A DNA stretch of 63,335 nt, filler included, from Thraustochytrium aureum (Eukaryota), in NCBI GenBank assembly GCA_012862495.1. It is 6 parts of 3 records of this genome, joined end to end, with 100 filler letters (N's around TTAATTAATTAA, not from the genome) between each part and the next. Parts side by side here need not be neighbours in the genome. Positions count along the whole stretch, not along the records: positions 13,587 to 39,608 come from BLSG01000098.1; 5 more parts are not named here. The stretch is one strand, 5' to 3'. Positions 1-63,335 of the stretch are shown one piece after another (position 1 is the stretch's first letter; the number at the start of each line of letters is the position of its first letter). The translations under genes and the position numbers were made by a program. The notes beneath the pieces are model-generated. The model was given only the letters and a program-made list of their open reading frames with translations, was not told where the DNA came from and ran no database searches.

Positions 1-502
1 AGCCCCACCAGAACAGAACAGATCAGATCAGAACAGTACAAAACAGTCCAACAAGCTACAAGCAGCGGAGCGCTTGCACCAGCAAGCCCAGCCCTCAGCT
101 GGCTCTAGCTCGGGGCTGTGAAGGCGCCGGCCCAGCCTTTAGAAGCCGCGGCGCACTCCGCACAACCTCGCACTTGCTTGCCATCAAAGACTCCTCGCGC
201 CTCAGCAGCAGCGCGCGCGCAGCCACCGCCCCGCAACCCAAAGGCCCTGCGGCGCCCCCACGCGCCAGGCGCGGCCTGAGCGGCAGCCGCGGCGCAGCTC
301 GCGAGCGTCTTCGTTTCGCTCCACGACGGCCACCATTTTGGTTGGCACAGACGCCGTTCGCAAGTTTTTGCAGACGGCGCTCGCGGCCCGGTCCGAGCTC
401 GCTCTCAGTCACGGGCAGGCAGGCGTGCTCGGGGCCTCGCGGCGGCGCATCGCAGTCTCGGCGCGGCACTCGTCCCCGCCTCGCGTTGCAGGGCTTGGCG
501 GG

Positions 503-3500
503 ATGTGGGCTGGCTGGCGGTCAGGTGGGCGGGCGGCGGCTCTGCGGCGCCTCCCTGCTCGATGGCCGCACCAGGCGCTCCACAAACCCTTGGCCGCGAC
601 GCTGGATCGGTGCGTGGCGCCCGGAGACGCGCGCGCGCTGGCGTGCGCTTCAGCGTCGGAGGAGTCGAGCGTGCTGGGAAGCCTTTCGGTTTGGGTCAAA
701 GGCTCGAAGAACAGCCGCAGACGGCGGTTCGAGTCTGGCAGGCTCGCCCCGCTTGCGGACGGCGCGGTGGTGGCCTGGGACGGCGACTCCGTCGTGCTGA
801 CCACAGCATGCTCGGACAGGTACGGAGGCGACGCGTCCGGGGAGTCGATGCTGACGATCGACTTTCGGAGCAAGGGCGCAGCGGCCGGGCAGATCCCGTC
901 GCACGTTCTCCGGCGCGAGCTTGGCCCGCGCGAGTCTGACATTATGGTACGTTGAGCGAGGTCTGGTGGGACGATGGCCGCAGGCCTCGGCGTTGACTTG
1001 CATGACACTGAGCTGACCCATCGCTTGCTGGTCGAATCTCGCAGACTGCCCGGTTGATCGATCGAATCATCCGCCCGCTGTTCATAGGGGCCCGCACCAC
1101 TCCGACGCAGGTGATCAGCACCACGCTAGCGTTCGACCCCGATTCTGACGTCCCCGTGTCGAGTGTAAATTCGGCTTCACTTGCAATGATGATGGCCCGA
1201 TCAATCCCGTTTGATGGCCCGGTCGGGTGCGTGCGCGTGAGCTGCAAGGCCGAGGCGACCAACGCCAGCACGCCGGCAAAGAGCCTCCAATTTTACGAGT
1301 CGGAGGCGTTTCAGAGCCCTGTCGAGATGAAGGCCAAGGGTGTTTGGTTCAGCGTCGTCCTTTCCGCGACCAAGAAAGGCATAATTACCTTTGATCTGCT
1401 TTGCACGAAGCCCGTTGCAGCGGAGCATGTCAAGGCAGCCATCGCTTTCGCGACCAAGGCCGTCCGGCCGCTACTGGATGCTCAAGACGAGTTTATTGAC
1501 AAGCTCTCCGCGGCACGGCAAAGCCGCCAGCGCCAGTGGGTGCCCATTTCCAAGGGCCTCGAGATCGAGGAGAACCTGAAGAGGACCGTTTACGAGCAGG
1601 CGATGCGCGCACTGACGTCATCCGGAGAGACCTACATGACCTTGGCGGACGGGATAAAGCCCGACCTCGTGGACCAGCTTTTGTTGGCCGGGGCCTCGTC
1701 CGCGGCAAGCGGGCGGGCGGGCGCGCCAACCAGCCGCGCCGACTCCATCAAGAGTGGCCTGCAAGAGGCGATGGACGAGAGCGCCGCCATACCTGACGAG
1801 ATCGAGTCCGGCGAAAGCGACCTCGAGGAGAGTCCCAAGGGGGCTTCGGCCACACGTTCCGCGGCGGCGGGCAAGACGTCGCCTCCTGCCGAGGCAAGCG
1901 CCGCTGGCGAAGAAGCTGCGGCGGCGGCGCTTAGCGCGGCCGAGCCTAGCTCCCGCAAGAAGAGCGACGCCTGGAAATGGCGCGACCCTTCCATCCTCCG
2001 CAACCGCTTCTCGGCAAGGAATATGGCGGACGAGATTCTGCGCACCGTGGTGCGGGACTTGCTGTCGAGCGGGCGGCGCGCTGACGGTCGCTCCAATACC
2101 GACGTGCGCCCGCTCGGGTCGCAGCTCGGGCTCCTCCCCACGGTGCACGGCTCGGCCATCTCGACGCGGGGCAGGACAAGCGTTCTGTCGACCGTGACGC
2201 TTGGGCGGCTCAAGGACGCGCAGACCCTGGCGCCGTACTGTGGCCCGATGTTCACGAAACGCCTCATGGCCCAGTTTGAGTCGCCTCCTTACGGGTCAGG
2301 AAAGACCGGCCGTATAGGTCTTAGTCGGCGCATGGTCAGCCACGGCGACCTGGTCGAAAACGCACTGTTCCCCGTGATCCCTGAGAACGAGGAGCTGCCG
2401 TACGCGATTCGCATCACGAATGAGGCGACTAGCGCAGACGGTGGCGCGTCGATGGCGGCCATCTGTGCGAGCTCGCTGGCCTTGAGAAGCGCGGGCGTGC
2501 CGATGCGCGAGACCGTGGCGGGCGTCTCAGTGAGCCTGGTGAATAGGGTTGTGGATGCCTCGAGCTCGGACGAGGCGAGTCGCCGTTCCAAAGCCAAGTC
2601 CGGCGCAAAATCTGCCAAGGGGCCCGCCCCGAGCCAGCTGCTGTGCGACCCAGACTTTTATGAGGACACGTTCAGCAACATGCAGCTGCGCTGCGCCTCG
2701 ACGCGCACAGGGATCACGGCGCTTCAGGTCGACACGCATTGCGGCTCAAGCGGCGTCTCGGAGGAGACCCTGTTCGAGGCTATCGCGCATGCAGTGACCG
2801 CTAACGCCGCAATCCTCGACAAGATGGACGGCGACGTCGCGGCGCAGTACGGCTCGAGCTCTCCTGCCCAGCTGGCCGATCACATACCGCGCTCGCACAG
2901 GCTAAAGCTCAACGAAGGCCTCGCAAGGCGCCTCATCGGGGCCGGCGGGACAGTGGTGCGCTCGCTCGAGGCCGACCTCGGCGTCAACGTGGACATTGAC
3001 GCGGAGGCAGACACGGTTTGGGTCTATTCGCGCGACCAAAACGGGCTGGACTCTGCCCTCGAGGCAATAGAGACGATTCTCTGGGAACCAAACCCTGGCG
3101 AGATCTTCATGGACTGCGAGGTTACAGAGCTCCGCCATTACGGCGCGATCGTGTCCTTCTCAGCGCTCAAGCGCGAGGGCATGGTGCACATCAGCGAGCT
3201 CGACGTCATGCGTGTGGACCGCGTGGAAAATGTCGTGAAAGTGGGCGNNNNNNNNNNNNNNNNNNNNNNNNNNNNNNNNNNNNNNNNNNNNNNNNNNNNN
3301 NNNNNNNNNNNNNNNNNNNNNNNNNNNNNNNNNNNNNNNNNNNNNNNNNNNNNNNNNNNNNNNNNNNNNNNNNNNNNNNNNNNNNNNNNNNNNNNNNNNN
3401 NNNNNNNNNNNNNNNNNNNNNNNNNNNNNNNNNNNNNNNNNNNNNNNNNNNNNNNNNNNNNNNNNNNNNNNNNNNNNNNNNNNNNNNNNNNNNNNNNNNN

Positions 3501-3960
3501 NNNNNNNNNNNNNNNNNNNNNNNNNNNNNNNNNNNNNNNNNNNNNNNNNNNNNNNNNNNNNNNNNNNNNNNNNNNNNNNNNNNNNNNNNNNNNNNNNNNN
3601 NNNNNNNNNNNNNNNNNNNNNNNNNNNNNNNNNNNNNNNNNNNNNNAAAAGCCGGTTGCTCGCAAGCCCAAGCTGCCGTCGGAGCGACCCAAGAACGCCG
3701 CTTACACGGCCTTTCTGGGCGGTAACCAGGACGACGGCGCTGACGCAGCCGATGACAGCGGCGCTAGCGTGCACGAGGACCGTCGCCCGCGCGCGCGGAC
3801 GTCGCGAGTTCGTGAGAGCCCGCCAGCGCCGCCCCGCCTCCGCCGGACCCGGAGGAGAGCGAGGACCAGTGGCTCTACAGGCGGTGGCTTGCGTGGCGAA
3901 AGTCCAACTCGACTGCTGCAAAGTCCTAATCTGATGAAGCTTCAAAGCTTCAACAACTAA
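503..3960 (+). CDS. PNPT1: Polyribonucleotide nucleotidyltransferase (PNPase)-like protein, probably mitochondrial; exons 503-946 and 1045-~3960, with an N gap at 3248-3646
   Basis: Splicing a GT-AG intron (947-1044, gctgac branch) gives RRELGPRESDIM|TARLIDRIIRPLF, matching RNase PH domain 1. Also RADGR, LPTVHGSAISTRGRT, RRMVSHG, KH (LIGAGGTVVRSL) and S1 (HYGAIV..EGMVHISEL). The N-terminus is Arg/Ala-rich and transit-peptide-like. The 3' end is uncertain. Confidence 0.9.
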
Positions 3961-5843
3961 AATCCGCGCGGCCGCGCTGGCGGTTTCCATTTCTTCTTCA
4001 ACTCTACCGGGTACCACGTCCACGTGAGTTCTGTAGCTCGCGCCTGGCCTGATACGTTCTGATGACGCCCGGAGCGATCGTTGATCCTCTTGATTGATCA
4101 AGATCAGGGTAAGGATCAAGAGCGCGCTGGCGTTTGGAGAGAGGTACTCCGGGTCACCAGCACTTTGCTCGAGCCACTTCTCGTCCACCGCCGTTCCAAA
4201 TAGCGTTCTTGACCTGCAGAGAGTCCGGCGGCGGCACGCTCAGCTGGCGCGCCTGCTGCCGCATTCAACCGCTCGCCGAGGCTCATTCATGAGGTCAGCC
4301 AGGCTGTGGCTGGCTCGCACGCACCCGCGCACTCTGGGCTCTGGGGAGGTGGAGAGGACCAGAATCAGCTACCAGCCCCTCCCTGCACTGCACTGAGAGC
4401 GCGCGGCAGCGGCGGGTGCCCTTGCCCCTGGGCGCCCGCACCAAAGCCACCGCAGGGGCAGAGGCACGGCGCAAAACAAAAAAGGATTTCTTCTCTGCCT
4501 TGATTTGTTCGCTCCAGCGACCCTCAGCGGGAGTTCTCGTCTGGCATCACGGGCCCCCATGGCCCCACGAGCGCCGGAGATTAAAAGAGCCGCAGATAAC
4601 GCGAAACGCTGCAAGGAGATAGGCCGAGTCCGCGATAGTTTAGCCAAGAGTTGGTATCTAAGCCCCTCGAGCCGTCCCCGATCGAAAAAAAGAAGAAAAA
4701 GAAAAAAAAAGCCATCTCCATCCACGGTTTCCCTTTCTGTTTTTCAACCCGGTTTGTCCACCCAGACGGTACTGCCCCTTTCCCCGCACCTCTACCGTGA
4801 ATATCGGTGCAAATATCCTACTAGATCCAGAAATAGAACGTAATATCATCTCCACGCTAATCCTCCGAGGTACGCAAACGAACCACAAGTCCCACTGTAC
4901 ACCACCGCCGGGGTACACTTCCGTGTGAAGGGCAGCACACGCTCGCAACGAGACGTGCTCAGCAGCGCAGGCGAGAGAGAGCGANNNNNNNNNNNNNNNN
5001 NNNNNNNNNNNNNNNNNNNNNNNNNNNNNNNNNNNNNNNNNNNNNNNNNNNNNNNNNNNNNNNNNNNNNNNNNNNNNNNNNNNNNNNNNNNNNNNNNNNN
5101 NNNNNNNNNNNNNNNNNNNNNNNNNNNNNNNNNNNNNNNNNNNNNNNNNNNNNNNNNNNNNNNNNNNNNNNNNNNNNNNNNNNNNNNNNNNNNNNNNNNN
5201 NNNNNNNNNNNNNNNNNNNNNNNNNNNNNNNNNNNNNNNNNNNNNNNNNNNNNNNNNNNNNNNNNNNNNNNNNNNNNNNNNNNNNNNNNNNNNNNNNNNN
5301 NNNNNNNNNNNNNNNNNNNNNNNNNNNNNNNNNNNNNNNNNNNNNNNNNNNNNNNNNNNNNNNNNNNNNNNNNNNNNNNNNNNNNNNNNNNNNNNNNNNN
5401 NNNNNNNNNNNNNNNNNNNNNNNNNNNNNNNNNNNNNNNNNNNNNNNNNNNNNNNNNNNNNNNNNNNNNNNNNNNNNNNNNNNNNNNNNNNNNNNNNNNN
5501 NNNNNNNNNNNNNNNNNNNNNNNNNNNNNNNNNNNNNNNNNNNNNNNNNNNNNNNNNNNNNNNNNNNNNNNNNNNNNNNNNNNNNNNNNNNNNNNNNNNN
5601 NNNNNGTGGCTGAGCGGAGGCCGCGGGGCTGCGTGCGGTGCGTGCTTGCTGCGGCCGACGGCCAAGGCCGGCGAGGACGGAGAGCGGGAAACGCGGAGCT
5701 GGTCGGGTTTCCGGCGCGGCGTGCGAGTGGCTGACTTGGCGCTGCTGGACGCGGCGAAGGCGGAACACGGCGGGAAGGCGCCGCCTGGCGGCGGGAAAGG
5801 CCCCGCGTGCTTGCGGGAAAGCGTGCGGGAGGGCTTGCGAGAA

Positions 5844-7058
5844 ATGGGGTGCTGCGCAAGCGCGTCAAGCGCCAGTGGCGCGCCGCTGAGCGAGGCGAGC
5901 GACGGGGCACCAAAGCTGATGCACACAAACAGCATGCTCTTCCCGACGGACGCCATGAACGATGCGAAAAAGTCGCTGCGGCTGGAGAAACCCGTCGACG
6001 AAGCAAGCCACAGCGAAAGCGACGCCGACGACCCGCTCGGCATCCTCCTGGCGAGCGAAAACGGCTACGTGCTCGGGCACGAGGTAGAGTACGCTCAGGA
6101 AATGAGCGAGTCCCTCAAGGTCAAGATCGCCGTGGACGGCGGCAGCGCCCGGGCGGCCCGCGAGCTGCTGGTCGGCTACAAGACCCTGCAGGGGCGGGCC
6201 GCCTCGCCGCCCAGCAAACCCAACCAAGACAGCGTGGTGGTCTTCAAGCTGGAGGGCAAGCCGAACGTGGCGGTCTTTGGCGTGTTTGACGGGCACGGCC
6301 CGTTTGGCGAGCACGCGGCGCACTTTTGCCGCATGATGTTCCACAGGACGATGAAGGACGTGTTCGCCGAGCTCGGCGACGACGCAGCGCCCGAGGACGT
6401 GCTGCGGGAAACGATCGCGCGCGTTCACCACGACTTTATCCACACCATCCCTGCCAAGAGCGGCGTGGACCCCCTCGTGAGCGGAACGACCCTCATCGTC
6501 GCGCTCGTCAAGGACGACGTGGTCTATGTAGCCAACGTCGGCGACTCGCGCTGCATCCTGGGCCAGCGCTCCGCCGAGGACGCCAGCAAGGCGCAGGTCG
6601 TGGCCATGTCGGACGACCACAAGCCAGAGCGGGACTCGGAACGCGCGCGCATCGAGCAGACCGAGGCAGTCCTCATGTCCGAGGGCCAGCTGCGGGGCGG
6701 GTCCAAGGTCGAAGGCAAGATGTACATCTGCCGCGCCAAGGGCGGGCAGATCTCGTACGGCGTGCTCTTCACGCGCTCCATCGGCGACCTCGACGCGCAC
6801 AACTACCTGGGCGTCTCCGCAGAGCCCGAGTTCAAGCACTTCGCTCTCGAGGCGGATCTCGAGCAGTACCTCGTGCTGGCCTCGGACGGGATCTGGGACC
6901 AAATGTCAAACGAGCAGGTCATGCGCAAGGTTTTCCAGCTCGGCGACCCGCTCAAGGCCAGCGAGCAAATCGCGGCAATTGCGCGCGACCGCTGGGACAA
7001 CGACCGCATGCACTCGCGCCGCGACGACATCACAGTCTGCGTGGTCAAGCTCAACTGA
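5844..7058 (+). CDS. Protein phosphatase 2C (PPM family) with N-terminal MGCC acylation motif
   Basis: Motifs NQD, VFDGHG, SGTT, ANVGDSR, DHKP, TRSIGD, LASDGIWD and DDITV; in-frame ATG at 5844 gives MGCCAS. Confidence 0.95.
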   Translation: MGCCASASSASGAPLSEASDGAPKLMHTNSMLFPTDAMNDAKKSLRLEKPVDEASHSESDADDPLGILLASENGYVLGHEVEYAQEMSESLKVKIAVDGGSARAARELLVGYKTLQGRAASPPSKPNQDSVVVFKLEGKPNVAVFGVFDGHGPFGEHAAHFCRMMFHRTMKDVFAELGDDAAPEDVLRETIARVHHDFIHTIPAKSGVDPLVSGTTLIVALVKDDVVYVANVGDSRCILGQRSAEDASKAQVVAMSDDHKPERDSERARIEQTEAVLMSEGQLRGGSKVEGKMYICRAKGGQISYGVLFTRSIGDLDAHNYLGVSAEPEFKHFALEADLEQYLVLASDGIWDQMSNEQVMRKVFQLGDPLKASEQIAAIARDRWDNDRMHSRRDDITVCVVKLN

Positions 7059-7309
7059 CGGCCGTGCGGCACGGCAGTGAGAGCCGCCGCGACTAGCTGT
7101 CTCGGAGTGGCGTCCGCCTCTTGGGTCCGTGGGCCTCTTGGGGTGCGACTTTTCTCTATGCGGCTCGCTTCCTTTCGCGCGCCTCCCGCCGCGAGATGCG
7201 ACCGACCCTGTGTTTCCTCTTCTTCTGATTGCCACCTGTATGTCATTTTTTTCTTCCTGGCCCACTGTCTCGCCTTTCTTTCGTCGTTTGCAACTGCTTT
7301 GCAGTGCTT

Positions 7310-7338
7310 TGTGTTGTTGTTGTTGTTGTTGTTGTTGT
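7310..7338. repeat. (GTT)n microsatellite between convergent genes
   Basis: Direct tandem ttg/gtt run. Confidence 0.9.
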
Positions 7339-7496
7339 GAACAACACCGTGACCTTGCTCGTCGGATGCATGAACAACTTGGCCTGGCCGCGGGCGGACG
7401 GGCTGGCTGGATGGCTGGCAGCCGCGCGCAGGGCATCATGGCGATCAAAAACGGAACGAGCTGTTGTACATTTATAAATGCGGCGCAGCAATCGAA

Positions 7497-10277
7497 TCAG
7501 GCGCTCACGGCCGACTGCGCGACGGGCTGCAGCGGCCTCGTGTAGTTGGCCGGCACCATGCCGCGGTTTCCTGCGGAGTCGCTGGCGTCCAGCCACCCGC
7601 CGTCCTCATCGATGCCGTGAACGGTCAGGACCTCGCGCTTCTTGATCGTCAAGTCGCACGGGTCTTGGGCCTCGTAGTCGAAAATGACTATCACCTGCTT
7701 GCTCGGAGCCTCCTCCGAGCAGGCGGTCAGCGCCGGGCTCAGGTCCAGCGCTGGGAGCTTGGACGCCTTGTCGCCCGACGCAGTCTTTGCTGGAGCGAGA
7801 TGTCCGCTGGCGGTCTCGGGCGGCGCACTGGAGGGCTGGGACGCCGGCACTGGGGCCGCCCGTGCACAGGGCTTTCAGCTTGTGCGCCGGTGCTGTTCCG
7901 GCGCGTGCGGGGAGCGGGCGCGCTCGAAGCGGCACCGGGATCGGAGAATCCCGCTGCTGTCGCCTGCTGCGCGCTCGCCGCTTGCGTGTAGTTTTCAGGG
8001 AACGAACCTTGAGAGCCGTCCCGCTTGCGCCCCTCCCACCAGCCCGAGTCGTCCTTCTCGACGACCTGGAGGATGTCGCCCACGCGGAGGGAGAGCTCAG
8101 AGTCTTCCTCAGCGATGTAGTCGTACAGCGCGCGGACAAACTCCACCTGTGGAGGGTTGCGCTGCACGTACGACGCCTCCAAATGCTCGGGGCTCGAAGG
8201 CGCAGCCGCCTTTGGGCTTTCGACGAAGGCCTCGTCGAGTTGGTCGTCCTCGTCGCTCAGCTCGAGAGGCTGCAGCGAGCCCGAGCTATTGTTCAGCTCC
8301 GCCGCGAGGCTCGGCCGCTGTGGCCGCGGTGGCGTCTCGAACTGGGTCCTGGCCGTCGGAGGCTGAGGCCGCGGTGGAACGACCTGCGGCGGAACTGGCG
8401 TGGGTCCTCCAAACCCGACCAATCCGACGCCGCCCTGCTGCGGCGACTTGGAGAGCAGCGGCTGCGGCNNNNNNNNNNNNNNNNNNNNNNNNNNNNNNNN
8501 NNNNNNNNNNNNNNNNNNNNNNNNNNNNNNNNNNNNNNNNNNNNNNNNNNNNNNNNNNNNNNNNNNNNNNNNNNNNNNNNNNNNNNNNNNNNNNNNNNNN
8601 NNNNNNNNNNNNNNNNNNNNNNNNNNNNNNNNNNNNNNNNNNNNNNNNNNNNNNNNNNNNNNNNNNNNNNNNNNNNNNNNNNNNNNNNNNNNNNNNNNNN
8701 NNNNNNNNNNNNNNNNNNNNNNNNNNNNNNNNNNNNNNNNNNNNNNNNNNNNNNNNNNNNNNNNNNNNNNNNNNNNNNNNNNNNNNNNNNNNNNNNNTGT
8801 TCGGGGGCGGAGGTGGCGTTCTCGAGGCCAGAGCGAACGAAGCGGCCCCAGACGGCGTCGATGGCGCGAGCGCATCGATTGGGCCTGAATGGGATGAGCT
8901 GCGGTGGTGGCTTTGGGGCGAGGTCCCAAAACCAGCGCTTGCGCTCCGCGCGTGCCCGTGCAGAAACCCGGCGTTGAATGGGTCGTGCTGCTGCTGCTGC
9001 TGCTGCTGTTGCTGGAGTTGCTGCTGGGGATGCAGGACGCTGCCGTTATTGCTAAACATAGTAGTCACCTGCGGCGCCCCGGCGCCCGGCCCGGAGAAGC
9101 TCGAGTGAGGCGACGGGCTGGAGCCGAGCGAGCGTGGCGAGCTTGGCCCGTACGGGCCAGGCGCGGCCCCGTTGGACCCGCTCGGTGTCTTGAATCGCTG
9201 CTGAACGGGGCTGGACCCGGCGCCCCCTGCAGCACTAGCGCTGACGATGCCACCGCCGACGAGGATCTCGATTTCGGCCTCGATCTTGGCGTTGGCAAGC
9301 TTTTCGAATGTAACCGGCTCGAGGGGCGGGCGCAGGTGCTTGTTGACAAAGTCCTTGATGTCGCGCGCGCTGTCTGTCTCGTTGGCCTTCTCGCGCAGGT
9401 CTTCCAGCATGGCCTCGGATTGGTTGGCTAGCTCAGTGAAGGAGTCGACAACGCCGTGCAGCAGCGCTTTGACGTACTCGATGCGGCTCTCTTCCAGGAT
9501 TTGGAGCTCCTCCAGCAGGCGCTGCATTCCGGCAGTATAGTTGGCCCTGTACGACCGCAGCTCCTCGACGGCAAGGCGGTACTGCTGCTCTGACTCTTGC
9601 ACGGCGATAAGCGCGTCGGTGGTGCGTTGCCAGAGCTTGGAGACCTCGTGCAAGGCCTTTTCTTGGTGGGCCTTTTCCTTGAGCGAGATGCACAGCTCGG
9701 CGTCCTTGCAGGCCTTGTCGTACTTTTGCCTGGCGCGCTGAAAGGTCTGCTCTTGGGCCTGCATGCCGCGGCGCAGCTTTGTGCCCTCCAGCTCGAGTTT
9801 CTTCTTGGTAAGGTTTTGCTCGCGGCGAAACTGGTGCAGCTGCGAGCACATCGCGCCAACCACGCTACTCATGCGGGCGCGCGCAGAAGCGATCTTGCCA
9901 AAGCCTGTGCAAAAGCTGTCGATGGCCAAGCCCAGCGTCCCCGCCTCGCAGGAGGGGAGGTCAAACTTTTTCCGCGTGCATGGGAGCCGGCTGATGTACT
10001 CTTTCTCTGCAGCGGCCCACTGTCCGAGCGCCACCGCGATGTCCTTCGTGCTTTGTTTGGTCCCGTTGGCCTGCTCCAGGCAAGCGTCGAGCCCGTCCCA
10101 GAGCTCTGCGTAGCTTGCGTTGGGCTCCTTGGTTTCACTGCTCGTGTCGCGGTTCTTGGCCACGTCGGCGAGGATCGACCGCGCGGTCTTGTTGTAGGGC
10201 TTGTTGCCCACGCTGAGTGGCTCGCTTGACGACTGTGACAGGCTCGACACGAGCCGCCGAACGCGCTCCCCGGCCAT
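7497..10277 (-). CDS. F-BAR (FCH) domain protein with poly-Q/Pro-rich linker and two C-terminal SH3 domains (gapped; apparent frameshift near 7850)
   Basis: N-terminal helical F-BAR signature (LWDGLDACL..W.AAEKEY..LQILEESRIEYVK). SH3-1 is RALYDYIAEEDSELSLRVGD..WWEG..GSFPENY; SH3-2 is IFDYEAQDPCDLTIKK..GWL..RGMVPANY. Confidence 0.85.
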
Positions 10278-11984
10278 GCTCGCCAGTTTTCCTACCTCGG
10301 CCCCAACGCGGGCTGCGCCTTGGCGAGTTTCTGTTTATCAGGGATTTATTTTGAGGCCCTCGCGCTGTCGTGTCAGGCGACCGCGGTTCTCTCTCTCGNN
10401 NNNNNNNNNNNNNNNNNNNNNNNNNNNNNNNNNNNNNNNNNNNNNNNNNNNNNNNNNNNNNNNNNNNNNNNNNNNNNNNNNNNNNNNNNNNNNNNNNNNN
10501 NNNNNNNNNNNNNNNNNNNNNNNNNNNNNNNNNNNNNNNNNNNNNNNNNNNNNNNNNNNNNNNNNNNNNNNNNNNNNNNNNNNNNNNNNNNNNNNNNNNN
10601 NNNNNNNNNNNNNNNNNNNNNNNNNNNNNNNNNNNNNNNNNNNNNNNNNNNNNNNNNNNNNNNNNNNNNNNNNNNNNNNNNNNNNNNNNNNNNNNNNNNN
10701 NNNNNNNNNNNNNNNNNNNNNNNNNNNNNNNNNNNNNNNNNNNNNNNNNNNNNNNNNNNNNNNNNNNNNNNNNNNNNNNNNNNNNNNNNNNNNNNNNNNN
10801 NNNNNNNNNNNNNNNNNNNNNNNNNNNNNNNNNNNNNNNNNNNNNNNNNNNNNNNNNNNNNNNNNNNNNNNNNNNNNNNNNNNNNNNNNNNNNNNNNNNN
10901 NNNNNNNNNNNNNNNNNNNNNNNNNNNNNNNNNNNNNNNNNNNNNNNNNNNNNNNNNNNNNNNNNNNNNNNNNNNNNNNNNNNNNNNNNNNNNNNNNNNN
11001 NNNNNNNNNNNNNNNNNNNNNNNNNNNNNNNNNNNNNNNNNNNNNNNNNNNNNNNNNNNNNNNNNNNNNNNNNNNNNNNNNNNNNNNNNNNNNNNNNNNN
11101 NNNNCGTCCCACTGCCGCTCCAATTGCCTTTTACCCCCCCTGCGGCCGCACCTTATCGCGTTTACTGCGCAAGTCCTGTTTGCTCGAACCGGAAATGTAG
11201 TAGTGTTTTACTATACAGAGCTGTTGCCAGACTCGGCTAGCGACGGATTGTGGGAGGAGGGGTAGGTGGCGAGTGGGTGCAGGAGAGGCGTTACGGCGCC
11301 AGCGTTTGTTTTCGCGGCGACGCTCGGCATCGTTTCCTTTCCACCGCTCGCTGCTCGCGCGCCTCTCGGCTTTGGCGCGCGTACCGAGTAGCGACGGAGT
11401 GGCTTGCGCCGGTGCTTTTCTTCGTGAGGTCTGCGTCCATCTCGCTGCCAAGATGCTGCGGGTCGCTGCTGGTCCCAAGTGAGCAAAACGCCGGGCGTGG
11501 GCCGGCCTGGCTCCTGGACAACTGCATGCAGGGCTTGCTTGCATGACGCGAAACATCGGTCCGGATCCTGCTTGCTCGCACTTTTCTCGAGTAGTTTAGC
11601 TTTCTTTACTGAAAGACGCTTCGAGGTCCAGCCCGAAAAATGAGCGAGCGAGCCTCAAGCTGAAGGAAGCTGGTCGAGCGCTTCTCACCGCAGCACACGC
11701 TTGTCGCTGAACGCGCGCAGGGGGAGACCAACGGCACGCGCGTCGCACGATGCAGGTCACAGCTGCTTGGCGCGCTTGCTCCGCCGCTGTCCTGGCGCAG
11801 CAGGCGCCGGTTCTTGCCCTTTGCCTTCGCTTTTCCCTGGCCGAGGCGCCAGCGTTTTTCGGCCCGGCTTTCTTGGACTTTGGTGGAGCTGGCTTTGCGG
11901 GCTCGCCATCCGCCGTTTTGGCATCTGGGCCTTGAGCTCCCTCAGGCGCCCCTTCCTGCGCGGGCCTCGTCCTTGGCGGGCCCT

Positions 11985-12978
11985 TCACGGGCTCTGCTGA
12001 CTCGGTTTTTCAGCATCAAGTTCGGTCGGTTTGGAGCCGCCAAAGGTCGCTTCGTCGCCGCCCGGCGTCTTGACCGAAAGGTGGCGCTTGAAGACGAGCT
12101 CCGTTTCCGAGCTCGCTCGTGGTGCGAACTTGAATAGACCCTCCGCGCCTGAGAAGCGCTGCAGCTCCTCGAGGTTCGAGGGCGCCGCTTTCGCCACGAA
12201 TCGAACCATCATGCCGCGCGCCTGCTTTGCAAAGACGGAAGCCATGCGGCCAGTAGCCGCCGTAAACGTGCACTGGACCACGTTCAGCCCGTGCTCCTCG
12301 CGCAGGCGAGTAAAGTCGACGGCTTTGGCGTACTCTTGTGACGCGCAGTTCAGAATGGTGTGGGCCTCGTTTGCTTGGCGATCGCCGCCAGCTGGTCTGT
12401 CAGCCCGTGTTTTGCCCAGAACTTGTAAAGGTTGGGGCAGCCGTCCACGTCGAGTCGTGTGCCCATTTCGAGCCTGTACGGCCGCATGGCGTCGTTAGGT
12501 CGCAAAAGGCCATAAAGCCCGGACAAGNNNNNNNNNNNNNNNNNNNNNNNNNNNNNNNNNNNNNNNNNNNNNNNNNNNNNNNNNNNNNNNNNNNNNNNNN
12601 NNNNNNNNNNNNNNNNNNNNNNNNNNNNNNNNNNNNNNNNNNNNNNNNNNNNNNNNNNNNNNNNNNNNNCTTGTCGAGTCTTGCGAGCTCGTCTTCGGCC
12701 ATGTCGTTGACGTTGAGCGCCCGAAACGAGGGCCCATCAAACAACCGTGCCGCGGGGTACGCGGGCTGCTCCTCAAACCCTTGGTACCTGGTGTGGTTGA
12801 GGGCAGCAAGGTTGTCGCTCAGCGACATGGTGCTTTTCAGCTCTGCCTTGGTCAGCATCTTGCATCGCGCCACCAGCATGCGCGTGCTGGCGCCGAGCAC
12901 AGGCACGCTGTGCATCGCCGTTGCACGCGCGCACGCCTCCTCGGCCAGCGTCTTGGTCGGTGACAGGAGGCACAGCAT
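11985..12978 (-). CDS. yaaA: YaaA/UPF0246 (DUF328) peroxide-stress protein; gapped, with frameshifts and a possible low-complexity tail toward ~11600
   Basis: [42 protein letters not shown] (minus strand from ~12525), [13 protein letters not shown] and [12 protein letters not shown] match YaaA family motifs. Confidence 0.88.
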
Positions 12979-13530
12979 TGTGGCCCAACTTTCGTCGCCG
13001 TCCACCCACTCGCTGCTCGCCAATTGGCGGGCCGACGGCAGCCCGAGCCCTCTCTGGACGCAAGCCGCGGCGAGCCTTTCCTGCAAGTGATCGTTCACTC
13101 CGCGCGCTGGCGAGACTTAGGATGCAGGCAGCTTGGCGAGAGAGCGAGGGCGGCGTTGCGCATGTGCCGACATGGAGTCTGTGCAAGTACGAGTGTCTGG
13201 AACAAGTGCTGCGTCAATCAAAAAGGTGGGCGGCACCCTCTCAGGCTCCCAAGCTGTGTGCTCTGCTCGCGCATTCTCTCGAGCGTGCCTGCTCTGAGCG
13301 TGCTTCTGCAGGCCGACGGCGCGGTGCCTGGTCCGAAGCCAGCCTCTGCGAGGCGCTTTGTTGAGCCCTTCTGAGGTTGGTCGCCCAGAATGGCTCCTCT
13401 CGTGTTGGCCCTCGAAGTACCTACATGTCGTGGCGCGACGCGGAACGCTGGCCGGGCGAGCTCGAAGGGTGAACCCACAGACCTTGNNNNNNNNNNNNNN
13501 NNNNNNNNNNNNNNNNNNNNNNNNNNNNNN

Positions 13531-13542
13531 TTAATTAATTAA
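13531..13542. other. Artificial contig linker TTAATTAATTAA flanked by Ns
   Basis: Six-frame stop linker inside an N block; recurs five times in the window. Confidence 0.97.
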
Positions 13543-13586
13543 NNNNNNNNNNNNNNNNNNNNNNNNNNNNNNNNNNNNNNNNNNNN

Positions 13587-14200
13587 CGAGGTTGCTTGCC
13601 GGCCCCAGTGGCAGCGTCAGCGTGCAGGACCATCAATAATGCGGACGAGGTAGCTTGCCAGCCCCAGCGGCAGCGTCTCCAACACGAAGATCTCGCTCAG
13701 CTTGGCCTGGTCGGCCGGCCGCCGAAAGCGCATGCAGGGGGCGCTGCTTCATGGGGAGGGTCTTGGCCTCGCTCATGACAGCCGGACCCGCCATAAACGC
13801 CTCGAAGTTCTCGCGCTCTTGTTGAAAACGGCGTTGTCGCCGATCTGGCCGTTCCAGGTGCGCTGGTTGGTCATGCCCTCTGACGCAGCCAGAGGCAGTG
13901 ATCGACCTGGCTTGTGTTTTGCAGCGAGGCAAGACTCTCGCCTGCAGTCGCCGCCGCCGCGTGTACACTTCTGTGAGCAGTACGACGACAACGACATCGG
14001 CACCTTCGACCGCGTCCGCCATGGCCTCACCGAGGGCACCATCGAGTGTGTTCTGGCGGTCGAACCAGACCTCCCAGCCCTCCTCGCGCTACATCCAGGC
14101 CGCGGCCTCGGCCACAACCGCTTTGGTCGACCGACCGAGAATGACCGGCTTGCCGTCGCACGAGACGATGATCTTTTCTGGCGCGCCGCCATCGTTCCCT
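13587..14200 (-). pseudogene. Degraded TIR-NACHT paralogue (in-frame TAG at 14089-14091 plus frameshifts), truncated by the contig edge
   Basis: Conceptual translation KIIVSCDG..VVAEAAAWM*REEGWEVWFD..AMADAVEGADVVVVVLLTEVY / DCRRE..LPLAASEGMTNQRTWNGQIG aligns by eye with the TIR domain at 14761. A Walker A remnant GDAAAGAGK lies near 13650. Confidence 0.75.
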
Positions 14201-14760
14201 CTCGCTCGATCCCTTGCCACAGCGACGCTGTGCCGCGGCCAGGCCACCTGGAACGTGTCGCTGTGCAGCGTTCGGCGTCTAGCTAGATGTACTGCATCCC
14301 ACCACCGGTACGGCGGCGACTCGTTCACTGGGCGGTCGATTCGAAGGCCACCATGAGTTGATCGAAGGCCATCACCATCATTCATTCACTCGTCAAGCCA
14401 CCCATGCCCTGCGCCATCACGGACGGGCAAGTCGCGAGGCCGCTCCATCGCAGGCGGCATCTCGCGCGCAGGGGAGGGGGTCACCAGGAATAACTCGTGC
14501 GGCTCAATCAAGGCGGAGGAGAGAAGAGCCAGAGCTGGGCGGACACATCAATTGGCAGACCGCCATCCAAGGCCTCTCACCTGGTTGCACGTGTCCGCCG
14601 ATTTGTGGGCGTGCTCACGACCACGCAGTCGGCGGGGGCCAACGATCATCGCCACGGCGCCACTTCGTCACAGTATGTGGAGGCGCGCCGAGTTGTGGCC
14701 AAAACGCGCGCGAGGCCCGCAAACCGTGAATTCTTGCTGCCAGCAGGTGCCAGTGCGAAG

Positions 14761-17700
14761 ATGGCCGAACAGGATGGCGAGCTGATGGTCACGATTTTGT
14801 TCGAGGCCTCGTCGGTCGTGGACGGACGGCCTGTCGAGGAGGTCGTAGAAGAAATTGCGAGCTGGCTCGCACGCAACACCGACTGGAGCGTCTGGTTCGA
14901 CGACCGCAAGCCGGCGGCAACCGCTGACCGTGCCGCAACTGCTGACCGTGCGGGGGCCGCCGCGGAGGCTATCGACGACGCGGACGTCATCCTCGCCCTT
15001 TTGACGGACGAGTACGTGCGCAAGGTTAATGCCGGCGCCGAAGACGACCCGTGCAAGCGCGAGTTCAGATACGCAGCCGAGCACAGGGCTGGCCGGATTG
15101 TACCCCTCGTTGCCTCAGATGCGCTCGCCGACCAGCGCAACTGGGACGGCCTGCTCGGACTCGTTCTGGGCCAGGAGATGTTCCAAACGATAAATGCCAA
15201 CTTTGCAGATTCCATGGCGAGCTTGGCAGCCATTATCGAGGGCAAAGCCAGGCACCAAGCCGAGCGACCGCGTGCGGCCTCGGCCGTGGGCGAACAGGCC
15301 AAGCAGCCGGAGTTCTTCACGCTGCCACCCAGTTTAGCCCTTTGCTCACGGCACGGCTCAAAGCCAGCGAGTTCCACGATGGCACGCGCGAGGCGGCCAT
15401 CAAGCACGTTCGAACGTGGTACAAGGACGACCTGCCCAAGAAGAAAAGCCCGGTACTTGGTGTTTATCGGTCCCGCCGGGGTGCGGGCAAGTCGGCCCTG
15501 ATGGGCAAGCTCTGCCAGGAAGCGGCTGTCAGCACGCGCANNNNNNNNNNNNNNNNNNNNNNNNNNNNNNNNNNNNNNNNNNNNNNNNNNNNNNNNNNNN
15601 NNNNNNNNNNCCCAGGCCTAACGAGGAGCTGCGCAAGCTTGACGGGGATGAATTGGACAAGGTCACAGACGTGGGTGCCCTGTTCCAGGCTGTGCTTGCG
15701 GGGCCCTGCAGCGCGGTCGACGCGCCACAGCAGAGCGTCGTGATCGTCTTGGATGCTCTCGACGAGGTCTCTCCTGCTGACAAAGGCGAGTTCATCAGCA
15801 TGATCAAGACCGAGTGGACCAAGCGCGCGCCAGACTGGCTCGGCTTGCTCGTCTCTTCCCGGCCTGAGGACCCGATCCAAAGCGAGCTGGCCGAGTTTCA
15901 GCCGCGCGTCTTTCAGCTCAGCGACGCGGAGAACGAAGCGGACGTCAAGCGGTTTCTGCGCGCCATGCTGGAAAGGTACTTGAGGGATCCCGAACGCGAG
16001 CTCGAAGATGCTGTAGAGCTTCTCGCGGACCGCGCCAAGGGCTTGTTCTTGTACGCGCGGTTCATTGGAGAGCAGCTCGCAGAGTGCGACCGCAGGGCAG
16101 TGACTTTAAAGCAGCTCCTGGAGGACAACGACGCTTTCCCGGAAGGCCTCGACGAAGCGTACCGCACCAACTTGTTGCGGTTTCTCGAGGGCGCGCTCGA
16201 GGGCGACTACGACAAGTATCAGGGCCTGTTCGGCAGCATGGTCGTCGCCCGCGAGCCGCTGCCGTTACGAGTCGTCGGGCGGCTGCTTGGCTTGGATGAA
16301 GCGTCTCTGGGGCGCTTTCTCCGCAAAGCGAGCGCCTTGCTGGACGTCCGCGAGGACTCGGTCGCGTTTATTCACAAGTCGATGAGCGATTTCCTGCTTG
16401 ACGATGAGCGCGCGGCTCAGATCAACGCGCGGGGCAAACCGTACCACGGCCATCGCTTCGCCGTGGACGCCAGCCATGGCCACGCACTCCTCGCGCAAGC
16501 GCTTCAAGCCGAATCGAACGCAACCTCGCGGTTCGCGGCTCGCCACCTGCTGTTTCACCTCCTCAAGACCGAGCAGGAGGGGGCAGTTGCGTCAAAGCTG
16601 CTCGACCTCGCCTGGCTCCTCGTGGTCGCCGAGGCCGGCGCTGCGGCACAGCTCGTGCGGGACGTCCAACTTGCGCAAGGCCTCGGAGCAGACGCCAAGC
16701 TAGCTGCACGTGCTGTTGAGATGGCTGTACAGGCAGTCAGCCGCGACTGGCGTGAGCTTCCTGGCCAACTCCTCGGCCACCTCCCCGAAGCGCACCCACT
16801 CGTCATGCAAGCTTTCGCGTTTCGCCACCCTGATTTTGCCTGGTTGCGGCCAGTATGCGCAGCGCAGGCGCAGGCAGGCGACCCTCTGCGCAAGACTCTG
16901 AATGGGCACGCATTCATCGTGAGCAGCGTAGCCGTTTCACACGACGGCCAGCGCATTGTGTCTGGGAGCTTGGACTACACAGTGCGCGTCTGGGACGCCA
17001 ACACGAGCAAAGTACTGCGCTGCCTCCAAGGCCACATGGTTTCCGTAGACGCTGTAGCCATCTCGCGGAGCGGTCAGCGAATCGTGTCTGGCGGTGGCGA
17101 CTCGACCGTGCGAGTGTGGGNNNNNNNNNNNNNNNNNNNNNNNNNNNNNNNNNNNNNNNNNNNNNNNNNNNNNNNNNNNNNNNNNNNNNNNNNNNNNNNN
17201 NNNNNNNNNNNNNNNNNNNNNNNNNNNNNNNNNNNNNNNNNNNNNNNNNNNNNNNNNNNNNNNNNNNNNNNNNNNNNNNNNNNNNNNNNNNNNNNNNNNN
17301 NNNNNNNNNNNNNNNNNNNNNNNNNNNNNNNNNNNNNNNNNNNNNNNNNNNNNNNNNNNNNGAGACGACCAGCGGATTGTATCTGGCAGCGAAGACGGAA
17401 CCGTACGCGTCTGGGACGCGAACACTGGCCAAGAGCTGGAACGCTTCGAGGGGCACACGCTTGGTGTTAAAGCTGTGGCTGTCTCTCGGGACGGCTTGCG
17501 GATAGTCTCCGGCAGTGATGACGCGACAGTGCGAGTGTGGGACTCCAGCACTGGCCAGCTGGAGCGGCGCCTTGTCGGGCACGCGGCGGCTGTCTGGGCC
17601 GTTGCCGTTTCCCATGACGGCAAGCAGATCGTGTCTGGCAGCCTGGACAAAACCATACGGGTCTGGGACATGAGCACCGGCCAGGTTCTACGGCAGCTGG

Positions 17701-18680
17701 AGGGCCACACAGAAATCGTGTCCGCAGTGGCGCTTTCGCGCGACGGCCAGCGGATTGTCTCGGGCAGCTACGACAAAACTATCCGGGTCTGGGACGCCCA
17801 CACCGGCCAGGAGCTTGCCCGCCTCGAAGGGCACGTCTTACCCGTTTGCGCGGTGGCCCTTTCCAGGGACGGCCAGCGAATAATCTCGGGCAGCAGCGAC
17901 AGCACCGTGCGTATCTGGAACGCCGAAAACCGCATCCAGAAACCGCACGGCCGCCAAGGCCACTCGGATTTGGTGACTGCGGTGGTTCTGACGCGTGACG
18001 GCGAGCGAATCGTGTCCGGGAGCTTAGATCAGACCTTGCGGGTTTGGAACGCCAAAGCGGGCGGCGAGCTTTTCCGTCTGCAAGGTCACACCGACTACGT
18101 AAGGGCATTGGCCCTCTCGCGTGACGACCTGCGGCTCGTGTCCGCCAGCCGTGACAAGACCTTGCGAGTTTGGGACCTCAACACCGGCCGGGAGCTGCGC
18201 TGCCTCCAAGGGCACTCTGAGATCGTATCTGCTGTGGCGCTTTCGTCCGACGACCAGCAAATTGTGTCCGGCAGCGGGGACAAATCGGTGCGCGTCTGGG
18301 ACGCCACGACCGGCAAGCTGCTCCATGTTTTCCATGGACACGACGTCGCGGTTAGCGATGTGGCCCTATCGCGCGGCGGGCAGCAAGTCGTATCCCGCGA
18401 CTATAGTGGCGCCGTTCTGGTCTGGTCGATGGGTTCGGGCCAGGTCCTACAGGATGTGAACGGCGAGGTCGTATTTGACAAGCGCCGACAAGGCCAGCCG
18501 AAGCTGACGAACGGCAGCAGCACAATGTCGATCATGTGCGATGACGGGAGTCTTTCAGCTGGTTTCACATGCGACGCGCGTATCGAGGCATGCGCAGGGG
18601 CTGTGGACGGGTCGTTCGTGGCATTTTTCGACATTTCGCACCGGCCTTGCGTTTTGGAGCTTGTGCGGCGAAAGATGTAG
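14761..18680 (+). CDS. TIR-NACHT-WD40 STAND/NLR-like protein (HET-E/NWD-like); two gaps, apparent frameshifts near 15330 and 15460-15480
   Basis: TIR_2-like N-terminus (WSVWFD..AIDDADVILALLTDEY..PCKREF..RIVPLV). Walker A reconstructs as VFIGPAGAGKS, Walker B is VVIVLDALDE, followed by LLVSSRP, GLFLYA and FIHKSMSDFL. At least 11 visible GH..WD repeats of 42 aa. Confidence 0.9.
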
Positions 18681-19495
18681 GCGCATGGCCCAGCACGAAT
18701 CTGCGACACGAGTGCGACGGGCACCCCGGCCTTTGTGTGCTCTCTAGCTAGCTAGAGTACCACCTAAAGAACGACGTGGTGGCCATGAGCCGAGCAGGCG
18801 CAGCGGGCTGCAGCACCGATCCACCGACCTCCTGAGTGAATGCCAATCCCCCGTGCGAGCAAACAACCAAGTGACCGTCAAGCCGCCGGGCGCTGCGCAA
18901 CCGCTCAGGCCCGCATGCGCACCCAGACTCGCATCGTCGTGCCGAGTTGTTGCGGGGTCGTCACGAAGTGTTTTTCATTCATCTGTGGCGAACGAACGAA
19001 CAACCGCTATCTTTCCTTCCCGCCGGCAGAAACAGCAGCAGCAGCAGCAGCAGAGCCCGAACGCGTCCTGTGCGCCGCGACGGTCGCGCAGCGCCGTCCC
19101 GGGCTCGACTCGCTCGATCGGTGGAGCGGGCCCGCAGCTTGGAGTGCCACGCAAGCCNNNNNNNNNNNNNNNNNNNNNNNNNNNNNNNNNNNNNNNNNNN
19201 NNNNNNNNNNNNNNNNNNNNNNNNNNNNNNNNNNNNNNNNNNNNNNNNNNNNNNNNNNNNNNNNNNNNNNNNNNNNNNNNNNNNNNNNNNNNNNNNNNNN
19301 NNNNNNNNNNNNNNNNNNNNNNNNNNNNNNNNNNNNNNNNNNNNNNNNNNCCCTGGGCCGTCGTGCGGCGCGCGGAGCCGCCCCGGCTCGGCGGGCTGGT
19401 AGCGCTGCAGGCCACGCCCGGCAAGGGGGCCGTCCACTGGTCGAGGTCGTGCGCGGGCAGCTCGGGCCGCAGGTCGGCGGCCCTCCGCCGCTCTG

Positions 19496-22400
19496 ATGGA
19501 CCGCACGGAGCTCCAAAGATGGCTCCACGACTCGCACGTACCGACTGTGATGTTGCTCAGCACGGAGAAGGCCAACGAAATCGCGGAAACGCGCAACTGC
19601 CTCAGCTTGGCGGAGCTCCTGAGCCCGTTCGGCAAGACCAGCGGGCAGGTGCCGTTCCGCACCCCGGCGCACACTTATGGGCTCCGCAGCTTTCGCGTCC
19701 AATTCGTGGCCGCGGGCGAGCTTGAACCCGTTCCGCTTGAGCTCGCCGAGGCAAGGCTGCAGCAAGTCGCCCACCGCGGCGCGCCCGCTGGAAGCGTGGA
19801 AGAGATGCTCTACAACGGGCCAGAAGACAACGCAGACGTTCTGCGCTTTGTCCAGAAGAACCGCGAGCAGCCTTTTTATCGAGCGTATCGGGCCGAGCTC
19901 GCTCGCGCGCTGCAGCATGACGAGACGCAAATGTTTGGCCAGCCCGTCGGCTGTCTCGCGGTCGTGTCCTCAACCGACCAGGACCCTGTCGGGTGCTTTG
20001 GGCAACTGTTCAGCCCGCACTTTCTGCCGAGCGGGTTCCAAAAGGGCCAGTACGACCCCCAGATGCGCCGCTTTTGCCTCATCATCCACGATCGAAGCGA
20101 CCCGGCAAGCGCCGCGGTCGACCTGGACGCACTTCGGCGCCTGGAGCACTCTGCTCCTGGCCACACCTTCCACGTGGTTGAGCTCGACAACGACTTTGAC
20201 ACGCGCCAGGACGCGAGCGAAAGCCGCAGCAAGGAACAGACCGATCGCGCTGCTATGTGGGCCCCCTTCGTGGGGCGCTCTTTCTTCGCTGCGCACGCCA
20301 GGCGCCCCCCCGACCGGCCCCTCGGCTACAACCTGACGAACGGGGACCTCGAAACCCTCTCGCGCTTTGCAAGCTCGCTCATGGTTTCTGGTGTGCTGCA
20401 GGCGCTCGAGTCGCGCCTATTCACGCTTGATACACGGGTCACCGAGAAGCGCAAGGGCCTGCGCAACACGGTGCGCCGATTATGGAGACCGTCGACCAGA
20501 TCGGGCGCGGGCGGGCCGAGCGACGGCACTGCGGAGGGCGGCGCGGGGTCTGCGGTGGGCGGTGCGGCTGGGGCTGGGGCATCGCGCGCAAGGGTCCGCT
20601 ACCTGCACGACTCGATCGAGGCGCACATCCGGCTGCTAGCCGACCTCGCGTTTATGGTCCAAGACTACGACATGGCGCTGTCCAACTACCGCATCGCTCG
20701 GGAGGACTTTAACAGCGACAAGTCGCTGCTGCACCACGGCGCAGCCCTCGAAATGATGGCTCTCGCCAACTTTATGAAGGGCGGCGACCACCAAAAGTCG
20801 CTTGGGTACTTGGTCCAGGCGCAAACATCGTTCCGCGACGCAATTGTGGCAGCTCACCAGGTCAGTGACGAGGCGGAGCGGGGCGCCCGAACCTCGCAGG
20901 CCGCACGGCTCTTGACCAACTCGGCCATGCTGTACGCCGACCTGGTGCTCGCATCTGGCACTGGAGCGCCGCGGCTTTTTGGCGAGGCGATCGAGCAGCT
21001 TGCTCGCGCCTCGCTTGAGGAGACTCCTTTGGCGGCGGCTGTCCTCCTCGAGCAGACAGGCATGTTTCTGCTGTTTCAGCAGCTTGCGGCCACGGGCAAG
21101 TGGACCTACAGCGACGCGAGATCTGGCAAAGGCCCCTCGCCGGAGGCGCTCGAAGAATCTGGCAGCATCACGCGTCGCTTGCGCAAGTTTGGCTTTCACC
21201 TCGTCATGGCCAGCCGCCTCTACGCAGACTGCGGCAACCTCGAGCATGCCATGCGGTGCCTTGCGACTGCCAAGCGCCTCTACGGAGAGCGCTGGCGCAC
21301 ATTAACGACCACATCGACACGTTCCTAGGCGAGCACGCTCTGCAGCTCGGCGATACCCAGCACGCGCTTCCGCTCTGGACAAACGTCCTGCGCCGCGGCC
21401 AGCAGCCACCCGCCAAGCAGGCCAAGCTCCTCAGCGACCTGCGCCGGTGTCTCGCTGAGGCCGCCGCTCACGGTCCCGCCGTCGAAAACTGGGATTTCTC
21501 TGTCCCGTGCGTCCAAGACGAGAGTATCGCGGTTCTCGACCAGCAAAACGCCTCCATCATCCCTCCGGTGTCTGCCACAGGACTCCGCCTAGAGGAGCCA
21601 GAGGCACGATCTGTCGCAGCCGATCCGGGGATTGAGGAGCGGGCCGAGGCGCTCCGCGAAGCGCAGAAACAGACCTCCTCCGAGTCTCGACGCCGTGAGG
21701 AGTCTCTGTGGGCAGAGCAGTGTCCCACCTTGCCGCCTCAGCTCCAGGCCCGCCAGGCGTTGCGGATGCAAATGTGACGGGGCGCGCCTTCCGCCGGGGC
21801 CGGGGCCGGGCGGCTGAAGCTGTGCCAGACACCTGCTATGTGGGCGAACCCCTATTTGTGGACGTGCCACTCCGCAACCCTTGCTCGGTGCCGCTCGACC
21901 TTGCCAGCGCGTCGCTGGTCGCAGAGATAATTGATGCAGAAGGCAGCAGACTCGGGGCGAGCGATGGAGCCATGGAGGCCCCAGTCGTCGCCGCTGTCGT
22001 GCTCGAGCCCGGGGCGACCGTCGCAGTGCGGTTTAGTGTAGTTCCGCTCATCGATGGCCGCCTCAGGATCATTGGCGCGACATGGAGCCTTGTTGGCCTG
22101 GGCCCAGTCGTTCGCGAGTTTGTCTTGAAGGGGGCGCGACTAAACGAAACCAAGGAGGATCGCGTTGCGGGGGCGCGCGCGCAAGACCTCCGGCTGCAGC
22201 GGATCGTAAAGAGCAGCTCGGCTTGGCTGGGCGCCGAGCTCGACGTGCCAGACGCCACTTTCGAGGGCCNNNNNNNNNNNNNNNNNNNNNNNNNNNNNNN
22301 NNNNNNNNNNNNNNNNNNNNNNNNNNNNNNNNNNNNNNNNNNNNNNNNNNNNNNNNNNNNNNNNNNNNNNNNNNNNNNNNNNNNNNNNNNNNNNNNNNNN

Positions 22401-23880
22401 NNNNNNNNNNNNNNNNNNNNNNNNNNNNNNNNNNNNNNNNNNCAAGTCGACGATGACCGGCCCAATTGTGGTCGCGTGCAGCTTGCCGTGCGTGTGTATC
22501 GGGGCCGACTCGAGCGAGTTCGACTATGCGGTGCGCAAGTCTGCGCCATTACTCGACGATGCCGGAACGGTGGTCCAGCTCCCGGTGACCGACCTCGAGC
22601 CGGGCCTGCCGGTCAGCGTACCGGTTTGCCTGCGCGTTCCTGCGACTGCGGGGCTCACCATTGTTCGACTCCTCCTGCGCTACAGCGACGGAGCCGAAAC
22701 GCGGCATCTGCGCCTCGCCGTCAAGCTGCGCGTCCGCGCATCTGTTCGCGTCACTGCAGAGTGCTTCGCCTCGCCGGTGGTCGCAGATGAGCACGTTCTG
22801 TCCGTTTCGGCGCGAAATGTCTCGCGCACTGCGATGGCAACGTTCAGGATGACGCATCTCACTGCCCTGAGCCAGGCGTGGCAGATTGCGCACTTAGGAC
22901 CAGCCCGGGATTGGGCGCTCGTGCAACCGGGCGAGACAGTCACGCTCTTGGCAACTGTGCGCCGCCGCGATTCGCAGAGCACGCCGAGGTCGACGCTCGG
23001 TCTTGGGCCCGACAAGGACCCTGCAAGCCAAGAGAGTACTGACGAGGACGAATCTGCCGTGACGGAGGCATGCAGCGCGCACTTTGCGTGCCTCGAGAAC
23101 GCGCGGTCTGTGCTTGCTGCCCGAGAGGCTGCCCGCGAAAAGCACCTTCGTTTTAAGGACATGCTGCAGGCGGAAGGCCGCCTTCCCGTCTCCATCCAAG
23201 AGATCCGCCGACTGAACAGGGCAGGCGGCGGGGAAGAGGATGCCGAGCTCGCCTTCCTGAACCGTCTCGAGCGCCGCAGCAAGCCTGCCGAGGACGAGCC
23301 AGCGCCGCCAGCCGAAGACTCGCTCTATTTTGGAGAGCGCGCGTCAAGGCTGCACCTGGTCGTTGCGTGGTCGTCCGCAGATTATATGAGCCGTGGGCAG
23401 ACAGAGCTCCTCAACTTGCCTGTCTTTGAGAAGCGGCAGCCCTTCGCACTGGCGCTCGCGTACTGCCGCGCGACGACGAGCCGTGTCGTCGCTGCCACCC
23501 TCACGGTGACCAACGCATCGGAGAAGCAGACGGGTCCCGTCGTCTTGCACGCGGACCGCGCGGCGGGATTCATCTGGGTCGGGCTCACTCGCACCAAGGT
23601 ACCGCCACTTGACCCGGGCGGGCGTTTCGCGGTCAGCCTCAAGGCGGTTTTTCGCGGCTCGGGGCAGTTTGAGCTCAACACGTTTCGGATCGTCTGTGGC
23701 GAGGCAGCGTACAGCTCGTCCAACAGCTTCTTCATCACCGTCCACAACCACGTTAATCGCCGCGCCGACCAAGCGGAAGCCAAGGACGGGGAGCTGGACG
23801 GCGTCCAGGCTTCTGCCGGCGCTCAGGACCCTTCACCGCTTCCCAGCGGACGCGAGCACCTTGAAGCGACCCACGGTCCG
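19496..23880 (+). CDS. TRAPPC8: TRAPP III subunit Trs85/TRAPPC8 (frameshifts near 21290 and 21770; gap; 3' end in gap)
   Basis: N-terminal NCLSLAELLSPFG, QPVGCLAVVSS, IRLLADLAFMVQDYDMALSNY, AAVLLEQ, RKFGFHLVMA, and a C-terminal Ig-like region (VGEPLFVDVPLRNP). Confidence 0.85.
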
Positions 23881-24502
23881 NNNNNNNNNNNNNNNNNNNN
23901 NNNNNNNNNNNNNNNNNNNNNNNNNNNNNNNNNNNNNNNNNNNNNNNNNNNNNNNNNNNNNNNNNNNNNNNNNNNNNNNNNNNNNNNNNNNNNNNNNNNN
24001 NNNNNNNNNNNNNNNNNNNNNNNNNNNNNNNNNNNNNNNNNNNNNNNNNNNNNNNNNNNNNNNNNNNNNNNNNNNNNNNNNNNNNNNNNNNNNNNNNNNN
24101 NNNNNNNNNNNNNNNNNNNNNNNNNNNNNNNNNNNNNNNNNNNNNNNNNNNNNNNNNNNNNNNNNNNNNNNNNNNNNNNNNNNNNNNNNNNNNNNNNNNN
24201 NNNNNNNNNNNNNNNNNNNNNNNNNNNNNNNNNNNNNNNNNNNNNNNNNNNNNNNNNNNNNNNNNNNNNNNNNNNNNNNNNNNNNNNNNNNNNNNNNNNN
24301 NNNNNNNNNNNNNNNNNNNNNNNNNNNNNNNNNNNNNNNNNNNNNNNNNNNNNNNNNNNNNNNNNNNNNNNNNNNNNNNNNNNNNNNNNNNNNNNNNNNN
24401 NNNNNNNNNNNNNNNNNNNNNNNNNNNNNNNNNNNNNNNNNNNNNNNNNNNNNNNNNNNNNNNNNNNNNNNNNNNNNNNNNNNNNNNNNNNNNNNNNNNN
24501 NN

Positions 24503-24554
<52 letters not shown>

Positions 24555-24555
24555 G
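24503..24555 (-). repeat. (CAA)n microsatellite in the 3' part of an LRR-gene intron
   Basis: About 17 ttg units adjoining the N gap. Confidence 0.9.
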
Positions 24556-24691
24556 GATGATTGGAGGACGGCAGCGCGTCGCGTTGCGTTGCGTTCGTGC
24601 GTCAGCGAGCGAGAGAAAGCAGGTGCGGCCGTGCAAGCTGTCGTATGAAGGAACGTGTTCGGCGAACCGCACTGCGTTCTTAACGACTTAC

Positions 24692-26110
24692 AGCAGCCCA
24701 GTCAGCGTCGAGTTGGTCTCGAGCGCTTTGCCGAGCGCGGCTGCCCCTGCATCGGAGATGTTGCTCTGGGAAAGACTGTTGTTGTTGGGCAGCGCGTTGT
24801 ATTGCGTTCGTTTGTCCGCTAGCGTTAGCGAGCAATGAAAGTGAGGGGGATTCACTCACGCGTCCAAGTACTCGCAGAGAGGCAGGGGAGGTGAGGGGAA
24901 GGAGCGCACTCGGCACACCGCACTGCGTCCCCGCAACAACGTACGCGAGGAAAGTCAGCGTCGAGTTGGTCTCGAGCACTTTGCCGAGCGCGACAGCCCC
25001 TGCATCGGAGATTGGGTTGAAACCAAGACTGTCGTTGTCGTTGCACGAACCGAGCACCGCAGCGCGTGCGTTGAGTTCGTTCGTTAGCGAGTGAGCGAGT
25101 GAGAAAGGGGGGAGGTTCGCGCGAGAGCATTCGGCGCACCGCACTGCGTCCCTGTAACGACTCACCCCAGCGCAACCAGCGTCGAGTTGGTCTCGAGCAT
25201 TTTCGCGAGCTCAGCAGCGCCTGTATGGGAGATTTCGTTTTCACCAAGACTGTCTTTTTTGTTGCATGAACGGAGGACGGCAGCTCGTTCGTTAACGAGC
25301 GGCGAGAAAGAAAGCATGTGCGGCCGTGCAAGCTGTAGATAGAGAGGGAGGAGTGATGAAGGAGCGCGTTCGGCAAACCGCATTGTATCCCTGCAACGAC
25401 TTACGCCAAGCTAGTCAGCGTCGAGTTTGTCTGGAGCGCCTTGCTGAGCGCGGCAGCTCCTGCATCGGAAATGTGATTGTCGTTAAGGCTGTCGTTGGAG
25501 GGCGAACGGAGGACGACAGCGCGTTGTGTTGAGTTCGTTCGTTAGCGAGTGAACGAGCGAGAATGGGGGCAGGTTCGCGAACGCATTCGGCACACCACAC
25601 TGCGTCCCTGCAACGCCTTACCTGAGCTTCGCCAGCGTCGAGTTGGTCTCGAGCGCCTTGGCGAGCACGGCAGCTCCTGCATCGGAGATCGCGTTGTTGT
25701 CAAGACTGTGGATGAAGTTGTCAGTTCGGCCACTACTTTGACCACGACAACGGCTGCTCTGCTAGGAACGGGCTTTCGCACGGGCTTGGCAGACCGCACA
25801 GCGGAGCTCTTCTGCGCCGTCTTGCAGAGACTTACTGTATCTCCTTTACCGTCTTGTTGCTTTTGAGGACCTTGGCCAGCGCGTCAACGCCTGCGTCGCC
25901 AATTCTTCGGCGATCAAGGCTGTCGATTCGACAAATCGGGCGCGAGCGTTGTCAGTCTTCAGCCCCGCAGCATACCTTGCCAGCCCCGCAGCAAACCTTG
26001 CCAGCCCCGCAGCAAACCTTGCCAGCCAGCCACCTTGCAACTCACTCGATCTCCTTCTCGCCGCGCTTGATCGCGGCCAGCGCCTCGTCCACGTTCTTCA
26101 CCTTGACCAT
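24692..26110 (-). CDS. Multi-exon ribonuclease-inhibitor/NLRC3-type LRR protein: exon 1 26110-26046, then 84-nt exons 25919-25836, 25705-25622, 25488-25405, 25249-25166, 25028-24945 and 24775-24692; probably continues into the gap at 23881-24502
   Basis: All six cassettes are exactly 84 nt, bounded by CAG acceptors and GTAAGT/GTAAGG/GTGAGT/GTACGT donors, all phase 2. The spliced product is open: MVKVKNVDEALAAIKRGEKEID-LDRRRIGDAGVDALAKVLKSNKTVKEIH-LDNNAISDAGAAVLAKALETNSTLAKLS-LNDNHISDAG..TSLA-LGENEISHTG..VALG-LGFNPISDAG..TFLA-LSQSNISDAG..TGL. Confidence 0.92.
25960..26030. repeat. 21-bp tandem repeat (cagccccgcagcaaaccttgc, about 3 copies) in LRR intron 1
   Basis: Visible near-identical direct repeats. 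Confidence 0.85.
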
Positions 26111-27147
26111 CCTGCTCCTGCGCCGCTGCCGCTTGTCTTGTCGCCCACTCGCGCGTCGCAATCGGTGTCTGCCTCAGCCAGTGCGGCACAAGTTCAAGTA
26201 GAAACCGTACTTGGCACAAGCAAAGTGGAAGAAACTCCGTGGTGTTAGTGGGTTACCTACGAGAAAGTCTAGGAGTTCAGCTGCCTGCTTAGGCAGCCAG
26301 TGACGGTACAGTACATCGCTGCGCGCGACGGAGACCCCGTGCTGAAGAGCCCCCAGGCAGTCCCATAGGAACCAGACTGGCACCCGAAAGTCTGAAGATG
26401 ACGAAGAACCTGACGGATAATGGCCTTGCGATGCTGACACGAAACGTCCTGTGACAAACTCAAGCTTGTTTACGACGACCTTTGTTCGACCTTTGTTTAC
26501 GACCTTCGGACTCGAAGCAACCTCTTGGTGGAGCAGCCGGAGATAACCAGCTCAAGCCTGCGAGCCCAGCCACCAGTGGCCTCGATCACGAAGGGTAGCA
26601 AGGCCTTGCCAGAGAGCGACACGTCAGCTGCATGCTTGTTGTTATTTCAGCTTCACGAACCACCGCGGCGCGGCCCAGCAGGAACGGGACCCTGCGCTCG
26701 AGGACCATCGAGCAGTCTGTTCCAGCTCCCAATGCGAATCCTCCCTGTGCACGGTGGTCGTGGTGGCGCGACCGCCAAAGAAAGGTGAAACAAACGGCAC
26801 TGCCAAACAAACCTAGATGAGCAGGTCAGGCACAAGCCAGCGCTCCTGAACCCCTCCGACTTGAATCCATCCTCCACATCCCAGCCACCGCACCCCCACA
26901 CGGCACGCCAGCCATCAACGAACCAACCATCAAACCCCCGAGACGACTCGCACAAACCAAACCGTCAGGAAGTCTATTCTCCGCGACGCAACAAAAAACG
27001 CCACAAAGGAAGTTCACGAAGCTTCCTCCAAGAGGCAATAGAAAAACGAAGCCAAAAAAGGCTAAAAAACAGAAGCCAAAAAGAGAGCGTGCGCGGAACA
27101 GGTGCAAAAGCAGCAGACCCCGAACGCGGACAAGCGCGCGGAGCACG

Positions 27148-27222
27148 AGCAGGCGCAGAGGCAGGCGCAGAGGCAGGCGCAGAGGCAGGCGCAGAGGCAG
27201 GAGCAGGAGCAGGAGCAGGAGC
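27148..27222. repeat. 12-bp (gcaggcgcagag) and 6-bp (gcagga) tandem repeats upstream of the protease gene
   Basis: Visible direct repeats. Confidence 0.85.
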
Positions 27223-27279
27223 GTCTGTGTGTTGCGGCGGCGCTGTGGCGAGCGCGCGCGGGCTCGGTTCTGCGAGAGG

Positions 27280-30105
27280 ATGCCCGTGAGCAAGTTGTTC
27301 TGTGGTGTCCATGGTGGAGCTCCGAGGAGCGCCAAGGCGTCCGAGGGCGAGGAGCGCCCGCAGAGCGCCGAGGCCAGGGCGAAGAAGAGGCTGTCGGAAA
27401 GGGTCAAGTCGGCCGCCGTGGAGATGATTCGAAAGTCGAGCGTGGCGGCGGGAGCGCAGAGCGGCGGGTTTTCTGCTGCGCTGGAGAAGGTGACGCCGGC
27501 CGTGGTCGTGCTCGAGACAAACTACTCGCGCGCGTTCGAAGGCGAGACGGCCGGGTCCTCCACCGCGACCGGGTTTGTTGTCGACAAGAAGCGCGGCATC
27601 ATCCTGACAAACCGGCACGTCGTGACGAACGGCCCCGTCCGCGCGCACGCAAAGTTCATCAACAAGGAAGAGATCCCCGTGGAGGCAATCTACGCCGACC
27701 CGGTGCACGACTTTGCCTTTTTCCGGTTCGACCCCGCAGCGCTAAAGTTTATAGATGTGGTAGAGATCGCTCTGGCCCCGAGCCGCGCCCGCGTCGGACT
27801 CGAGATCCGCGTCGTCGGCAACGACGCCGGCGAGCAGCTCCAGATCTTGGGCGGCACGCTGGCCCGGCTGGACCGCGACGCGCCCGCCTACTCGGGCGGC
27901 GTGTACTCGGACTACAACACGTTCTACTACTCGGCTGCCAGTAGCACGTCGGGCGGGTCGAGCGGCAGCCCCGTCGTCGACGCCGAGGGGTACGCGGTCG
28001 CCCTCAACGCCGGCGCTCGCACGGGCACCGCCTCGTCCTTTACCTCCCCCTGCACCGCGTCGTTCGCGCACTCGACTTTATCCGCAAAGACCAGCCGGTG
28101 CCCCGGCGCACGGTCCAGGCCGTCTTCACCCACGAGTCGTTCTCCGAGGTGGAGCGCCTCGGCCTGCCTGAAGAGGTCCAGGCCAAGGTCCGTGCGCAGT
28201 CGCCCGAAGCAACAGGCATGCTCGTTGCGAGCGTGATGGTGCCGTCTGGGCCTGCGGCCAAGGCCGGCCTCCAGGTCGGCGACATTTTGGTCAAGCTGAA
28301 CGGCACACTCTTGCACGAGTTTGCCCCGCTCGAGATGGCCATGGACGACTCCCTCTCGCTGACCATGGAGGTGCAGCGCGGCGCGATCTCGCACACGATC
28401 ACGGTGAAAACGGACGACCTTCACGAGCTGGCGCCCCGCGAGTTTATGGAGATCAGCGAGGCCATCGTGCACCCGCTCAGCTACCACCAGGCGCTGGCGT
28501 CGCAGCTCCCGATCGGAGCGGTCGTCGTCGCGACTCCGGGCTATATGCTTCGGCGCGCCGGCCTGGGCCGCGACAGCGTGATCTTGGCGGTGGGCGACGA
28601 GGAGACGCCCGACCTCGAGTCCTTTTCGCGCGCCATCACAAAGTACCCCGACCTTGCCAAGGTATCCTTGCGCACCACGCACCTGAGCGACCGGTTCCGC
28701 GAGGCTGTCATCAGCCTCGAGGTGGACCGCACCTGGTTCGTGTGGCGACACGCGCGGCGCACCTTCAGCAACGGGGTCATCGCTTGGCAGTACACCGACC
28801 TGCCGAAGCCCTCGCTGGAGCTTCCAAAGCCGCACAGGCGCATCCGGATTCGGTCGAACGAGGCCGCCGTGCTGTTCATGGTGCGCTTCAACTCGCCCTT
28901 CTACTTGGACGGCCTCTCGGGGTCGTCCTGGGTCGGCGCCGGCGTGCTGGTGGACGCCCAGGAGGGCTTGGTCGTGACGGACCGCAACACGGTCCCCAAC
29001 GCGCTCGGCAACTGCTCGGTGACGATTGGCGACACTTACTCGGTGCCTGCCCAGGTCGTCTTCGTTCACCCGACGCAGAACTTTTCGCTCCTCAAGTTTG
29101 ACGCCGCCCTGCTCGAGTTTGACGTCGACGACGCGGTGACCCGGCTCGAGGCGGAGCAGTCCCCCGTCAAGCTGCGGCCCGGCATGACCACCGTCTTTGC
29201 CGGATACACGCGCCAGCTCAATATCATCAAGCAGCGCTGCGAGGTCAACCTGGTGGACCGCCTCGTCGCCCTTCCCGCCGGACCCGCCGCGCTTCACGGC
29301 GCGCAACCAGACCGTGATCCATCTCGACAAGGTGGTCGGCAACCTCGGGGGCGTGCTGCAGGACGACGAGGGCCTCATCCAGGCGTTTTGGTTTCCTTTT
29401 CGCTGCGAAGCAGCACGGGCGAAAACGTCGAGGCCGCCGTCGGGATCCCCGCGGAGATCATCTTTGACACCGTCAACAAGCTGCGCGGCAACTTTGTTGG
29501 CAAGGAGAATGTGGTCGCGACGCTGGGCGTCGACCTCAGCGTTGTGCACATCGCCCAGGCTTCTGCGGCCATGGGGCTCAGCGAGGCCTGGGTCGAAGAC
29601 CTCGCCGCAGCCAACCCGGAAAACACGCACGTCATTAGTGTGCGGACTGTGATGGCCGACTCGCCCTCCTCGGACAAGATCAAGGCGGGCGACCTGTTGC
29701 TCGCGGTGGACGGCGAGCCGCTCACAGACCTCCCGCAGCTCGACCTCTCCCTTGGCGAGAAGGACGCGGTGGAGCTCACCTTGCTGCGCAGTCTCAAGGA
29801 GATCACTATCTCGGTGCCAGTGACGCGCATTCCGGCCTGCGCCACGACGCGCGTCGTCATTTTCGCGGGCATGACGCTGCAGGCCCCGCACCCAGAGGTC
29901 GCCTTCACGGGCCACCTCCCCGAGGAGTGCAAGGGGTCGGGGGTTTACTGCACCTTTTGGTACTTTGGTTCGCCAAGTGACATGTACCAAATGGAGGCCA
30001 CGTCGTTCATCATCGGCATCAACGAGAAGGACACGCCCACGCTGGACGACTTTCTCGACGCCGTGTCCGACATAAGCGATGACGAGTTCATGCGCGTGCG
30101 CCTCG
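27280..30105 (+). CDS. NMA111: Nma111/Ynm3/Deg7-type HtrA serine protease with duplicated protease-PDZ architecture (frameshifts near 28043, 29280 and 29400; 3' end in gap)
   Basis: Catalytic triad motifs [30 protein letters not shown] and [11 protein letters not shown] ([14 protein letters not shown]); second degenerate protease domain ([19 protein letters not shown]). Confidence 0.9.
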
Positions 30106-32491
30106 NNNNNNNNNNNNNNNNNNNNNNNNNNNNNNNNNNNNNNNNNNNNNNNNNNNNNNNNNNNNNNNNNNNNNNNNNNNNNNNNNNNNNNNNNNNNNNN
30201 NNNNNNNNNNNNNNNNNNNNNNNNNNNNNNNNNNNNNNNNNNNNNNNNNNNNNNNNNNNNNNNNNNNNNNNNNNNNNNNNNNNNNNNNNNNNNNNNNNNN
30301 NNNNNNNNNNNNNNNNNNNNNNNNNNNNNNNNNNNNNNNNNNNNNNNNNNNNNNNNNNNNNNNNNNNNNNNNNNNNNNNNNNNNNNNNNNNNNNNNNNNN
30401 NNNNNNNNNNNNNNNNNNNNNNNNNNNNNNNNNNNNNNNNNNNNNNNNNNNNNNNNNNNNNNNNNNNNNNNNNNNNNNNNNNNNNNNNNNNNNNNNNNNN
30501 NNNNNNNNNNNNNNNCGAGGGCTGCTTTCCAACGGCTCGGTTTTCTGCTTCAAGGCTGCTCCCACGACCTCACGTCGATCGAGTCTGGTGGCTCGGTCCG
30601 CCAGTGGGAGGAAGCGTACTCTGCGCCATGCCTTGCAGCTCGAGAACGTCTCCCAGGTGCTTGCTCTGCCTCCGCGTCCGCGGCAACCGGGTCCCTTTTT
30701 CAGGCCGCAGGTGCGCGTTGGCGATTCGCCAAATTGTGCTGGCAGATGACTTGGCTCTAGAGAATCGCGTGAGCATCGATGAACCCCGCGGCGGGCTGTC
30801 CAGTGTCCATTCACCCGCCCGTCGAACAGCAGCAGCAACAGCAGCAACTCGAACATCAAAGCCTCTGAGGCCAAAGTTCCGCCTTAATGCAAAAACCGAT
30901 TAAGGCGAGTCGGCCCGCCGTGCAAGCGGCCAAGGCGCCATCGCGCTCTCGCGGCGGTCGCGGAGACCACGGAAAGCGACTTCGTTCGGGTGTCGCACGC
31001 GCCCCGGCCTCTCTGCTCCACTGTGCGCTTGGGTCAGGCAGCTCACTGGGTTGGNNNNNNNNNNNNNNNNNNNNNNNNNNNNNNNNNNNNNNNNNNNNNN
31101 NNNNNNNNNNNNNNNNNNNNNNNNNNNNNNNNNNNNNNNNNNNNNNNNNNNNNNNNNNNNNNNNNNNNNNNNNNNNNNNNNNNNNNNNNNNNNNNNNNNN
31201 NNNNNNNNNNNNNNNNNNNNNNNNNNNNNNNNNNNNNNNNNNNNNNNNNNNNNNNNNNNNNNNNNNNNNNNNNNNNNNNNNNNNNNNNNNNNNNNNNNNN
31301 NNNNNNNNNNNNNNNNNNNNNNNNNNNNNNNNNNNNNNNNNNNNNNNNNNNNNNNNNNNNNNNNNNNNNNNNNNNNNNNNNNNNNNNNNNNNNNNNNNNN
31401 NNNNNNNNNNNNNNNNNNNNNNNNNNNNNNNNNNNNNNNNNNNNNNNNNNNNNNNNNNNNNNNNNNNNNNNNNNNNNNNNNNNNNNNNNNNNNNNNNNNN
31501 NNNNNNNNNNNNNNNNNNNNNNNNNNNNNNNNNNNNNNNNNNNNNNNNNNNNNNNNNNNNNNNNNNNNNNNNNNNNNNNNNNNNNNNNNNNNNNNNNNNN
31601 NNNNNNNNNNNNNNNNNNNNNNNNNNNNNNNNNNNNNNNNNNNNNNNNNNNNNNNNNNNNNNNNNNNNNNNNNNNNNNNNNNNNNNNNNNNNNNNNNNNN
31701 NNNNNNNNNNNNNNNNNNNNNNNNNNNNNNNNNNNNNNNNNNNNNNNNNNNNNNNNNNNNNNNNNNNNNNNNNNNNNNNNNNNNNNNNNNNNNNNNNNNN
31801 NNNNNNNNNNNNNNNNNNNNNNNNNNNNNNNNNNNNNNNNNNNNNNNNNNNNNNNNNNNNNNNNNNNNNNNNNNNNNNNNNNNNNNNNNNNTTTTGCTCG
31901 CGTTTTTGCTCGGTTTTCGCTTGCTTGCGCGTTAAATTAACCGCGTGCTAACGTGCGCTTCACCTTGCAGATCAGCGCAAGGTCATGGTCGGTTCTGTGC
32001 GCTCCGTCTTTATCCCTGCCCCTGTGAAGGGCAACCCCGGGGCCCCCAGCGCTTGAGCTCCACGGCAGGCGCAATTCATGCGCGGCAGCGCCTGCTGATT
32101 GCTGGGTTTTCTGCATAGAAACCAACAGCACTCGAGTATTGCTTGCTTGCACCTTGCCCTTTTCTCCTTCCATTCCTCGAGTCCTTCCGTCGAAACGGAC
32201 GAGGCCGTCCGCAGGCCTCTTGGCAGCGCCAGCGCGCGTCTCGTGGCGTCCGTCGCGCGAAGGCAAAGCGCTTGCTCGCGCGAAGGGGCCCTCGAGTCAG
32301 TGTCTCGAGCCTTGTCCCACCTGCTCTTGCAAGACGAGGTCCACTTGACCCGCCTGCCTGCCTCGCGCTCGCAAACGCTGCTCGGCGGCCGGCCGTGCGT
32401 TCGTGCGAGCTGCCCATCTGGCCGTCGGCCTCGCTGAGCGCCGCGCAGGCTGCCAGGCGAGGTGCCCGGGGAGAGGAGTGCGGGGCGAACG

Positions 32492-33052
32492 ATGGCCAAC
32501 GAGGCTGCCACGATGTTCTCAGGGCTTTCCGTCTGGGCGGAGGCCTCGGCGCTCCAGCCTGTGATTGCTTGGGCAGCCGCTACGTACGGGCTGCACGCGC
32601 ATCCGGCGCACATGACGCTCGTGTACGGCGTGCCGGAGGAGGCAGGCCTCGAGAGCAAGTTTGACGCGCTCGTCAGGTCTGCCGCAGCCACGAAGGTGGT
32701 CCAGGCAGTGCCCAAGCGCGTCGAATTCGGGACGTCCAAGCTGTTTGGGCACGGGTACTGCGACGTGTTCTTCGAGCCGAGCGACGAGCTGGCCAGCCTT
32801 TTCGAGCTGGCCATGTTGGAGCTGAATTGGTTCGAAAAGCGCGAGTCCTTCGCCGGCGCGCCGCACGCTTGTCTTGCTTACGCAGCACCCGCGGTAGAGG
32901 CGCTGCACGACGGGGCCTTTTGCGAGGCATTGCTGGCTAGGTTTCCGTCGCTGCTCGACACGCCGGTTGCGTTTGAGCGGGTGTCGCTTTGGTCCACCGA
33001 AGGGACGACGAGGCAGTGGCGCCGCTTGCGGTCGTTCAGGCTGGCCGAGTGA
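32492..33052 (+). CDS. 2H phosphoesterase / cyclic phosphodiesterase (CPDase-like)
   Basis: GLSVWA N-terminus, AHMTL and PHACLAY (two His motifs, the second lacking S/T) and C-terminal SLWSTEG. Confidence 0.7.
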   Translation: MANEAATMFSGLSVWAEASALQPVIAWAAATYGLHAHPAHMTLVYGVPEEAGLESKFDALVRSAAATKVVQAVPKRVEFGTSKLFGHGYCDVFFEPSDELASLFELAMLELNWFEKRESFAGAPHACLAYAAPAVEALHDGAFCEALLARFPSLLDTPVAFERVSLWSTEGTTRQWRRLRSFRLAE

Positions 33053-33271
33053 AAGGCGCGGGCAGCGTCGCTCGAGCGGCAAACACGACGAGAAAGCCCG
33101 CTGCAGGCGCTGTTTGGCCTTGGAACCCGGGGGAAGGCAGGTTCGGGTTGGTTTTCGCATGTTTTGAACAAAAAACGAGATTTGGCGCGCTGGGCGCTGC
33201 GGTGTCCCTGGCTTTACACAGCAGGCGCACGCCCTAGTGGCCTGACGCCCCACCTTCGCCAGCCTCGCGCC

Positions 33272-34615
33272 CTAGAAGCGGAACTTGCAGGGGCCGCTTG
33301 TCGCAGCCGCCTGGCAACAGTGCAAGAACCGTTGCGGCTGCTCTCGCAAAAGCGCCGGCACGTCGTGGGCACCACGCAGCGGCTCGATGCCCAATATCAT
33401 GCAAAAGAGTTCGTGCCACGTGAAAGCCTCTACATCATAGTCAAACGGGTCGAGGCCTTTGCAGGAATGCTCCCGCACGCGCTCTGGATCGATATTTCGT
33501 TCGTTGCGCAGGCGGTCCCTGTGCCCGTAGGCCAGCATCTTTTGCACAATTTTCTCGATAGAGTCGAGGCACCAAGAGCAGTGCCAGCCCGCCTCGGCGA
33601 GAACGATGCGGTCGTTCCGCCCGTGGTTGAGGCTAAAGATCGTAGCCGTACCCTGGTAGAGCCTCGCGCTCGACCTGTCCACGAAGTCTGCCCGTAGAAA
33701 CTCGAAACTGTACATAACGTTTCTGAGCTGAAGCTGCACGGCGCTCCAGTCGGGCCAGCGGCAGGAGCGCAGCAGCTCCAAAGTTGAGCGCCGCGGTATC
33801 TCGTCCAGGTCGCTGAACAGCAGGATGTCGCCGGGCTGAAACCCGACGCTGCTGTACGTTTCAGGCCACCTGAGGACCCTCCGCAGCTTGTTTTCCAGAT
33901 AAAAGGTGTCCTTCTTGGCCCTCTCTTCCATGGCCTCGAAGCCGTCGCACTCTTCTTGAAGAACGGACATGTACATAATCTTGTCTTGGAAGCGCTCGAA
34001 CCGCTTGAGGCGCATGCCGTCTCGCAGGGTTTCCGTCTTTGGTTTGCCGTTGAACAAGCACGGCGTTTCAAACAGGATAAACTTTGTGACCAGCGGTGCG
34101 AGCTCGTGGAGCCGCACCTCGAGAATGTCCCACTCGTTTGTGACGATGACAATGTCAAAGACTCGAGCTTGGCTGTTTGCCACTGTCATCCCATGGAGCG
34201 GGCACGAAACAGCGGGGTCCCCCGACCACCCAAAGTTGGTGATAAACGTGCACTCGTCGCGATGGTCGGTGTCCCAGGCAGGCCGCAGCACGGTAATGAT
34301 CATCCGCCAGGCGCGAAAACCTGCCCCGCTTGCAATCGCCGCAACTACGAGAACAGCTGCGATGGCCAGCCACATCCACCGCCGTGCGCATGCTCCTGCG
34401 CACCGCATCGCCAAGGCGTTGGCTCTCGCTACGCGCTTGGCGCGGGATTCGCCCTGGCACTTGCCGAAGAGTGTGGTCGGCCGACATGGGGCATCGTCGT
34501 CCCATTTTTCTTGCTCACCAACGAGCGGGTCGCCGGCCTCAACGTCATCTCGACCGCAGTGCGCTGCATGCCCGCCACCACGCCGCGCTTGCGTCTGGCC
34601 CCTCCTCGCGAGCAT
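33272..34615 (-). CDS. Glycosyltransferase family 17 (GnT-III/MGAT3-like), type II membrane protein
   Basis: TM segment WMWLAIAAVLVVAAI, then NEWDILEVRLHEL..FILFE..FNGKPK, SDLDEIP and AGWHCSWC. Confidence 0.9.
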   Translation of the reverse strand: MLARRGQTQARRGGGHAAHCGRDDVEAGDPLVGEQEKWDDDAPCRPTTLFGKCQGESRAKRVARANALAMRCAGACARRWMWLAIAAVLVVAAIASGAGFRAWRMIITVLRPAWDTDHRDECTFITNFGWSGDPAVSCPLHGMTVANSQARVFDIVIVTNEWDILEVRLHELAPLVTKFILFETPCLFNGKPKTETLRDGMRLKRFERFQDKIMYMSVLQEECDGFEAMEERAKKDTFYLENKLRRVLRWPETYSSVGFQPGDILLFSDLDEIPRRSTLELLRSCRWPDWSAVQLQLRNVMYSFEFLRADFVDRSSARLYQGTATIFSLNHGRNDRIVLAEAGWHCSWCLDSIEKIVQKMLAYGHRDRLRNERNIDPERVREHSCKGLDPFDYDVEAFTWHELFCMILGIEPLRGAHDVPALLREQPQRFLHCCQAAATSGPCKFRF

Positions 34616-34673
34616 CTTGCCCGCGCAGCAGCTGCCTTTGCTCTGCTCTTCTTTTGAATAGCTTGTTCTTTCG

Positions 34674-35290
34674 CGTCACGTTGGGGGTAGAGTTTCGAGA
34701 GAGTGGTTTAATTTACGTCACATTGGTGTCAAGGTTTCGAGAGAGTGGTTTAATTTACGTCATATATGGGGTCAAGGTTTCGAAGTGTTGTTCGATCGCG
34801 TCACACTAAGGGGTACGGTTTCGAGAGAGTGGTTCGACCACGTCACATTNNNNNNNNNNNNNNNNNNNNNNNNNNNNNNNNNNNNNNNNNNNNNNNNNNN
34901 NNNNNNNNNNNNNNNNNNNNNNNNNNNNNNNNNNNNNNNNNNNNNNNNNNNNNNNNNNNNNNNNNNNNNNNNNNNNNNNNNNNNNNNNNNNNNNNNNNNN
35001 NNNNNNNNNNNNNNNNNNNNNNNNNNNNNNNNNNNNNNNNNNNNNNNNNNNNNNNNNNNNNNNNNNNNNNNNNNNNNNNNNNNNNNNNNNNNNNNNNNNN
35101 NNNNNNNNNNNNNNNNNNNNNNNNNNNNNNNNNNNNNNNNNNNNNNNNNNNNNNNNNNNNNNNNNNNNNNNNNNNNNNNNNNNNNNNNNNNNNNNNNNNN
35201 NNNNNNNNNNNNNNNNNNNNNNNNNNNNNNNNNNNNNNNNNNNNNNNNNNNNNNNNNCTCGTCACGTAGGGGGCCATTGTTTCGAGCGTA
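34674..35290. repeat. Degenerate ~42-bp minisatellite (cgtcaca..gggg..gtttcgagagagtggtt) between divergent GT17 and poly(A) polymerase genes, interrupted by an N gap
   Basis: Four units plus a partial before the gap, and one recognisable unit (cgtcacgtagggg..gtttcgagc) after it. Confidence 0.8.
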
Positions 35291-35587
35291 AATCTTCTTT
35301 GGTGCGCAAGCGACACGGCGGTCGAGCAGAAGCCCTTCTTCCCCCGCTAGCGGCGACGAGAGGCTCGCTCGGTCGCGAGCTCGCTGCAGAGAGTCCGCGA
35401 TTGAAAGCGAGGGGCTCGGGCCCGATCTGGCGCCGTGCTGGTGGCTGCCGCGCTCTGGTGGCTGCCCTGTTCGTTGGTCAAGGTGCTCGATCGATCCGGT
35501 TGTGGTTGGTTTTGTTGTTGTTGACGGCGGGGAGCTCGCGTTCTCCGTCCTGGTCCTGCGCCCGCTGGAGCACGGCAGGCGGCGAGA

Positions 35588-38008
35588 ATGGCGCAGGAAG
35601 ATGCGCTCATGGACAGGTTCACGCCGTGGTACTCGGCGATTGATGTGAATGGACCGTCGGACGAAGACGTCCACCTCACCAAGACGCTCAAGGCGTTCAT
35701 GGACGTGGAGGCCCCGCTCGAGGAGGACAGCGAGCAGCGCGTTCGCATTCGGCTGCTCGAGGACCTGCGCGACATGCTCAACGCGTGGGTGCTGCGCAAG
35801 CTGGAGGAAAAGCACGTCATCTTTGAGGGGGACGTCGAGACCGAGCTTGCCGGCCGCGTGTTCGTGTCGGGGTCGTACAGGCTCGGCGTCAACACCAAGG
35901 GCACGGATATCGACTCGATTTGCATGGTGCCCACGCCAATCACGCGCGAGGAGTTCTTCTCCGAGGAGGACGGCATGGTCGCGCTCCTCCGCAAACGGCG
36001 CGAGGTTTCGTATGTCAATCCCGTCATCGCCCGCGTGCCGATCGTCGAAGTTGTGTGGAACGGGATCGAGCTGGACGTGCTCTGCTGTGTCATCCAGCGC
36101 CCGCGCGTCCCGCAACGGCCTGAAGAGCTGTTGGACGACTCGATCCTCGTCGGCATGGACGAGGTGAGCCAGATCACCATCAACGGGCCGCGCGTGACCG
36201 AGCTCATCATCCGGCTCGTGCCAAACTTTGAGACCTTTGGGCTCTGCCTGCGGTGCGCCAGGCTCTGGGCCAAGCGCCGGGGCCTCTACTCTAACAAGAT
36301 GGGTTTTCTCGGCGGTGTCAACTTTGCGATCCTGTGCGCCTTTGTGTGCCAGCTGTACCCGGCTGCGGCGCCCGCAAAGCTGCTGCTGCACTTTTACCAC
36401 CTGTACTGTGTGTGGCGCTGGCCAACAGAGATCCGTCTCTGCCACCCATACATGCCCCAGGGCCTGGACCAGCGCCAGTGGGACGCGCGCGGCTCGGGCG
36501 AAGTGATGCCGATCCTCACCCCGGCGTACCCTAGCATGAACTCGTCCTACAACGTCAACAAGTACACGCTACGAATCATGACGGACGAGTTTGCGCGCGG
36601 CGAGCGCTTTTGCCTCAACCTGCGCCGCAGGAACGCCAACGCACCGATCGAGGACCCGATGCTCTGGGCCCCGCTGTTTGACAGCAGCGAGTTTTTCACG
36701 CGATACAGCACGTACCTCGTTGTCAAGGCCGAGTGCCCGGACGAGAACGCCCTTAGCCGCTGGAGCGGCTGGGTCGAATCTCGCATCCGCCGCCTGCTTG
36801 ATGAGCTCGACCGCTTCTCCATGTCGGAGCTCTACCCGTTCCCAAAGCGGTATGCACATAAAGGCTTGGTTGTCCCCTACGAGGTGGACCCGCGCGTNNN
36901 NNNNNNNNNNNNNNNNNNNNNNNNNNNNNNNNNNNNNNNNNNNNNNNNNNNNNNNNNNNNNNNNNNNNNNNNNNNNNNNNNNNNNNNNNNNNNNNNNNNN
37001 NNNNNNNNNNNNNNNNNNNNNNNNNNNNNNNNNNNNNNNNNNNNNNNNNNNNNNNNNNNNNNNNNNNNNNNGGAGGCGGAGGCCAAGGCCGAGGCTGAGA
37101 AGGAGGCGAAAGTCACGGCCGAGGCTGAGAAGGAGGCGCAAGTCACGGCCGACGCCGAGAGCGACGACAAGGCCGACGCCGGGAACGACGATGACAAGGC
37201 CGACGCCGGGAACGACAAGACCGACGCCGAAAACGATGCCAACGCCAAGAACGATGCCAATCTGGAGGACGCGAGTGCGCAGCCAGCCGCAAAGAGCGGC
37301 GAAGAGAACGCCGGGGAGGAGGAGAAGACTAGCAACCAGGCCGAGCCAAAGAAAGCAGGGGCCGAGGAGGCAGCAGGCCCCGCGTCCCTCTACTGGTACG
37401 TTGGTGTGAAGCCGCACCCGATCAACTCGGTACGCCAAGGCACCAGTGTTGATATGACCTCTGCTGCTGCGCTTTGGTCCGTGACCGTCAAGCGCTGGCA
37501 GGAGCGCGAGCCAGGCATGGAGGTCTACGTCAAGATGAGCAAGTGGTCTCAGCTTCCCGACGACCCCGAACTGTTTCCGAAGGGCAAACGCGCCGCTCGG
37601 CCGCAGCACAAGCGGTTTGTCCAGCTCACCAAGGCCGAGAACGCGCGCATGCGGCGCGAGGTCCGTGGCGTCACAGAAGAAGAGGAGATAGCGGAGAAGG
37701 AGACCGCAGAGCGCCTCGCCGCTGGCCAGGAGCTGGAAAGCGCCGACTTGCCCACGAAAACAGAGCCAGGTTTGGAAGGCGACGCCGCAAACCCGGACGG
37801 GCGCGAGGACAAGGCGGAGGGCGCTGACGACGTGACGCGCATGCAAGATTTGCTTGGGAAGCGCACCCGCGAGGAGCAGGACGGCGAGCTGGCTAAGAAG
37901 GCGCGCAGCGGCATCAACTTTTTCGAGCTCGAGCCAGTCCCGGGCATCGACACGACCAAGGCCATCGCGGTCGGCATGCAAAACCCGCTCCAGCCGGCCG
38001 TCTCCTAG
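35588..38008 (+). CDS. PAP1: Canonical nuclear poly(A) polymerase with an acidic repetitive insertion in the RNA-binding domain
   Basis: GSYRLGV..GTDIDSIC, ARVPIV..GIELD, INGPRVT, LWAKRRGLYSNKMGFLGGV, MPILTPAYPSMNS and WSGWVESRIR. Confidence 0.96.
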   Translation: MAQEDALMDRFTPWYSAIDVNGPSDEDVHLTKTLKAFMDVEAPLEEDSEQRVRIRLLEDLRDMLNAWVLRKLEEKHVIFEGDVETELAGRVFVSGSYRLGVNTKGTDIDSICMVPTPITREEFFSEEDGMVALLRKRREVSYVNPVIARVPIVEVVWNGIELDVLCCVIQRPRVPQRPEELLDDSILVGMDEVSQITINGPRVTELIIRLVPNFETFGLCLRCARLWAKRRGLYSNKMGFLGGVNFAILCAFVCQLYPAAAPAKLLLHFYHLYCVWRWPTEIRLCHPYMPQGLDQRQWDARGSGEVMPILTPAYPSMNSSYNVNKYTLRIMTDEFARGERFCLNLRRRNANAPIEDPMLWAPLFDSSEFFTRYSTYLVVKAECPDENALSRWSGWVESRIRRLLDELDRFSMSELYPFPKRYAHKGLVVPYEVDPRXXXXXXXXXXXXXXXXXXXXXXXXXXXXXXXXXXXXXXXXXXXXXXXXXXXXXXXXXXXEAEAKAEAEKEAKVTAEAEKEAQVTADAESDDKADAGNDDDKADAGNDKTDAENDANAKNDANLEDASAQPAAKSGEENAGEEEKTSNQAEPKKAGAEEAAGPASLYWYVGVKPHPINSVRQGTSVDMTSAAALWSVTVKRWQEREPGMEVYVKMSKWSQLPDDPELFPKGKRAARPQHKRFVQLTKAENARMRREVRGVTEEEEIAEKETAERLAAGQELESADLPTKTEPGLEGDAANPDGREDKAEGADDVTRMQDLLGKRTREEQDGELAKKARSGINFFELEPVPGIDTTKAIAVGMQNPLQPAVS

Positions 38009-38595
38009 CAAGCAAGCTAGCTCTGGAGAGCGCTGCGCTCGACTCGCTTGCAAGAGTAGAGCTCTCNNNNNNNNNNNNNNNNNNNNNNNNNNNNNNNNNN
38101 NNNNNNNNNNNNNNNNNNNNNNNNNNNNNNNNNNNNNNNNNNNNNNNNNNNNNNNNNNNNNNNNNNNNNNNNNNNNNNNNNNNNNNNNNNNNNNNNNNNN
38201 NNNNNNNNNNNNNNNNNNNNNNNNNNNNNNNNNNNNNNNNNNNNNNNNNNNNNNNNNNNNNNNNNNNNNNNNNNNNNNNNNNNNNNNNNNNNNNNNNNNN
38301 NNNNNNNNNNNNNNNNNNNNNNNNNNNNNNNNNNNNNNNNNNNNNNNNNNNNNNNNNNNNNNNNNNNNNNNNNNNNNNNNNNNNNNNNNNNNNNNNNNNN
38401 NNNNNNNNNNNNNNNNNNNNNNNNNNNNNNNNNNNNNNNNNNNNNNNNNNNNNNNNNNNNNNNNNNNNNNNNNNNNNNNNNNNNNNNNNNNNNNNNNNNN
38501 NNNNNNNNNNNNNNNNNNNNNNNNNNNNNNNNNNNNNNNNNNNNNNNNNNNNNNNNNNNNNNNNNNNNNNNNNNNNNNNNNNNNNNNNNNNNNNA

Positions 38596-39608
38596 GCAGC
38601 GTCCTCGTCGTGTACGCTTCGGCGCACGAGGAGCTTGCCCCGGCAGTCGCAGGTTGCGCGCGCGACTGCAGAGACGCCCTGTTTGCGCTACTCGGACCAA
38701 AGTCGGACGAGTGGGTTCACAACGCCCTGAAGGTCCGCAAGGTTGTGGAGCCGCTGCTGTTTGACACCAGGGCCACGTGGGCAACGCCCGCGGGCCAGGC
38801 CAAGAGCCGGCGCCGTAACGCGGCGCGGCTTGCCCATCGACTCTTGTCGCTCGAACGGCTGTCGCCTGGGGCGCTCTTTGGAGCTCCAAACTTGGTCAAC
38901 TGCGCGTCGGTCGCAGAGGCCGGCGCGAGGGAAGCCCTGGAGGAGGTGCTTGACGCCACCGAGCAGCGCGAGCAGCTTGCCAATGACACGCTGGACGAGG
39001 CGGACCTGTGCATTCCGATCGGCATTGCGCTTTTCGCAGAGGGCGCCATCCTACACTCTTCGCTGGGCCGCGAAGACTTGCTGGACGTATTCCGCGTGGC
39101 AGTTGTGCATGGGGCGTTCTCGCATCCAGGCAATGTCGACGCGAGCGACTTGTTTGCCGCTTGCCTGCCACTCTACAGCTGCACGTCGGCGGACTCTGGC
39201 GCAAGGGTGCCCCAGTCGAGGTACTGGGGGGGCGACCGGGGTTATTTCTTGGAGCAGCGGGTGGTCGGATTCGTCGCGCGCGAGGGCGTCGTGCTCGCTC
39301 GCTTGCTCTTGTCGCAGCACCCAGGGGTGGCCGGGACTGGGCACGTGGACCCGTAAGTTGCTGCCGGTCGCTCCTCGCCAGTCCACCCCGCTCGCTAACC
39401 GGACCGTTGCCGGGCCTTGTGCAGGTATGGGATGCTGCTGATGGAGTGTGCGCTGCAGACCTTGCTTGGCCAGGGCACGCTCGACCCCCTCAGAAGTTGC
39501 GCGAGGGCCGACCTGGATCTCCTTGCTGACGAAGTCGACCGGCTTGCGCCGCCTCTGTCTACGGCCGGTAGCGCCCGCCGCCAGCGTAGTAAATCGGCCG
39601 AATCAGAC
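38596..39608 (+). CDS. Partial gene, weakly Inturned/CCZ1 longin-like; intron 39353-39424
   Basis: Open frame with a GT-AG intron (gtaagt, gctaac branch). IGIALFAEGAILHSSLGREDLLDV resembles a conserved Inturned segment by eye only. Confidence 0.4.
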
Positions 39609-39652
39609 NNNNNNNNNNNNNNNNNNNNNNNNNNNNNNNNNNNNNNNNNNNN

Positions 39653-39664
39653 TTAATTAATTAA
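39653..39664. other. Artificial contig linker
   Basis: TTAATTAATTAA in an N block. Confidence 0.97.
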
Positions 39665-40503
39665 NNNNNNNNNNNNNNNNNNNNNNNNNNNNNNNNNNNN
39701 NNNNNNNNGCGAAGCCCTGCAAGCTCGCAGAGTCCACGCGCGGATCGGCCGCGGTCCTGCTCGAGCCTGCTCTTCGCTCTGAAGCCGCGAGCGCCCAAGC
39801 TCTTGCTCCTGCTAGTATTGCTCCTGGTGCTCGCGCTCGCGCTCGCGCTCGGGCCGAGGGACTCGAGCAAGGGCGTCTGGGCGTCCGGCGCATCGCTTTG
39901 GGGAAAAAAAAACAAAAAAAACTCGTTTCGAAGCCGTGCTGTGTCCGACTTGGAGACCATCATGATGGAGTTGACCCCGTTGGACCTTTGCCTTGCGGAT
40001 TGGGTGCGTGCTGGACAGGCAGGATTGGTGCCCGTGGTCTGCAGGCGGGTGGGTCGTGGCGGGCGCGGGCTGGTGAGATCAGTGTGGTTCGGCAGTGCCG
40101 TTGAGATGTTTTTTTGGTTTGAAAAGTTGCGCGTTTTCACACTTGTCCAAAGCGTGGCGCATCAACACGCCGACAGCATCGAGTACCAAGTCGTGCTCAT
40201 GCCAAATAGAGCACATCAAGCTCACGTTCTTCGACAACAAAACACTTCTTTCCATGGCGCAGAAGGCCTCGTCGCTTGGGTTCAGAAGGGCGGAACACAG
40301 CGGTCCTGGGGTACTCGACCACATGCCAACGACGGATCGATTCCACCATGCTCAGATCGTTCCCGCAAAGTGGATTCTGTTTCCGCGGTCTGATCTGGTC
40401 TTCTTGGTCGGACGAGGAGGCACTTGATGGAGCTGACAGTGTCACTGCACAACGCCACGACAGCACTTCGATTCTCGTTGTTGTGTTGGCGAAAGGCGGA
40501 ATC

Positions 40504-42285
40504 TCAAGCCAGCGCACACAACAAGTATTCGCTGAAGAGATCATTCGAGTGCACGCCAAAGTGTCTCATGTCCGTGGGGTCGCGCATATCCGAGCCGCGC
40601 GCAAGGCTGAGCGCTTCAAGGTCCACGATTTTGACTTTCGTCCCGTTTGCGCACGAGCTAGCATGAAACGCGTTGCGCAGGTTTCGATTCACGGCTTGGA
40701 CCTTGATCATCGTCATTCCCCACTTGGTTTGCCCTGAATCGGATGCAAGCCTAGTATACACAATCGGATGCACTGCGGTAGTCGTGAGGAGGACTACACG
40801 GTCGAACGTTGAAGAGCACGTCTGTTCGACGAGCGCGCTGACGGCTTCGTAGTTTTCCTTCAGAGACGCGTATGCAGTACTCCAAAGCCCAGCAAAATTG
40901 ATCACGAGGACGCCTCGGGCTTTCGCTTGCTGAACGATGCTAGAGTACATTTTGAAGTATTTGCCGCCGGGGTGCACCACGCCGCTCCTTTTCTTGCACT
41001 CGAGCTTTGACGTAGAGCCATCTTCCAGCCTCGCCCTGAGCGCCTTACACTGGAACCCTGGTTGAGAGTCACCTACGATCTTCATTTGGAACGGGAGCTT
41101 CACTGAACTGGAAAGCTTTGGGCACCGAGCGGCTTCTCTCGACTTTGGCGAGAGCTCCTCTGGCCCATACACGCCTGTTTTGAACCAACCTAGCCTAGAA
41201 CCGTCCTGCAAAACCCACGACATCCTCCGCTCTCCTTGCGAGTTTGCCGCATCTGACTCGGATGCGCGAAACCAGCCTCTTCCTCCAGGGCGGCCCACGA
41301 AGGGCAGCCGGTCCAGCTCTGTGCTTAGCTTGATGGCGCTGGCATAGTCGACGTATTCGATCCTCCACTCGACCGAGTACTTGTCGGCGAGCGACAGGGG
41401 CAGTGTTGTCACACGCAGTGCGTATTGCGCCCGCCACAACCCTGGGCGCTCCTCGATGTGGCTCAAAAGCTCGAGCCCCGCCTCCCCTGGCGCGAGTGTT
41501 GACCCGTTATGCAATAGTGCTGCGGATGCTGCAGTGCTCTCTGTCGACCAGTCGGCTGTGGTGGGGGCAAACGCGGTTATGGACACGAATAGCACTGGGT
41601 TCTTGAACTCTGACCTGACAGTGAGAACAGGGGGATCGTGCCCGAGCCACGGAAAGTCTGTGGGAGCGTCGAGCAATTCTTGCTCTTCACTTGGGGTCGG
41701 CGACCCCATTGGTTCGATGGATTGATGCGCAGTCTCCTGCGCGCTGCTTGGCGACACTGTCTTGGGCTGCAGAGGAGTCGTACGGCTGAGGCTTGTTTGG
41801 TCTTCGTCCGCAAAGNNNNNNNNNNNNNNNNNNNNNNNNNNNNNNNNNNNNNNNNNNNNNNNNNNNNNNNNNNNNNNNNNNNNNNNNNNNNNNNNNNNNN
41901 NNNNNNNNNNNNNNNNNNNNNNNNNNNNNNNNNNNNNNNNNNNNNNNNNNNNNNNNNNNNNNNNNNNNNNNNNNNNNNNNNNNNNNNNNNNNNNNNNNNN
42001 NNNNNNNNNNNNNNNNNNNNNNNNNNNNNNNNNNNNNNNNNNNNNNNNNNNNNNNNNNNNNNNNNNNNNNNNNNNNNNNNNNNNNNNNNNNNGACTGGCT
42101 GGAACGAGAATGCTCACCTCGAGGCCCCAGGGTTCCCTCGAGTAGAGCCACGCAGCTGAGACTGCAAACACAACCATCACTGTAGCTGCAGCGCACAACC
42201 GCGGTGACCTCGTCGCTTGAGGGTCCTCCGCATCCCGTGACGGCTCGGTCCTGGACTGCACGAGCAATGCCATGTCGTGCGTCAT
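40504..42285 (-). CDS. Membrane-anchored protein with C-terminal SGNH/PC-esterase-like domain (candidate polysaccharide O-acyltransferase or esterase)
   Basis: N-terminal TM (ATVMVVFAVSAAWLY), IVGDS, VLVINFAGLW and C-terminal DMRH (DxxH). Confidence 0.6.
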   Translation of the reverse strand: MTHDMALLVQSRTEPSRDAEDPQATRSPRLCAAATVMVVFAVSAAWLYSREPWGLEVSILVPASXXXXXXXXXXXXXXXXXXXXXXXXXXXXXXXXXXXXXXXXXXXXXXXXXXXXXXXXXXXXXXXXXXXXXXXXXXXXXXXXXXXXXXXXXXXXXFADEDQTSLSRTTPLQPKTVSPSSAQETAHQSIEPMGSPTPSEEQELLDAPTDFPWLGHDPPVLTVRSEFKNPVLFVSITAFAPTTADWSTESTAASAALLHNGSTLAPGEAGLELLSHIEERPGLWRAQYALRVTTLPLSLADKYSVEWRIEYVDYASAIKLSTELDRLPFVGRPGGRGWFRASESDAANSQGERRMSWVLQDGSRLGWFKTGVYGPEELSPKSREAARCPKLSSSVKLPFQMKIVGDSQPGFQCKALRARLEDGSTSKLECKKRSGVVHPGGKYFKMYSSIVQQAKARGVLVINFAGLWSTAYASLKENYEAVSALVEQTCSSTFDRVVLLTTTAVHPIVYTRLASDSGQTKWGMTMIKVQAVNRNLRNAFHASSCANGTKVKIVDLEALSLARGSDMRDPTDMRHFGVHSNDLFSEYLLCALA

Positions 42286-43317
42286 TGTCGCCACCCACCA
42301 CCCAGTACGAACAGCGCAGTGTGGGAGGGGCCTCGCCAACGCCAGAGCCCAGTGGATTCGTCCTAGACTACCCAGCCGCGGCCTGCTCGTCAAGCAACAA
42401 GGAGCTCGTGGCCAGCACCGGGGCGCCGCGCCGGTTTCAACTGGGAGTCTGGATGGGATGGGTTGGGACGAATTGTGTAGCCGACTTGGTGTTCCGAGTC
42501 TGGATAACTTTCAATATGTATTGAAAGTCAAGATACGTCAAGATAAAATATGCACAAAACTGCAAATGAACGTGCCGACAACAAAGACGACGAGTTTCCG
42601 GTAGAGTACCGACGATTTGGCAGCCGAGTCGGCTGTGCGCCTGTCTTTCACTGGTTGCCGGCCCCGGAAGGCTCGGCTTCGCGTTGGACTCTGCTTGGTT
42701 GCTTCGCGGCTCCAAGGGCCTGGCCGTTGGTGCTCGGCGCGGTCTTCCTTCAGATTCTCAGTTTCGCATCCAGCGCGAGTCGAACTGTGTTCTTCTTCTG
42801 GTGCCCCTTCCAAGTTCGTGGCCGAACCCTTCTGGACTTGCTCATCCCGACGCCCTCCAGCCGCAGCCAGCCCCAAGCTCCAGCGCAGGAGCCCAGCTCG
42901 CTGTGCCACACTCCACTCGCAGGAGGAGCAGCGGGCTCCTCTGGCCACATGCTCTCGTTCGGGCTCTGCAGGTAGGTTGAGTGAGAACCCGTGTACTTTG
43001 CAGCCAGGCCGAGCACTGCCGAGAGCAGATAGTATGTCCCGCATCAGTCCTCACGGTCACGAAAGGTCGGCGAGACGGTCGTTGGGGTTTGCGCATGGCA
43101 AGATCAACGTTCCATATCAGATCGGCGAGCATGTATTTGGGCTCGCGCAGGGCGCAGCCAAATCGGGCAGCAGCAGCGCCGATAAACCAGCGATGATCAT
43201 TTTCTAGCTAGCTAGCGTGAGCGCACTGATTTGGTGGCCGACGAGAGATATGGAGGACTGGGAGGCAGAAAACGATGCCATGAGAATGAAGAAATGAGGC
43301 AAAACCAAGCGGCACCG

Positions 43318-44242
43318 CTAACAACCAAGGCCGAGCTGGAGCTCGAGTTCTCTGTTGCGCCAGGTCTGGTACTGTCTGTCCTCCTCCATGAGCGCCAAGC
43401 GGTGCTCCTTGGCCTTTTCAAGCGGCATAACGCCCTGCTGGCGAGGAACGTCGCTCGTCGACAGAACCCGCTCGTTTGGGTCAACCAAATAGAAGACGAC
43501 GATCCGCCGTAGCGCCGTTTCGGTGGCGCTCGTGTTGACCATCTTGGTGACTTTGTGGATGTGCGAGTTGGGGAACACGACCAGGCGCCCGCAGGGTGTA
43601 CCCACGCAGCCGAGCGGCTGGACTGCGTTGTCGAACCAACGGTCGGTGGGATCGGGCAGGTATCCCTTAAAGTTCTCGAGCACGCCGTCTGCCCAGTGCA
43701 TCTGCTCGCGTGTTGTCATGCTACGCTTGAAGAGGATGTCGCCGCCTTCAATCGCCGCGTCGTGGCCTGCGACAAAGAGGGCGGTCGCGAAGATGCTCTC
43801 GTGGCTCATGCCCTCAACGTGCCACTCGTCCTCGCCCTCGTACGTTTGCCCAGGCGCGAGCTCGTAGTCCACCACCTTGGGGTACACTTGTAGCCGCGCG
43901 CCGCGCAGCGAGGCAACGTTGACGCGCATGTTTTCGCGCTCCACGGCCGCGCGATACACAACGTCAACCGCTGGAAGCGCCGCGGCAAGCAGGTCGCGGA
44001 GCGCGCTTTCGAGCTGGGGGTCGTCCAAGTTGTTCAGGTAACCAAGCCATTCGCAGCGCCAGCCGTCGCTCGCGACCTGGACGTCCGTGGGAAGCCACTG
44101 GTACTTGCTGTCCGCAAACGGCCTGCACCAGATGTCTCCATCCACTGCACAAAATCGAATGCTTTCCGCATTTGGAATTGGCAGGACGTTTTCCAAATGG
44201 GCCGAGCGTGCAGACCGATGAGCCTCGCGCTCGGTGTCAACT
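43318..44242 (-). CDS. DUF4246-like (2OG-Fe(II) oxygenase-like fold) domain, 5' end in gap
   Basis: SKYQWLPTD, YLNNL, LQVYPK..ELAPG..YEG..WHVEG..ESIFATALF, GRLVVFPNSHIHKV and RRIVVFYLVDP. Confidence 0.8.
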
Positions 44243-44749
44243 NNNNNNNNNNNNNNNNNNNNNNNNNNNNNNNNNNNNNNNNNNNNNNNNNNNNNNNNNN
44301 NNNNNNNNNNNNNNNNNNNNNNNNNNNNNNNNNNNNNNNNNNNNNNNNNNNNNNNNNNNNNNNNNNNNNNNNNNNNNNNNNNNNNNNNNNNNNNNNNNNN
44401 NNNNNNNNNNNNNNNNNNNNNNNNNNNNNNNNNNNNNNNNNNNNNNNNNNNNNNNNNNNNNNNNNNNNNNNNNNNNNNNNNNNNNNNNNNNNNNNNNNNN
44501 NNNNNNNNNNNNNNNNNNNNNNNNNNNNNNNNNNNNNNNNNNNNNNNNNNNNNNNNNNNNNNNNNNNNNNNNNNNNNNNNNNNNNNNNNNNNNNNNNNNN
44601 NNNNNNNNNNNNNNNNNNNNNNNNNNNNNNNNNNNNNNNNNNNNNNNNNNNNNNNNNNNNNNNNNNNNNNNNNNNNNNNNNNNNNNNNNNNNNNNNNNNN
44701 NNNNNNNNNNNNNNNNNNNNNNNNNNNNNNNNNNNNNNNNNNNNNNNNA

Positions 44750-45896
44750 AGCCTGCAGGTGCGACGCAGTCATTGCCCTTGAGCGGCAGCTCCACCGGAA
44801 TCAGTTCAAGCTCGGCCTCGCTCGAGCCTTCGAGGACGGCCACAACCCGTGCGCATTCGGAAACCTTTCTGTCCCCCCGTGTAGAAGAGGTCCTGCATAC
44901 TGTCCGCCGACCGAGGATCCCCCCAAGACTTGTGCTCGGGCCGGCCCTCGAACAAAAACGACCCACGCGGGTTTCCGGCGTCAAAACCCTCCTCCTCCAT
45001 ATCCCGGAGGAAAACCAGCCTTCCGAGAAGTGACTGCGGCGTTTCGTCTCCTGCGGTGATCATTTCGAGCAAAGTCGGCGCTTGACTGACCGCATGCAAG
45101 CGCTCCCAAAACCCGTTCTGCGCGCCCAGCACGGGCGACAAGTCGGCCACCTTGAGCGGTTGTTCTCCGCCGTCGCTGCTGCTGCTTTCGCTTCGGCGCA
45201 CCAGCTCGGGGTACCACATCGTCCGATTCGGGAGAATGACACGCTCGATCTGGCCCAAGGCGCTCATCGGACACAGCTCTTGGATTGAAACGCTGCCCGA
45301 AAGGTCGAGCTCGTGCAGGCTCTGCTCGAGCAGTCTGAGGGGGACGCTCACGAGCAAGGGGCACTTGACGATTTTCGCGTTGTGGCCCGCGCCGGCGTGG
45401 ACAACGTCGGGGAGCGCTCGCAAAAGTGGGAGGTCTTCGAGGAGCAGGTCGCGGTCCGCGCTCAGCTCTCCGCAGATCTCACGCAGTGCTGAGCAATTCT
45501 GTAGTCGCAGTGAGCCGCCCTGGACACGCAAGCCCGCGGGTATCGTCTCGAGACGTTTGGCGCCGCACACCTCGAAACCGTCCACCACAACCTTCTCTGG
45601 TTGCCAGGAGAACGTGTGCTCAGTCTCCTCGTTATCCTCGTCTTTCTCGTTGGCGCGAGCACCGTCGAGGTTTCTACCAAACTTGGCCTCGCTGGGGTCC
45701 TTGATCACCACAAGCTGCGGAAGCAGCACGAGCTCGACTGCGTCGTGGAGACGAAGCACGCGGCGGACGCTGACCTCCGGGGCCAGTTCAAGCAAACCGC
45801 AGTTGGTCAGCGATACGTGGCAAATGTTGGAGAGCCCTGGCGCATCCAGCGTGCGCAACGTGGGACAGTCGCTCACAGTGAGTGCTTTATCGCGGC
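44750..45896 (-). CDS. Leucine-rich-repeat-like region, possibly the N-terminal part of the DUF4246 gene (frameshift near 44875)
   Basis: Repeated L..L..C..L..(I/L)P patterns (LRLQNCSALREI, LLLEDLPLLRALP, IVKCPLLVSVP, LHELDLSGSVSIQEL); flanked by gaps. Confidence 0.55.
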
Positions 45897-46664
45897 NNNN
45901 NNNNNNNNNNNNNNNNNNNNNNNNNNNNNNNNNNNNNNNNNNNNNNNNNNNNNNNNNNNNNNNNNNNNNNNNNNNNNNNNNNNNNNNNNNNNNNNNNNNN
46001 NNNNNNNNNNNNNNNNNNNNNNNNNNNNNNNNNNNNNNNNNNNNNNNNNNNNNNNNNNNNNNNNNNNNNNNNNNNNNNNNNNNNNNNNNNNNNNNNNNNN
46101 NNNNNNNNNNNNNNNNNNNNNNNNNNNNNNNNNNNNNNNNNNNNNNNNNNNNNNNNNNNNNNNNNNNNNNNNNNNNNNNNNNNNNNNNNNNNNNNNNNNN
46201 NNNNNNNNNNNNNNNNNNNNNNNNNNNNNNNNNNNNNNNNNNNNNNNNNNNNNNNNNNNNNNNNNNNNNNNNNNNNNNNNNNNNNNNNNNNNNNNNNNNN
46301 NNNNNNNNNNNNNNNNNNNNNNNNNNNNNNNNNNNNNNNNNNNNNNNNNNNNNNNNNNNNNNNNNNNNNNNNNNNNNNNNNNNNNNNNNNNNNNNNNNNN
46401 NNNNNNNNNNNNNNNNNNNNNNNNNNNNNNNNNNNNNNNNNNNNNNNNNNNNNNNNNNNNNNNNNNNNNNNNNNNNNNNNNNNNNNNNNNNNNNNNNNNN
46501 NNNNNNNNNNNNNNNNNNNNNNNNNNNNNNNNNNNNNNNNNNNNNNNNNNNNNNNNNNNNNNNNNNNNNNNNNNNNNNNNNNNNNNNNNNNNNNNNNNNN
46601 NNNNNNNNNNNNNNNNNNNNNNNNNNNNNNNGGCTGCGAGGGCGGTCCGAAGAGGAGGCGGCGC

Positions 46665-48075
46665 TCAGGCGCTGGTTTTGGCGGCGGAGCCGATGAAGAC
46701 AAACTTGGCCGCGTAGCCCAGCGCGCCGATGAGCGTCGGCAGCAGGATGCCATACTTTTTGGGAAAAAGTAGAGCACAGAGACAGTGCCGATGGTGCCGA
46801 CCTTGTACGGGCAGCGGAACGAGCCCCCGTGGAAGGCGTTGTTGGCGAAGAGCTGCATCGGGTTGTCGAGCTTGACTGCCGCGTTCGCGACGGAGCGCGG
46901 GTTGCGGATGTCGTTGATGAGAAGCGCGAGCATTGCCGAGCTGGAGGTTTCGGGAGCCATTACCTCTAGGGCAGCAAAAAGCTTGAAGCCCTCGTAGGCA
47001 GCGGCGAAGAGCTTGTTGGAGGTCACCGAGGCCGTGCTGGTGGACGGAGCAACATTGGACGAGACGGTGTGGCCCTCGCTGCGGGCGATGACCGCGCGCC
47101 AGTGCTGCATGCGCTTGGCGAGCGCGTAGTTGGGGCCTTGCGGCACCGTGATCCCGTCCGAGTAGTAGAGGTCCCCAACGGGGGGCAGCACGTTCTTGCG
47201 GAGATTGTAGCCGGTCATGACCTTCTCGAGCAAGCGCTGCCAAGCCGGAACATTGGCATAGTTTTCCTTGGCGGCCTCGTAGGCGTCTTTGTTGATGTTG
47301 TGGACGTCGGTGGGCGTGCAGAGAAAGGCGATTGAGGTGTCCTTGCGCGCCTTGCAGACGCGTTCCATGATGGCGTCGCAGGCGAGCGACAGCTGCACGT
47401 GCAGGGCGCCGTCCAGGTACGTGTAGTTGCCGATGGTGAGCGGCTTGCCGGGGCACACAGTAACGAGCCAGTTGGCGATCTCCGGGGTGCGCGCCAGGAG
47501 GTTGGCGCCGGCGAGGCGGAAGAGCTCCTCGTCGTTGGCGATCTGTGCCTGCGGCTTGGAGAGCGGGAAAGTGAGCGTCCCGGGGCTGTTGCGCGTCTTG
47601 GTGATGAGCTTCTCCCAGATAAAGGGGCGGTCGAGGTCGATGCCGATGATGTTGGCGCCGCAAGCAAGGAGGAGGTCGAGAGGGCCCATGGCGCTCGTTG
47701 CGCCGAGCAGCACAAAGTAGCGATCGGAGAGGTCGACCCAGCCTGGGTTGTCGATGACTTGCTTGATAGCCTCCCCGGCGGAGGGCTCGATGGTGCCCTT
47801 CTGGACCCACAGGTCGAGCTGGGCGCGCAGCGCGTCGCCGGCCAGCGTCTTGCCCTTGTAGAGGACCTGGCACTCGTTGACGAGCCGCTTGCCGGTGCCT
47901 TTGACAAAGCCGGTCTCGAAGGTGCCCTTGAAGGTCGACATGGCTTGCTCAAAGGGGAGGGTCTTGCCGTCGCGGACAAACTCGAACATGCCGTGCGAGC
48001 GCTTGAGGCCGTCGCGCGCGATCTTGAGCGCGTTGGCCTCGCTCTTGAGCGCGACCTGAACCTGGGTGACGATGT
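46665..48075 (-). CDS. Uncharacterised Rossmann/SDR-like protein with C-terminal hydrophobic tail (5' truncated; frameshift near 46765)
   Basis: Strong GC3 bias; FVLLGATSAMGP Gly-rich strand, QGPNYALAKR (YxxxK) and VSSNVAPST. Confidence 0.6.
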
Positions 48076-48119
48076 NNNNNNNNNNNNNNNNNNNNNNNNN
48101 NNNNNNNNNNNNNNNNNNN

Positions 48120-48131
48120 TTAATTAATTAA
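48120..48131. other. Artificial contig linker
   Basis: TTAATTAATTAA in an N block. Confidence 0.97.
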
Positions 48132-48234
48132 NNNNNNNNNNNNNNNNNNNNNNNNNNNNNNNNNNNNNNNNNNNNTTCCACTGTGCGGCTTCCGCGGCAT
48201 TCCTTTTGTTCTCCTCACATCCTCCACAGCAACT

Positions 48235-48460
48235 CTTGAGTTCTCTTGCTTTTCTTTTAAAGCTGCTTGCTTTCAATAGACTCGAATCGTGCTTGTTTTT
48301 CAAAGCTAAATAGCTGCCCTCCCTTCCGTTTTGGAGCAACCTTGCTTGTCTTTTAAAGCTAAGGGGTTCCCCTGCTCTCTCTTAGGCTGCTTCCAGAAAG
48401 AAGCTAGCTGCTTTCAAAGGAAAGCTAGTTGCTTTCAAAGAAGCTAGCTGCTTCAAGGTG
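48235..48460. repeat. AT-richer degenerate ~20-bp repeat (aagctagctgctttcaaag)
   Basis: Three clear units at about 48398-48457 and decayed units upstream. Confidence 0.65.
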
Positions 48461-48719
48461 TGGGCCCTGCTGTTCTGTTCATGGATCTCGTGAGAACAGC
48501 TTGTCGGCTCCTCAGAGTGAGCAGAGCAGACCCGAAGGCGTGGACGCACGTTGCGGCTGCGCCCGGCTGCGGAAAGCGCCGGCCGGCTAGTGGTCGTGCG
48601 TTCGAGAGACGACCGACCGTTCGATCGACCGGCCGATCGATCGACGGATCGACCTGTCGGTTGGACCTTTTGCTCGGTCGAGGTGGCACCACCAACCAGG
48701 CGACGGCCTCTCGCCAGAA

Positions 48720-50743
48720 ATGACCCAGGTTGAGACGGAAGCCCCGCGGCTCCGGCGCGCGTGGATCGCGCTGGGGCTGCTGCTTTTGGCGACGGCGGGT
48801 GCCATTCTGTGGATCGTGGATGACAGCAGGCTACTGTGCTTCTCGACGGGGTGCTTGTCGATGAAGTCTCTTGCAACTGGCCGGGGCGAGCTGAAGAGCA
48901 CGTTCGACAGTCTGCGCAAGGACGCCAAGGCGAGCCTGCCCGAGGAGGACGCGTACGGTGAAGGTGGCGGCGAAAAATATGGCGATGAAGGCGACGCCAA
49001 CCTCGACGAGGACGTCGACCTGCCCTCAGACAACCTGCCGTCAGGCAAGCAAGATCACCTGGATGGGCTTCGGCAGCCAGAACAAGTCCCGCACGGAGAC
49101 GGTGGGATGGAGGAAGAGGACTATGTTGGCTCAACAAACGCACCAACTGGGGCCAGTCCAAGCTACTTCTCCTTGCAGGGATCCAGGGCACCGGCCACCA
49201 GGTGTGGCAGCGCGCGATCGCCAAGGCCTGCAGCGGCAACCAAGTAACCTGCGTGCGGCTGTGCGCGGCATCAAGCCTCAGGCTGTTTTCCCTGATGAAC
49301 TATGCGCAATACGAACTTGCGCTCGACAACCTCGACAAGGAACTCAAGGAGGCGCGCCGCAAACACGAGGCCAACCCGAATCAGCGCTTCATCTTCTTTG
49401 TCAACCTATTCGGATCGTGCAACGATCAATCGAGCTCGATGGCTTTCCCAATCGAGGAAAAGTACCTGGACGCAGCGTACAACCCAGACCCGCGCGCAAT
49501 CGCGCGCATGGCCGAGCTCGCCGGCGTAGACATGCGCGTCCTCGTCATGGCCGAGCCCAGCGTGAGAAAGATCGCAGAGGCGTGGTTTTCGAGCTATACC
49601 TTCTCCCCGTTCGCGGTGACCAACTTTCAAATCCTGCGCACGCTGCAGCTCGCCATCGAGTCGCTCTTCGGCAACATCCGACTCCTCAAGCCCAGCTTCT
49701 TCGCCGGATACGACCTTTCTGCTCAAAAGTTGATGGGCCCCGGCGCGGGGGTGGCCAGCAAGAGCCTCGACGAGTGGACCGGGCTGCCCGGCTTTGCGAG
49801 CGCGCTCGAAGAGTTCAAGGACGAGCCCTGGGTCCCCGCCTCAGGCCCAGCGGAGAAGCCGCGGCACCTTCAAGACGCCGACTTACAATACCTTCCGCGC
49901 ATCGAGTTCGTCAACGAGATGTTTCTGTCGTTCCTGCGGACTGGCACAACCCGGATGGTCATTCCGAAAACGATAATCGCCACGACCGACGCGCCGCGCC
50001 CGCGCCTTTTGTTCTTCGCCGGGCTCGAAGGGACGGGCCACCACCTGTTCACCTCGCTCTTCACGCTCCTCACCAAGGAAAATCCCCAGTTCGAGGCTGG
50101 CTGCGCGATCCAGCGCATCATGTACTGGCAAAACTCCCAGACCTCGCTCGGCGAGTCCACGCAGTCCAGCGTCTATGCCGACGCCAAGGCCAGGCTCCGC
50201 GCAGAGCTCAAGGCCCTCAGCCTCGACGAGTCGAAGCGTAACTCGACGCTGATCATCAACCTGATGGACCGCGGCAAGACGGGGTGCACGAGATGGTGGG
50301 CGAGATGAGCTATCCCAACTTTGGCGGCGCCTTTAAGACGTTGCAGCACCCGGACATGATTGTCTTGGCGCAAGAGGCCGAGGCGGCAGGCATTGATCTG
50401 CGCATCGTGCTGCTCACGCGTGACGCCAACAAGATTATGGTCAGCACCACCGTGCACCGCCACTTTGGCAAGCGCCGCGAGCTCAACAACCTCGAGCCCG
50501 TCTCGCACGCGCTGTTCACGCAGCTCCAGGCCCTCGACCCAGCGTTTACCTCACGTGCATCAACTTTGGAGCACGAAAGCCGTCTTGGATCGCAACGATG
50601 GCGCGCAAGCTGTGGCTCCCAGAGCTGCCCAAGCTGGTCGGGGAGGTGATGCACAGCTCCTCAAGGCACTACACGGACAAAAAGGAGTGGGTTCGCCGCC
50701 GCCGCATCTCGACCTTCAACGCGACAACCAACCTCTACCTTGA
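48720..50743 (+). CDS. Type II membrane protein with two tandem sulfotransferase-like P-loop domains (frameshifts near 49186, 50290 and 50550)
   Basis: TM WIALGLLLLATAGAILWIV and an acidic stem. Domain 1 reconstructs as FSLQGSRGTGHQVW..DMRVLVMAEP; domain 2 is FFAGLEGTGHHLF..SYPNFGG..HPD..DLRIVLLTRD..S. Confidence 0.55.
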
Positions 50744-50895
50744 GACCTGCCCAGCGGCTGGCTGACGAACCCACAACCCGGTACTCACAATCCAAAACCA
50801 ACAACCTGAATTCGCTTTTCTTCATCTGCTTACCCAGGGCCTTCACGGGGGCCAACCAAACCAAAACTCGCCCCCCCCCCGCGCGCGCAGGCGGG

Positions 50896-51327
50896 CTATT
50901 GCGCGCTGCGCAGCATGCGCTCGGCCTCCTCGAGGTTGAGCGAGTACAGCCGCTCCTCGTACGCCTGGAGCGCCGCAGCCGGTCATCGTTAGCGGTCCGC
51001 CATCAAGGCCACGCGCGCGGTCCGCGTCCAACTTACATTCCTGAACTCTGTGACGACCTGGTCCACGTTGTCATATCCGGCGCCGCGCAGCTCGGCCGCG
51101 AGGGCCATGAAAAAGGTTGACCCGTCGTCATGCGCAGAGCCCTGCTGCCTGCGCTGCGTCGCCTTGCGAAGCTCGGCTTCTTCTTGAGCACGCCGGCGCT
51201 CTTCTTCGCCGGCGCGATACGCTCGAGCCTGCTCCACCGTCAGCGCCTTGCACCCGGCGCCCTCGTACTCGCTGTCGCGCACGACCTTGAACTGCTCCAA
51301 CGCGGCCAAAAACGTGGCGTTATTCAT
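50896..51327 (-). CDS. Small hypothetical protein (119 aa); exons 51327-51037 and 50964-50896
   Basis: A 72-nt GT-AG intron with gctaac branch joins ..VVTEFRN|AYEERLYSLNLEEAERMLRSAQ*. Confidence 0.65.
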
Positions 51328-51922
51328 CCTGCCCAGCGCCGCCGGCACTACGCGAGCTCTGCGCCACGGCAGCGGCAGCGGCAGCGACCACCCTCGGCCT
51401 GCGCAAGGGCTGGAGGGAGCGAAGGACGGGAGGGAGAGGACAGACGGGAGGATCTGGGCTCTTGCTCGATCCCGGCCGGATGCCACCTCACCCGACCAAT
51501 GCCCGACCCGGCAGGCCACAGACCAGCGCACAAGCGCCGCAGCAGACCGATACGCGCGCTCTCGCCCGCCCGCCCGCTCGCTCGCTCGCCCCGGCTGCCC
51601 CGCTCGCGCCCCCCGGGTCGCCAAGTCGATCTGGGCGGCGAGCGTCGATCATGGACGACGGCCAGATCCCGATCCGCGCAGCAGCAGCAGCAGCGGCGGC
51701 GGCGGCGGCGACGACGACGGCGACGACGCGAGGGCTGCGTCGCTCGATTGGGCTGGCCGCGCGGCGGCGTGCGGCGTTTCGGCGGGATCCGGGGCAGGAT
51801 CCGTGGAGAAACGGCGGGAAGCGAAAGCCTTGCCCCGCGATCTCTCCCTCGATCCCTCCCGCGATCATCTATCTCCACGCGAGCCGCCGCACCGGGTCCG
51901 GCGGCGGACCACGCGAAGGGCG

Positions 51923-53922
51923 ATGGCGCAGATGCGGTTCGAGTACGCGGATGTCGGGCTGTATCGAGGCGGCTCGTGGGTCAAAGGCGTGGTCGCGTTG
52001 GAGCGAGCCAAGGACGGCACCAAGTGGGCCTTCGCCTTCGCTCCGGCGGAGAGCGTGAACGCCAAACATGCCCTGCAGGCCGACGGCGAGAGCGTCACGG
52101 ATATCGGCACTGGCGCCAAGGATGGCGAGTGGTTCCTGCGGCTGAGCGTGCCTGGGAAGAAGAAGCCGAAGAAATGCGTGTTCAACTTNNNNNNNNNNNN
52201 NNNNNNNNNNNNNNNNNNNNNNNNNNNNNNNNNNNNNNNNNNNNNNNNNNNNNNNNNNNNNNNNNNNNNNNNNNNNNNNAGGCGCGCCGAGCCCGGCCCT
52301 TAGCCCCGTCGCCAGCGCCGCAGCGCCACCAGCAGCGGCGCGGCCGGACGCAGCGCCATCCTCGAGCGCCGGCGGCACCTACTTTGCAAAGTATGGGCGA
52401 CCCGCGGAGGACGCCGGCGAGGTGAGCGAGGCGGTCGTAGGCGGGGCAACCGCCGTGGAGCGCAAGGCGCGCAAGAGCATGCTCGACGTGGATGACGAGC
52501 TCGCCGAGCTCTACAGGTCGGTGGTGCTGAGCGGGATCATGAGCGAGCAAGACTTTTGGGCAGCGCGCGAACTGCAGGTGGAGGAAGAGAAGACGGCGCT
52601 GCTGCAGCAGCGCGGCCTGAGCACTGGCCTTACGGCGGATGTGCACGCGAGCAAGACGGACCAAGAGAACGTGAGCTACGAGCTCACCAAGGAGCACATC
52701 CAGCGCATCTTCCTGGACCAGCCGCGCGTGTACGCAATTTACAAGGCCAAGGTGCCCGCGTCGCTGAGCGAGCTCGAATTCTGGCGCCTCTACTTGTCGA
52801 GCCGCTACTTTCACCAGAACCGCAACACGACCGCAGAGTTTCGGGCCAGCGAGCAGGCCCGCGCCGCCGCGGAGGTCTTCGGCCAATTCGACGACCCCGA
52901 CGACGACGAGCACGGGGGCGGCAGCAAGGTCACCTCGCTCAACAACAGAGCTTCGCGCCCGCGCGGCGTCCTGGTTGACCCCAACGTGGACCTCTTGTCC
53001 ACGCTCAATGACGACCCGCACGGAGCGGCGACCACGCTAGCGGGGGTCGGGATGGCCGCGCGGTCTGGGTATGGAATCGTTGTGCGCGACCCCGCCGAGC
53101 AGGCCAAGGACGCTGCCAACCGCGAGCGCCTGCTAAAGCTGGGGCGCAAGGTCACGATCGAAGAGGTGCGCCGGCTCGAGGAAAAGCCGCTCGAGTCCAT
53201 CCCGCTCCTGTCCAGGTACAACCGACACGCGTCGCTCGTGCTACCAAATGAGGAGCACAACCCGAACCGCGTGCAGCGGCGCATCGCGCGCATGGTCAAC
53301 GAAGAAAAGCGGGCAGAGGTTTTCCGCGACCTCGAGGCTTTCGGAGGCATGCGCCACGAGCCGCCGCCCATCCCGCTAGACCCTCCAGGGAAACAATTCG
53401 TACATGGCTGTTGGCGGCACGAAAGGGGCGCAGATCAAGCCCGCCGGAGGAGCCAGCGCCGCACTGGCCGCGTCGCTGGACCGCTGGTCGCCGACAAAGC
53501 TGCACAAGGTGATGCCCTCGTCCAAGACCGCGCTCGCAGTGCTAGACCACGTCACCAGCACCGCTGGCTCCTCGTCCCACGACCACGCCGCGCGCCTCGA
53601 AGACGTGGTCGAGCATGAGGAGCTCTTGCGCGTATCCCGCGCCGCCAACGAGCTTCGCCGGCACTTCTGGACCAGTTTTCCGCCGGCCCTGCGCGCCAAG
53701 GAGCCGCTCGAGGCCCAGCCGGCCTGGACACGGATGGAGGCCCTGGTGGACAAGCTGCTGGCGCTCGAGGCCCGGGTCCGCGAGTTTCGCGAGTACGCGC
53801 GTAACAGCGGTAACCGGGCCCTGGCCCACCTCCTGCTCGACCTCATGGACCAGCTCAAGAAGGCGACTGGCGACTTTGACAAGTTTAAGCGCATGCAGCT
53901 CAAGAAGCGCCAGCGCAAGTAG
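51923..53922 (+). CDS. GTF2H1: TFIIH subunit p62/Tfb1 (PH-like N-terminus, two BSD domains); gap and frameshifts
   Basis: LAELYRSVVLSGIMSEQDFW, LTKEHIQRIFLDQPRVYAIYKAKVP..LSELEFWRLYLSSRYF, RYNRHASLVL and NELRRHFWTSFP. Confidence 0.88.
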
Positions 53923-54128
53923 CGCGAGGGCGCCCGCCCTGTCGCGCGCTGAGCTGCTCGCGGCGCGCCTCGTTTGGGAAGGTGGGACGTGATTGTGCGG
54001 CTGGCTCATCGAAAGGCGCAGGCGTATGTATCCTGGGCGCCGCATGTTGGTTGTGAAAAGGTAATATTACACTGTCCTTGCGCTTGCGCAATGTCCCTGC
54101 GCTTGCGCGACCACAACCGGGCGCCTGC

Positions 54129-57100
54129 CTATTGCGACTTCTTTTCTGCCGGCGGTAGGGGCGGCGAGGCCGCTTCTGCGGCGGGCACTTGAGCGCCCAT
54201 CGAAAACAGCCCCGTCCGCGCCAGCGCCGAGGAGCCGAGGGAGAGCGGCGGGATCGACATTCCCGCCGTGGCGAGCAAAGGCGACATGGCCTGCTTGGAT
54301 GGGGACAGGGCAGGGTCGCCGGCGAACTTCGGGCTGTGCGAGTTGGAGAACGACTCAGAGGACAGCCTTGGCGTGAGGAGCTTGTCGCTCTTCGCGACAA
54401 GAGGAGGCGCGAGCCCGTGACGCTGCATGACGCCCGCGATGGCGATGAGCAACTCGCTTTGCTCGGCGAAGGTGTTGCCGAGGCTCTTGTCTGCGGCGGG
54501 GACAGGGCGGGGCGTTAGTGCTGGGCTGCTGATGCAAGGGAGATGCCACAGCGCGGTGGCGCGACTTACTGGGGAAAAGAAAGCTGATCCAGAGGAAGAA
54601 GCGGACGTGGGTCGGGTAGAGGAGCGCTGCGCGCTCGCCGGGCTGCTGCATGTCGACGCCGCGATCGAACGGGTGCACCAGGTCGCGCGCCGTGAAGGTG
54701 AACGAGTCGACCACGCTGCCGACCTTGGACTGAAGCGCTTGCTTGACGTCCGCGCGAATGTCGGCGACCAGCTTGGCGGTGACGTCGGCGGCGGGGATGT
54801 AGATGTTGAACCCGTTGCCGTGGTTCTGCGAGGTCGAGTAGTTGAAGAGCTGGCCCATCCCGGGAATGCGCTTGTTCTCGAGGCGCACAAAGGCCCCGTC
54901 CGCCTTGAGCAAGTCGGTGCAGAGCAGGCGGATCCGAAGCACTTCGTAGCGGTCCTCGCCCAGCTTGATCATGTCGCCGACGTCGTAGGGGTGCACTGCA
55001 AAGAGGTAGATGATGTTCTCGAACGAGGACGCCACCGTGCTGCCAAACACAAACGACCAGGCGAGGATGGCGGTCGCCATGGAGGCGAAGAGCTGCACCG
55101 AGTCCTGCGAGAAGAGCGCGAGCGATACCAGGACGACGATGACGACCACGACACTCATGAGCGCCGTGTCGATCGACTTGATGACCACCTGGGCGTCTTG
55201 CAAGGTGAGTGACAGCTTGTACCGCCGGCGGAACATGGACTCGATGGTCCGCTTAAAGCGCCCGTACGAGACGTAGCCTGCTTTGCGCGGGTCGAGCGTC
55301 TCGTCCCAGACTCTGACCGGGTCGAGGCTTTCGCCGTAGAGCTGCTCAAGAACTTCGATCATTTCCTCCTTGTAGATGCGTCGCCTGTCGGTGCTGGACC
55401 GACTGGACCGCATCACGCTGATTGTGTCCTGGTCCGTCCATGAGCCGAAGCCAGGGCCGCGTTCCGCCGTCTGTCTGCGGGACGACTCGTCCTCAACGTC
55501 ACCGCTGTTGGTCCTTGGGGCTTTGGCCGCAGCAAGTCCGCGGCGGCGCAGGAACCCGCGGGAACTCATGCGCGGGCGAATAGACGCAGTGGGGTTGACT
55601 TGTTGGTCCGCCGCGCTTGTTCCGTTGGCTTGGAGGCCACTGCCGTCGCGCTGCTGAGGGGCTTCAAACGCTCTCAGCAGTGCGGTCTGCGCCACGCGGG
55701 CCTCGGAGTGCCGTTCTTCTACGGCCTTGCTCGCGATGGCAAGTCGCCGGCTCCACGGAGCCCCGCTGAAGCCCCTTGCTCGAGGTCCAAGGCGCTCTGC
55801 GCGCGGTCCGACTTTGATTGGTCCTTCTGCTGTTTTGTCTCGGCGCGATGCAGCTGTGAGGCGCCTAGGAGGTTGGTGTCTGAGCCGACGCGGCGAATCG
55901 GGCCGGGTCCACTTGAAGGCCCTCCCGGCTGTCTCGCTCGGCAAGGGCTGCGGCCTTGGCCAAGGCGTTCTCCTTGGCCTGGGCCAGGGCGCGGCGCGCG
56001 TTGACGATTCCGTACATGCGTCGGAAAAGCTTGGAGGCAATTGGGCGCGAGATTTGGGCGAGGCCGTCGTCTGCGCCAGGTTTGACGGGTTGGTGCTTGT
56101 CGCTTCCCGGTGGGCGCTGGCCGCTAACTTGGGTGGTGTTGATGTAGCGGATGAGGCGCTGCCAGTCCTCGGGGTGGAGCGACTCTTCGGAGGACTCCAT
56201 GACCTGCCGCTGCTCGTTGAGGGCGGTGAAGAAAGGGTCTTCGATTTTGCGCAGCGTGTTTAGGAGCTCCTGGTCGTCGAGCGACTCTTTGAGGCGGATT
56301 TGGTGCGACCGGGTGCCAAAGTCCTGCGCCAGATACGACCTGCGCGCGCGCGTGCGTGTTGCGCAAGGCCGGACAGCGGGTTCGTTAGCACAGCCTACCG
56401 AGTACGTGCACACGAAGGGTTTTAGGAGCAACTGCGAACGTACCTGATTGTGGTGGCGGCTGCCCGGCCAAAGAACAAGAGCGCCAGTAGTCCGAAAACG
56501 CGAATCAGCCACATGTAGGCCGTCGCCCAGGGCGTGCCGGGCACGCTGAGCGCTCTCAAAACGAAGGCAGTCAAGACGACGATGATGCAGTGTATCGTGC
56601 GCGCGAGCGCCACGCGCGAGCCGGAGAGGTAGAAGATCACCACCGTGAGCGTGTAGCGCTGAGCCCGGGAACTTGTGCAGCGGATTGAGGCCTCGATGAA
56701 GAACATGACCAGCCGCACGGTCAGGTCACCGAGCAAGCCGCCGAGGAACACGACGCCCACAAATGAGACCACGTGGCCCACGTCGACGAGGAAGGGAACT
56801 AGCTCGACCAGGACGACGCCGATCGCCAGGAGAATGAGGCCGAGGACGAACAAGCTAATGGACAACCTGTGTTGNNNNNNNNNNNNNNNNNNNNNNNNNN
56901 NNNNNNNNNNNNNNNNNNNNNNNNNNNNNNNNNNNNNNNNNNNNNNNNNNNNNNNNNNNNNNNNNNNNNNNNNNNNNNNNNNNNNNNNNNNNNNNNNNNN
57001 NNNNNNNNNNNNNNNNNNNNNNNNNNNNNNNNNNNNNNNNNNNNNNNNNNNNNNNNNNNNNNNNNNNNNNNNNNNNNNNNNNNNNNNNNNNNNNNNNNNN

Positions 57101-57915
57101 NNNNNNNNNNNNNNNNNNNNNNNNNNNNNNNNNNNNNNNNNNNNNNNNNNNNNNNNNNNNNNNNNNNNNNNNNNNNNNNNNNNNNNNNNNNNNNNNNNNN
57201 NNNNNNNNNNNNNNNNNNNNNNNNNNNNNNNNNNNNNNNNNNNNNNNNNNNNNNNNNNNNNNNNNNNNNNNNNNNNNNNNNNNNNNNNNNNNNNNNNNNN
57301 NNNNNNNNNNNNNNNNNNNNNNNNNNNNNNNNNNNNNNNNNNNNNNNNNNNNNNNNNNNNNNNNNNNNNNNNNNNNNNNNNNNNNNNNNNNNNNNNNNNN
57401 NNNNNNNNNNNNNNNNNNNNNNNNNNNNNNNNNNNNNNNNNNNNNNNNNNNNNNNNNNNNNNNNNNNNNNNNNNNNNNNNNNNNNNNNNNNNNNNNNNNN
57501 NNNNNNNNNNNNNNNNNNNNNNNNNNNNNNNNNNNNNNNNNNNNNNNNNNNNNNNNNNNNNNNNNNNNNNNNNNNNNNNNNNNNNNNNNNNNNNCACTTG
57601 CCAGTCCCTTGGAGCTCGCGGCCTGCCTGCCCGCGTTCGGTGTCTGCCTGCCTGCCTGCCTGCCTCTCTGCCAGTCTGCCTGCCTGCCTGCCTGCCAGTT
57701 CCTTCCGTCGCCGCCTCCACACAGCGGGTTCCCCTTAGCTTCTTCGGCTTGCGGCTCCTCCTCACAGGGTCCGCGGGGGGTACGTTTTTTTGCCGATGGA
57801 GAAGCTAGACGCCCCTCCCTTTTTGCGTTTCCCCCCAGTGGGCCGCAGGGAGGGCACGGCACGGAGGGCGGTCCTGCAGGGAGGGCACCGTATCCTGGCG
57901 GAAGGTGGAGGCCAT
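54129..57915 (-). CDS. MscS-like mechanosensitive channel (eukaryotic MSL10/Msy type); introns 56340-56443 and 54491-54569, gap, frameshift near 55900; start tentative
   Basis: Multiple TM segments; EF-hand-like LDPRKAGYVSYGRF; LAWSFVFGSTVASSFENIIYLFAVHPYDVGDMI; GT-AG introns with ctaac branch points. Confidence 0.85.
57621..57697. repeat. (GCCT)n interrupted microsatellite
   Basis: Visible tetranucleotide runs. Confidence 0.8.
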
Positions 57916-58734
57916 GATGCGAAACTGCACGGTATGGACGCGGCTCTGACCAGTGACGAGTGCGCTGACGAGTGGACGCTCGAGGGTGGCGGCGCGAGAA
58001 CAACGTCTGCCGCAAGTGGGGGCCGGGAGCAACGTTCTCCAACTCGAGTCGAGAACGCCAGCTTCTACAGACGTGGATGTCGTTTGCGTGGCGGGATGTG
58101 GAGTTCGACGCGGAAGAGCAAAGAAGCGCGGCTGACGGTGTGAGCCTTTCGCGAACACGCAGTTGTACCGGACGCGGCTCGAGCGCTTGGCCGATCGTCG
58201 AGTTCGACACGGCGCAGTCACTGGTGCTCGATGCCTCTAGAGGTACTGAAGCAGCGTACAACAAGACAACGGCCAAGGAATCGAGGTCGGCGAGAGCTCA
58301 GCCCGCGCTATGACGCGCGCGCCCGATGAACTGATGAAAAGGGATTATGCCAATCTCAAGGCTTGACCTTGTTCATTCGCTAGGGTACTCTACGTCTTCG
58401 TTGGGACCGGCGACGCAAATCAATCTGCGCATGAGCAACTCGATATGAGAAATTCCTCCGTCAGAGTCACCACGGCCCGGTGGCCCGCAACGCCCAGACG
58501 CACTTGAAACGGCCAGGCGAACCTGCAATCCTCGACGCACTTGAAATAGGCGATTGTGTCCCCGCCCTCGGTCGCGCGGAGGAAGACAGGGTCTTGGCAC
58601 CAACTTCTGTTCCCGAGGTCGCACGGGATGCGGAAGGCTGGGCGCACAGGGTTTGCACGCGTCTCGAGGACATTCTCTACATCTCGCGAGNNNNNNNNNN
58701 NNNNNNNNNNNNNNNNNNNNNNNNNNNNNNNNNN

Positions 58735-58746
58735 TTAATTAATTAA
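58735..58746. other. Artificial contig linker
   Basis: TTAATTAATTAA in an N block. Confidence 0.97.
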
Positions 58747-58790
58747 NNNNNNNNNNNNNNNNNNNNNNNNNNNNNNNNNNNNNNNNNNNN

Positions 58791-61700
58791 CCCGGTTTCC
58801 ATCGTCGTGGGGCTTTCCGAGTCGTTCTCAATCCCGAATGTGAGCGACTGCCTCGAGGTCGTAGACTTTGACGCACTTCCTGGCGTTGCAGAGCGAGAGT
58901 CGGCTGTGCAGGTTAAAGAGGCCGCTGGTGACCGCGTGGTTGACCTGGAGGAGAGCGCTGCACTCGCTCTAATCTCCAATCTCGCAGCCCAGGCGCTGCG
59001 CGGCGGCGGGCTGGATCGCACGCTCCGCAGGCTGGCAAACTCAACTGGGTCGTTCCTGGCCGACGCCTTCCAGTTTGATCACGAGGGCGACGAGACGTCC
59101 GTTTCGCTCGTTCTACCGCTGCAGGCCCTCGGCCTGCGATATGCGAGCAGCGCGCTGATTCCTGGCCTGGTCGTCGATGCCGGACTCGTTCGTGTTCGCG
59201 GCGTCAACAAGCTCGCGCGGAGCATCGACATCCTCAAGCCCGTTGGCACCTTCACGACGCGGCACAGGGTGGAGTTTGATCGTGTTGCGCCGCTCAACGT
59301 GACAGTGGAGGCCTTTGTCGAGATGGATCGCTCGGCAGTGGACGGCCCTGGGGCGACGGGCAAAGTGCGGGAGGAGATCCAGATCAACATGCTGCTCGAG
59401 GGGCTGATGGGCGAGCTGGACCTGATTACGGCGCTCAACCCTGCGAGCCTCGGCACCAAGTCGCTTGCGCACGTGATCGCGGTTGAAGCGGACCAGTCGT
59501 TTCGGCTGGCTGACTCTGCGGCGGACTGCCTGGTGAGCAGCTTTTACCCGGGCGGGCTGTCCATTAGCAAGCTTCAAGTCCAGCTCAACGCGGTGTCTGG
59601 CGTCCGCGTGACCAGCGCCACGGGTGAGCTGCTCACGCCACCTATGGAGGCGCTCGTCGTGGCCGTTGCCGAGCTCATCGTCGACTTTTACAAGGACGCG
59701 GTGGCATCCCTGTGCCAGAACTGTTTGCGCGACTACATCAACTCGTTCGTGGCGGATCTGCAGCGCATCGCGTCGTGCCCAGACCTGCGCAGCATTCCGG
59801 CGCCGCCGCTGGCCAAGGAGGACGAGGTGTTTCGCTTCTCCACGTCGCCGGATTGGCTTTGGGTCCAGAGCATCTGGGACGAGTTTGTAGTAGCCGACGG
59901 CTATGCAAACTTGAACCAGGTCGCAGCGAGTGCTCTCGGCGGGGCCACCTTTTTCGATTCTTCCGCGGGAGACCAGCTGAGCGTCGAAGGCGTCCCGTTG
60001 GTGTATTATGGGCGATCCTACGGGTCAGTTGACGTTGCGGTAGCAAACCTCAGACTCGTCGGCGACCTGGCAGTGCAGTCCCTCCTGCTGGGGACGGTGA
60101 ACAGGACCGACCCATACGCGACCCGGAGCGAGATAGCGCTGGCTGGCCCAGCAGGCCTGCAGGTTGACCTTACGCTCAACCTGCAGGGCCTCTTCCCAGC
60201 AACCCCGAATGCGCAGAACGAGCTCCGCATCAAGGTCGACGTCGAGGGGCTTCGTTTTGGCTTGGGGCTTTTCCTGCAGGTCAACATTACCAAGGCAATG
60301 GCGCTCGAGTTTGCTTCGTTCGACTCGGTTGAGAAGGCCGCCTGTCTATTGATCCCGGTTGAGGCCATGCGCCCTTTCGACGTGGTGTTTGAGCTAGCGG
60401 AGGCTGGCCTCGAGGTAGAGTGCCTTTCGCGCTGCGACCTTGGGATGCTGACGCAGCTGGGCACGGCGGGGCTCGAGAGCGAGAACCGCGGCGAGGTGGC
60501 GGCCCTTGCGACGCGGTCGTTCGCGTTCCTCGTCGAGTATCTGGGCACGATCGAAGCGCAGAGCCTGCTTGACAGCCAGGTCGCGCTGGCCGAACAGTCC
60601 TGCAGCACTCTGCTCGGGTACTTGGATTCTCTGTTTCCAGAGCCCGCTGGGGCCGAAGCGGACGTGGCGCGCACGCTGGGCCTTTCCTTGGCCGGGGCCA
60701 CGGCCGGACTGGCGTTGCTCTTTGCGGTTGCGATCTACCCGCTGCACCGCCGCAAGCGCGACCAGGTAATCATCGGTCACCTGGAGGACGGCCAGCGCGG
60801 CAAGTCGATTGTGCCGATGGTCGACAACGCGGTCCAGTCGCTCTTCGCCCGGTCGACAACTCGTCCGTGGGTCAAGTTTGTCTTGGCGGTCTTGCCGCTG
60901 TGCTCGCTCGCCATGCTTGCTCTGGCCGTGATAACCTCGACGATTATGAACGTCACGATCCAGGTTCGCCTCCTCGGGGAAGACGCCGTCGTATTCGACG
61001 CGATCCCAAGCGATATGAGTCTGCTGCTGAACAAGATCTGGCATGACATTAGCCCAGTCCTCGCGATCGTGCTCGGGGCCGCCACCGTCCTCGTGCCGGG
61101 CGTAGCGGCGCTGCTTCTCGTGGCCGCCTGGGTCACGCCGCCTACGGTGCTGCCAGCGGCGGCTCGCCGCAGCGTGTTGGTGGGCGTCGAGCGCATTATC
61201 AAGCTGGCGGTGGCGCTCGTGCCGGTGCAGGCAGGCCTCCTTGGAGCGCTCGTCACGGAAGTGTCTGCGTCGGACTATGCCCCGCTCGCGTTCCTGAGTC
61301 CTGACCTCATGTCGCTGCGGATCTCTGTGGCGGCAGACACAGGGCTGTTACTCATGATCTTGGGCGCTGGCCTCACACTGGCCTCTGCCCAGGCGATGCT
61401 CTACGTGCATGACCAGGCCCTGGCCCCGAAGGCCAACCGCCGGCTGACTCAGGTGTCTGTTGCAAAGTCGGTCGTCGCGAAGCGCCGTGTGGCGCACCAC
61501 GAGTTTGCGGTGTTAGACAAGAGCAGCAGCCAAGTTTGCGTGGCCCCAGCTGCCAGCCTCATCGTTGGCGCGACGGCGGTCGTGTCTGGGCTCGTGCTGC
61601 TCGTGTCGATCTTTGTTCCGGTGATCCGCTTTGAGACGAATGGGGTGCCGGGATCCTGTTTCGCGAGGTGAGCCAGGGGTCCCCGACGATCCCGGCCGAC

Positions 61701-62026
61701 AACCCGCTGCACATCAACACCTACTCGTGGTTTGAGCTGGGGCAGCTCTTTCTGACGGCGCCGCAGACCACGCCGGGGGAGACGATGCTGACATACATTA
61801 TGGTCGGCACGTTCTTCTCCCTGACGGTCATCGCGCCGCTCGGCCAGCTCGCGCTGCTGCTCGTGGGCTGGTGGGCTCCACTGAGCCTTCGTGGCGTGCA
61901 AGGCCTTGCCTGGACGCACGCTCGGCTGGTGTGCTGGGCGGCGTTTGACCTGGCTGTTCTTGGGCTTTTCACGGCCTGGCTCACGACCTCCGATATGATC
62001 AGGGTGTTCCTGAACTGGGCAGTGGA
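58791..62026 (+). CDS. Large membrane protein, partial at both ends: beta-rich Cys-containing ectodomain followed by two PqiA-like multi-TM modules (frameshift near 61655)
   Basis: Over 950 open codons. The ectodomain has repeated beta/helix units (..CLVSS.., ..CLLIP..). TM modules LLVAAWVTP and LLLVGWWAPLS..WAAFDLAVLGL resemble PqiA by eye. Confidence 0.55.
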
Positions 62027-62070
62027 NNNNNNNNNNNNNNNNNNNNNNNNNNNNNNNNNNNNNNNNNNNN

Positions 62071-62082
62071 TTAATTAATTAA
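62071..62082. other. Artificial contig linker
   Basis: TTAATTAATTAA in an N block. Confidence 0.97.
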
Positions 62083-62127
62083 NNNNNNNNNNNNNNNNNN
62101 NNNNNNNNNNNNNNNNNNNNNNNNNNA

Positions 62128-63335
62128 GCTCCCCGAAACGACACGGTCGCCGTCGGGCGAGAAGGCCACGGAATTGACCTCAGATTCGTGTCCCTCGAGC
62201 CGCCGGAGTTCTTGCCCCGATTTGGAATCCCAGATTCGGACTGTCCTGTCCCAGCCCCCTGAGACGATGCGGTCGTCGTCGCGCGAGAGGGCCATGGCCA
62301 AGACACCGGATGTGTGTCCCTCGAGCCGCCTGAGGTCCTGCACCGATTTCGCGTCCCAGATACGGACGGTATTGTCTTTGCTCGCCGAAACGATGCGGTC
62401 GCCGTCGCGCGAGAGGGCCACGGCCGTAACAAACGCGGTGTGCCCATCGAGCCGCCGGAGCTCCTGCCCCAACTTTACGGTCCAGATACGGATGGACTTG
62501 TCCCTGCTTCCCGAAACGATGCAGTCGCCATCGCGCGAAAAGGCCACCCCCACGACGCTACGATTGTGTCCCTCGAGACGCCGTAGCTCTTGCCCTGATG
62601 TCCCGTCCCAGATCCGGACGGTCGCGTCGTCACTCCCTGAAACGATACGGGCGCCGTCGCGCGAGAGCGCCACGGCCAAGACATTCTTGGTGTGTCCCTC
62701 AAGCACCCGGAGCTCCTTGCCCGAATTGGCGTCCCAGATACGGACAGTCTTGTCGTCGCTCCCTGAAACGATGCGGTCGCCTTCGCGCGAGAGGGTCACG
62801 GAATTAACATCAGCTGTGTGTCCCTCGAGCAGCCAAAGCTCGCGCCCCGATTTCGCGTCCCAGATACGGACGGTCTTGTCCTCGCTCCCCGATACAATAC
62901 GGTTGCCATCGTGCGAGAGAGCCACGGCCAATACAAAACCGGTGTGTCCCTCGAGCCGGCGGAGCTCCTGCCCCGACCTGACTTCCCAGATCCGGACGGT
63001 CTTGTCGTAGCTTCCCGAAATTATGCGGTCACCTTCGCGCGAGAAAGCCACGCCACCTACCCAAGCGGTGTGGCCCTCGAGCCGCCCGAGTTCTAGCCCC
63101 GAATTGGCATCCCAGATGCGGACGGTATTGTCGTAGCTTCCCGATACGATACGGTCGCCGTCGCGCGAGAGGGCCACGGCACAGACCCAATTAGTGTGTC
63201 CCTGGAGGATCTTGCGCAGTGGGTCGCTTGCTGCCGTGAGCGTGGCCTGCACCGGGCGAAGCCAGCTAAAGTCGTGGTGGCGGAACGAGCGCGCTTGAGC
63301 ACCAGCGGGTGCTCCTCGGGGAGCCGGCCGATGAG
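62128..63335 (-). CDS. Partial NACHT-WD40 family paralogue: nine near-identical 126-nt WD40 repeats (the last truncated)
   Basis: The linker LIGRLPEEHPLV..FRHHDFSWLRPVQATLTAASDPLRKILQGH matches LLGHLPEAHPLV..FRHPDFAWLRPVCAAQAQAGDPLRKTLNGH of the gene at 14761; 42-aa GH..WD repeats follow. Confidence 0.9.

Follow-up and report, generated by a model that had tools for sequence, protein, structure and literature searches.

Does a TIR domain that keeps its catalytic glutamate make the receptor that carries it an NAD+-cleaving enzyme? The question is raised by a gene of Thraustochytrium aureum (GenBank assembly GCA_012862495.1), which lies at 14,761–18,680 in the window, the 63,335-nucleotide stretch of joined genome parts analysed here; positions 13,587–39,608 come from BLSG01000098.1. 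An earlier note, made from the sequence alone, described a TIR-NACHT-WD40 protein and proposed a ligand-triggered NADase or cell-death receptor. The immunity of unicellular marine eukaryotes is barely described. No publication dealing with NLR-like or TIR genes of labyrinthulomycetes turned up in a literature search; Table S4 of bioRxiv 10.64898/2026.04.20.719644 may list a TIR from this group.

Gene architecture and completeness

Pfam and relatives, together with an AlphaFold2 model of the TIR, give the domain order of the gene, which is TIR, then NACHT, then WD40. Its parts are as follows.

14,761–15,240, plus strand: TIR domain (TIR_2 family, SARM1-like fold; Pfam, model, relatives), start ATG at 14,761
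15,330–15,335, plus strand: apparent frameshift
15,450–15,500, plus strand: Walker A region
15,541–15,610, no strand: scaffold gap inside the NACHT domain
15,611–16,900, plus strand: NACHT core with Walker B, helical and winged-helix domains (alignment with relative P0049, motifs)
16,901–18,428, plus strand: 11 canonical 42-residue WD40 repeats (Pfam, sequence)
18,429–18,680, plus strand: C-terminal tail, with the stop at 18,678–18,680

Two intact full-length relatives, P0049 and P0020 from Hondaea, align to the gene piecewise in identical order. The layout given in the earlier note is borne out by a TIR_2 match above cut-off, a structural match to SARM1-TIR and the 11 WD40 repeats, which agree with its count of at least 11. 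The HMM checks that it suggested are positive for TIR_2 (34.3 bits) and WD40 (2 + 9 stretches), while NACHT, on the piece after the gap alone, falls below the Pfam cut-off (12.9 bits). In the N-terminal head, a Pfam scan at E up to 0.1 gives only TIR_2 and a weak PHY match. Pfam returns nothing for the C-terminal tail at E up to 10, and the tail probably represents degenerate propeller strands.

The reading frame is interrupted in several places. Contigs of X2 and X3, which are runs of one study, have one extra base behind 15,332. The window very likely lacks one base here through an assembly error, and the earlier note's concern that a frameshift near 15,330 might be real is not upheld by these two runs. 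A second shifted stretch lies at about 15,459–15,481; run coverage is absent for 15,455–15,540, and the adjoining gap, in which relatives encode more than 70 bases could, is bridged by none of the runs. A run of 241 N at 17,121–17,361 corresponds to 72 bases in X1, X2 and X3. These are in frame and complete WD40 repeat 3, so that no further repeats are concealed in this gap in strains X1–X3.

A TIR fold with an altered pocket

Three features of the TIR domain bear on its activity.

14,785–14,808, plus strand: βA strand and AA loop, reading MVTILFEA, without F-x-S-[Y/H] (alignment)
14,917–14,952, plus strand: 18-bp tandem duplication (16/18 alike) in place of the BB-loop consensus
15,061–15,063, plus strand: Glu101, the TIR catalytic glutamate position, in C-x-x-E (sequence and alignment)

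Pfam TIR_2 matches 14,761–15,330 with E 3.7e-8 and 34.3 bits (cut-off 28), over profile positions 10–93 of 122, leaving the first strand unmatched. An AlphaFold2 model built from a 7-row alignment has a pLDDT of 81 (43 when folded from the single sequence) and superposes on SARM1-TIR with Z 15.3 and rmsd 2.5 over 134 aligned residues, model residues 7–160 pairing with SARM1 561–700. Together with the Pfam match, this settles in favour of a TIR fold the doubt about the N-terminus that the earlier note had raised. At the sequence level the domain is divergent, sharing 33% identity with P0049 and 30% with P0020 of Hondaea. A PDB sequence search returned no TIR, and word-index searches with the TIR yielded nothing new, with none of 7995 candidates in one and the query alone among 327 in another.

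The glutamate reported in the earlier note, in PCKRE, is confirmed as E101, in an alignment column where 41 of the 45 other rows carry Glu. C98, E101 and D47 are all retained, as in active TIRs. The earlier note had overlooked that the window TIR lacks the F-x-S-[Y/H] motif of βA, which 38 of 39 canonical relatives possess (4/4 canonical clade members and 34/35 more distant TIRs), the sole exception being L015, which is N-terminally cut. If a constant offset is taken from the starts of the paired ranges, T11, L13, F14 and E15 would lie opposite SARM1 F565, S567, Y568 and R569. The βA region is free of indels in contigs of X1, X2 and X4. An alternative upstream exon encoding βA was considered and rejected: the model forms βA from residues 9–13, and three runs match the window there. 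In the BB loop, D47 is present, the Gly is missing at its consensus column, and pLDDT falls below 50 at residues 48–61; the duplication is crossed gap-free by X1 only.

In SARM1, the Y568A mutation and mutations of the BB loop abolish activity. In TeTIR, F902 is required, and this residue may occupy the βA position. Inactive TIRs that bear the glutamate are on record, and a recent screen obtained a cyclic ADPR product from 4 of 29 Glu-bearing TIRs of unicellular eukaryotes, a count in which makers of plain ADPR would be under-represented. An oomycete TIR is active.

The NACHT module

Walker B reads VVIVLDALDE at 15,737–15,766, as the earlier note had found. Two mutually compensating shifts divide Walker A, with VFIGPAG standing in one frame and GKS in the other, so that its letters are complete only across two frames, in the region without run coverage; close relatives have GPAGxGKS. 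These shifts sit in G runs, at most 90 bases from a contig end.

The NACHT piece after the gap gives Pfam matches below cut-off to NPHP3_N (22.4 bits), NACHT and HTH_TANC1. It aligns to intact P0049 with 40% identity over 439 columns (E 1.6e-76), and the clade of P0049 carries PF24883 and PF05729. In the NACHT tree the window protein groups with Hondaea fermentalgiana GBG30089.1 (P0020) and P0049 with SH-aLRT 98, which points to a labyrinthulomycete as the probable host. Identity to the NACHT domains of bacterial TIR-NACHT-repeat proteins, which form a separate branch, is about 22–31%. The tree does not place the clade firmly among bacterial-type or fungal-type NACHTs, and horizontal transfer from bacteria is not claimed.

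The WD40 propeller

The repeats have a mean identity of 59% and a maximum of 77% (10 repeat cores), or 63% at the DNA level. Repeat positions 5, 7, 23 and 25 are four of the five most variable positions and are equivalent to HET-E codons 7, 9, 25 and 27, which flank two invariant sites and are under selection in Podospora. The ratio of pN at these four sites to overall pS reaches 1.18 for the gene and 1.67 for a paralog near 62 kb, and is about 0.3 elsewhere; the ratios are uncorrected, approach saturation in the gene and are drawn from non-independent pairs. Among the strain differences listed, 13 of 23 are synonymous, compared to an expected 25–31% (p 0.001–0.01), and in the TIR part this holds for 4 of the 5 listed; differences common to all runs may be errors of the window. 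The pattern fits purifying selection outside the variable WD40 sites.

Relatives and further family copies

P0020 and P0049 (CAK9019244.1, labelled Durusdinium trenchii) are full-length TIR-NACHT-WD40 proteins, known in databases only as WD40 or G-beta proteins. Their TIRs retain F-x-S-H, which the window TIR does not. A literature search for reports of contamination in the Durusdinium assembly found none. The TIRs of the clade are mixed, including canonical (P0049, P0020, L008) and Glu-less (P0157–P0159) forms, and N-termini in the family are swapped or degenerate. Six clade proteins combine an intact Walker A with a degenerate TIR, in which the βA motif is kept in none and the glutamate in two. 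A representative search and a Pfam scan of 31 relatives were dominated by WD40-repeat matches. L008, the sole eukaryote-like locus with flanks, has no divergently oriented TIR beside it, and among viral contigs none of 161 pattern matches was confirmed as a relative.

Two further copies lie in the window.

13,587–14,196, minus strand: decayed TIR paralog, head-to-head with the gene (tblastn E 2e-9; E 2e-7 with P0049)
62,128–63,333, minus strand: WD40 portion of a further family member, which lies on a separate scaffold piece and shares the linker ahead of the repeats

The decayed paralog, which the earlier note had also missed, lies 568 bp upstream from ATG to ATG and runs off the scaffold end. 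It keeps C-x-x-E and has a TIR_2 match of E 1.1e-4 on a 40-aa piece. It also has an in-frame TAG at 14,089–14,091 and three frame changes, and lacks the βA Phe; an X1 contig matches the window gap-free across it at 13,648–14,079. Because this neighbour is decayed and without the βA Phe, it is not itself a working executor. No canonical family member with an intact βA is seen in the window, and βA is not visible in the fragments of paralogs from the runs. Summed run depth peaks over the TIR and NACHT stretches and is not read as a copy number.

Comparison with known systems

The HNWD proteins of Podospora anserina (HET-E, HET-D, HET-R) share with the window gene the effector-NACHT-WD40 order, the 42-residue repeats and the four variable sites, and both families include pseudogenes. 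Their head is a HET domain, which is remotely TIR-like, while the window head is TIR_2 and no HET domain was found in it. HNWD repeats are more than 85% identical through concerted evolution, compared to 59% here, and the window NACHT sits in a clade separate from the fungal-type sequences.

Bacterial TIR-NACHT-WD40/TPR proteins (P0014, MBI3273105.1 from Planctomycetes, and P0168 from Rubrivivax) share TIR_2 with C-x-x-E, NACHT and a repeat sensor. F-x-S-Y is kept by the bacterial proteins (34/35) and not by the window TIR. TIR is a listed bNACHT effector, and PADLOC models gave no match to the window pieces at E 1e-5.

STAND proteins with a TeTIR or DUF4062 head (TEP1, NWD1 and NWD2) likewise place a TIR-like domain directly before NACHT and WD40. 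TEP1 is a Glu-dependent NADase (bioRxiv 10.64898/2026.09.21.753143), and TeTIR-NACHT-WD40 NADases are found in animals and amoebae. TeTIR domains have 200–350 residues and an RWG loop, whereas the window head has about 155 residues, lacks RWG and matches TIR_2 rather than DUF4062. With such animal and amoebal proteins and the bacterial ones known, the layout is not as unusual as the earlier note suggested.

Plant paired TIR-NLRs (RRS1/RPS4, CHS3/CSA1, CHS1/SOC3) are TIR-NTPase genes arranged head-to-head, as in the window. Plant sensor TIRs, encoded head-to-head with their partner, have lost BB-loop and AA-loop motifs and sometimes keep the glutamate. The plant pairs carry NB-ARC and LRR, whereas the window gene has NACHT and WD40, a decayed neighbour and no integrated domain; any pairing here is putative.

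Sensor or self-sufficient enzyme

The part of the earlier proposal that describes an NLR-like sensor of non-self is supported by the architecture, the multi-copy family with a decayed copy, the variation at HET-E sites and purifying selection elsewhere. The other part, that the protein is an NADase since its Glu is intact, is poorly supported because the βA motif is missing, the screen yielded 4 of 29, and inactive Glu-bearing TIRs are known. Since conserved pocket residues are gone from the TIR, a sensor that passes its signal to a partner is likely. We tentatively favour the view that this member of a multi-copy protist TIR-NACHT-WD40 (STAND) family is a sensor-type NLR that needs a catalytically complete partner. 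By analogy with HET-E, plant TNLs and STAND biology, a protein that is non-self or altered self would be bound by the variable face of the WD40 propeller, after which the NACHT switch would exchange nucleotide and oligomerise, and the outcome would be growth arrest or death. The remodelled TIR would probably be poor at cutting NAD+ itself and would act as a scaffold through which a catalytically complete TIR partner is activated. That such a partner exists in the genome is inferred and is the weakest step. Against this view stand the decayed neighbour, the lack of a canonical paralog among the copies seen, the retained C98, E101 and D47, the L008 locus with no divergently oriented TIR, and WD40 repeats far less alike than those of HNWD proteins.

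It is possible, although doubtful, that the receptor is self-sufficient, as the earlier note proposed, and that ligand-driven oligomerisation makes an active NADase of the TIR it carries, whose pocket would be non-standard. The retained E101, C98 and D47, SARM1-TIR as the best structural match, the mostly synonymous TIR differences, the active oomycete TIR and the TeTIR heads, which are strong NADases in NACHT-WD40 proteins despite a different pocket, are all consistent with this. It is opposed by the loss of a βA motif that nearly all canonical relatives keep, by a low-complexity duplication in place of the BB loop, and by the low yield of cyclic product in the screen.

An improbable explanation is that the gene belongs to a birth-and-death family as a recently arisen pseudogene or a copy with a dead P-loop, the Walker A shifts or a break in the first gap being real. 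Both lie outside run coverage, the neighbour has already decayed, and the TIR has drifted off consensus. Against this, both testable defects (15,332 and the 241-N gap) resolved to an open frame, no stop or indel appears among the differences listed in the covered coding parts, and strain differences show a synonymous excess. The remaining shifts sit in G runs close to a contig end, and three housekeeping-type genes of the window show, by eye, similar apparent single frame changes. Less probable still is a non-immune scaffold or signalling protein with a vestigial TIR, like TEP1 or NWD-type STAND proteins. Human TEP1, NWD1 and NWD2 do have a TIR-like/NACHT/WD40 layout, and the literature search found no immune phenotype for the clade. 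However, the window head is no TeTIR, and conflict genes are a better fit for a family that has several copies including a decayed one, carries swapped or degenerate N-termini and varies mainly at four surface sites.

The sensor-type reading can be extended, in a speculative and rather unlikely form, to labyrinthulomycetes having independently evolved plant-style sensor/executor NLR pairs. The gene would then be the sensor, its neighbour the relic of the executor, and the other members with degenerate TIRs sensors that signal via few enzymatic members. On this extension the glutamate is kept while the pocket and BB loop are remodelled, and the P-loop is possibly dispensable.

Implications

For genome scans, the locus is a caution that conservation of the TIR glutamate alone is no predictor of activity. 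The clade provides a natural test set, in which canonical TIRs, a pocket-altered TIR that keeps the glutamate (that of the window gene) and Glu-less TIRs are carried on a shared NACHT-WD40 chassis, and it could reveal whether a protist splits sensing from execution as plants do. If the paired-NLR reading were true, a unicellular marine eukaryote would possess an NLR network.

Domain architecture and integrity of the gene

The candidate TIR-NACHT-WD40 gene (14761-18680, plus strand; residues numbered from the ATG at 14761) lies in the window piece 13587-39608, where it neighbours genes for TRAPPC8, a PDZ protease and a poly(A) polymerase. Window open reading frames are long and intron-poor and stand alongside eukaryotic housekeeping genes, which suggests a protist; with the relatives described below, the host is probably a labyrinthulomycete. 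The scaffolds joined by linkers are unrelated, so gene neighbourhoods stop at the linkers:

13487-13586, 39609-39708, 48076-48175, 58691-58790, 62027-62126: artificial linkers (44 N, TTAATTAATTAA, 44 N) between scaffold pieces

Elsewhere in the window are a polynucleotide phosphorylase-like gene (1012-3960, plus strand) with RNase PH, KH and S1 domains and a long acidic low-complexity insert, and a 959-residue open frame (58792-61668, plus strand) with what look like predicted membrane segments and zero Pfam matches at E up to 0.1.

The N-terminal 190 residues of the gene product pass the Pfam cut-off for TIR_2 (E 3.7e-8), and a language model places them next to TIR_2 clusters (best 0.95). 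The TIR model (pLDDT 81, 7-row alignment) has TIR-APAZ as its top Foldseek match (TM 0.67) and SARM1-TIR as its top VIA-align match (Z 15.3, rmsd 2.5, 134 aligned), which bears out the earlier note's TIR assignment. Codon 15061-15063 is the Glu that the note named, E101 in C-x-x-E. The claimed NACHT Walker motifs stand in part: Walker B is at 15737, and the GPAG and GKS of Walker A are split over two frames. Of the HMM searches proposed as a check, TIR_2 succeeds and the NACHT piece alone scores below Pfam cut-offs, but it is 40% identical to the relative P0049 (CAK9019244.1) over 439 columns. The gene has 11 canonical WD40 repeats, in keeping with the "at least 11" claimed.

Gene integrity was judged from contigs of four sequencing runs (X1-X4), whose coverage excludes 15455-15540 and the gap 15541-15610. 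The frameshift at ~15330, which the earlier note would have taken for the mark of a pseudogene if reads confirmed it, is very likely an assembly error: X2 and X3, from one study, carry one extra base behind 15332 relative to the window, and with it the TIR and the stretch ahead of Walker A share one frame. The 241-N gap is 72 bases, in frame, in X1, X2 and X3 (two studies). At Walker A, the window's open frame reads RSRRGAGKS and the adjacent frame VFIGPAG, while GPAGxGKS is present in 9 of 12 close relatives; we infer two base-calling errors close to the end of a contig that cancel each other out. By eye, single frame changes also appear in the TRAPPC8 gene (about 21297), in a TFIIH p62-like gene with a BSD domain (about 53390) and in one other gene (about 46670), suggesting an assembly prone to indels. 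Synonymous changes make up 13 of the 23 coding differences listed (expected 25–31%, p 0.001–0.01), with a dN/dS of about 0.25–0.35. The gene is real and probably intact.

An altered TIR pocket

The pocket was compared with 45 other distinct TIR rows. C-x-x-E occurs together with the βA motif F-x-S-[Y/H] in 4/4 canonical clade members and in 34 of 35 more distant rows, many of them mutually close and non-independent; the sole exception is truncated at its N-terminus. Six degenerate members have the motif in 0/6 and the Glu in 2/6. Against all these rows, the window TIR alone has C-x-x-E without F-x-S-[Y/H]. The βA register differs between sequence alignments, and the motif appears in none; by structural offset in the predicted model, T11, L13, F14 and E15 would lie opposite SARM1 F565, S567, Y568 and R569. 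X1, X2 and X4 (three studies) share the βA sequence of the window, which rules out an assembly error as the source of the motif loss. The BB loop contains an 18-bp duplication and is predicted to be disordered.

Family and relatives

The nearest named relatives are Hondaea fermentalgiana GBG30089.1 (P0020) and proteins labelled Durusdinium trenchii. One of the latter has 1180 residues on a 4679-base contig, so its gene is nearly intronless. At least 7 clade members (P0154-P0159, P0049) bear this label, on short contigs with scant room for introns. These proteins possibly come from a co-cultured protist, perhaps a labyrinthulomycete.

In a NACHT tree of 63 rows picked out of 179, with L008 left out, the window NACHT groups with P0049, P0154-P0156, P0100, P0160, P0020, P0076 and P0094 (98 SH-aLRT); in this tree the clade has no firm placement relative to the fungal-type and bacterial-type rows. 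Clade N-termini differ, with canonical TIRs (P0049, P0020, P0160), degenerate TIRs (P0154-P0159) and non-TIR domains (P0100, P0094). A degenerate TIR with an intact NACHT-WD40 is common to six Durusdinium trenchii-labelled members. The metagenome locus L008 (41% GC) carries a canonical TIR of the clade's type next to a eukaryotic kinase gene that lacks introns. Loose contig ends in X1-X4 matching TIR, linker and NACHT stretches represent further paralogs.

62128-63333, minus strand: WD40 part of a second NACHT-WD40 member (the 62-kb paralog), cut by the window end
L008:5002-5859, plus strand: canonical TIR and Walker A of clade type, eukaryote-like; the open frame ends soon past Walker A

The start of a second TIR lies 568 bp upstream of the gene, on the minus strand. 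This TIR retains the βA Ser, a BB-loop Gly and DCRRE, but a TAG interrupts it at 14089-14091 and its frame changes three times before the scaffold ends. These frame changes are probably real because an X1 contig covers 13648-14079 without a gap relative to the window, although X1 may lack independence from the window; the TAG is covered just by a short paralog-like piece. Paired plant TNL sensors are reported to be marked by a head-to-head layout and a diverged TIR, with the Glu sometimes kept (PMC13725568). The fit of gene and neighbour with such pairs is no more than suggestive, since the putative partner is dead and the L008 flanks hold no divergent TIR neighbour.

The proposed WD40 sensor

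Repeats were compared in 18 cores, 10 from the gene and 8 from the 62-kb paralog. Scaffold positions hardly vary, and variability is highest at positions 4, 5, 7, 23 and 25, with 5/7 and 23/25 flanking an invariant Val and Asp. These four sites are arranged like codons 7/9 and 25/27 of HET-E, described as lying on the top face of the propeller (PMC1805685). The ratio of pN at the four sites to overall pS, uncorrected and from non-independent repeat pairs, is 1.18 in the gene and 1.67 in the 62-kb paralog, compared to about 0.3 elsewhere. Repeats of the paralog resemble one another more closely (70% in protein), and its four-site excess is stronger. At 59%, repeat identity in the gene does not reach the 85% applied to fungal repeats under concerted evolution (PMC4986451).

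Comparison with known systems

In predicted working, the gene resembles an HNWD or TNL receptor. It differs from HNWD members in having neither a HET domain nor concerted repeats, and it is not a TeTIR. Bacterial TIR-NACHT-WD40/TPR proteins are common (described in bioRxiv 10.1101/2022.07.19.500537). Virus-resistant Gephyrocapsa is reported to induce TIR and NACHT genes (PMC12489294). Among the nearest prokaryotic relatives, P0162-P0171 and P0014 are SAM-TIR-NACHT-TPR or SAM-like-TIR-NACHT-WD40 proteins, whose SAM ahead of the TIR recalls SARM1. We found no paper on the family in labyrinthulomycetes in a literature search that mostly excluded subscription journals. The architecture itself is already known, and the protist clade is undescribed.

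Proposed mechanism and alternatives

The gene product's own TIR could be an NADase, as its Glu would allow, and this is unlikely but deserves weight. In one screen of Glu-bearing TIRs, 4/29 from unicellular eukaryotes are reported to yield cyclic ADPR, and the TLR2, IL-1R9 and IL-1R10 TIRs to be inactive despite the Glu (bioRxiv 10.64898/2026.04.20.719644). SARM1 is described as less active with the mutation Y568A, or with D594A or G601P in its BB loop (PMC8266388), and the TEP1 TeTIR as requiring F902 (bioRxiv 10.64898/2026.09.21.753143). A pseudogene or P-loop-dead copy, to which the split Walker A would point, is distinctly improbable beside the synonymous excess. A non-immune scaffold is less probable still, variation focused on four surface sites being a better fit for a conflict gene.

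Our tentative preference, held at somewhat below an even chance, is a ligand-sensing receptor whose pocket-altered TIR works via a catalytically complete family member. The variable WD40 face would bind ligand, and the NACHT would then swap nucleotide and oligomerise. The clustered TIRs would recruit the complete member, which would cut NAD+ and lead to arrest or death.

Follow-up and report, generated by a model that had tools for sequence, protein, structure and literature searches.

A leucine-rich repeat gene of Thraustochytrium aureum built from single-repeat exon–intron units, with a variable predicted binding face

The genome of the thraustochytrid Thraustochytrium aureum contains a leucine-rich repeat (LRR) gene that was expanded by tandem duplication of a unit consisting of an exon, which encodes a single repeat, and the adjacent intron. 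In our assessment, held with moderate confidence, this spliced gene, grown by copying of such units, probably encodes a small cytosolic LRR-only binder, the predicted concave face of which is likely selected for new specificities, most probably in non-self recognition or defense. The gene comes from BLSG01000098.1 and lies within the window, that is, the whole stretch of 63,335 nucleotides that was analyzed (six parts of three records of assembly GCA_012862495.1, with filler letters in between); all positions are those of the window.

Tandem duplication of an exon–intron unit

The LRR gene is located on the minus strand and extends from the ATG at 26110 to the edge of an assembly gap at 24502. 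The sequence-only reading of this DNA had proposed a gene with at least seven introns and six consecutive 84-nt phase-2 exons, and a script run on the window confirmed this structure. The joined reading frame over exons 1–7 is open for 189 codons, and every junction is in phase 2. Exon 1 (26046..26110, minus strand, as are all features of this gene; 65 nt) carries the putative start codon, a predicted N-cap helix and the beginning of the first strand; no earlier ATG is present, and an in-frame stop precedes the start codon by about 21 codons. Intron 1 (25920..26045, 126 nt), which contains a 21-nt tandem repeat, is followed by exon 2 (25836..25919), the divergent first LRR, and by intron 2 (25706..25835, 130 nt). 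The LRR cassettes proper are exon 3 (25622..25705), exon 4 (25405..25488), exon 5 (25166..25249), exon 6 (24945..25028) and exon 7 (24692..24775); in the latter, which is possibly the last repeat, Ser replaces the consensus Asn. They are separated by intron 3 (25489..25621, 133 nt), intron 4 (25250..25404, 155 nt), intron 5 (25029..25165, 137 nt) and intron 6 (24776..24944, 169 nt), and introns 1–6 are all of the GT..AG type. Intron 7 (24503..24691, at least 189 nt) starts with the donor GTAAGT at 24691 and runs through an (AAC)n tract into the gap of 622 N (23881..24502), so that its acceptor is outside the window.

Exons 2–7 are all exactly 84 nt long, and each encodes a single 28-residue repeat of the ribonuclease inhibitor (RI) type (LRR_RI, Pfam LRR_6), with the 28–29-residue pattern LxxLxLxxNxIxxxGxxxLxxxL and the opposite helix. 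When single exons were compared with Pfam, one of the three tested, exon 4, matched LRR_6, at an E value of 0.0045 and with a score that falls short of the Pfam cut-off. In every 84-nt exon, the boundary falls between the two central leucines (LxxLx/LxxNxI); the exons are of equal length, symmetric and delimited at a fixed position of the repeat, as in other one-repeat-per-exon genes.

Introns 3–7 form a single sequence family. After trimming of the splice signals, all 10 pairs score z 5.9–25.4 against shuffled sequences, at 66–84% identity, whereas in the same comparison none of the 11 pairings that involve introns 1 or 2 exceeds z 2.6. The closest relationships are those between introns 3 and 5 (84%) and between introns 4 and 7. 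In line with this division, exons 3–7 share 65–77% of their nucleotides with one another, and exon 2 shares only 52–58% with this group. What was amplified is thus the exon together with its intron, 217–253 nt in total, propagated by tandem duplication, as the sequence-only reading had it; the homology of introns 3–7 and the alignment of whole units agree on this point. Because introns 1 and 2 do not belong to the family, the units were apparently added after an older cap that consists of exons 1 and 2. With a phase-2 intron at the identical point of the beta-strand in each 28-residue repeat, gain or loss of a whole unit preserves the frame, and copying would have occurred by unequal crossover or slippage between homologous units.

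Diversification of the predicted concave face

The x positions of the LxxLxLxxNxI segment face outward on the concave, ligand-binding surface of RI-type LRR proteins. Six such codons, in the strand and the following loop, were fixed beforehand from the consensus and compared among the five repeats encoded by exons 3–7. At codon positions 1 and 2, these codons differ in 84 of the 120 pairwise comparisons (0.70), against 51 of 440 (0.12) for the remaining 22 codons. Divergence is 0.20 (71/362) in the intron 5' ends that abut the x codons and 0.30 in the invariant-residue codons beside the variable ones; the third positions of the concave codons are also divergent (31/50, 0.62). In neutral simulations at p 0.25–0.45, a value of 0.70 was reached in at most 0.00024 of the runs. 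A home-made codon model on a star tree, with five repeats and recombination ignored, gives omega of 24–36 at the x codons and 0.34–0.39 elsewhere, with a likelihood ratio test (LRT) statistic of 31–35 against omega=1; gene conversion that homogenizes the scaffold would inflate these omega values.

Diversifying selection on the predicted binding face is hence well indicated, as judged from five repeats and a simple codon model. The residues flanking the splice junctions had been quoted correctly in the sequence-only reading, and its proposal that the variation sits at the concave x positions, with an excess of amino acid changes, was borne out by the counts as well as by the codon model. The sign of diversifying selection that characterizes one-repeat-per-exon LRR arrays is accordingly present in this gene, for five repeats under a simple model that ignores recombination. 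In a structure model of the homologue P0154, built from a single sequence (mean pLDDT 66.5), the beta-strands fall on the x-bearing segment. The combination of a constant scaffold with a variable face recurs in all seven unrelated LRR arrays checked (coral-type, fungal and unnamed); the pattern is therefore common and leaves an immune role unproven.

Ordinary repeat expansion under relaxed constraint would produce variable repeats without any diversifying selection, the exposed sites drifting and gene conversion evening out the scaffold of a structural or regulatory RI-type protein, for example, an axonemal one similar to LRRC34 or RSP15. The very uniform synonymous sites of the scaffold across the repeats fit such an account, and so does the presence of LRRC34 and radial spoke protein 15 (RSP15) among the top PDB sequence matches, which are RI-class LRRs (8 sequences). 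In log-likelihood, a model with a fast local rate and omega=1 trails the selection-only model by no more than 2.9 units. However, once the local rate is free, freeing omega as well gives a further gain in fit (LRT 6.1, p 0.014); given that the introns and neighboring invariant codons diverge only at 0.20–0.30, drift alone should not bring the x codons to 0.70; and there is no conserved orthologue among the matches listed, and many divergent paralogues. We consider relaxed constraint an improbable explanation.

Transcripts and exon order

Contigs from four of the seven listed sequencing runs were compared with the window, namely, X1 (DNA), X2 and X5 (presumed RNA, from one study) and X3. Record 9 of X2 (688 nt) and record 22 of X5 (633 nt) join exons 3-4-5-6-7 in genomic order at about 98–99% identity, and they contain the 3' 39 nt of exon 3. 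The sequences that these contigs skip are 133, 155 and 137 nt long and correspond to introns 3, 4 and 5; a skip of 172 nt with three letters between its sides equals intron 6 plus three exon bases. Both contigs extend past exon 7, by 312 nt (X2) and 258 nt (X5), and intron 7 has no depth in either run. Thus, the predicted junctions between exons 3 and 7 are confirmed by two presumed RNA runs of one study. Junctions 1, 2 and 7 do not appear among the joints listed, 15 out of 27. All three runs, X1, X2 and X5, differ from the window at base 25224 (Thr to Ala in exon 5), which reflects either an allele or an assembly error.

Alternative splicing, which the sequence-only reading had envisaged, received no support: the two near-identical spliced contigs are both in genomic order, and there is no near-identical exon-skipping joint among the same 15 of 27 joints; because contigs lose rare variants, skipping may still occur. 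The other skips and back-jumps, mostly with foreign or undefined letters between their sides, are read as paralogues. The DNA run X1 covers 24832–25985 in three collinear pieces of about 99% identity that span exons 2–6.

Tests for exchange among the repeats gave a similar picture. Of the 210 pairs formed by 21 informative sites, 97 are incompatible, and the introns group (3 with 5, 4 with 7) in a manner that has no counterpart in the exons, for which the splits are 56, 36, 35, 34 and 46. Yet, the site-clustering test for mosaicism within the gene is not significant for these 21 sites (p 0.39 and 0.76), so that recurrent mutation explains the incompatible sites as well as exchange does. Inverted, orphan or intronic exon copies were not found, with two weak inverted pairs that look like chance, and no further cassettes were detected in the 63-kb window by blastn. 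An intact reading frame runs through exons 1–7, and the window has no orphan cassette that would recall somatic assembly of the VLR type.

These observations bear on the possibility that the gene is an active generator of diversity, in which the repeats are reassorted within and between genes, either through alternative splicing or because the homologous introns recombine frequently in the germline or in somatic cells, as proposed for brown-algal ROCO genes. The symmetric phase-2 exons and homologous introns would permit reassortment, the discordant affinities of introns and exons together with the incompatible site pairs are compatible with it, and the intron family is common to paralogues (see below). 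Nevertheless, the order of exons 3–7 in both spliced contigs, the lack of a skipped form among the joints listed, the collinear X1 pieces, the clustering values and the lack of the inverted or intronic exon copies that are the hallmark of Ectocarpus all argue against such activity, and we regard this account as unlikely. The design would allow exons to be actively shuffled or alternatively spliced, and the present data support neither; the part of the earlier claim of a diversifying recognition system that stands is unit duplication with variation of the face, not splicing or shuffling as the generator.

A family of paralogous cassettes

At 85% likeness, 226 contigs of X1, 120 of X2, 58 of X5 and 27 of X3 match the window, including those on the repeat upstream of the gene. 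Among the matches listed (12 rows out of 36), at least eight distinct intron-free segments encode paralogous repeats. The xx dipeptides of these segments, read by eye, are CG, GR, EW, AG, NN, GS, VN and RS, all different from one another, and none of them recurs among the five dipeptides of the window gene (DN, ND, GE, GF and SQ). Loose contig ends carry the 5' end of a homologous intron in seven contigs of X1 and one of X2, and a single X3 contig shows a CAAC-rich acceptor end followed by a new repeat; in one X1 row, the donor position is the same but the intron is unrelated. Paralogous pieces of exon 1 are present in X1 and X3. Thus, the wider family of cassettes that had been predicted exists, and some of its members carry the same intron family. 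The size of this family is soft because the paralogous RNA segments may derive from intronless genes or from a related organism. We rejected summed depth as a measure of copy number: the summed contig depth in X1 is 125–2152 on exon cores and about 3.6 on introns (a difference of about 35- to 600-fold), a mere hint, given that depths pool all contigs and other organisms may contribute.

Searches for LRR homologues with 27-position profiles (71 matches, 6356 matches of which 150 were listed, and 15 matches) retrieved generic RI/NLRC3-type proteins; among the matches listed, no named one is from a thraustochytrid and the best identity is 59%; PF13516 is present in all named homologues. The N-cap found no specific match among the 217 proteins checked. 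With such short profiles and limited candidate lists, these results are weak evidence for the absence of an orthologue. Among viral contigs, none of 80 pattern stretches was confirmed, and there were no exact matches.

Under the tandem-copying reading that we favor, point substitutions would then diversify the six exposed positions with the helix scaffold kept fixed, the pattern itself being observed and the selection suggested by the five-repeat codon model. Birth and death of paralogous genes in the germline, many in number, is a more likely source of the diversity than splicing of one gene. A more far-reaching proposal, to which we give only slight credence, is that this unicellular, intron-poor and virus-hosting marine protist maintains a genome-wide pool of hundreds of interchangeable LRR cassettes, with the shared intron family as a recombination handle. 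Dozens of expressed genes would then exchange binding surfaces, amounting to a germline combinatorial immune repertoire, and other plankton would have arrived at this design anew with different intron families.

Product of the gene and its neighborhood

Downstream of the LRR gene, a convergent TRAPPC8 ORF (22444–23880) is still open at 23880, where it enters the gap; therefore, the 622 N must hold both the TRAPPC8 stop and the end of the LRR gene, presumably with its last exon or exons. Upstream, a divergent gene for an HtrA/PDZ protease starts approximately 1.1 kb away. Exon 1 is hydrophilic and includes no signal peptide. No N-terminal nucleotide-binding domain was found; a stop closes the reading frame some 21 codons before the ATG, although a further upstream coding exon is conceivable. 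A ROC-COR domain after the LRRs is unlikely because the gap, the length of which is an estimate, is shared with the end of TRAPPC8 and, together with the additional 258–312 nt of transcript, leaves little room. The closed upstream frame, the short distance to the protease gene, the shared gap and the hydrophilic exon 1 all suggest that the gene probably encodes an LRR-only protein of the cytosol, with about 190–300 residues at the estimated size of the gap.

A role of this protein in recognition or defense is likely, judging from its sequence. The label of receptor under which it had been introduced fares less well: recognition is a likely reading, but there is no signal peptide and little room for a nucleotide-binding, ROC-COR or kinase domain. 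On its own, the protein might serve as a sensor, a decoy or an inhibitor; alternatively, it could work in trans with proteins of the NACHT/TIR kind, such as are encoded in its neighborhood. It might instead be an inhibitor or effector in an arms race, not a sensor, and would then bind viral or other foreign enzymes tightly, as RI does, or be aimed at host or prey targets. The LRR-only architecture, like that of ribonuclease inhibitor, and the diversifying concave face would suit such a function; the lack of a signal peptide in exon 1 argues against secretion, and sequence data do not separate this role from that of a sensor. We view an exclusively inhibitory or effector function as rather doubtful.

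Repeated insertion of a mobile intron (introner) into an LRR gene that lacked introns and already consisted of repeats would explain why introns 3–7 form one sequence family, but can be dismissed as highly improbable, given that all insertions would share the same codon position and phase, that the non-homologous introns 1 and 2 are in the same register, and that no member of the intron family lies outside the array in the 63-kb window (all four motif matches fall within the array, and blastn found none beyond it).

Most genes of the window had been said to have 0–2 introns. Ten neighboring ORF stretches, nine of them with Pfam matches, are stop-free over 1314–2877 nt, which is consistent with this claim, as a survey of long open stretches and not a gene-by-gene count, and is in line with an intron-poor genome. 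The poly(A) polymerase encoded nearby is 65% identical to that of Hondaea fermentalgiana and 61% identical to that of Mucochytrium quahogii, with at most 44% identity to the other full-length named matches, which by itself points to a thraustochytrid host. The TRAPPC8 (19403–22268, plus strand) and HtrA/PDZ protease (approximately 27945–28233, plus strand) coding regions contain frame changes without an N gap, owing either to short introns or to indel errors.

Directly upstream of the LRR ATG lies a repeated element (approximately 26190–26900, minus strand) that attracts many contigs, with high summed depth on 26230–26400. The motifs in its broken frames resemble, to our eye, the end of a non-LTR retroelement that carries the endonuclease, a guess on our part; no Pfam families were matched in the three frames tested. 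The element may supply the promoter of the LRR gene or may have displaced it.

Relationship to other one-repeat-per-exon systems

Exon-modular LRR genes have been characterized in brown algae. In the accounts of Ectocarpus and Saccharina drawn on here, parts of PMC3341825 and PMC11378527, ROCO and other LRR loci contain 72-nt phase-2 exons with one repeat each, selection on the concave face, shuffling and splice variants, and loci that have such exons but encode LRRs only are considered a possible reservoir. The T. aureum gene resembles the ROCO, LRR-kinase and LRR-only loci of these algae, as far as these parts describe them, in its single-LRR exons of phase 2, in the signs of positive selection on the concave face, in belonging to a multigene family and in its stramenopile host. 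It differs in that its exons encode 28 RI-type residues in 84 nt, against 24 amino acids in 72 nt, and are thus not type I exons, and in that it has no signalling domain in view, whereas the algal exons described in these parts are fused to ROC-COR or kinase domains. By exon type, the gene is not a ROCO gene; its C-terminus is beyond the window. Inverted exon copies in introns are a hallmark of Ectocarpus in the part of PMC3341825 used here, and the algal loci, as depicted in these accounts, show inverted and inactivated intronic exons, traceable recombination and splice variants; in contrast, the T. aureum gene shows no inverted copies and one splice order, and its introns are short (126–169 nt) and mutually homologous. 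Within the scope of the same accounts, its closest brown-algal parallel is the type II exons, which are under selection and not shuffled (PMC3341825; PMC11378527).

Vertebrates provide the second comparison. According to the portion of PMC6642158 considered, most NOD and NLRC genes have one 28-aa LRR per exon, NLRP exons are 171 bp long, and skipping of NLRP3 exon 5 is documented. On this partial account, the NOD and NLRC genes share with the T. aureum gene one 28-aa RI-class LRR per exon, the fixed boundary in the beta-sheet and the preservation of frame. The vertebrate NOD, NLRC and NLRP proteins described there are NACHT receptors; unlike them, the present gene has no NACHT domain in view and belongs to a unicellular protist, and the homology that its introns retain indicates young duplications. 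NLRC3-like arrays of corals and Mortierellaceae, classed by database names, contain the same type of repeat (at most 59% identity) with the same constant scaffold and variable face, but belong mostly to long NACHT-LRR or other fusion proteins, unlike the probably LRR-only product described here.

In a metagenome scan that covered 10 of 64 parts, three of 120 loci (L069, L091 and L109) proved to contain RI-LRR exons that agree with those of the window gene in both register and phase; the other 117 had no LRR match, two DNA-level matches among them being non-LRR by eye. The exons called by the script in these three loci are 84, 84, 81 and 114 nt long, and more exons of 81–84 nt can be recognized by eye. 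Their nine called introns resemble one another (36 of 36 pairs at z 2.9–20.4), but all 36 comparisons with introns 3–6 of the window gene remain at z 2.6 or below, so that they constitute a different intron family; the repeat consensus is different as well. The three loci belong to other eukaryotes; L069 is 1083 nt long and on the minus strand, and the introns of the three loci have many GTGCG donors and one GC donor. In addition, the database fragment P0351 reads like one such LRR exon running into a phase-2 intron.

Both the design and the selection pattern are already known; it is the thraustochytrid lineage that is newly reported to possess such genes. A search of mostly non-subscription literature found no paper title on one-repeat-exon LRR genes in thraustochytrids. 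Exon-modular diversifying LRR genes are thereby extended to a unicellular stramenopile, in which the still alignable cassette introns offer an internal, nearly neutral standard of divergence and document the order of duplications. Thraustochytrids can be grown in culture, and two titles among the references of PMC12768974 name Aurantiochytrium as a host of mirusviruses; the question raised by the brown-algal genes, whether one-repeat-per-exon diversity arises via splicing, recombination or birth and death only, therefore becomes testable in a microbe.

Other repeats and assembly features

The (AAC)17 microsatellite at 24503–24555, in which intron 7 meets the gap, has grown from the CAAC-rich 3' end common to the cassette introns and is probably the cause of the gap. 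An X3 contig of 151 nt extends for 64 nt past 24556 into this tract. Five other gaps (13487–13586, 39609–39708, 48076–48175, 58691–58790 and 62027–62126) each consist of 44 N, 12 bases and 44 N, a scaffolding spacer artefact.

Two arrays of WD40 repeats are present in the window. On the plus strand, at 14494–18677, matches to TIR_2, to NPHP3_N (NACHT-like) and to a winged helix are followed by at least ten WD40 repeats of 126 nt, in a TIR-STAND-WD40, NLR-like gene that is broken by gaps and frame changes and that we take to resemble the fungal HNWD non-self receptors. The second array (62127–63333, minus strand) also consists of 126-nt units, with eight full repeats that are 65–85% identical (mean 73%). 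Alignment columns 12, 13, 15, 31 and 33 are highly variable in this array, with 4–6 different residues among the eight repeats, and are reminiscent of the selected top-face positions of fungal HET-E. This array suggests a broader repertoire of repeat-based recognition in the same genome.
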